Assembly: GCF_029504745.1 (NCBI RefSeq)
Contig: NZ_JAQFIQ010000040.1
Location: forward strand, 1-21,948
Length of the DNA stretch: 21,948 bases
Direction: 5' to 3'
From: Breznakia sp. PF5-3
Lineage (GTDB): Bacteria; Bacillota_I; Bacilli_A; Erysipelotrichales; Erysipelotrichaceae
Under the pieces are notes generated by a model that saw nothing but the letters and a program-made list of their open reading frames with translations, was not told where the DNA came from and did no database searches. The translations under genes were made by a program, and so were the position numbers. This document shows, one piece after another, positions 1 to 21,948 of this stretch (position 1 is its first letter; every line of letters starts with the position of its first letter).

Positions 1-124
1 ATAACCAAGTGTATTATAACACTTTTCTAAAAAAACTGACATAGTTCAGAATTTTTAGTGTGAATGAAATATCATAGAATGATTTTTTAATATTATACTT
101 GATTTTTATTAACTAATTTTTTTA

Positions 125-138
125 TTACAAAATTGTAA
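125..138. promoter_or_regulatory. Perfect palindrome TTACAA-AA-TTGTAA upstream of the ABC transporter operon; candidate regulator operator
   Basis: The 6-2-6 inverted repeat was read directly, about 75 nt upstream of the ATG at 214. BceAB-type transporters are usually controlled by a response regulator that binds an inverted repeat. No regulator gene is in the window. Confidence 0.3.
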
Positions 139-213
139 GGTGAATGTAATATGAATCGATAGTATAGTTAACCTATAGGATATATACTTGAGGTATCAAT
201 AGAGGAGGTAGTT

Positions 214-981
214 ATGAAAAAGGTATTGGATGTTCAAAATATTGAGAAGTTTTATGGGACAAACGATAGTTTGACCAAAGCTTTGAATAAAATAAGTTTC
301 TCTGTAGAAGAGGGAGAGTTCATTGGGATTATGGGTCCTAGTGGTTCAGGTAAAACGACATTGTTAAATTGTGTTTCAACAATTGATCGAGTTACAAGTG
401 GACATATTTATATAGGTGGAAAAGATATTACAACGTTAAAAGGAAAAGATCTTTCAAAGTTTAGAAGAGATGAGTTAGGTTTTATTTTTCAAGATTTTAA
501 TTTATTAGATACACTTACTGCTTATGAAAATATTGCATTGGCATTAACTATTCAAAAGCAAAATCCAGCCATCATTGAGGAGCGGGTATTAGCAGTGGCT
601 GAAAAGTTGGAAATTGTTGATGTCTTACAAAAGTTTCCATATCAAATGAGTGGTGGTCAAAAGCAAAGGGTAGCATCTGCTAGAGCTTTGGTTCATGATC
701 CAAGTTTGATTTTGGCGGATGAACCAACAGGGGCTTTGGATTCGAAATCTAGTAGAATGTTACTTGATTCCATTGAAAAATTAAATCAGGAATTACAAGC
801 AACTATTATGATGGTTACCCATGATTCTTTTACAGCTTCTTATGCAAAACGTATTTTATTTATTAAAGATGGAAAGATATTTAATGAATTACATCGTGGA
901 AATGATACGAGAAAAGAGTTCTTTAATAAAATCATTGAAGTTGTTACATTAATGGGAGGAGATGTCTCTAATGTTCTTTAA
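214..981 (+). CDS. ABC transporter ATP-binding protein (MacB/BceA-like)
   Basis: Walker A GPSGSGKTT, ABC signature MSGGQKQRVASARAL, Walker B LILADEPTGALD and an H-loop VTHD are present. SD GAGGAGG lies upstream of the ATG. The 3' end overlaps the permease gene. Confidence 0.92.
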   Translation: MKKVLDVQNIEKFYGTNDSLTKALNKISFSVEEGEFIGIMGPSGSGKTTLLNCVSTIDRVTSGHIYIGGKDITTLKGKDLSKFRRDELGFIFQDFNLLDTLTAYENIALALTIQKQNPAIIEERVLAVAEKLEIVDVLQKFPYQMSGGQKQRVASARALVHDPSLILADEPTGALDSKSSRMLLDSIEKLNQELQATIMMVTHDSFTASYAKRILFIKDGKIFNELHRGNDTRKEFFNKIIEVVTLMGGDVSNVL

Positions 982-2983
982 ACTAGCAATGCAAAATGTT
1001 AGGAAAAGTTATAAAGATTATTCTATTTATTTTCTAACCTTAGCATTTTCTGTATGTTTGTTCTTTACGTTTAACTCTTTTCAAGAACAAGATGCAGTTA
1101 TGGCAATGAATAAAACACAGTCGATGATTATGGAACAATTATCAATGATGCTCTTGTGGTTGTCTTTTGTTGTAGCTATTATTTTAGGGTTTCTTATCTT
1201 ATATGCAAATAATTTTTTGATTAAAAGAAGGAAAAAAGAATTTGGTTTATATACATTATTAGGAATGCCAAAAGGACAGATTTCAAGAATTCTTGTTTAT
1301 GAAACTTTTATTATAGGGTTATTATCGTTAGGAGTTGGAATATTATTAGGAATTGGATTATCACAAATATTGACGATTGTTACAGCTAATTTGTTTACGA
1401 TTCCTTTAAATTATCATTTTGTGTTTTCATATGAAGCGACATTTCTTACCATTATAGCTTTTTCAATCATTTTTGTAGTTGTTATGATATTTAATACGTT
1501 TGTATTAAATAAATATAAGTTAATTGATTTGTTGTATGCAGATCGAAAAAATGATGTATTAAAAATTAAGAATGTGAAAATATATGTCTTGTTGTTTATC
1601 GTATCGATTGTTTGTTTGGGCAGCGCTTATGTATTGGCATGGAATCAAGGGTTGATAGCATTTCTGCGTTTGAATATCATCGTTCCTCTTGGATTGATTG
1701 GAACTTTCTTATTCTTCTTATCCTTGGCTGGTTTCTTGTTGCGTTTTGTGCAAACAAGCAAACGTTTGTATTTTAGAAATTTGAATATGTTTGTTTTAAG
1801 AGAAGTAAATTCAAGTATTAAATCAAATTTTATATCAATGAGTTTTGTTTGTATTATGTTGTTGTTTTCAATTGGAGCATTGGCTACAGGGTTTAGTTTA
1901 AATGATACGATTAATAAGACAATCGAATCTATAACGCCTTATGATTTATCCTATCAAGCATGGAATTATATGGATGAAGAGCAAAAAATGGAGTATTTCT
2001 TAGAAGATTTAAAAATCAAAGAAAATAAAGATATTAAAAGTGTGAAAGAAATAAGTGTTTATGAAAGTGATTTAGATGGCAAGACATTAAGTAAATATTT
2101 ACACCGAGATGAACAAAGTTATTTTTTTCAAGATGAACATCTTGCCGAAGTGATTAAGTTAAGTGAGTATAATCAATTGATGCGTGATACAGGAAGAGAA
2201 GAAGTGAAATTAAAGAAAGGTGAAGCAGCATTTTTCTCTAATAATAATGTCATTATGGAGGAACAGGAAGAATTACTAGAACAAAAAGATGCCTATAAAA
2301 TATATGGGAAACAGTATGATATCATTGATTATGAACCTAGTATTATGAGTATTGCGACAACAAGTAGTAGTGGTGTTATAGGTTTTGGAATTATTATGAA
2401 TGATAATGAAATTCCATCCAATGCAGTATTACAATATAGATATTATAATATGCAGGTAAAAGATGGTGCTAATATTAGCGAAGTGGCAGAAAATATGCGT
2501 AATCAAATGGCTGCTAAAAATGAAAAGGTTGAAGATGAAGCATATTATTATGATGATTATAGTTTAATGGATAGAGAGGAAGCATATGCGCAGAATAAAG
2601 GGATGTCAGTAATTGCAACATATGCAGGTATTTATTTGGGTATTGTGTTCTTATTAGCTAGTGCAGCTGTTTTAGCACTGCAACAGCTTTCAAAAGCGAG
2701 TGATAATAAACAACGGTATTCGGTTCTTTCGAAGATTGGTACAGATCATAAAATGATTAATAAATCTGTTTTTCTTCAGTTGTCTATATACTTCTTAATA
2801 CCTTTAATGCTTGGTGTTATTCATAGTGTTGTAGGAATTAATGTTGTAAATAGTGTAGTAGTGTATGTAGGAAAGGTTGATATTTTGTTTTCATCAACAA
2901 TCACTGCAATTGTGTTATTGTTGATATATGGATCCTATTTTGCACTTACATATATAGGGTATAAAAATATCATTAAATCATAG
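962..2983 (+). CDS. FtsX-family ABC permease with BceB-like topology (about 10 TM, large extracellular domain between TM7 and TM8)
   Basis: The 673-aa protein has hydrophobic segments grouped 4+3, then a hydrophilic stretch of about 230 aa (roughly residues 315-545), then 3 more. It is translationally coupled to the ATPase. The true start may be the ATG at 971 (MFFKLAMQNV). Confidence 0.85.
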   Translation: MSLMFFKLAMQNVRKSYKDYSIYFLTLAFSVCLFFTFNSFQEQDAVMAMNKTQSMIMEQLSMMLLWLSFVVAIILGFLILYANNFLIKRRKKEFGLYTLLGMPKGQISRILVYETFIIGLLSLGVGILLGIGLSQILTIVTANLFTIPLNYHFVFSYEATFLTIIAFSIIFVVVMIFNTFVLNKYKLIDLLYADRKNDVLKIKNVKIYVLLFIVSIVCLGSAYVLAWNQGLIAFLRLNIIVPLGLIGTFLFFLSLAGFLLRFVQTSKRLYFRNLNMFVLREVNSSIKSNFISMSFVCIMLLFSIGALATGFSLNDTINKTIESITPYDLSYQAWNYMDEEQKMEYFLEDLKIKENKDIKSVKEISVYESDLDGKTLSKYLHRDEQSYFFQDEHLAEVIKLSEYNQLMRDTGREEVKLKKGEAAFFSNNNVIMEEQEELLEQKDAYKIYGKQYDIIDYEPSIMSIATTSSSGVIGFGIIMNDNEIPSNAVLQYRYYNMQVKDGANISEVAENMRNQMAAKNEKVEDEAYYYDDYSLMDREEAYAQNKGMSVIATYAGIYLGIVFLLASAAVLALQQLSKASDNKQRYSVLSKIGTDHKMINKSVFLQLSIYFLIPLMLGVIHSVVGINVVNSVVVYVGKVDILFSSTITAIVLLLIYGSYFALTYIGYKNIIKS

Positions 2984-2996
2984 AGGTAGGGAGGTT

Positions 2997-3026
2997 AAAA
3001 AGTATGCTTTAGAAGCATACTTTTTA
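2997..3026 (+). terminator. Rho-independent terminator after the ABC permease
   Basis: Stem AAAAGTATGCTT / AAGCATACTTTT with a 3-nt loop, followed by a T-run. Confidence 0.75.
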
Positions 3027-3100
3027 ATTTTTCAGTGCAAATCTTTTAAAAAAATTGTACGAATACGATAAAATGTGTATAGGAAAGGAAGGTTTTTTTT

Positions 3101-5758
3101 ATGGAAGAAAAGGAGTATTATCGAGCGACTAGTTTAGAAGTTATAGAGGATTTAAAAACAAATGAGGAAAGAGGATTAACAAAAGAACAGGTACTTGAGA
3201 GACAAGAACAATATGGAAAGAATATACTGGAAACGGGTGAAAAGGTTTCAGTATGGAAAATATTATTTGAAAAGGTAAACAATATAATCGTGTATTTATT
3301 GCTTGCAGCAGCGATTGTATCATTTTTGATGAATGATCCAATTGAAGGAGTTGCTGTTTTAATAGCAGTATTTATTGCGGTTATTTTTGGTTTTGTGACA
3401 GAGTTTAAAGCACAAAAATCAGTGGAATCATTACAATCAATGATCAAGAGTACCACCAATGTATTACGTGATGGAAAGATAGAAGTAATCAATTCGGATG
3501 AATTGGTTGTAGGAGACATTATTAAGCTTTCTGGAGGAGATTCTATCAATGCAGATGCAAGATTAGTTCAAACTCAAAACTTTGCCTGTATTGAGTCTGC
3601 CTTGACTGGAGAGTCGGCTCCGGTGTCAAAGGATAGTGCATTGGTCTTTGATGAAGAAACATCACTTGGAGACCGAAAGAATTATGTATATGCAGGAACA
3701 GCTGTAACAAGAGGAAATGCAACGGCTGTTGTAACGGCAACAGGAATGCGAAGTGAAGTAGGTCAGATTAGTGATATGTTGAAACAACACAAGAAAGAGG
3801 AAACACCATTAAATAAAGAATTAAATCATTTAGGAAAATTATTGATTGGTTTAGCTGCTTTGTTTGCTGGAATTGTAATTGTTTTAGGTTTATTAACAGG
3901 TAGAGAATTAAGCTTTATTATTCAGATTGCATTAATTCTAGCAATCGCTGCAATTCCTGAGGCGATGCCAGCGGTTTCAACGATTACCCTAGCAAGAGGA
4001 ATGGCACGAATGAGTGAGCATAAAGCACTTGTGAAAAGCTTACCAGCGGTAGAAACATTAGGGTCTACCAGTGTTATCTGTAGTGACAAAACAGGTACTT
4101 TAACTGAGAATCAGATGACAGTTTCAAAAATCTATCTTTTAAATAAAGGTGTTTATAATGTCAGTGGTGGAGGATATCACTTTGAAGGCGATGTAAGCAA
4201 AGATGGAGAAAAGGTAGCACTTGAAAACGAACCAGAACTAAAAGACTTTATTTATGCATCTGTTTTAAATACCAATGCTACAATAAAAACAGAAGATAAT
4301 GGAGAGAAGGTAGTGATTGGTGATCCTACAGAAGGAGCACTTATCACCTTAGGTAAAAAGTTATCCATAGATCGAAACACATTAGAGGAAAATGGACATA
4401 TCAGAGTAGATGAGATTCCCTTTAATTCAAAGCTTAAATATATGATTACATTGTATGAACATGAAGGAAAAAGAAAAACATATATCAAAGGTGGTCCAGA
4501 TGTATTGTTGGATATGTCAAATCATAATCAAGATACAAAAGAAAGAATTGAGAAGGAAAACCAAGCATTAGCGAAACATGGCTTGCGTGTATTAGCCATT
4601 GGTGAAATTACAGATAATGAAGCAATTTATCATAATAATTGTGATGGTAATGTTAAGATACTAGGGCTTGTAGGAATCGTTGATCCACCAAGAGAAGATG
4701 TGAAAGAAGCTATTAAAATTTGTCAAGATGCAGGAATTCGTGTAAAGATGATTACAGGAGATCATCCACAAACAGCATCTATGATTGCCAAAGAAATTGG
4801 TATGGATGAATATGAAGAAACGATGACAGGATTTGAATTTGATGTTGCAGATAAGGATGAAAACTTTCCCAAAGAAGTATGTAAGACAGGTGTTTTCGCA
4901 AGAGTCTCACCAAGAAACAAGTTAGAGATTGTAAATATTTTGAAAGATAATGGAGAAGTTGTTGCGATGACAGGGGATGGGGTTAATGATGCTCCAGCAT
5001 TAAATGGTGCTGATATTGGTGTCGCCATGGGAATCCGTGGTACAGAGGTGGCAAAAGAAGCAGCTGATATGATTCTTACAAATGATCGGTTTTCTACAAT
5101 TATCAATGCAGTAAAAGAAGGTAGGATTATATTTGCCAATATTCGTAAGTTTGTATATTATTTATTTTCTTGTAACATGGTAGAGATTACAGCTATTATG
5201 CTGAGTTTGATATTCTTGTTACCAGATTTACCTGTACAGCCTCTACATATATTGTGGTTGAATTTGGTGGTTGATATTTTCCCAGCTATGTCATTGGGCT
5301 TTGAACCAGCAGAAGATAATATTATGAAACAACAACCAAGAGGGAAAGAAGAAGGTTTATTGACAAAGAAGTTTCTTGTAAGAATTCTTCTTAGTGGGGC
5401 TGTATTGGGAGTATCATCATTTGTGATTTATCAACTAATGTTGCTACGTGGAGCTCCGATTATAGAAGCACAAACAACTACTTTCACATTGATGGCAATT
5501 ATGCAACTATTGCATATTTTGAATGTTAGAAGAGAAAAAACATTTGGCTTGGATAAGTCATTACTTAAAAATAAATCAATGATATTCTCTATGTTGTTGG
5601 CAATAACATTACAACTTGTAGCAGTATATGTACCTGTATTTAATGACATACTAGGAACTGTACCATTACCATTTATTGATTGGGTATTAATCTTAGGAAT
5701 TTCAATTATTGCGACAATCTTAGTATATGTATTGAAAAAGGTATTTGCTTTAAAATAG
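3101..5758 (+). CDS. P-type cation-transporting ATPase, P2 (Ca2+-ATPase-like)
   Basis: Motifs LTGES, the phosphorylation site CSDKTGTLT, the hinge MTGDGVNDAPAL and IPEAMPAV in TM4 are present. The protein is 885 aa with N- and C-terminal TM bundles. Confidence 0.92.
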   Translation: MEEKEYYRATSLEVIEDLKTNEERGLTKEQVLERQEQYGKNILETGEKVSVWKILFEKVNNIIVYLLLAAAIVSFLMNDPIEGVAVLIAVFIAVIFGFVTEFKAQKSVESLQSMIKSTTNVLRDGKIEVINSDELVVGDIIKLSGGDSINADARLVQTQNFACIESALTGESAPVSKDSALVFDEETSLGDRKNYVYAGTAVTRGNATAVVTATGMRSEVGQISDMLKQHKKEETPLNKELNHLGKLLIGLAALFAGIVIVLGLLTGRELSFIIQIALILAIAAIPEAMPAVSTITLARGMARMSEHKALVKSLPAVETLGSTSVICSDKTGTLTENQMTVSKIYLLNKGVYNVSGGGYHFEGDVSKDGEKVALENEPELKDFIYASVLNTNATIKTEDNGEKVVIGDPTEGALITLGKKLSIDRNTLEENGHIRVDEIPFNSKLKYMITLYEHEGKRKTYIKGGPDVLLDMSNHNQDTKERIEKENQALAKHGLRVLAIGEITDNEAIYHNNCDGNVKILGLVGIVDPPREDVKEAIKICQDAGIRVKMITGDHPQTASMIAKEIGMDEYEETMTGFEFDVADKDENFPKEVCKTGVFARVSPRNKLEIVNILKDNGEVVAMTGDGVNDAPALNGADIGVAMGIRGTEVAKEAADMILTNDRFSTIINAVKEGRIIFANIRKFVYYLFSCNMVEITAIMLSLIFLLPDLPVQPLHILWLNLVVDIFPAMSLGFEPAEDNIMKQQPRGKEEGLLTKKFLVRILLSGAVLGVSSFVIYQLMLLRGAPIIEAQTTTFTLMAIMQLLHILNVRREKTFGLDKSLLKNKSMIFSMLLAITLQLVAVYVPVFNDILGTVPLPFIDWVLILGISIIATILVYVLKKVFALK

Positions 5759-5759
5759 G

Positions 5760-5784
5760 AAGGATGAGAACTCATCCTTTTTTA
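5760..5784 (+). terminator. Rho-independent terminator after the ATPase
   Basis: AGGATGAG / CTCATCCT inverted repeat followed by TTTTTT, immediately after the stop codon. Confidence 0.7.
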
Positions 5785-5807
5785 TGTGTTTTATTTGGTT
5801 TAGAATA

Positions 5808-5836
5808 TTGAAAAAAGTATTTGTTCATGGTATCAT
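5808..5836 (+). promoter_or_regulatory. Candidate sigma-A promoter for the tRNA
   Basis: TTGAAA (5808-5813), 17-nt spacer, TATCAT (5831-5836) preceded by TGG (extended -10). It lies about 19 nt upstream of the tRNA 5' end. Confidence 0.5.
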
Positions 5837-5854
5837 TATCTAGCAGTGAAAATT

Positions 5855-5928
5855 AGGGGTGTAGTACAATGGTAGTATAACGGTCTCCAAAACCGCTGAT
5901 ACGGGTTCAATTCCTGTCACCCCTGCCA
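5855..5928 (+). tRNA. tRNA-Trp (anticodon CCA), with encoded 3' CCA
   Basis: Hand-folded 74-nt cloverleaf. Acceptor AGGGGTG/CACCCCT, D stem GTAC/GTAT, anticodon stem CGGT/ACCG with loop CTCCAAA, T stem ACGGG/CCTGT with loop TTCAATT, discriminator G plus CCA. Confidence 0.88.
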
Positions 5929-5940
5929 TAGAAATTTTAA

Positions 5941-5967
5941 CCCTTTATTCAAGGGCTTTTTTTATGC
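5941..5967 (+). terminator. Short terminator-like hairpin after the tRNA
   Basis: CCCTT-TATTC-AAGGG followed by CTTTTTTT. The stem is short, so this call is tentative. Confidence 0.45.
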
Positions 5968-6113
5968 CTTAATGAAAAATTCAGAAAAATCAAAATTATG
6001 ATTATAACTCTAGCAAAATTCAATAAGCGCTACTATGTTTATTGTATAAATGCAAAGGGTATATAATATATAGCAATTTATCAAAATAAAAAAAACGAAA
6101 TTATATTTCATAA

Positions 6114-6420
6114 GAGGAAAATAAAGATAGGAATGGTAATTTTATTAATTATGAGAGGTATACAGGTAAGAAGAAGATTAAAAGTAAAAAAGAAGTAGGG
6201 AAATTAGATAAGAAATTTAAAGAAAAACATGGAGAATATTGAAAAGAATGACCATAGTTCAAACATGTCAATTGAAGAAGCTCAAGAACTTTATTTCAGG
6301 GAAACAAAGGATTATCTGAAAGCAACTACTTTATATAAAGATGGTAAGTTGATGAGAAACTTTGGGCATTTATTCAATATGAAAATGTCATCAATTACAA
6401 GTAAAGATTTCAAATATTAA
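6114..6420 (+). pseudogene. Tyrosine-recombinase (phage integrase) N-terminal remnant, frameshifted and truncated
   Basis: One frame reads KDRNGNFINYERYTGKKKIKSKKEVGKLDKKFKEKHGEY* (arm-binding/AP2-like pattern). A shifted frame continues SIEEAQELYFRETKDYLKATTLYKDGKLMRNFGHLFNMKMSSITSKDFKY* (SAM-like core-binding pattern). No catalytic domain follows. Confidence 0.5.
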
Positions 6421-6813
6421 AAATTTTGTATTTTGTTAAATAATGATTCGACAGATTGGTATATTTTATTTGATTTTTAATAATAAAAAATATTTATAGT
6501 GGTCTTCCGTTTAAGTTGTTTGTTAAATAATTGGAGGTAAAAAAATAAGTTTAAATTATAATAACTTAATACCAACTGAGGACATTCCTACTTATCTTAA
6601 TGATGAGCAAAGCTAACCTAAGTTGTTGGAAATAACGATCTATTTAATAACAAAAGAAGTAGATTTTGAAAATTGCTCTTTAAATAGAAGCGACTATCAT
6701 TATGATAATTATAAAATCAATAAGGATCAAGATTATGTAAAAATTATGATGCTTTTTTTGATAATTGGTTTATAATAAGAAATGAAACATTTGGTGAATT
6801 ATAATGTTTTAAT

Positions 6814-7881
6814 TTACTCTTTAGTTTTAGGTTTGATAGGATTAGCAAATATTACTTCTTGTTTTGGAAAGCGAATACTATCATATATTGTGCAAAGGTT
6901 TTTCGCCAAATGAAAGTCAAGGTTTTGACTAAATATATATTTATAACTATTTTGTATAATAATTTGATTATATGAATCTACTTGTGTAATATTTTCAAGT
7001 ATCTTTATTTTCTTGTGATCTTTTTGCATTGCTTTTGCATGATATTCTTTTTCATATAGTACTAATAATATAGTTGGAGACAATGGGATAATAATTTCAA
7101 CTCCAAATGAATTTATCCCAGTGGTCGAAATGATAGGGTTAGATATGCGATTAAAAACAGAAATTATACTATCTGATGTATAAAATAATGATTCGGTTTT
7201 ATTTAAATAGAAAACCCATAAATGATTATAAAATCTTTCACTTAAATCATTAAGAAAAGTAGGATCCAATAAGAAACTTAGATGATAGGCTTTAGCTCTT
7301 TCTTTTTCAGATATTGGGCTATTAATATAAACGGAAACGTCTTCATTATTTGTTCTATAAATTAAGTCTTCATAAACCTGAGGAATAACCACCTCATGCA
7401 TATCCTTAAAAAATTTCCTATTTTTTGGAGTTCTAATAAATTGAATTGCAAGGAAAAGCGAAATATTTCTTTTCTCATTTTCATCAATGCAAAAGCAGTT
7501 ATTAACTTCCCATATTGAAAATTCTTGTATGTTAGCAATAACTTTTTTTATTGCATCTCCAGAAAAACTTTCAATATCAGCTAGATAGTTTTCAAAGAGA
7601 TTCTTTTTAAATATATCAGATAATTTAAGTTTTCCTTTAGATTTAAAAAAAGTACTCACTTTTAATTTTAATATTTCTTTTTTAGAAAAGTGTTTTCTAA
7701 TAGATTCGAAATCCAAATCATAAAAATAATTTTCAGATGCTATATTTCGAATGTTTTGTTTTTCTAATGTAAGTAAGCGCTCTTTTTCAAAAACATTAAT
7801 GTAAAATCCCTTTTTTATAGGAGTACTAAAATTTTTAAGATAAAAAATAGGAATATAATGTTGTTTTTTTGTATTATTCAT
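6814..7881 (-). CDS. DUF4238-like protein (candidate anti-phage effector)
   Basis: The N-terminus MNNTKKQHYIPIFYLKNFS matches the HY[IV]PxFYLxxF signature I associate with Pfam DUF4238. The protein is about 355 aa with no TM or signal peptide. The track starts at GTG 7893; ATG 7881 with the upstream AAGGAAAGG seems the more likely start. Confidence 0.6.
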   Translation of the reverse strand: MNNTKKQHYIPIFYLKNFSTPIKKGFYINVFEKERLLTLEKQNIRNIASENYFYDLDFESIRKHFSKKEILKLKVSTFFKSKGKLKLSDIFKKNLFENYLADIESFSGDAIKKVIANIQEFSIWEVNNCFCIDENEKRNISLFLAIQFIRTPKNRKFFKDMHEVVIPQVYEDLIYRTNNEDVSVYINSPISEKERAKAYHLSFLLDPTFLNDLSERFYNHLWVFYLNKTESLFYTSDSIISVFNRISNPIISTTGINSFGVEIIIPLSPTILLVLYEKEYHAKAMQKDHKKIKILENITQVDSYNQIIIQNSYKYIFSQNLDFHLAKNLCTIYDSIRFPKQEVIFANPIKPKTKE

Positions 7882-7902
7882 AGAGTATATCACCTTTCCT
7901 TG

Positions 7903-7930
7903 TTGAAAAAAAATTCAAATTTATTATAAT
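7903..7930 (+). promoter_or_regulatory. Near-consensus sigma-A promoter driving the ncRNA/RT unit
   Basis: TTGAAA (7903-7908), 16-nt spacer, TATAAT (7925-7930). The predicted TSS is near 7937. It lies only about 10-20 nt from the divergent DUF4238 start codon. Confidence 0.6.
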
Positions 7931-7936
7931 ATAATT

Positions 7937-8215
7937 ATAGTAGAACTGAGTTAACAATACTATAGGTTTTGCTAGCATTATTGCAAAGAAATTTGCGTTG
8001 ATTTTTTGTTGGGTTGAAAGAATTGAGGCTCGTCTTTGACGAGACGCAATTCTGGCCTGTTATGGAGTGTTTGTGACGCCCTTCGGACCCAAGGTCCTCG
8101 AGCTTGTCTACAAACACTGAGCCATCCCACCATGAGGCCAGGCAAATAGAGAATTATTGAGTTACTGGATCATGACATCCCTCTAATAGAAATTAGTTTT
8201 GAAAGGAGGGATGGA
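7937..8215 (+). ncRNA. Candidate retron-type non-coding RNA (msr-msd-like); boundaries uncertain
   Basis: Three consecutive structures precede the RT. First, hairpin 7967-7972/7983-7988. Second, stem 7993-7998/8044-8049 enclosing hairpin CTCGTC-TTT-GACGAG (8029-8043). Third, a 90-nt nested hairpin at 8052-8141. That hairpin has outer stem CTGGCCT/AGGCCAG, inner 9-bp stem AGTGTTTGT/ACAAACACT and apical GGACC-CAA-GGTCC. It is about 57% GC by hand count in otherwise AT-rich DNA. Confidence 0.5.
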
Positions 8216-8217
8216 AT

Positions 8218-8415
8218 ATGAAGAATAATCGATTTAAATTAATAATTATAATTATAATCATAATGGTTCTTCCTAAAGTAATGTATCCTCAGCTGTCAAA
8301 TGAAGCAATTGATTATTATTTTAATAGCTTACAGACGGCAATAACATTGTTTTTATTTTTTAGAGATGAAAATATAATGACTGTGGGATGTCATCACTTG
8401 AACATGTGCAGATAA
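8218..8415 (+). CDS. Hypothetical small hydrophobic protein (65 aa); may be non-coding
   Basis: A strong SD AAAGGAGGG sits 8 nt before the ATG. The N-terminal segment KLIIIIIIIMVLP and a second segment AITLFLFF are hydrophobic. The codons are low-complexity AT repeats, so a spurious ORF is possible. Confidence 0.25.
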   Translation: MKNNRFKLIIIIIIIMVLPKVMYPQLSNEAIDYYFNSLQTAITLFLFFRDENIMTVGCHHLNMCR

Positions 8416-8469
8416 GTATTGTTGTTCAATAATTTGTTTGATATTTGCTTGGCGTATTCATAATTAGGA

Positions 8470-9648
8470 ATGAAGGAAGATATGGATAAAATAAAAATTA
8501 ACAAGTCAGCTCTATATGCGTGTAGTAGTAAGGTATATTTAGCGAAAATACTAAGTAATTATAAAAAGGGAATTGTTATTAATCAAAGAGAGTTGAGGAG
8601 AGTAAAGCACTTTTTTGATAATGAAGATAAAGTTTTTTATAAATCAAAAACCACAGGAGAAATATTTAGTAATAAGCCTGCTAACTATTCTCCTAAAAAA
8701 TACAGAAAATTTAATGATCCTTCTATAAAAAGAAAAGAAGTACTAAGAAGATTGAATTTTTTTTTAAAACAAATTGAGACACCAAAGTATCTTTTTTCTG
8801 TAAAAGATAAAGACTACGTAAAGAATGCAAAAATTCATCGAGGGAACTCACACTACATTATGCTAGATATAACTAGTTTTTTTCCAAATTGCGATTATAG
8901 GAATATATTTGAATGGTTATTATCTGATTCAGGTCTTGCTATGAAGCCAGATATTGCAACATGTATATGTGATTTAGTAACCTCCCCTAGAAATGGACAA
9001 TATAGAGAATTACCACAAGGTTATCCTACAAGTACATTAATTGCATATTTTTCATATAAAAAAATGTTTGATGAAATTGCCACCTTAGCTAAGTTAAGAG
9101 GGTTAAAATTCAGTACATATGTTGATGATTTGACTTTTTCATATAATGATAATATTCAACTAGATAATGAGTTTTTCATTTTAGAAATTAAGCAATTAGT
9201 TTCTAAATACGGACATAGTTTAAATGATAAAGAGAAGATATATGATTGTAGTAAACATTATAGTAGCAGTTATAATCCATTAATAACAGGAGTTTTTGTT
9301 AAACGATGGAAAATAAGAGCATCAAGAAAGTTACATAGTAAAATGATAAAAAAATACAATAAGCTCATAAACCTGAAGATAATAGATAGTACAACATATT
9401 TTGAGGCTTGGGAAATGTATCAAAGTCTTCAAGGAATTTGTATTTCAATAAACACAATTGAACCTCAAAAAACAAAAAAGAATCGTCAACACATTTTGAA
9501 TTATATTGAAAATAACAAGAAAAAGTTTCCTTTTGAAACAAATATAAAAAGAATTAAAGAATTAAGATTAGAGAAAAAAATATATGATGCTTACAGAAGT
9601 GGGACGTTGCGAGAATTTATTAGTAAGCATAGCAATATAATTTTTTAA
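8470..9648 (+). CDS. Retron-type reverse transcriptase
   Basis: The motifs are collinear with retron RTs (compared with Ec86 RT from memory). They are VKNAKIHRGNSHYIMLDITSFFPN (NAxxH plus DxxxFF), ELPQGYPTST (LPQG), FSTYVDDLTFS (YxDD catalytic motif) and PLITGVFVKRWKIRASRK (VTG-like motif). The alternative start ATG 8482 has better SD spacing. Confidence 0.85.
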   Translation: MKEDMDKIKINKSALYACSSKVYLAKILSNYKKGIVINQRELRRVKHFFDNEDKVFYKSKTTGEIFSNKPANYSPKKYRKFNDPSIKRKEVLRRLNFFLKQIETPKYLFSVKDKDYVKNAKIHRGNSHYIMLDITSFFPNCDYRNIFEWLLSDSGLAMKPDIATCICDLVTSPRNGQYRELPQGYPTSTLIAYFSYKKMFDEIATLAKLRGLKFSTYVDDLTFSYNDNIQLDNEFFILEIKQLVSKYGHSLNDKEKIYDCSKHYSSSYNPLITGVFVKRWKIRASRKLHSKMIKKYNKLINLKIIDSTTYFEAWEMYQSLQGICISINTIEPQKTKKNRQHILNYIENNKKKFPFETNIKRIKELRLEKKIYDAYRSGTLREFISKHSNIIF

Positions 9649-9756
9649 TAAACTCTTTTTTACTACTATAGGCCAGTTTTTCTGTAATATCATATATAAT
9701 ATTTTTAAATAAATTGTCGAATAAAAACTTATACTATTATAGTCAGGAGGAATATC

Positions 9757-9980
9757 ATGAAAGAAACATATAAATTAGTTAAAAATATCATTTCTTGCAA
9801 TAAATGTAAAGATATAATCGAAAGCAAATCTATTCATGATTATGAAGAATGTAAGTGTGAAGCTGTGCAATTGATGGTGGATTAGAGTATCAAAAAATCA
9901 CTGGCTTTGATGAAGATATAGATTTAAGTCCAAGTGTTTATCAAGATACTGAAAGTGGTAACTTTGTTACCTATGATTAG
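9757..9980 (+). pseudogene. Frameshifted small zinc-ribbon protein gene
   Basis: SD AGGAGG (9745-9750) precedes ATG 9757. Frame 1 reads MKETYKLVKNIISCNKCKDIIESKSIHDYEECKCEAVQLMVD* (stop at 9885). A shifted frame continues (A)IDGGLEYQKITGFDEDIDLSPSVYQDTESGNFVTYD* to 9980. This is consistent with a 1-nt indel near 9865-9872. Confidence 0.5.
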
Positions 9981-10025
9981 ACATTAGAAAAGAAAGAGTC
10001 GTATTTAGAAAATATGAGATGGATT

Positions 10026-10050
10026 CGGTTAATTCTGTTCACCCTTGCCA
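10026..10050 (+). repeat. Degenerate direct copy of the tRNA-Trp 3' end (att-like islet border)
   Basis: CGGTTAATTCTGTTCACCCTTGCCA compared with tRNA CGGGTTCAATTCCTGTCACCCCTGCCA (5902-5928). Similarity is roughly 80% with small indels, and both copies are followed by AT and a hairpin plus T-run. Confidence 0.55.
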
Positions 10051-10063
10051 TGAATGAAATAAA

Positions 10064-10089
10064 GCCTTGTAATAAGGTTTTTTTATTTT
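10064..10089 (+). terminator. Terminator-like hairpin after the tRNA 3' fragment (probably the ancestral tRNA terminator)
   Basis: GCCTT-GTAAT-AAGGT followed by a T-run of nine. Its architecture parallels 5941-5967. Confidence 0.45.
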
Positions 10090-10302
10090 TTATAACTAAA
10101 AATGGCCGAAATTATGTAAAATGTCTTTTTTTTGTATATGATAATAGTGAAGTAGAGCAATATTGGCATCTATTAAAATAAGAATAGTATGATAAACTAT
10201 ACAGAAGAAGAATATTTAGCTATACAAAATTATAAAAAAATAGGATTTATAAAACTTTTTATAATTTTAATCGTTAAATAAGTGAAAGGAGGATATTAAG
10301 AT

Positions 10303-10809
10303 ATGAAAAAAATACTGAGTGTATTGATAATGATATCCTTATTACTGATTGGTTGTTCTAATAATAATAGGAAAAAAGAAACAATCAAAAGAGAAGAAGT
10401 CCCACAAGAAATACAAAAAGCACCAGAACTCAATCATGCTGAAATGATGAATAATGATCGTAGTTCAATTGCAGGGGATTATATTAATCCTAATGGAGAA
10501 GTAATTACTGTTAATGCAGATGGGACACTAAATTTTCATGGAAGTATGAATTGGGATGTTAGTAATCAAAGTGCTTCTGATGTTTATTATACAGAAGAAG
10601 GGATATACGGATGGGCTTTAGTTCCAAAAGACCATCCAACTGGTGCAGGAGGGGTGATGATATTCCCAGTAGGTGTAGATGTCAAAGGATTTATTGTCCA
10701 AGAAGACGGAACGGTTGTATTAGGAACGTTATCAACAAATAAGGAAACCATTAGAATGACACAGGGGCAGAGTGCACCAAATGAAGAAGAAGTATACACA
10801 AAGAGATAG
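10303..10809 (+). CDS. Lipoprotein of unknown function
   Basis: Signal peptide MKKILSVLIMISLLLIGC with lipobox LIGC, and SD AGGAGG upstream. Confidence 0.8.
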   Translation: MKKILSVLIMISLLLIGCSNNNRKKETIKREEVPQEIQKAPELNHAEMMNNDRSSIAGDYINPNGEVITVNADGTLNFHGSMNWDVSNQSASDVYYTEEGIYGWALVPKDHPTGAGGVMIFPVGVDVKGFIVQEDGTVVLGTLSTNKETIRMTQGQSAPNEEEVYTKR

Positions 10810-10876
10810 CTATTTCAAAAATCTGTCAATAATATTAAAGTTGTCAAATAAAAATGGGCATATTGAAAAAGAAAAG

Positions 10877-10910
10877 TGCCTGCTCACTGTACTGGTGAGC
10901 AGGCATTTTA
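10877..10910. terminator. Bidirectional rho-independent terminator between convergent lipoprotein genes
   Basis: 11-bp stem TGCCTGCTCAC / GTGAGCAGGCA with a 7-nt loop. It is flanked by A-rich sequence on the 5' side and T-rich sequence on the 3' side. Confidence 0.8.
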
Positions 10911-10975
10911 TATATTTATTTAAATAACTGATTATCTAAGTTTTCTCTGTCTACCTAACAGGAATCACATCTTGA

Positions 10976-11485
10976 TTATTCTAAATCGTATACTAAATCT
11001 GTGAAATAATCTCTATATTGCGCAAACAAATCAGTACTAAATTCAGGGTCTCCTTTTGCAACAATATCATTTGATTGAATATATTCATCTTTAATTTTCA
11101 TTTCTTCATACATTGTATTCCATGCTTCTTTGATATCCCCATATTTATCTTCGTCTAGTGACTTGATAAATTTATCATATTTTGCAGCTTTTTTATAAGC
11201 TTTATTATATCTTTTCAATGTGATAGTAATATCCATTTCTTTTCCAGTTGCATCAGTTCCATTATGCAAATAATCTCTTATGTCAACTAACCCATCATTC
11301 CAATAATCGCCAACAACCCAATTAGAGATGTCAGATAACTCTGAATTGATATCATCATCACTCATAGCTTCAAATGTTTCTTTTTCTTTGTCATCTTTGA
11401 TGTCATTGTCATCATCTGAACTTCCACAACCTGTTAAAATTAAACCTAGCACTAATACAAAGCTAAATAATCTTTTCATTTTCAT
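10976..11485 (-). CDS. Acidic lipoprotein of unknown function
   Basis: MKMKRLFSFVLVLGLILTGC has lipobox LTGC and is followed by a D/E-rich linker. SD GGGAGG is best spaced for the ATG at 11479 or 11485, not the track start at 11512. Confidence 0.75.
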   Translation of the reverse strand: MKMKRLFSFVLVLGLILTGCGSSDDDNDIKDDKEKETFEAMSDDDINSELSDISNWVVGDYWNDGLVDIRDYLHNGTDATGKEMDITITLKRYNKAYKKAAKYDKFIKSLDEDKYGDIKEAWNTMYEEMKIKDEYIQSNDIVAKGDPEFSTDLFAQYRDYFTDLVYDLE

Positions 11486-11808
11486 TTCCTCCCTGATTAT
11501 TATATATATCACACTTATTAGTGTTGATACCTTTTATTCTATATAATCTCCCTCCAGCTTTTATCACTTGTTATGTGATAACGATTGTTTTTTCTTCATA
11601 ACCTCTATCTAAAGGATACTATTTTAAATCTTTATAAGTATTAAAGACTTTGTTTGATAACAAAAACGTACCATAATTAAGCAATGGTGTAAAGACTTTT
11701 AAATGAGGTTGATATGTTATATAAAAAGTACTGATAAATATAAGAACAATTGTTTTGGATATACTATTTGTTTGGTATAATTGATTTATTGAAAGGTTGG
11801 GATAAATT

Positions 11809-12048
11809 ATGAAAATGGAAAAGAAAAGGGTTATGTTATTGATAGTGGTTATCGTATTTATAGCAAGTGTATGGATTGTACCTGAAGCATTTTTTAACTA
11901 TTTGTGGGCAGCGTTTTCATTATTCAATATAGCTTATAGTTATTTTGAGTATAAACAGGATGCCAATAATAATCCAAAGCTTTTAATTTTTTTATGGTTT
12001 ATAGTGTTTGCTGTTTGTGTGTATAAAATTATTATTAGTTTAATATAG
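11809..12048 (+). CDS. Small membrane protein (79 aa, 2-3 predicted TM segments)
   Basis: The ORF contains hydrophobic helices VMLLIVVIVFIASVWIV and LLIFLWFIVFAVCVYKIIISLI. No family was recognised. Confidence 0.45.
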   Translation: MKMEKKRVMLLIVVIVFIASVWIVPEAFFNYLWAAFSLFNIAYSYFEYKQDANNNPKLLIFLWFIVFAVCVYKIIISLI

Positions 12049-12128
12049 GTATCTTATTGAAGAATTATCTTTTAGAATAATACATGGAATGTTTTAGACT
12101 AGAGAACTATAATGGAGAAGGTAATAAT

Positions 12129-12239
12129 ATGGGAATAATTCGTAAATATATGAAGTTGATTCAATATTATTTTATAAAAATATATCCATTTATTCTAATG
12201 ATTTTATTCATTGTTATAACTTGGATATTGGCAAATTGA
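12129..12239 (+). CDS. Possible 36-aa membrane peptide (below the ORF-track cutoff)
   Basis: Hand translation gives MGIIRKYMKLIQYYFIKIYPFILMILFIVITWILAN*. A GGAGAAGG SD-like sequence lies upstream. Confidence 0.25.
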   Translation: MGIIRKYMKLIQYYFIKIYPFILMILFIVITWILAN

Positions 12240-12290
12240 TATCTAATGAGTAACAAGATATAGTACTGTATTTATTGAAAAATGGAAGAT

Positions 12291-12330
12291 AAAAACATTT
12301 ATTTCTTTAGTAGAAATAGATGTTTTTATT
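12291..12330 (+). terminator. Strong rho-independent terminator
   Basis: 16-bp stem AAAAACATTTATTTCT / AGAAATAGATGTTTTT (one G-U pair) with loop TTAGT and T-rich 3' flank. Confidence 0.75.
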
Positions 12331-12646
12331 TATGCCGATTCAAATTATTTAAAAAAAGTGAAAATAATTTGAACGAAAATGGATTTTAATATGACTAAAA
12401 TATGAGAGGTGATGTTGGAGGAGAAATATATGAGACATAACGAATAGTATAAATAATGCTGCGAATTGTTATAAACTAAGTAAAAAAGGTTTTTTATTGA
12501 CTAACATAAGCTTTTATAGTAATTTATATGATGAGGCGCTAATAGAGAAATTGATACTGAAAAAGAGGATTTTTTTATTTGGAAAAAAGTAGTATCCAAA
12601 TGATTTGAAATTTGTATGTAAACGTATTAAATTTAGTAATTAGCAT

Positions 12647-13366
12647 ATGAGATTTATGAAACTACGAATGGATGGAAATACGATGAACAATGATAAAGAA
12701 AAAACAACAACATTAAAGCATAGAATTCTAACTGTTACTGGGATAGTATTGAGTATCATTTTGATACCCATGCTTATCATAAATGTAACGTTAATTGTTA
12801 AAAGTTATACAAACCCAGAAGAAGTGCCAAGCATTGGTGGGGTTGTTCCAATGATTGTATTAACTGATTCAATGTATCCTAAGATTCACTCTGGAGATCT
12901 TATCATTTGCGATATTGTAGATGCAGAAGATGTTAAAAAGGGTGATATCATAACGTACTTTGATCCTAAAAGTGATAATGATGCCGTTGTAACTCACCGT
13001 GTAGTGAAAGTTATAGACAAAGATGGCGATGTATCATTTGTAACAAAAGGGGATGCAAATAATACGAACGATGATGAAGCGGTTACAGAGAAAGACCTAA
13101 TTGGAGTATACAATTTTAGAATTGCTGGTGCAGGAGACATAGCGATGTTTATGCAAACAACACCAGGATTGTTAATTTGTGTAGTTACTCCGCTAGCTTT
13201 ACTTATAGGGTATGATATTATGCGCAGACGTAAATATGATAAAACCAACAAACTCGAAACAGAAGTACTAATGGCAGAACTAGAGGAACTTAAAAAAGCA
13301 CAAAATATTAAAACTGATGTGACTTCAAGTGAAGATAGTTCAGGTGATATAGAAGAGAATAAATAG
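12647..13366 (+). CDS. sipW: SipW-type (archaeal/ER-type) signal peptidase I, copy 1
   Basis: An N-terminal TM is followed by VLTDSMYPKIHSGDLII (catalytic Ser), VVTHRVV (catalytic His), TKGDANNTNDD and a C-terminal TM. The layout is collinear with B. subtilis SipW. The start is ambiguous among four in-frame ATGs between 12647 and 12683. Confidence 0.8.
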   Translation: MRFMKLRMDGNTMNNDKEKTTTLKHRILTVTGIVLSIILIPMLIINVTLIVKSYTNPEEVPSIGGVVPMIVLTDSMYPKIHSGDLIICDIVDAEDVKKGDIITYFDPKSDNDAVVTHRVVKVIDKDGDVSFVTKGDANNTNDDEAVTEKDLIGVYNFRIAGAGDIAMFMQTTPGLLICVVTPLALLIGYDIMRRRKYDKTNKLETEVLMAELEELKKAQNIKTDVTSSEDSSGDIEENK

Positions 13367-13519
13367 GTTATGTACAGAGAAGGAGAAAGGGTTAAACAAA
13401 GTTTCTCTTTTTTTGCCTGCCACAGCAAAAAAAGTGGAATATAGCTGCAATGCAGTTGCATCTCTTTATATTAGAGATGAAGATTGAAATTTAATACAAA
13501 ATTATTTTTAGGAGGAAAA

Positions 13520-14584
13520 ATGAAAAAGAATAAATCGATGAGAATAGCATCTGGATTATTAGTTTTAACACTAATAACAATGTCTATTATAAGTGGAACA
13601 TTTGCTAAATATACAACAGCGGGAAACGGTGATAATCAAGCGCGTGTTGCAAAATGGGGTGTCACTATCGGAGTTGATAAAGACTTCTTTGGTCAAAACT
13701 ATGATGATAAAGCAAATGGAAATACAATATCAAAAGACGCTAAAAGCGCAACAGTTAGTGTTGTATCATCAACTGCTGATAACGTAGTTGCACCAGGTAC
13801 TAAAAATACAAGTTTTAATTTAGGTATTACTGGTAAACCTGAAGTTGATGGAGTAATTAATGGGGAATTAGCTTCACAAAACTTTTCAATAAGTGGAGAA
13901 AAATACTACAGAATGAAAGAAGTTGCTATTACATCAGCAGCAGAATATACAGCATATAAGAGTTCAGCAGGGGCATTAGACTTATATGTAATTCGTGAAT
14001 ACAGTGGTAGTGATGTATATGCAAAAACAAATGGATTTACAAAGGCAGGAGATAAATTCTATGCGGCTGAAGTGGCTTGTGATTTAAAAAAGGCTGATGG
14101 CTCAACAGGGCCTAATTATTATCCAGTTGTATTCAAATTAACAGATCAAGCTGGTAATGATTGGAATGGTTACACAAATCCAACAGGATCAGCAGCAATT
14201 CATACAGATACGCTAGCTCAAGTTACAACAAAGTTTAATAGTATTTATAAAACTTCTGGTGTAAATTTTGAGGCAGGAGAAAATTTAAGTACAAAAGCAT
14301 CATTACCTAAAATTTCTTGGGAATGGGCATTCACAAGTGATGATTCGACAACAAATGGAAAATATGATGCTGCAGATACTTTAATTGGTGATGTCATTGC
14401 GGCACAACAAGGTGATACTAATATAGATTTAAAGCTTATTGCTAGTACAGGATGGTCTGGAAATGAAAGCAATTTCGCAAAAGAAAGTGGACTTGAAGGG
14501 CCTTATTTAGGAATGCCTTTTAATGCAAATTCTAAACTTGAATTGAAATTCAATTTAAAACTTACTGTAACACAAAGAGATTAG
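13520..14584 (+). CDS. TasA/camelysin-like secreted protein with a SipW-cognate signal peptide, paralog 1
   Basis: SD GGAGG is followed by ATG 13520 (the track starts 12 codons earlier). The signal MKKNKSMRIASGLLVLTLITMSIISGTFAKYTT resembles the TasA GTFAxF cleavage region. The APGT motif and beta-rich composition also fit. Confidence 0.7.
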   Translation: MKKNKSMRIASGLLVLTLITMSIISGTFAKYTTAGNGDNQARVAKWGVTIGVDKDFFGQNYDDKANGNTISKDAKSATVSVVSSTADNVVAPGTKNTSFNLGITGKPEVDGVINGELASQNFSISGEKYYRMKEVAITSAAEYTAYKSSAGALDLYVIREYSGSDVYAKTNGFTKAGDKFYAAEVACDLKKADGSTGPNYYPVVFKLTDQAGNDWNGYTNPTGSAAIHTDTLAQVTTKFNSIYKTSGVNFEAGENLSTKASLPKISWEWAFTSDDSTTNGKYDAADTLIGDVIAAQQGDTNIDLKLIASTGWSGNESNFAKESGLEGPYLGMPFNANSKLELKFNLKLTVTQRD

Positions 14585-14625
14585 TATACATCATTTAATG
14601 TATACATAGTATATTACTTTTATAT

Positions 14626-14665
14626 CTATACTCGCAGTTTTGTGGCGGGACTGTGAGTATAGTTT
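14626..14665 (+). terminator. Intra-cluster hairpin (terminator or attenuator) after the first TasA-like gene
   Basis: 13-bp stem CTATACTCGCAGT / ACTGTGAGTATAG (one G-U pair) with an 11-nt loop, followed only by TTT and then an A-run. Confidence 0.5.
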
Positions 14666-14726
14666 AAAAAAATAGTTAATAATTAAAGAATTAATTGTTG
14701 ACTATTTCTTTAAATGAGGGCTATAT

Positions 14727-15590
14727 ATGATAAAGAAAACAACAAGAACAATATGGGGATTTATAGCAGTTTTACTGTTTTTTATCGTATCCACAATATC
14801 TGTTTTGGCTGATAAGTTGGTAGAATCATCGCAAGGTGATGAAGAGATAATTTCACTTTTTCCAAGTAAGGACTCTACTAGCAAGGTGAAAGTTGGAAAT
14901 GATACACCATCATCTATCCAAGTTCAAAGTAATAGGAATTATCGAACAAGTTATACACCAGTAACAGTTAGTGATGACAAGAAAGTTTGGAAAACACAAA
15001 CGGATATCGAGATTTTTAAGCTTTCCTATAAAAATGGAAGCGATAAAGTTTCGGTTTTATCTTCGGATGGAAGTGAAGTGATTGCACCTGGAACGGAGAA
15101 TTCCTATACATTTAATATAAAAAACAATAGTAAATCTTCCGTAAAATATAAAATGACATGTGAAGTTTTTGTAGAACCAGAAAATTTATTTTTTCCTGTT
15201 GAAATGTCTTTTGAAAGTTATACAGGAAATTACTTGTTAGGTAATAGTAATTCCTTTGTAAATGTAGAAGATATTTCTTTAGTTGAAGATTCAGGAGTAT
15301 TATCAGCAAATAATTATGCTTACTATACATTGAATTGGCAATGGCCATTTGAATGGGATAATGATACATATGATACATATTTAGGAGATCGAGCAGTTAA
15401 TGAAGATTTAACAGTAAGTGTTGTTATAAAAACATTGATTGAAGATGATGGAAAGCCTAGCAAATCTGGTGGTGGGATCAGTTCACCAAGTACAGGGGAC
15501 GCAACCAACAAGACCTTATTAAGTGTATTAGCTATCGTATCTCTTGGTAGCATTGTTGTTATACTAGGTAAGAAATATCGTAAGGTGTAG
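14727..15590 (+). CDS. Cell-wall-anchored TasA-fold paralog with an SPSTG sorting signal
   Basis: An N-terminal signal or TM is present. The internal motifs VIAPGTENSYTFNIKNNS and YTLNWQWPFEW are shared with the flanking TasA-like proteins. The C-terminus is SPSTGD, then a hydrophobic stretch, then KKYRKV. Confidence 0.7.
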   Translation: MIKKTTRTIWGFIAVLLFFIVSTISVLADKLVESSQGDEEIISLFPSKDSTSKVKVGNDTPSSIQVQSNRNYRTSYTPVTVSDDKKVWKTQTDIEIFKLSYKNGSDKVSVLSSDGSEVIAPGTENSYTFNIKNNSKSSVKYKMTCEVFVEPENLFFPVEMSFESYTGNYLLGNSNSFVNVEDISLVEDSGVLSANNYAYYTLNWQWPFEWDNDTYDTYLGDRAVNEDLTVSVVIKTLIEDDGKPSKSGGGISSPSTGDATNKTLLSVLAIVSLGSIVVILGKKYRKV

Positions 15591-15600
15591 GTATGTTTAA

Positions 15601-16194
15601 ATGAGAAACAAATTAGGTTCAAAAATAAAATCAAACGTAATTCTGAGAAGAGTGTTGTTATCTTTAGTTGGGCTATTTCTAGGGGTTAATATATATTTGT
15701 TTAATGCTACTAGTATTGTTGGTAATAAACTTCCTATGCCTTTTGGATATGGCGCTGCAGTTGTTTTATCAGGAAGTATGGAGCCAGCATTATCAGTGAA
15801 TAATCTGATTATTGTAGAAGAATCAAAAGCATATGATAAAGGAGACATTGTTGTTTATCAAGATGGTAATGAATTGATTGTTCATCGTATCGTTAGCATA
15901 GATAAAGATAGCGTTATAACTAAAGGTGATGCAAATAGTGTTTCTGATAATCCTATTAGAAAATCAAGTATTAAAGGAAAAGTTATTGTAAGTATTCCTT
16001 TTATAGGTGTATTAATAAACATATTAAAGAGTCCTTTAGGGACAATAACTATTTTAATATTAGCCTTTATGTTATTAGAACGTTCATATAAAAACGATAA
16101 AAACAAAAATTTGGAGAACCTTGATATCATTAGGCAAGAGATTGAGAAGATAAAGGAAAGTTATGAAATGGAGGGCAATCATGAAGAAAAATAA
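15601..16194 (+). CDS. sipW: SipW-type signal peptidase I, copy 2
   Basis: VVLSGSMEPAL (catalytic Ser), LIVHRIV (catalytic His), TKGDANSVSDNP and N- and C-terminal TMs match B. subtilis SipW closely. Confidence 0.85.
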   Translation: MRNKLGSKIKSNVILRRVLLSLVGLFLGVNIYLFNATSIVGNKLPMPFGYGAAVVLSGSMEPALSVNNLIIVEESKAYDKGDIVVYQDGNELIVHRIVSIDKDSVITKGDANSVSDNPIRKSSIKGKVIVSIPFIGVLINILKSPLGTITILILAFMLLERSYKNDKNKNLENLDIIRQEIEKIKESYEMEGNHEEK

Positions 16195-17143
16195 GTCAAT
16201 AAAAATAGTAACTTTTCTCTTTGTTGCTATGTTTGTAACCACAACGTTAGTTAGTAATGTATTTGCACAATACATAAGCAATACTGATAAAGATGATTCT
16301 GCTGGTATTGCACAATGGGGTGTAGTTACAAGTGCGAAAGGGTCTCTTTTTACTCAAAAAGATGCAACTGGAAAAAATATCATATATCCTGGAGATAAAA
16401 GTAAGGATACAGGTTTAACAATCAATATAAGTGGTACTCCTCAAGTAAATGGTGTAATAACAGCGACGGTTAAACATCAAAATATCTTTCTAGGTGCAGG
16501 ACAATGGGGTTTGATGACTAAACAAGAGGATATGTCTTCTGCAAAGTATAAAGCGAATACCTACTATACACTTAGTAATGGAAAATATGTATTAGATACA
16601 AGTAGTGTATTTACAGCAAGTAAAACATATTATATGTTAGAAAATAATGTTACTGTTGATACTAGTGGATATTGGCCAGTAAATTTTAAATTAACAGGTG
16701 AAAGTAGTACTGGATATGTTGAGTCAGATTCTAATAAAACAAAGACGGATACGCTAGATGGTGTTAGCGGTACAATTGAAGCGGCTTTGTTTGATTCGCT
16801 ATTTAAAGCAAATGAAAATCTTGCATATAAATATGGACTTCATAACCAGAGTATCACATGGGAATGGCAAAACTGTACAAGTGATTGTAGTAAGGGAATA
16901 TCCGTTATAGAAGGGGAAAGCACACCTCTTTGTGATAATTGTAAACGGGATGTAATTTTACAAAATTTGATTGATCAAAAAAATGATCCTTCCATTATAG
17001 TTGTACTTAAGGATACGACAGATACAACTGGTAAAACATTTAAGACACCAACAGCTGCAACAGAGCAAGGTGAGTACAAAGATGGTAATTATAACTTGTA
17101 TGTAAGTTTTAATTTGAAAGTTATTGCAAGTCAAGAAGATTAA
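16181..17143 (+). CDS. TasA/camelysin-like secreted protein, paralog 2
   Basis: SD GGAGGG is followed by ATG 16181, which overlaps the sipW-2 stop. The signal is MKKNKSIKIVTFLFVAMFVTTTLVSNVFAQYISNTD. Blocks are shared with paralog 1 (AQWGV, YPGD, YWPVNFKLTG, ITWEWQ, FNLKVIASQED). Confidence 0.7.
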   Translation: MKKNKSIKIVTFLFVAMFVTTTLVSNVFAQYISNTDKDDSAGIAQWGVVTSAKGSLFTQKDATGKNIIYPGDKSKDTGLTINISGTPQVNGVITATVKHQNIFLGAGQWGLMTKQEDMSSAKYKANTYYTLSNGKYVLDTSSVFTASKTYYMLENNVTVDTSGYWPVNFKLTGESSTGYVESDSNKTKTDTLDGVSGTIEAALFDSLFKANENLAYKYGLHNQSITWEWQNCTSDCSKGISVIEGESTPLCDNCKRDVILQNLIDQKNDPSIIVVLKDTTDTTGKTFKTPTAATEQGEYKDGNYNLYVSFNLKVIASQED

Positions 17144-17251
17144 TATAGCAAGGATAAAGAATAAATAAATATGAATTATAGTTGAATAAATCTAAAAAGT
17201 TAAGTTGAGGATTTGTTTCAAGTAATTCATGTTTTTTTTATGGAAAGACAA

Positions 17252-17280
17252 TTGACAGAGGTTATATGACGTGTTATGAT
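17252..17280 (+). promoter_or_regulatory. Sigma-A promoter for the GntR-family gene
   Basis: TTGACA (17252-17257), 17-nt spacer, TATGAT (17275-17280). Confidence 0.6.
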
Positions 17281-17332
17281 GTCTTTGTAAAAGGTACTAT
17301 ATTTTGATGATGAGTACAATGAAAGGAGGAGT

Positions 17333-18061
17333 ATGGGACAACTTTTAAATGATACAGGAGCACCATTATATAAACAGCTTTATGAAGCGATTATGGAAAA
17401 GATAAAGTCGGGAGAGTATAAGATGGGAGATCGTATTCCTGCAGAACCAGAGTTGATAAAAATGTATGGTGTTAGTAGAATAACAGTTCGTAATGCAATT
17501 CAACAATTGGTTGATGATAAAGTGTTGGTGAAACGACATGGAAAAGGAACATACGTGGCAATGCCCGTTTATGTGGAAAGTATGGTAGCAGAAGGGAGCT
17601 TTACCAAATCTTGTCTACAACAGGGGAAAACTCCAAGTACAAAAGTTATTCAAATCACACATGAAAAAGTTAGTGATGAAATTGCACGAAGTTTGAATGT
17701 TGAAAAGGATAAAGAAGTCATTTGTGTGGAGCGTTTACGATTAGTAGATGAAACACCCGCAATTTATGAAATCGACTATTTCATTGATAAGTTTGATTTT
17801 ATTGAACACGAAGAACTTGATAAACAACCTATATTAGATATATTGCGTAAACATACGGGAATAGTGGCACATGTATTTGAAGATATTATCGAAGTTTCAT
17901 ATGCTGATGAAAAGCAAGCAAAAAATCTAGATGTATCTGAACATGATCCATTATTGAAAGTAAATCAAACAGTTATTGATCAAAATAATCAAATTATTTA
18001 TTTCAATATACAATATATCCATAGTGACGTATATAAAATGGCGGTTCGATCATATAAATAA
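17333..18061 (+). CDS. GntR-family transcriptional regulator (HutC/UTRA subfamily)
   Basis: N-terminal wHTH PLYKQLYEAIMEKIKSGEYKMGDRIPAEPELIKMYGVSRITVRNAIQQLVDDKVLVKRHGKGTYV, followed by a UTRA-like C-terminal domain. Confidence 0.88.
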   Translation: MGQLLNDTGAPLYKQLYEAIMEKIKSGEYKMGDRIPAEPELIKMYGVSRITVRNAIQQLVDDKVLVKRHGKGTYVAMPVYVESMVAEGSFTKSCLQQGKTPSTKVIQITHEKVSDEIARSLNVEKDKEVICVERLRLVDETPAIYEIDYFIDKFDFIEHEELDKQPILDILRKHTGIVAHVFEDIIEVSYADEKQAKNLDVSEHDPLLKVNQTVIDQNNQIIYFNIQYIHSDVYKMAVRSYK

Positions 18062-18091
18062 ATATATATAATCATCATAAATAAAAAAATA

Positions 18092-18105
18092 ATCTAGTTA
18101 TAGAT
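18092..18105. promoter_or_regulatory. Candidate GntR operator upstream of the PTS operon
   Basis: Palindrome ATCTA-GTTA-TAGAT lies 34 nt upstream of the IIA start codon. Confidence 0.3.
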
Positions 18106-18138
18106 GTTTTTAGTGTACCCATTTAGAAGGAGAATAAC

Positions 18139-18546
18139 ATGAAGAGAATGGTAATCGCATCCCATGGAGAATTTGCCAATGGTATTGTAAATTCATTGAA
18201 AATGATTGCTGGAAGTAGTGCTGATGCAATTGAAGTATATACGATGAAACCTGGCGATTTAGCAGATGAATATGCAAAAGAGCTAGAAAAAGTAATTCAG
18301 AAACATCCAAATGATACCTATATAATTCTTACTGATTTATATGGCGCAAGTGTTTGTAACGCAATGCTTTCATTGAGTATTTATAAAAATGTATTTGTTG
18401 TTTCTGGAGTGAATTTGAATCTTGCATTAGCGTTATTATTGGAAAATTCACAAATTGATGAATCGTATTTGCAATCATTAATTGAAGAATCAAGAAAAGG
18501 AATGAAAATAGTATCTATGCAAGCTATAGAAAATGAGGATTTTTAA
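18139..18546 (+). CDS. PTS mannose-family EIIA component
   Basis: MKRMVIASHGEFANGI contains the phospho-His motif. Size is about 135 aa and SD GGAG is present. Confidence 0.85.
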   Translation: MKRMVIASHGEFANGIVNSLKMIAGSSADAIEVYTMKPGDLADEYAKELEKVIQKHPNDTYIILTDLYGASVCNAMLSLSIYKNVFVVSGVNLNLALALLLENSQIDESYLQSLIEESRKGMKIVSMQAIENEDF

Positions 18547-18547
18547 A

Positions 18548-19300
18548 ATGAAAATAGAGAAAGATTTTTTAGGATTATTTAAGCATAAAAAACCAATTAT
18601 TGGAATGATTCACTTAAAAGGTGATAGTGATGAAGAGGTATTAGAAAGAGCAAAAGAAGAGATATCAATCTATGTAGATAATGGCATAGATGGAATTATA
18701 ATGGAAGATTATTACGGGGATTATTATCAATTAGTGAAAGCGATTGAATATATCAAGAGTTTAAAGTTAGATGTTCCAATTGGTGTGAATTGTTTGAATA
18801 TCGATGCAATGGGATTTGAATTAGCGAATACATACAAGTTAGATTTTATTCAAATAGATTCAGTAATTGGTCATGTACAACCACGAGATGAAGCAGCTCT
18901 TCAAGAATTTCTAAAATTGTATCGTTCTAGAACAGAGGCAGCATTGATTGGCGGTGTGAGATTTAAATACCAACCAATGTTATCAACACGTACACTAGAA
19001 GAGGATTTACAAACTGCTAAACATCGTTGTGATGCAATTGCTGTAACTGAGAATGCAACAGGGCAAGAAACATCAATGGATAAAATACGAGCATTCCGAA
19101 ATGAGATTGGGAATCATCCACTTGTTGTGGCAGCGGGTGTTACTTGTGAGAATGTGACAGAGCAGTTGATGATTTGTGATGCAGCAATTGTAGGAAGCTA
19201 TTTTAAAGATACAAGAAAAGATACAGGTGATGTTAGTGCAAGACATGTGAGAGAGTTTATGGATAAAGTTAAAGAATTGAGGTGTAAACTAAATGATTAA
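18548..19300 (+). CDS. BtpA/SgcQ-family TIM-barrel protein
   Basis: KPIIGMIHLKG near the N-terminus, together with the length and pattern, is typical of BtpA/SgcQ. ATG 18548 has better SD spacing than the track start at 18533. Confidence 0.6.
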   Translation: MKIEKDFLGLFKHKKPIIGMIHLKGDSDEEVLERAKEEISIYVDNGIDGIIMEDYYGDYYQLVKAIEYIKSLKLDVPIGVNCLNIDAMGFELANTYKLDFIQIDSVIGHVQPRDEAALQEFLKLYRSRTEAALIGGVRFKYQPMLSTRTLEEDLQTAKHRCDAIAVTENATGQETSMDKIRAFRNEIGNHPLVVAAGVTCENVTEQLMICDAAIVGSYFKDTRKDTGDVSARHVREFMDKVKELRCKLND

Positions 19301-19766
19301 ATTAGTAAGAGTAGATCATCGTTTAATTCATGGACAAGTAGGTTTTTCATGGACAAAATTCTTAGAAGCAAATTGTATTTTGATTGCGAGTGATGAAATC
19401 ATGAAAGATGATTTGAAAATGACAGCAATGAAAATGGCAAAACCAAATGATGTGAAATTGGTAATGAAGTCAATCGATGACTCTGCCCAAGCGTTGAATT
19501 CAGGAGTAACAGATAAATATAAATTATTAATACTATGTGAATCTGTTGAAGATGTATATCGCTTAGCGAAAAAGACAAATACATTTAAAAAAATTAACCT
19601 TGGGGGAATGAAAAATAGAGAAGATAGAAAACAATTATCAAAAGCTGTTCATCTATCAACTGAGGATATTGAAAAAATTCATGACTTGATAAATGACGGT
19701 TATGAAATAAATGTTCAATTAGTACCTGATGATGTAGCAACAGATGTACAGAAAATATTGCCATAG
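19293..19766 (+). CDS. PTS mannose-family EIIB component
   Basis: MIKLVRVDHRLIHGQV is the signature phospho-His region of EIIB-Man. Confidence 0.88.
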   Translation: MIKLVRVDHRLIHGQVGFSWTKFLEANCILIASDEIMKDDLKMTAMKMAKPNDVKLVMKSIDDSAQALNSGVTDKYKLLILCESVEDVYRLAKKTNTFKKINLGGMKNREDRKQLSKAVHLSTEDIEKIHDLINDGYEINVQLVPDDVATDVQKILP

Positions 19767-19778
19767 AGAGGAAAAAAT

Positions 19779-20540
19779 ATGCAAATTACACAAACATTTT
19801 TAATTATATTGATAGCATTTTTTGCTTACATGCATAGTTACGTAGGGTCAACTATGCATAATCGTCCAATTGTGGTAGCACCATTGGTTGGACTTGTATT
19901 AGGAGATTTAGAGACAGGTATAAAACTTGGAGCTACATTAGAATTAGTATTTATGGGAGCTTTCCCAATTGGAGCAAGCAACCCACCAGATTTTGTTGCA
20001 GGGTCGATTATTGCGAGTGCTTATGTAATAACAACAGGACAAGATTTTACCAATGCGGTCTTATTAGCAGTACCAATTGCTACGCTTGTATTACTAATTG
20101 ATAATGTGCAAATGACAGTATTGTTAACTTGGGCATCTCATATTGCTGATAAGTTTGCACTAAAAGGAGATATCAAAGGGGTTGAGCGAACACAGATTAT
20201 TGCAGGTATTGGGAATAAGATTATATTAGCTTGTGTGGTAGGATTAGGATTTTATCTAGGTGTTCCATTCATTGAAAAAATATTAGCTTACATTCCTGAT
20301 TATGTTTCACATGGTTTAGATGTAGCAGCAGGTATTATTCCTGCGATTGGGTTTGCAATGTTAGCAAGAATGATGGTAACAAAGAAAATGGTACCATTCT
20401 TATTATTAGGCTTCTTACTAGCAGCATATATGGAAATTACAGTAGTTGGGATTGCCCTTATGGGGGTAGTGGTAGTACTTATTTATCTTAACTTTACAAA
20501 TGAATCAAAGGAGGTAGTGGAAGATGACAACGAATTCTAA
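19779..20540 (+). CDS. PTS mannose-family EIIC component
   Basis: A polytopic membrane protein of 253 aa, placed between IIB and IID. Confidence 0.85.
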   Translation: MQITQTFLIILIAFFAYMHSYVGSTMHNRPIVVAPLVGLVLGDLETGIKLGATLELVFMGAFPIGASNPPDFVAGSIIASAYVITTGQDFTNAVLLAVPIATLVLLIDNVQMTVLLTWASHIADKFALKGDIKGVERTQIIAGIGNKIILACVVGLGFYLGVPFIEKILAYIPDYVSHGLDVAAGIIPAIGFAMLARMMVTKKMVPFLLLGFLLAAYMEITVVGIALMGVVVVLIYLNFTNESKEVVEDDNEF

Positions 20541-21363
20541 AAAAGCAATTACAATTTCACCAGATAGTCAGATTACAAAGAAAGATTTTTATTCATGTTT
20601 CTTTCGCTCATTAACTTTAGATTCATCATGGAATTACGAAAGAATGCAAAACCTTGCTTATGCTTATATGATGGCACCAATTATTCGAAGATTATATACA
20701 GACGAAAAAGATCGCGCGGAAGCATTGCAAAGACATTTAGAGTTTATGTCAGTAACACCACATATTTGTACTCTTCTCGTTGGGATTTCAGGAGCTATGG
20801 AAGAAGAAAACGCTCGAAATGATGAATTTGATGCAGCTAGTATTAACGCCGTGAAATCAAGTTTGATGGGACCTATGGCTGGAGTTGGAGATTCTTTCTT
20901 TTGGGGAACTTTAAAAGTTATTGCTGCAGGTGTTGCAATCTCTTTATCTAATCAAGGTAACATTATGGGACCAATCGTATTCTTATTGATTATAAATGTT
21001 CCTCACTTTGTTTTACGTTATATCTGTTTAGATAAAGGTTTCCAATTAGGAGCAAAATTCTTTAATGATTTAGGTAATAGTGGAATTATTAGTAAAATTA
21101 CAACAGCTGCGTCCATTTTAGGGTTAATGGTAATTGGTGGTATGGCAGCATCGAATATTTATTTTGAACTTCCAATTCAAATCGGAAGTGGAGATTTCGC
21201 AGAACCACTTCAAGGATATATTGATCAGATCATGCCAGCTTTTTTTCCAGCTATGTTCTTCTTAATAATGTATTGGTTACTAGGGAAGAAAGTAAAAACA
21301 ACAACCATTCTAATAGGATTGATTGCTGTTTGTATTCTTCTTGCCGCAATGGGGGTTGTATAA
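20524..21363 (+). CDS. PTS mannose-family EIID component
   Basis: The N-terminal amphipathic region (FFRSLTLDSSWNYERMQNLAYAYMM) is typical of IID-Man, followed by a C-terminal TM region. SD AGGAGG is present and the gene overlaps the end of IIC. Confidence 0.88.
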   Translation: MTTNSKKAITISPDSQITKKDFYSCFFRSLTLDSSWNYERMQNLAYAYMMAPIIRRLYTDEKDRAEALQRHLEFMSVTPHICTLLVGISGAMEEENARNDEFDAASINAVKSSLMGPMAGVGDSFFWGTLKVIAAGVAISLSNQGNIMGPIVFLLIINVPHFVLRYICLDKGFQLGAKFFNDLGNSGIISKITTAASILGLMVIGGMAASNIYFELPIQIGSGDFAEPLQGYIDQIMPAFFPAMFFLIMYWLLGKKVKTTTILIGLIAVCILLAAMGVV

Positions 21364-21389
21364 ATTAAAAATTATATATAGAGAATTAA

Positions 21390-21417
21390 AAAAGTACTTG
21401 TAATCACAAGTACTTTT
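21390..21417. terminator. Bidirectional terminator between the PTS operon and the convergent NTF2-like gene
   Basis: 12-bp stem AAAAGTACTTGT / ACAAGTACTTTT with loop AATC. Confidence 0.8.
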
Positions 21418-21422
21418 ATACA

Positions 21423-21761
21423 TTATTCAAAAATCAGCCAAACCTCTTTGATTAAATTATTTTCAATATTGTAAATAGTAACAGCATTGATCAAAAGGTT
21501 ATCTGCTTCAGATGTGAAAGTTTGTTTGTCAATAATTTTATTACCAAGGACAATTCGCTCAGTAACATCTGAGTACAAAATTGGATGGGCAAAATGTTGA
21601 GTATAGAATTCTCTAATATTTTCTCTTCCTTCCATAAGGAGTGTTTGCTTAATTAAATTATAAATTTTCACATCTTTATCAAATGCGGCTACAAGAGCAT
21701 CTAAATCATGATTGTTGTAATCTTCTACATGTCTGCCAATAAAATCTTCGTTTGAAAACAT
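21423..21761 (-). CDS. NTF2-fold (SnoaL/steroid-isomerase-like) small protein
   Basis: A 112-aa protein. The pattern HVEDYNNHDLDALVAAFDKDVKIY is typical of NTF2-like domains. SD GAGGAGG is present. Confidence 0.55.
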   Translation of the reverse strand: MFSNEDFIGRHVEDYNNHDLDALVAAFDKDVKIYNLIKQTLLMEGRENIREFYTQHFAHPILYSDVTERIVLGNKIIDKQTFTSEADNLLINAVTIYNIENNLIKEVWLIFE

Positions 21762-21910
21762 AAGTATATCCTCCTCTATTTAAGTATATCACATTAATAT
21801 ATTATAATTAATATAGTAACACAAAAAATGAATGTAGAAATGTATTTTATGGAATAACGTAAATTGAAAAAGTAAATTCCAGTTTTAAAAAAACAGAATG
21901 ATTCTGAAAG

Positions 21911-21946
21911 AAACTTCCAGTATGACGAATAGTACAGGAAGTTTTT
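21911..21946. terminator. Terminator hairpin at the window edge
   Basis: AAACTTCC-A-GTA / TAC-A-GGAAGTTT stem followed by TTTT. It probably serves a gene beyond the window. Confidence 0.5.
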
Positions 21947-21948
21947 TG

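Follow-up and report, generated by a model that had tools for sequence, protein, structure and literature searches.

A probable Type VI-like retron without an HTH gene and a probably independent DUF4238 module in a decayed tRNA-Trp islet of Breznakia

The window analysed here is the whole 21,948-nt stretch of DNA from Breznakia sp. PF5-3 (NZ_JAQFIQ010000040.1:1-21948). It contains an islet of ~4.1 kb that is bordered on the left by tRNA-Trp and on the right by an attR-like degenerate copy of the tRNA 3' half with a terminator (Table 1); the alignment behind this right border scores 57, whereas shuffled sequences average 31.6 (sd 3.6) and never exceed 48. The islet bears signs of decay. Its integrase is a doubtful fragment (Pfam E = 0.00098, below the family cut-off), and its DUF7695 zinc-ribbon gene is frameshifted, the Pfam match covering only profile positions 1–33 of 58 while the remainder continues in frame +2. 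The tRNA islet and the frameshifted zinc-ribbon ORF had both been pointed out in the initial annotation. No DUF7695 gene was found beside the RT across the RT family, and the pseudogene is placed outside the retron. What is left in the islet falls into two parts: a putative Type VI-like retron of reverse transcriptase (RT), structured RNA and small protein (SP), spanning about 7903–9648 on the + strand, and a candidate DUF4238 defence module on the - strand (6814–7881).

Table 1. Features of the islet, with positions counted from the first nucleotide of the window.
Feature	Position	Strand	Evidence or remark
tRNA-Trp (CCA), left islet border	5855..5928	+	ARAGORN, Rfam
DUF4238 protein, 355 aa, M2475_001845, single-gene defence candidate	6814..7881	-	Pfam PF14022
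Retron RNA promoter, sigma-A/sigma-70-type: TTGAAA, 16-nt spacer, TATAAT	7903..7930	+	11/12 positions
P0, 5' hairpin	7938..7974	+	hairpin presenting IR1a predicted in 16/16 representatives
IR1a, apical part of P0, AACAAUACU	7953-7961	+	predicted to pair with 8416-8424
P1, short hairpin of msr-like RNA part	7982..7997	+	predicted in the family, with differing stems
P2, variable-length hairpin	8019..8053	+	minimum-free-energy (MFE) fold of the window; equivalent in most family members
Long hairpin, candidate msd (core 8066-8118)	8062..8125	+	RNAalifold helices 1 and 2
IR2a, 5' arm of helix enclosing SP ORF	8137..8161	+	predicted to pair with 8425-8453
Anti-Shine-Dalgarno (anti-SD) segment AUGACAUCCCUCU	8172..8184	+	two alternative predicted partners: SD, SD mimic
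Shine-Dalgarno (SD) region of SP ORF AAAGGAGGGAUG	8202..8213	+	predicted hairpin with 8176-8184 (MFE fold, per-sequence duplexes)
SP ORF, 65 aa, candidate toxin/effector, GenBank M2475_001846	8218..8415	+	position, RBS, dN/dS, NCBI annotation
SD mimic GGGAUGUCAU, in 3' part of SP coding sequence	8385..8394	+	alternative predicted partner of anti-SD
IR1b AGUAUUGUU, directly 3' of SP stop codon	8416..8424	+	predicted to pair with P0 apical segment
IR2b, 3' arm of long-range helix	8425..8453	+	end 13-28 nt ahead of RT start
Retron RT; ORF from ATG 8470, likely start ATG 8482	8470..9648	+	Pfam, PADLOC, PDB/Foldseek
DUF7695 zinc-ribbon pseudogene, frameshifted, outside retron	9757..9983	+	Pfam
Degenerate tRNA-Trp 3' half copy + terminator, attR-like right border	10022..10086	+	local alignment

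To characterize the RT we combined motif, profile and structural comparisons. The second of its two ATG codons is the likelier start: it stands behind an AAGGAAG RBS and gives a protein of 388 aa, the same as that of NCBI, and the sequence is 100% identical to M2475_001847 of Breznakia sp. PF5-3. The motifs NAKIH, LDITSFFPN, LPQGYPTS, YVDD and ITG can all be read, Pfam RVT_1 matches (2e-10), and every PADLOC match is to a retron RT model, with RT_VI best (3.5e-57, 191.8 bits, profile positions 1–278 of 279) and the runner-up at 86 bits. RT_VI also matches 20/20 aligned family members. Judged from these RT_VI profile scores, the protein would belong to the Type VI (clade 3) lineage. Profile matches in the PDB (E <= 0.001) are named retron RTs almost throughout, and when an AF2 model (pLDDT 87) was searched with Foldseek the best 18 matches were RTs of canonical tripartite retrons, ranking above AbiK, DRT and group II intron RTs. 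No fused effector domain was found on the RT. The initial annotation had claimed a retron-type RT with the full motif series and no fused effector, and was right on each count.

Relatives of the RT form 102 clusters at 90% identity (E <= 1e-50), most of them from gut Bacillota and uncultured MAGs. The family comparison covers 32 loci with upstream sequence, in 16 clusters with one representative each; 22 of these loci have at least 2 kb upstream. The distant RT relatives recovered include two bona fide Type VI loci, L028 and L029, which carry an HTH_VI gene. Compared with their RTs, the window RT has an N-terminal insertion of ~21 aa and ~60 more C-terminal residues, the last ~50 forming a helical extension in which no HTH match was found.

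The structured RNA that had been claimed upstream of the RT is clearly there: the intergenic fold is far more stable than that of shuffled sequence (z = -5.7). Its promoter is the strongest match within 5800–10300, a -10-like TATGATATAAT box occurs at the equivalent aligned position across the RT family, and transcription probably starts near 7937. A nucleotide profile built without the window matches 7907–8468 (E = 6.8e-22), its only significant match in the window. The RNA architecture is conserved and covaries: RNAalifold gave 38 pairs with 94.4% of cells paired, compared with 33–44% in slid controls, and 28 of the 38 pairs carry compensatory changes, a result equalled by 0 of 500 shuffles. 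Among the predicted helices, the P1 stem is UGCAAA/UUUGCG in the window and CGG/CCG, GCAGU/ACUGU or CAAG/CUUG in other members, while the candidate msd accounts for 17 pairs, 13 with compensatory changes. This long hairpin is the likely template for reverse transcription, by analogy with Retron-Vpa2, whose msDNA of 63–86 nt maps onto the long stem-loop of its hybrid RNA (bioRxiv 10.1101/2025.10.22.683967, 10.64898/2026.04.27.721009). The complementarity between msd cDNA and riboregulator proposed for Vpa2 was no better than in shuffles when sought in the window.

Two long-range helices are predicted to link the two sides of the SP ORF. The IR1 duplex is found in 16/16 representatives with at least 5 different compensatory variants; in relatives the IR1b equivalent falls within the last SP codons, and the constraint therefore acts at the RNA level. 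The IR2 helix comprises 21 pairs (95–100% of cells paired, 15 pairs compensatory), which 0 of 500 shuffles reached. The two helices cross, and would form either a pseudoknot or mutually exclusive states. A further predicted choice concerns the anti-SD segment, which can pair with the SD at 8205–8213 (-16.8 kcal/mol) or with the SD mimic at 8385–8394 (-17.3 kcal/mol). Each of the two alternatives is predicted in 16/16 representatives, with covariation. For P0 loop/IR1b, anti-SD/SD and anti-SD/mimic alike, cognate partners form stabler duplexes than non-cognate partners do; for the last the means are -15.6 and -10.6 kcal/mol, the cognate partner being best or near-best for most sequences.

Between the structured RNA and the RT gene lies the 65-aa SP ORF, with a strong RBS AAAGGAGGG. 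It contradicts two statements of the initial annotation: the absence of any intact co-directional gene or effector, and the DUF4238 gene as the sole intact neighbour within the islet. An ORF of 60–74 aa with a strong RBS stands directly 5' of the RT in all family loci having upstream sequence. The SP ORF is coding: dN/dS among close relatives is 0.05–0.5, indicating purifying selection. Between subgroups omega reaches 0.4–1.2 and the sequences evolve fast; the similarity of the window SP to the family SPs is not significant (1.8 bits), and no significant similarity to Pfam or PADLOC models was seen either. Its design is a basic N-terminus followed by a strongly hydrophobic transmembrane-like helix (maximum Kyte-Doolittle hydropathy 3.05), and this design is kept, along with the length, across 16 RT clusters. 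The assignment of the window SP, which is a candidate, is based on position, size, composition and RNA context, and by analogy the peptide would be toxic.

One module is thus common to 32/32 related RT loci (16 RT clusters) having upstream sequence, in the order promoter, multi-hairpin ncRNA, small hydrophobic ORF with sequestered Shine-Dalgarno, enclosing long-range helices and RT. We compared it with the Type VI retrons Retron-Vpa2, Retron-Eco12 and Retron-Sen3 (Mestre 2020 clade 3; bioRxiv 10.1101/2025.10.22.683967, 10.64898/2026.04.27.721009), whose layout is a hybrid RNA, a small-protein toxin and an RT (same two preprints). The likeness begins with RT_VI as the best RT model and extends to the order of promoter, msr-msd-like structured RNA, small ORF and RT; to the embedding of the small ORF in what would be one structured hybrid transcript; to a covariation-supported inverted repeat flanking the ORF, with the RBS predicted to be sequestered in a stem; and to a small protein, a candidate in the window, that is hydrophobic, without known domain and rapidly diverging. 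There are also clear differences. The window family presents its 5' pairing arm in a hairpin loop, and this pairing crosses the second long-range helix; its coding sequence contains a conserved SD mimic; and it comes from gut Bacillota (Erysipelotrichales, Bacilli, 'Tenericutes' MAGs). The window SP combines a basic N-terminus with a transmembrane-like helix, whereas the Type VI SP is a three-helix bundle with a C-terminal hydrophobic helix.

Finally, the window family has no Cro/C1 HTH gene between SP and RT. None of the islet ORFs matched HTH_VI with the PADLOC models, tblastn with two HTH_VI proteins gave no match close to the RT, whether in the window or across the family loci, and the first RT ATG follows the SP stop after only 54 nt. 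This counts against the Type VI reading, since 78% of Type VI entries carry such a gene (cluster 2_1, PADLOC HTH_VI), upstream of or overlapping the RT. In both Type VI systems that have been studied the HTH is functionally essential: in Sen3 it serves as antitoxin, and in Vpa2 it represses reverse transcription (bioRxiv 10.1101/2025.10.22.683967, 10.64898/2026.04.27.721009). Canonical tripartite retrons (Ec86/Eco1, Ec67/Eco2, Eco8, Ec78) resemble the window in RT fold, in the NAxxH, YxDD and VTG-like motifs and in an adjacent ncRNA gene with stem-loops and inverted repeats, but there a separate effector is checked by abundant msDNA, whereas the candidate effector of the window is encoded inside the retron RNA. 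In our reading the retron represents a known type, Type VI, in a form that lacks the HTH gene, and we consider it quite probable that RT, RNA and SP make up a self-contained Type VI-like retron beside an independent DUF4238 module.

Three other explanations were weighed. Given the decayed genes of the islet, the module may be no more than an inactive remnant, in which the RT and RNA look intact and the SP has drifted until the toxin no longer works. The poor integrase fragment and the frameshifted DUF7695 gene fit such a history, as does the insignificant similarity of the window SP to its relatives; moreover, the activity of this SP is uncertain because, relative to the closest relative, it carries small indels towards its 3' end and stops earlier. 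Yet the window RT keeps every residue that is invariant in 20 aligned RTs (the window included), YVDD among them, every RNA helix is intact, and the cognate duplexes of the window are the most stable among all combinations tested. The SP ORF is likewise open and of normal length with its strong RBS, the same locus is retained on five Breznakia contigs, and the SP sequence appears under four GenBank accessions, two named strains (PF5-3 and PM6-1) among them. We therefore regard a dead remnant as unlikely. Equally, the SP ORF might be a leader or regulatory ORF that remodels the RNA or controls RT expression, the retron acting via a host factor or the cDNA itself. Its fast evolution between subgroups, the lack of detectable homology across subgroups and to Pfam or PADLOC models, and the RNA-level constraint on much of its 3' coding sequence would all suit a leader; the purifying selection among close relatives and the constant length and design do not, and in Retron-Vpa2 and Retron-Sen3 an equally divergent SP is a demonstrated toxin (bioRxiv 10.1101/2025.10.22.683967, 10.64898/2026.04.27.721009). 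A mere leader role thus seems quite improbable.

The third explanation concerns the neighbouring gene. Its product matches PF14022 over the full length of the profile (5.6e-34, 118 bits against a cut-off of 27, positions 1–279 of 281), which confirms the DUF4238 identity given at the outset; PADLOC v2.0.0 returned no match for this protein. DefenseFinder presumably names the single-gene system Rst_DUF4238. The initial annotation correctly described DUF4238 as a stand-alone anti-phage gene, as the gene alone protects against T7 and was found in a P2-like prophage hotspot (Rousset 2022, PMC9122126). The window protein resembles that system in being full-length for PF14022 and in standing alone in a mobile islet/defence hotspot, but its relationship to the E. 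coli protein that was tested is only distant. DUF4238 and the RT are not associated: a DUF4238 gene lies beside only 1/32 homologous RT loci (L015), an RT is found in 0/6 loci of DUF4238 homologs, these homologs occur in varied contexts with no common neighbour, and in Mestre 2020 DUF4238 is nowhere among the retron partners. That DUF4238 acts as effector in a new tripartite retron, co-regulated through overlapping divergent promoters, is therefore hardly credible. In its favour, the gene is immediately adjacent (start codon 22 bp from the retron -35 box), candidate minus-strand promoters lie within the 5' part of the retron RNA, L015 has DUF4238 directly upstream of its retron RNA, and the missing HTH partner leaves an imaginable vacant role. 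Against it, DUF4238 is absent from 31/32 RT loci, five of which have an RT sharing at least 90% identity with the L015 RT; in L015 the gene is co-directional, unlike the divergent pair of the window, and overlaps the end of an MmeI-type R-M gene; the two DUF4238 proteins share only 25% identity; the four nearest DUF4238 homologs all lack an RT neighbour; a DUF4238 gene suffices on its own (PMC9122126); and the retron already has a conserved embedded ORF.

The RT-ncRNA-DUF4238 retron type proposed in the initial annotation is accordingly not supported, in view of the DUF4238-free RT loci, the RT-free DUF4238 homologs and the embedded SP ORF; its premise of an effector-less retron was wrong. The alternative offered there, that of two defence genes stacked in the islet and independent of each other, is the one that the evidence supports. 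DUF4238 thus appears to be a separate stand-alone candidate defence gene and not a part of the retron; it would have its own promoter and have only intergenic DNA in common with the retron. As a side observation, DUF4238 adjoins the RT family twice (in the window and in L015), which is above the expectation for a random gene, yet is what defence-island clustering would give. Altogether, the ~4.1-kb stretch at tRNA-Trp is a decayed integrative islet of Breznakia that probably holds two independent anti-phage modules.

For the Type VI-like retron these features suggest a mechanism. A single promoter would drive a hybrid RNA of ~520 nt, with a 5' multi-hairpin non-coding part followed by the SP ORF, and with the RT gene directly after it; two long-range pairings would join the 5' domain to the sequence just past the SP stop. 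The SP Shine-Dalgarno would be locked by the anti-SD hairpin, and the SD mimic could capture the anti-SD instead. In an uninfected cell the RT would be bound to the RNA and the RNA fold would repress SP translation, by analogy with Retron-Vpa2 and Retron-Sen3. Upon phage infection, RT-made cDNA may accumulate and/or the RNA may be remodelled; the triggers in the systems studied are phage recombination proteins or RecBCD inhibition (bioRxiv 10.1101/2025.10.22.683967, 10.64898/2026.04.27.721009). The freed SD would then allow a small membrane-active peptide to be made, leading to cell arrest or death and an aborted infection. In this scheme cDNA synthesis, the triggering event and the direction in which the RNA switches are all presumed by analogy. 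With no HTH protein in the lineage, the RNA switch and the RT would have to provide control by themselves. A similar design is known from the hok/sok type I toxin-antitoxin system, in which a small hydrophobic peptide is encoded by an mRNA with long-distance 5'/3' pairing and a Shine-Dalgarno hidden by an anti-SD. The window RNA is predicted to have the same combination of hydrophobic peptide, end pairing and hidden SD; it differs in showing no evident antisense RNA, in having no sequence relationship to hok/sok and in its release signal, which is presumed to be the RT or cDNA rather than 3' processing.

More broadly, the family may represent a sizeable Gram-positive Type VI-like lineage without HTH, in which toxin control is entirely RNA-based and the RT, with its additional segments at the N- and C-terminus, is the only protein partner, a proposal that we put forward tentatively and hold to be possible rather than probable. 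Control would then lie in a three-way switch between anti-SD, SD and the in-coding SD mimic, together with a loop-to-tail pseudoknot stacking on the long-range helix. If this is true, the lineage would have dispensed with the HTH protein that restrains the toxin or reverse transcription in both studied Type VI systems.

The RT ORF and every motif that the initial annotation had named in it are present in the sequence, and the HMM check proposed there returned Pfam RVT_1 (2e-10). The window RT, 100% identical to M2475_001847 of Breznakia sp. PF5-3, matched the PADLOC model RT_VI best (3.5e-57, 191.8 bits, over the whole 279-position profile), with RT_III-A second at 86 bits. A profile of the RT family searched against the PDB (E <= 0.001) retrieved almost exclusively chains named retron RTs, and the 18 best structural matches of an AlphaFold model of the RT (pLDDT 87) were likewise retron RTs, with AbiK, DRT and group II intron RTs ranking below them. 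The start codon is likely ATG 8482: it has an AAGGAAG RBS in front, its N-terminus agrees with the closest homolog, and its product is the 388 aa given by NCBI, while the ORF-finder start lies at 8470.

The initial annotation had seen no intact co-directional effector, and the divergent protein as the only intact neighbour in the islet. The spacer upstream of the RT in fact holds an intact, co-directional 65-aa ORF (8218–8415; SP, for small protein), preceded by a near-perfect RBS and annotated in GenBank as M2475_001846; this ORF was the one element overlooked in sequence-level observations that were otherwise right. Every family locus having upstream sequence contains an ORF of 60–74 aa with a strong RBS, on the same strand as the RT and stopping 45–60 nt ahead of it. 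The encoded peptides share a design, with a short basic N-terminus followed by a strongly hydrophobic helix and then a second, less hydrophobic segment. They diverge fast, and dN/dS values of 0.05–0.5 between close relatives show that selection acts on a translated ORF. The window SP matches the shared design (Kyte-Doolittle hydropathy maximum 3.05), and its 3' end is somewhat aberrant. Since it had no significant sequence similarity to the family SPs (1.8 bits) and no match among Pfam or PADLOC models, we identified it by position and context.

The structured RNA seen in the initial annotation was confirmed: the spacer (7894–8469) folds with z = -5.7, and a nucleotide profile of the family, made with the window excluded, matched 7907–8468 (E = 6.8e-22), the rest of the window giving nothing significant. 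The helix formed by IR2a and IR2b spans the entire SP ORF. For the 38 RNAalifold pairs, which make up the long hairpin and IR2, 94.4% of cells were paired versus 33–44% when partners were slid, and compensatory double changes were seen at 28 of 38 pairs versus 7–12 in the slid controls; these values were attained in 0 of 500 shuffles. Because MAFFT loses the register of the P0 loop/IR1b and of the anti-SD arms, where column-based covariation counts failed, we computed these duplexes separately for each sequence and compared them with non-cognate combinations. In 16/16 representatives the apex of P0 pairs at or just past the SP stop codon (IR1), and this duplex occurs in five or more distinct compensatory forms. 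All 16 also have the anti-SD/SD pairing, and in each of them the extended anti-SD can pair with a mimic of the SD that lies within the 3' part of the SP coding sequence. The mean advantage of cognate duplexes over cross-subgroup arms was 2.3 kcal/mol for IR1, 3.8 for anti-SD/SD and 5.0 for anti-SD/mimic, and for the window arms the cognate partner was best in every duplex comparison. As IR1 and IR2 cross, they would either coexist, as a loop-to-tail pseudoknot stacked on IR2, or represent states that alternate. The anti-SD is unable to hold the SD and the mimic simultaneously, so the arrangement looks like a translational switch. Covariation in this family is unusually clear, both for the enclosing helices and for the mutually exclusive anti-SD/SD/mimic arrangement. 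Rfam contained no family matching the retron RNA, even at E <= 1.

Features of the retron RNA, the RT and the surrounding islet
Feature	Position	Remarks
Promoter-like site TTGAAA-16-TATAAT	7903–7930	strongest in the region; at the position of the relatives' -10 box
P0 (5' hairpin)	7938–7974	first element after the promoter
P1	7982–7997	after P0
P2	8019–8053	after P1
Long hairpin	8062–8125	after P2; recovered by RNAalifold
IR2a	8137–8161	after the long hairpin; IR2 helix recovered by RNAalifold
Anti-SD/SD hairpin	8176–8213	between IR2a and the SP ORF
IR1b	8416–8424	after the SP ORF
IR2b	8425–8453	after IR1b
RT C-terminal extension	9469–9645	residues 334–392; A374 invariant; Y375, L380 and F383 nearly invariant
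tRNA-Trp	5855–5928	found with ARAGORN and Rfam; left side of the islet
Degenerate gapped copy of tRNA-Trp 3' half and terminator	10022–10086	compared with 5898–5965; attR-like right end
63-aa ORF	6229–6420	doubtful phage-integrase N-terminal SAM-like domain (Pfam E = 0.00098, below family cut-off)
DUF7695 zinc-ribbon gene	9757–9983	split by a frameshift near 9875–9885

Two further observations concern this RNA. Over 25 nt, the anti-SD region (8170–8194) shares 76% identity with the tRNA-Trp 3' end and the next bases (5912–5936; TCATGACATCCCTCTAATAGAAATT against TCCTGTCACCCCTGCCATAGAAATT), a resemblance that is probably due to chance in AT-rich DNA. The ORF finder also reported 'ORFs' of 55–61 aa over the G+C-richer candidate msd hairpin, at 7935–8145 (-) in the window and at ~5507–5698 (+) in the relatives' loci L003–L009 (for example MLKFMGRWEICKQINAMLDVCG...); they reflect the conserved RNA and are artefacts, not genes.

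In Type VI retrons, a structured msr-msd RNA and the ORF of a small-protein toxin form one 'hybrid RNA', with an inverted repeat around the ORF and the RBS hidden in a stem (10.1101/2025.10.22.683967, 10.64898/2026.04.27.721009). According to these preprints, phage-induced msDNA build-up derepresses toxin translation in Retron-Vpa2, while the toxin of Retron-Sen3 is produced constitutively and neutralised by an HTH protein; the HTH is functionally essential in both systems and occurs in 78% of Type VI entries (Sen3 paper). The window's family resembles Type VI in its RT lineage and in the design of its RNA and ORF but, unlike canonical members, has no HTH: with two HTH_VI proteins as tblastn queries, no match turned up beside the RT of any family locus, whereas the HTH_VI gene is present in L028 and L029, two canonical Type VI loci from Bacteroidota (RT_VI 236–251 bits). 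The retron is therefore a new, HTH-less variant of this recently characterised kind and not a plain member of it. A second difference concerns Vpa2, for which direct repeats have been proposed to make the msDNA complementary to the riboregulator; such complementarity was undetectable in the window's family. Duplex energies of the putative msd cDNA with the sequence preceding the SP start were no better than those of shuffles (z between -1.1 and +1.1), and the window's 6-nt CAUCCC repeat lacks conservation; we therefore rejected Vpa2-style complementarity.

The family RTs are ~100 aa longer than those of L028 and L029, with a ~21-aa N-terminal insertion and ~60 residues beyond the C-terminus, the final ~50 being a helical extension. 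This conserved extension is missing from the RTs of HTH-associated Type VI retrons. That it might be a hidden HTH is speculation: the 59-aa extension had no significant PDB sequence match (best E = 0.17), its AF2 model (pLDDT 78) gave zero Foldseek matches, and with neither sequence nor fold in the PDB lending support we discarded the idea. Separately, a second Bacillota group of RT_VI class (~230 bits, 337–338 aa) was seen in Salinibacillus/Virgibacillus (L025 5531–6879, L027 3206–4499). It lacks an HTH gene, and an upstream ORF of 106–112 aa, which encodes a hydrophobic segment, runs into the start of the RT gene; this group may represent a further Type VI-like lineage without an HTH.

A protein search with the RT yielded 102 homolog clusters that were full-length or nearly so (E <= 1e-50, 38–57% identity) and one marginal partial match (31% identity). 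From genomes and assemblies we collected 32 family loci, corresponding to 16 RT clusters at >= 90% identity, with hosts that are mostly gut Bacilli, Erysipelotrichaceae and 'Tenericutes' MAGs. Their flanks vary by locus and include type I and type III restriction genes, an MmeI-type enzyme, and tyrosine and serine recombinases; hence the conserved unit is RNA, small ORF and RT, and this unit moves among defence islands and mobile elements. Some downstream neighbours are subgroup-specific: starting ~300 nt downstream of the RT, a ~165-aa protein and then a large serine recombinase in L002, L005, L008 and L009, and a minus-strand pair of TnpV-like small proteins in L015, L018 and L020. This suggests that the retron rides on differing mobile elements.

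The main alternative, put forward in the initial annotation, was that the RT and its RNA work with the divergent DUF4238 gene. Such a DUF4238-coupled retron would be a new retron type; the evidence speaks against it. The minus-strand protein, 100% identical to M2475_001845, is indeed a full-length DUF4238 (5.6e-34) starting at ATG 7881. The neighbourhood comparison that had been proposed was negative: tblastn with the window protein found a DUF4238 gene in 1 of the 32 family loci. In that locus, L015, the gene runs in the same direction as the retron and follows an MmeI-type restriction-modification gene whose end it overlaps; its product shares only 25% identity with the window protein. Five loci with an RT >= 90% identical to the L015 RT are flanked by different genes. 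The protein search from the DUF4238 side retrieved only four homologs beyond the window's own (26–36% identity), in four different contexts, none with an RT. Adjacency thus occurs in 2 of 17 RT clusters (the 16 of the family and the window's own), as is expected from the clustering of defence genes in islands and not from a functional unit, and neighbourhood analysis from both sides led us to reject DUF4238 as the retron's partner. The divergent promoters do share the spacer; for the suggested co-regulation, nothing beyond proximity is indicated. DUF4238 is not among the retron-associated genes of Mestre et al. 2020, and one such gene on its own, taken from a P2-like hotspot, conferred strong resistance to T7 (Rousset et al. 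2022, PMC9122126). The fallback reading of two stacked defence systems is the correct one. As a side observation, the MmeI-family type IIG gene of L015 (1587–5241, 929 aa) overlaps the DUF4238 start by 17 nt, which suggests an operon; a general association of DUF4238 with restriction-modification is possible.

Both systems lie in low-GC DNA (window GC ~30%) between housekeeping genes for an ABC transporter, a P-type ATPase, a signal-peptidase-like protein, a GntR regulator and PTS components. A direct-repeat search for att sites overlooked the copy of the tRNA-Trp 3' half because of its indels; gapped local alignment recovered it with a score of 57, against 31.6 +/- 3.6 in shuffles. The tRNA-Trp and this degenerate copy therefore delimit the retron/DUF4238 region as a ~4.1 kb islet inserted at tRNA-Trp, containing a 63-aa integrase-like fragment, the DUF4238 gene (-), the retron and the frameshifted DUF7695 zinc-ribbon gene. 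The integrase-like fragment, which showed no similarity to integrases adjoining related retrons, is probably a leftover of the islet's integrase. In the DUF7695 gene, frame 0 terminates with ...CKCEAVQLMVD* and frame +2 carries on with AIDGGLEYQKITGF...; we rejected it as a one-time retron effector because it adjoins the RT in no family locus. Outside the islet, the signal-peptidase-like gene (12647–13366) is followed by three ORFs of 287–366 aa without Pfam match (13484–17143); the N-terminus of the first resembles a signal peptide, and the three have no connection with the retron.

For the HTH-less retron, analogy with Vpa2 and Sen3 suggests how it may work. The RT would bind the hybrid RNA, and in the resting state translation of SP would be blocked by the anti-SD hairpin. 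Upon a phage cue, cDNA copied from the long hairpin might accumulate, or the RNA might be remodelled otherwise, so that the anti-SD would shift to the mimic or be displaced in another way. The small hydrophobic peptide would then be produced and stop the cell.

The retron is of moderate specialist interest. Judging from their rules, tools that demand RT_VI and HTH_VI together would probably miss it, and it cautions that a missing effector can be a small ORF hidden within 'non-coding' retron RNA. The design of a toxin gene inside the retron RNA appears, with SP as a candidate toxin, to reach Bacillota, where it would work with no HTH. The family may thus offer a compact natural model in which reverse transcription would be coupled to translational toxin release without a protein repressor.

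Follow-up and report, generated by a model that had tools for sequence, protein, structure and literature searches.

The GC-rich hairpins that follow a near-consensus promoter in Breznakia sp. PF5-3 are the front half of a structured RNA of about 520 bases, which wraps around a small toxin-like gene beside a retron reverse transcriptase (RT). The window analyzed is a stretch of 21,948 nucleotides, and all positions given here refer to it. We consider it likely that the hairpins form the 5' non-coding domain of a "hybrid RNA" similar to that of type VI retrons. The RNA is structured, lies on the plus strand, is conserved together with the small ORF (SP) and the RT, and sequesters the ribosome binding site (RBS) of SP in silico. 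It contains both an msr-msd and the SP ORF, and its 3' end is folded back onto the 5' domain by three long-range helices (A, B and C, 97-99% paired). The whole hybrid RNA is probably one continuous transcript from a single promoter. The features are as follows, all on the plus strand.

7903-7930 (+): sigma-70 promoter, -35 box TTGAAA (7903-7908), 16-nt spacer, -10 box TATAAT (7925-7930)
7938-7974 (+): SL1, 5'-terminal hairpin of the RNA with two tiers, seen in the MFE structure; both tiers covary in relatives
7953-7961 (+): 5' arm of pseudoknot A, AACAAUACU, in the loop and 3' side of SL1; perfect 9-bp match to 8415-8423
7977-8002 (+): SL2, short hairpin with a GAAA loop, from the MFE structure
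8019-8053 (+): SL4, hairpin AGAAUUG..CUCGUC-UUU-GACGAG..CAAUUCU, from the MFE structure; 16-nt arms 88% complementary
8052-8141 (+): SL5, long GC-rich msd-like hairpin and candidate template for reverse transcription, from G+C content and covariation
8137-8148 (+): 5' arm of helix B, GCCAGGCAAAUA, a2-like, directly 3' of SL5
8151-8161 (+): 5' arm of helix C (alignment columns 301-311/629-639)
8172-8183 (+): anti-SD strand, which pairs with the SD (hairpin R) or with the SD mimic (helix D), both perfect complements
8205-8220 (+): SD GGAGG (8205-8209) and AUG (8218-8220) of SP, the SD sequestered in hairpin R
8218-8415 (+): SP, small ORF of 65 aa, basic at the N-terminus and containing a strongly hydrophobic segment
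8385-8394 (+): D', SD mimic GGGAUGUCAU within the 3'-terminal part of the SP ORF; complementary to 8172-8181 over 10 bp without mismatch
8415-8423 (+): A', 3' arm of pseudoknot A, AGUAUUGUU, beginning at the final base of the SP stop codon
8425-8435 (+): C', 3' arm of helix C, from covariation
8442-8454 (+): B', 3' arm of helix B, UAUUUGCUUGGC (8442-8453), a1-like, followed by G8454
8482-9648 (+): retron RT, 388 aa from the ATG at 8482 (NCBI start), from HMM, motifs and fold

The first-pass annotation of this DNA, made from the sequence alone, had described a TTGAAA-16 nt-TATAAT promoter pointing into a region with about 57% GC at 8052-8141, and both statements were confirmed. The promoter agrees with the consensus at 11 of 12 positions and is the top promoter-like site within 7700-9900, and the measured G+C content of 8052-8141 is 56.7%, compared to a window-wide value of 30.5% and to 26% in the flanking genes. 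In related loci the -10 box (consensus TGnTAnAAT) occupies the same alignment columns, 6-8 nt ahead of SL1, and transcription probably starts at about 7937-7940. A search of 7700-9900 for an intrinsic terminator found none. The region folds more stably than shuffled sequences, with z-scores of -4.0 (7940-8215) and -4.9 (7938-8470), and no shuffle was as good. The element had been delimited as 7903-8215, but it extends past 8215, because conserved pairing partners are located at 8385-8454; conserved structure reaches position 8454. No relevant family was matched in Rfam 15 at gathering or permissive thresholds. All complementarities listed in the annotation are perfect (TTTGC/GCAAA, TTGCGT/ACGCAA, CTCGTC/GACGAG, CTGGCCT/AGGCCAG, GGACC/GGTCC and ATTTGC/GCAAAT), as are the 9-bp stem AGTGTTTGT/ACAAACACT and the pair AACAATACT/AGTATTGTT. 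Taken as a whole, its sequence facts hold, whereas the assignment of the fold by eye needs to be revised.

About 60 related loci from gut Bacilli and Erysipelotrichaceae share one layout consisting of promoter, GC-rich RNA, a hydrophobic SP ORF of 58-72 aa and the RT. Covariation was counted on 32 non-redundant loci, and a duplex test comparing self with non-self pairing was carried out on 13 lineages. For 51 pairs in the 32 loci, 95.7% of the cells are standard pairs compared to 34-50% with the partners slid, compensatory changes are present at 36 of the 51 pairs, and none of 500 shuffles reaches the observed pairing values. RNAalifold yields 47 pairs, 34 of them compensatory. Stems lacking covariation among homologous loci had been named in advance as an argument against the element, and the stems do covary. 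No relatives were found in viral contigs, and the search downstream for an att-like direct repeat of tRNA-Trp found none.

These comparative data also decide which hairpins form the 5' part of the RNA. From the three consecutive elements drawn by eye, the long hairpin is retained, alongside SL1, SL2 and SL4, whereas the two 5' stems are not: the strands of the hairpin 7967-7988 and of the stem 7993-7998/8044-8049 belong to SL1, SL2 and SL4, and for neither was a counterpart seen in the per-sequence folds of the relatives. SL1 is built from an outer stem (7938-7947/7965-7974), an inner stem (7949-7951/7959-7961) and a loop with a conserved AAUA motif. Compensatory changes in relatives occur at all five pairs of SL2, with 93% of the cells pairing, and 9 of the 10 pairs of the hairpin homologous to SL4 covary. 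SL1-SL4 taken together are 85.7% paired in relatives compared to at most 44% with the partners slid. The window's own SL1-SL4 region scores only 13.9 bits against the covariance model built from the relatives with the filters switched off, and it is not recovered with default filters. The arrangement proposed at the outset, in which small 5' hairpins precede a long 3' hairpin on a structured plus-strand RNA associated with a retron RT, is supported.

The core of SL5 (8062-8125) consists of a 9-bp stem (8066-8074/8110-8118) and the apical GGACC-CAA-GGUCC. Its stems (columns 205-215/246-257 and 224-227/233-236) are 92-95% paired, with compensatory changes at 10 of the 14 pairs. The outer stem 8052-8058/8135-8141, a basal extension, differs between lineages; the 7 bp described earlier are present in the sequence, but their probability in the full-length ensemble is 0.00, and 5 nt are shared with helix B, which is universally conserved. 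The SD was not freed when template hybridisation or RNase H removal of SL5 was mimicked in silico, and these tests revealed no thermodynamic link from reverse transcription to translation.

In each of the approximately 60 loci, the RT is preceded by an ORF of 58-72 aa that has both an SD and an AUG. Codon differences are synonymous in 38% of cases compared to 21% expected, and the Kyte-Doolittle hydropathy in a 15-residue window rises to 2.6-3.3 in an N-proximal segment that resembles a transmembrane helix. Searches of SP against Pfam and the PADLOC model SP_VI gave no match. The protein looks membrane-like rather than like a three-helix bundle, and it is a candidate membrane toxin and effector. 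Its SD is enclosed in hairpin R (8176-8183/8206-8213), which is 86.7% paired, has compensatory changes at 4 of 6 pairs and reaches a probability of 0.99; the SD is unpaired with a probability of only 0.01-0.02 in the nascent and full-length ensembles in silico. The same anti-SD strand can form helix D with the SD mimic (8172-8181/8385-8394), which covaries and favors self over non-self pairing (-14.0 versus -9.3) in 13 of 13 lineages, and which has a probability of only 1% in the thermodynamic ensemble. The ground-state partner of the SD mimic in the MFE structure of the window, helix E (8276-8289/8385-8399), is not conserved (-11.3 versus -9.5 kcal/mol).

Features of this kind are familiar from hok-type toxin mRNAs, which use RBS hairpins, SD mimics and long-range pairing between 5' and 3' regions; in the hok/sok type I system a small hydrophobic toxin ORF with a sequestered SD is located on an mRNA whose 5' and 3' ends pair. 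The hydrophobic small ORF, the sequestered SD and the pairing RNA ends are all found here. An RNA that contains no template and is only a cis-acting translational riboregulator of the small toxin, comparable to a type I toxin mRNA inhibited by 5'-3' fold-back, would fit the RBS hairpin together with the SD mimic and the long-range pairings; the RT would then use a different substrate or play a role without templating. This reading would also be in agreement with reports in the literature that type VI retrons yield no detectable baseline msDNA. We regard this explanation as unlikely, as the RNA strictly co-occurs with a retron RT at every locus and as SL5 follows the pattern of an msd in its size, its G+C content and its variable middle combined with a covarying stem. 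In addition, the equivalent stem-loop of Retron-Vpa2 and Retron-Sen3 is reverse transcribed or needed for defence. Unlike hok/sok, the locus lacks an antisense RNA gene, and the element goes together with an msd-like hairpin and a reverse transcriptase.

Pseudoknot A (columns 75-81/621-627) is 97.3% paired, 3 of its 7 pairs are compensatory with GC/AU, AU/GC and UA/CG swaps, and self pairing beats non-self pairing in 11 of 13 lineages. At locus L078 it is formed by a wholly different sequence, UAGCAAAUC/GAUUUGCUA, again with the 5' arm in the SL1 loop. As the SP stop codon shifts relative to A' among the lineages, the conservation of A' lies at the level of the RNA. Helix B is 99.1% paired with compensatory changes at 8 of 10 pairs and an ensemble probability of 0.99; its self duplex has -16.7 compared to -9.3 kcal/mol for non-self, and all 13 lineages favor self. 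G8452 and C8453 of B' are invariant, and G8454 (column 659) is present in 30 of the 32 sequences, thus not in all. Helix C is 98.3% paired with 8 of 11 pairs compensatory, and 12 of 13 lineages favor self.

The first-pass annotation had found no canonical a1/a2 pair flanking the hairpin unit, and this is borne out: no local pair between the 5' 80 nt and the region after SL5 is conserved among the 13 lineages, self pairing has -13.1 compared to -15.4 kcal/mol for non-self, and self is better in only 3 of the 13. Conserved pairing of the 5' region with the post-msd region, a general feature of retrons, is therefore absent at this place. One of the two candidates offered instead, ATTTGC/GCAAAT (7991-7996/8142-8147), can be discarded, as it is not conserved and has no advantage of self over non-self (-4.58 versus -4.70 kcal/mol). 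The other, 7953-7961/8415-8423 with the small ORF inside the RNA, is the conserved and compensatory pairing of A, but it is a loop-to-tail pseudoknot and not an a1/a2 pair. If A were the true a1/a2, priming would start from a G immediately downstream of 7961, with the 3'-terminal SP coding sequence as template instead of SL5. A is conserved and is located at the 5' end of the RNA like an a1, a G directly follows the 5' arm (column 82) in 23 of 32 sequences, and copying of D' could directly change the anti-SD switch. Nevertheless, we think this assignment quite unlikely: the 5' arm sits in a hairpin loop and not in a terminal duplex, column 82 is unconserved and a C in the window, the msDNA of Vpa2 derives from the msr-msd arm, where it maps to the long stem-loop, and not from SP, and the msd-like hairpin is abutted by helix B (8137-8148/8442-8453) instead. 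Judged from sequence, helix B, whose 3' arm is followed by a G in 30 of 32 sequences, appears to be a permuted equivalent of a1/a2, and the geometry suggests G8454 as a candidate priming G.

The RT gene begins 66 nt after the SP stop codon, and its product is 100% identical to a protein of Breznakia sp. PF5-3. The best PADLOC model for the RT is RT_VI (3.5e-57, 192 bits; next model 86 bits), which scores 172 bits at locus L013 and 252 bits at a canonical type VI locus, and Pfam RVT_1 is matched as well. The motifs NAxxH, YVDD and (I/V)TG are invariant in 35 homologs (N115, A116, H119, Y213-V-D-D216, T269, G270). The AF2 model has a pLDDT of 87.8, and its leading Foldseek matches are retron RTs. 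Retron RTs are the nearest solved sequences and folds, and the structures of DRT2 and AbiK rank well below. The next-nearest relatives (27-32% identity) belong to canonical SP-HTH-RT type VI loci with matches to RT_VI, HTH_VI and SP_VI. By HMM score and nearest relatives the protein would therefore be placed in the type VI clade (retron clade 3), and two general marks of a retron, the RT signature motifs and a structured ncRNA with msr and msd hairpins on the same strand, are found here. It had also been suggested that templating may be DRT-like, which would mean rolling-circle or homopolymer synthesis as in DRT2 or DRT9 and no retron msDNA. The missing canonical a1/a2 pair and the unusual architecture could be read in this way, but with RT_VI as best HMM by more than 100 bits, NAxxH and VTG-type motifs and a retron-type fold, such templating is highly improbable. 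A minus-strand reading, with the GC-rich element serving the adjoining divergent DUF4238 gene as 5' UTR or regulatory region, can be practically dismissed, even though the minus strand folds well too (z = -5.4), as DUF4238 is missing from all related loci that keep the RNA, the pairing partners of the element lie downstream, within and after the plus-strand SP ORF, and the 114 G.U compared to 15 A.C cells in the pairs fit the plus strand only and thus exclude a minus-strand RNA, including transcription from the minus strand alone, which had been named as a possible refutation.

A Cro/C1 HTH gene is a defining feature of type VI according to Mestre et al. (cluster 2_1, 91-110 aa, between SP and RT), and it is absent here. 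The canonical type VI HTH HMM was positive at every canonical locus and at none of the approximately 60 loci of this lineage or the window. Only RT and SP are common to the 32 non-redundant loci, with no HTH as conserved neighbor, and there is no indication for an HTH fused to the RT (hhalign probability 0.4%; no Pfam match on the RT C-terminus). About 22% of the published type VI entries are also without HTH.

The earlier supposition that the architecture may differ from textbook retrons agrees with the type VI hybrid RNA. The hyRNA of Retron-Vpa2 from Vibrio parahaemolyticus (Zhang et al.) has a length of about 470 nt and three arms, its RBS and start codon are sequestered, its 3' end anneals back, and its msDNA of 63-86 nt derives from the long stem-loop (bioRxiv 10.1101/2025.10.22.683967). 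Both systems have one structured transcript of about 470-520 nt with several arms that combines an msr-msd with a small toxic (here putatively toxic) ORF, and both have the RBS in a stem, a 3' end brought back to the 5' domain by inverted repeats, an msd-sized long stem-loop ahead of the ORF and an RT of the RT_VI family. In contrast to Vpa2, whose HTH represses reverse transcription and whose loss of HTH is toxic, no HTH gene is present, SP is unrelated in sequence with a strongly hydrophobic N-proximal segment, and the host belongs to the Bacillota. With about 390 aa, the RT is also longer than those of the canonical type VI loci used for comparison, which have about 280 aa. A conserved 7-nt direct repeat in the msd loop and the riboregulator loop of Vpa2 has been proposed to link msDNA with the riboregulator (bioRxiv 10.1101/2025.10.22.683967). 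It was not found here; across the 32 loci, the SL5 region and the riboregulator share no conserved direct repeat of 6-7 nt, and a CATCCC repeat of the window only (8123-8128, 8177-8182) is at chance level. Thus, the type VI hybrid RNA is matched in the placement of the SP RBS in a stem (hairpin R) and not in the 7-nt direct repeats.

For Retron-Sen3 and the cl2075 type VI retrons (Garcia-Rodriguez et al.), a pairing is described between IR1, at the 3' terminal part of the msd-like stem-loop, and IR2, which follows the SP stop codon (bioRxiv 10.64898/2026.04.27.721009). This pair corresponds to helix B with its 5-nt overlap with the SL5 outer stem, and in both cases the SP coding region lies within a conserved RNA framework. 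Inverted repeats of this type also flank SP in canonical Bacteroidetes loci. Unlike in Sen3, where terminal inverted repeats close an ncRNA of about 280 nt, IR1-IR2 shows no significant covariation and an HTH antitoxin controls SP post-translationally, no such local pair is conserved here, helix B covaries strongly and the HTH is absent. The known type VI SPs fall into clusters cl2075, cl2760, cl3272 and cl3897 or the "Large" lineage and are three-helix-bundle-like with a hydrophobic C-terminal helix (Mestre 2020; Zhang 2025; Garcia-Rodriguez 2026); the SP of this lineage is similar in size and position and always present, without a match to PADLOC SP_VI. Compared to the canonical msr-msd of Ec86/Eco1, short msr-like hairpins are likewise followed by a long msd hairpin on the strand of the retron RT, and the msd is bordered on its 3' side by a duplex whose partner strand has a G immediately behind it. 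The partner strand, however, is located about 300 nt downstream past the ORF and not at the 5' end, a 5'-terminal a1 is lacking, an effector gene lies inside the RNA, and there is no Rfam match. Overall, the locus matches a Gram-positive version of the type VI hybrid RNA, without HTH and with a different, membrane-like SP and a longer RT.

According to this type VI-like model, a single plus-strand transcript would start at about 7938, pass through SL1-SL4, SL5, the anti-SD riboregulator, the SP coding sequence and a 40-nt tail (8415-8454), and run on into the RT gene. As the tail pairs with the 3' flank of SL5 (B and C) and with the SL1 loop (A), the toxin ORF is enclosed in an RNA scaffold. 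By analogy to Retron-Vpa2 and Retron-Sen3, the RT may bind this RNA and copy SL5 into single-stranded DNA, SP would be a toxic effector whose translation is held off, and phage infection would lead to SP synthesis and abortive infection. Since the HTH protein is absent, we infer that SP is restrained by RNA structure alone, possibly together with binding of the RT, and helix D between the anti-SD strand and the SD mimic at the end of the ORF would be the likely switch.

A more speculative possibility, which we regard as rather doubtful, is that this lineage represents a minimal retron under RNA-only control whose ncRNA is circularly permuted relative to the canonical form. In that case B' (8442-8453), as a1-like strand, and the priming G8454 would be located at the 3' end of the toxin mRNA, the a2-like strand (8137-8148) directly follows the msd, and pseudoknot A would connect the msr hairpins back to the place of priming. 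If the two ends of the RNA were joined, the textbook order a1, G, msr, msd, a2 would reappear. Synthesis of the msDNA would take place on the toxin mRNA, to which the product would remain covalently linked, and the triad of anti-SD, SD and SD mimic would replace the HTH protein as safety catch.

Type VI retrons invert the usual retron logic and are known so far from two proteobacterial systems, both described in preprints. The HTH is essential in both and its loss is toxic; it acts as repressor of reverse transcription in one and as antitoxin in the other. A widespread lineage of gut Bacillota that keeps the hybrid RNA, the hydrophobic ORF and the RT without HTH suggests that the RNA fold alone may restrain the toxin. 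The unusually strong covariation gives the hybrid RNA a concrete architecture, which combines a pair of long-range helices, a pseudoknot between loop and tail, and an anti-SD strand for which two partners compete, and it includes a specific candidate geometry for priming. This lineage would also offer a minimal two-gene system for studying the coupling of reverse transcription and translation.

The GC-rich segment upstream of the reverse transcriptase gene (RT) encodes a conserved structured RNA on the plus strand, which is co-inherited with RT and with a small hydrophobic ORF (SP). As the first-pass annotation had proposed, the segment stands out from the window (30.5% G+C), with 56.7% G+C at 8052-8141 and 45% across 8000-8199, and follows a TTGAAA-16-TATAAT promoter (7903-7930; 11 of 12 matches, the top sigma-70-like site within 7700-9900). 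Its predicted fold is more stable than those of dinucleotide shuffles (z = -4.0 for 7940-8215, z = -4.9 for 7938-8470). At gathering score the sole Rfam match in the whole window was a tRNA-Trp (5855-5925), and a permissive scan of 7880-8500 gave chance-level matches only.

Genes and helices of the locus
6814-7893, minus strand: DUF4238 gene, left neighbour of the GC-rich element
7953-7959/8417-8423, plus strand: pseudoknot A (9 bp in the window); 97.3% of cells paired, 3 of 7 pairs compensatory
8066-8076/8107-8118 and 8085-8088/8094-8097, plus strand: long msd-like hairpin SL5; 92-95% of cells paired, 10 of 14 pairs compensatory
8137-8146/8444-8453, plus strand: long-range helix B (12 bp in the window); 99.1% of cells paired, 8 of 10 pairs compensatory
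8151-8161/8425-8435, plus strand: long-range helix C; 98.3% of cells paired, 8 of 11 pairs compensatory
8178-8183/8206-8212, plus strand: RBS hairpin R; 86.7% of cells paired, 4 of 6 pairs compensatory
8218-8415, plus strand: SP, 65-aa ORF, right neighbour of the GC-rich element
8482-9648, plus strand: RT, 388 aa, starting 66 nt after the SP ORF

We found 103 RT homologs (38-55% identity) and gathered about 60 loci from scans of genome and metagenome contigs and from contig look-ups, with gut Bacilli, Erysipelotrichaceae and 'Tenericutes' MAGs as hosts. The order is identical in every locus: a GC-rich stretch of about 280 nt follows a -10 box and precedes a hydrophobic ORF (58-72 aa) that has an SD and AUG, with the RT beginning 30-97 nt downstream of that ORF. 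Among 32 non-redundant loci RT and SP are the only conserved neighbours, and DUF4238 was found in the window only. A 42-aa ORF shortly 3' of RT (9757-9885, plus strand) matches DUF7695 (E 4e-12) and is not kept beside RT in relatives. On the other side, tRNA-Trp (5855-5928), a 63-aa ORF (6229-6420; Phage_int_SAM_3, weak, E 1e-3), the DUF4238 gene and the retron form a stretch that looks like a decayed tRNA-linked island; a repeat of the tRNA-Trp end was sought downstream and not found. Two related loci (L010, L011) carry an apparent integrase C-terminus, identified by eye, immediately upstream of their RNA. In a Bacilli chromosome (CP091726.1, L030:2378-2496) a weak match to the model of the 5' hairpins (17 bits) lies upstream of frameshifted and fragmented SP and RT genes; the locus is probably a degenerating copy of this system.

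For the analysis of the structure the 32 loci were aligned with MAFFT from the promoter to the RT start, which gave a good alignment outside the ORF. RNAalifold predicted 47 pairs and found compensatory changes in 34. In the structure that we counted (51 pairs including one pseudoknot), standard pairs occupy 95.7% of the cells, compared with 34-50% after a shift of the partners by 1-3 columns; both sides change in 36 pairs, and none of 500 shuffles attained any of the observed measures. The paired columns contain 114 G.U and 15 A.C cells, an excess which identifies the plus strand as the RNA. The msr-like 5' hairpins SL1-SL4, analyzed in an alignment fitted to a covariance model from the relatives, are paired in 85.7% of cells (at most 44% with slid partners), with compensatory changes in 28 of 30 pairs. 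Against this model the 5' domain of the window itself scores a weak 13.9 bits; its MFE fold keeps the hairpin order of the relatives, with a weak or unclear SL3 counterpart. In a register-independent test, the duplex energy with the own partner was compared with that of partners from other lineages: the own partner was better in 13 of 13 lineages for helix B (-16.7 vs -9.3 kcal/mol) and for helix D, the pairing of the anti-SD strand with an SD mimic (-14.0 vs -9.3 kcal/mol), in 12 of 13 for helix C and in 11 of 13 for helix A. In one relative, L078, helix A has a wholly different sequence (UAGCAAAUC/GAUUUGCUA) and is again located in the SL1 loop.

Helices B and C are separated by an internal loop (about 8147-8151 and 8436-8443; alignment columns 297-300 and 641-647) in which bases of either strand are conserved (5' ..AGAG.., 3' ..UUGAUG.., with invariant U, G and A). 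The loop may serve as a motif for protein binding or be K-turn-like. Right after helix B (8454-8459, columns 659-664) most relatives have a G and then UUUUU. An abundant hybrid RNA could end at this terminator-like sequence, in place of which the window and L078 read GUAUUC.

The complementarities listed in the first-pass annotation are all perfect, and its 90-nt nested hairpin (8052-8141) is essentially SL5. The 7-bp outer stem of this hairpin is real in the window, with equivalents that vary by lineage, but helix B also needs 8137-8141 and prevails over it in the full-length ensemble (P = 0.99, against 0.00 for the outer stem). Its two smaller elements, hairpin 7967-7988 and stem 7993-7998/8044-8049, had no counterpart that we noticed in the folds of relatives, and their strands belong to SL1/SL2/SL4. 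The annotation saw no convincing local a1/a2 pair, and no conserved one was found across 13 lineages; its candidate 7991-7996/8142-8147 is not conserved. The second candidate (7953-7961/8415-8423) is real and, as the annotation suspected, brings the ORF into the RNA, but as a loop-tail pseudoknot; the helix adjoining the msd-like hairpin is B.

The N-terminus of SP is basic, one segment is strongly hydrophobic (Kyte-Doolittle hydropathy up to 3.05), and no family match was found in Pfam or PADLOC. Its RBS is sequestered in silico: the SD (8205-8209) pairs with the anti-SD strand, with a predicted unpaired probability of 0.01-0.02 in nascent and full-length ensembles. The 3' end of the ORF contains a 10-nt SD mimic that can pair with this strand without a mismatch (8172-8181/8385-8394). 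The pairing covaries in 13 of 13 lineages, and the mimic of L001 and L078 nearly duplicates the SD region. As both pairings are mutually exclusive, the competing partners of the anti-SD strand suggest a switch. The SD stayed paired when SL5 was blocked or removed in silico, and relatives do not conserve the partner that the mimic has in the ground state. In the MFE fold UAUCCU inside the ORF pairs with the mimic. A cDNA copy of CATCCC in the SL5 3' flank would mimic the SD. Anti-SD-like copies at 8123-8128, 8177-8182 and 8284-8289 occur in the window only, at chance level.

The RT is a retron RT. It matches PADLOC RT_VI (3.5e-57, 192 bits; other retron types at most 86 bits) and Pfam RVT_1, and NAxxH, YVDD and (I/V)TG are invariant across 35 homologs. 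The closest solved sequences are the retron RTs Ec67, Eco8, Ec83 and Ec86, and retron RTs are also the top structural matches of its AlphaFold2 model (pLDDT 87.8). A hypothetical protein of Breznakia sp. PF5-3 (Erysipelotrichaceae) has the identical sequence (100%). An HTH-like region sought in the RT profile was not found (hhalign probability 0.4%), and its C-terminus gave no Pfam match.

RT relatives at a greater distance (27-32% identity) belong to canonical type VI retrons of Bacteroidetes, which encode a 74-79 aa SP, a 98-aa Cro/C1 HTH and an RT of about 280 aa and match PADLOC RT_VI, HTH_VI and SP_VI. A profile of the canonical HTH proteins detects the HTH in all canonical loci and nothing in the window or in any of the about 60 loci of its lineage. 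In the canonical loci L069-L076 and L028 an inverted repeat, GGGGGUGG/CCACCCCC, flanks the SP ORF about 90 nt upstream of the AUG and just past the stop; it was picked up by RNAalifold and agrees with the published IR1-IR2. Three loci of other Bacilli, Salinibacillus and Virgibacillus (L025:2531-3879, L027:2568-3876, L068:775-2037), are a putative second type VI-like lineage without the type VI HTH, with a 338-aa RT (227 bits against RT_VI for L025, the one scanned) and an ORF of 80-110 aa overlapping the RT start.

The window RNA matches the recently described hybrid-RNA architecture. The hybrid RNA of Retron-Vpa2 (about 470 nt) comprises msr-msd plus the SP ORF, with RBS and AUG within stem-loops and a 3' end that anneals back via inverted repeats 'resembling a1/a2'; the long stem-loop yields an msDNA of 63-86 nt, repression of SP translation lasts until msDNA has accumulated, and the HTH acts as a repressor of reverse transcription (Zhang et al., bioRxiv 10.1101/2025.10.22.683967). 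In Retron-Sen3, IR1, which lies within the 3' portion of the msd-like stem, base-pairs with IR2 past the SP stop, and the HTH is the antitoxin; an HTH accompanies about 78% of the type VI entries (Garcia-Rodriguez et al., bioRxiv 10.64898/2026.04.27.721009). Covariation of the long-range helices is much clearer in the window lineage than was reported for Sen3. In contrast to the described systems, the window lacks an HTH, its SP is unrelated and membrane-like, and its RT is longer (about 390 aa); the 7-nt direct repeat of type VI hybrid RNAs was not found in the 32 loci.

The feature is real and belongs by architecture and RT to the type VI hybrid-RNA kind, and it is placed as a variant rather than a plain member because the HTH gene of the type VI definition (clade-3 RT plus Cro/C1 HTH; Mestre et al. 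2020, PMC7736814) is absent. The 5' arm of helix B lies directly 3' of the msd-like hairpin and a G follows its 3' arm in 30 of 32 sequences. It is tempting to speculate that helix B has a1/a2 geometry; in that case the RNA would correspond to a circularly permuted canonical retron RNA whose connecting loop carries the toxin ORF, with pseudoknot A perhaps keeping the msr domain close to the priming site. Transcription would run from the 7903-7930 promoter through at least 8454. By analogy with the described systems, the RT would bind SL1-SL4 and copy SL5, and SP may be a toxic effector released on infection.
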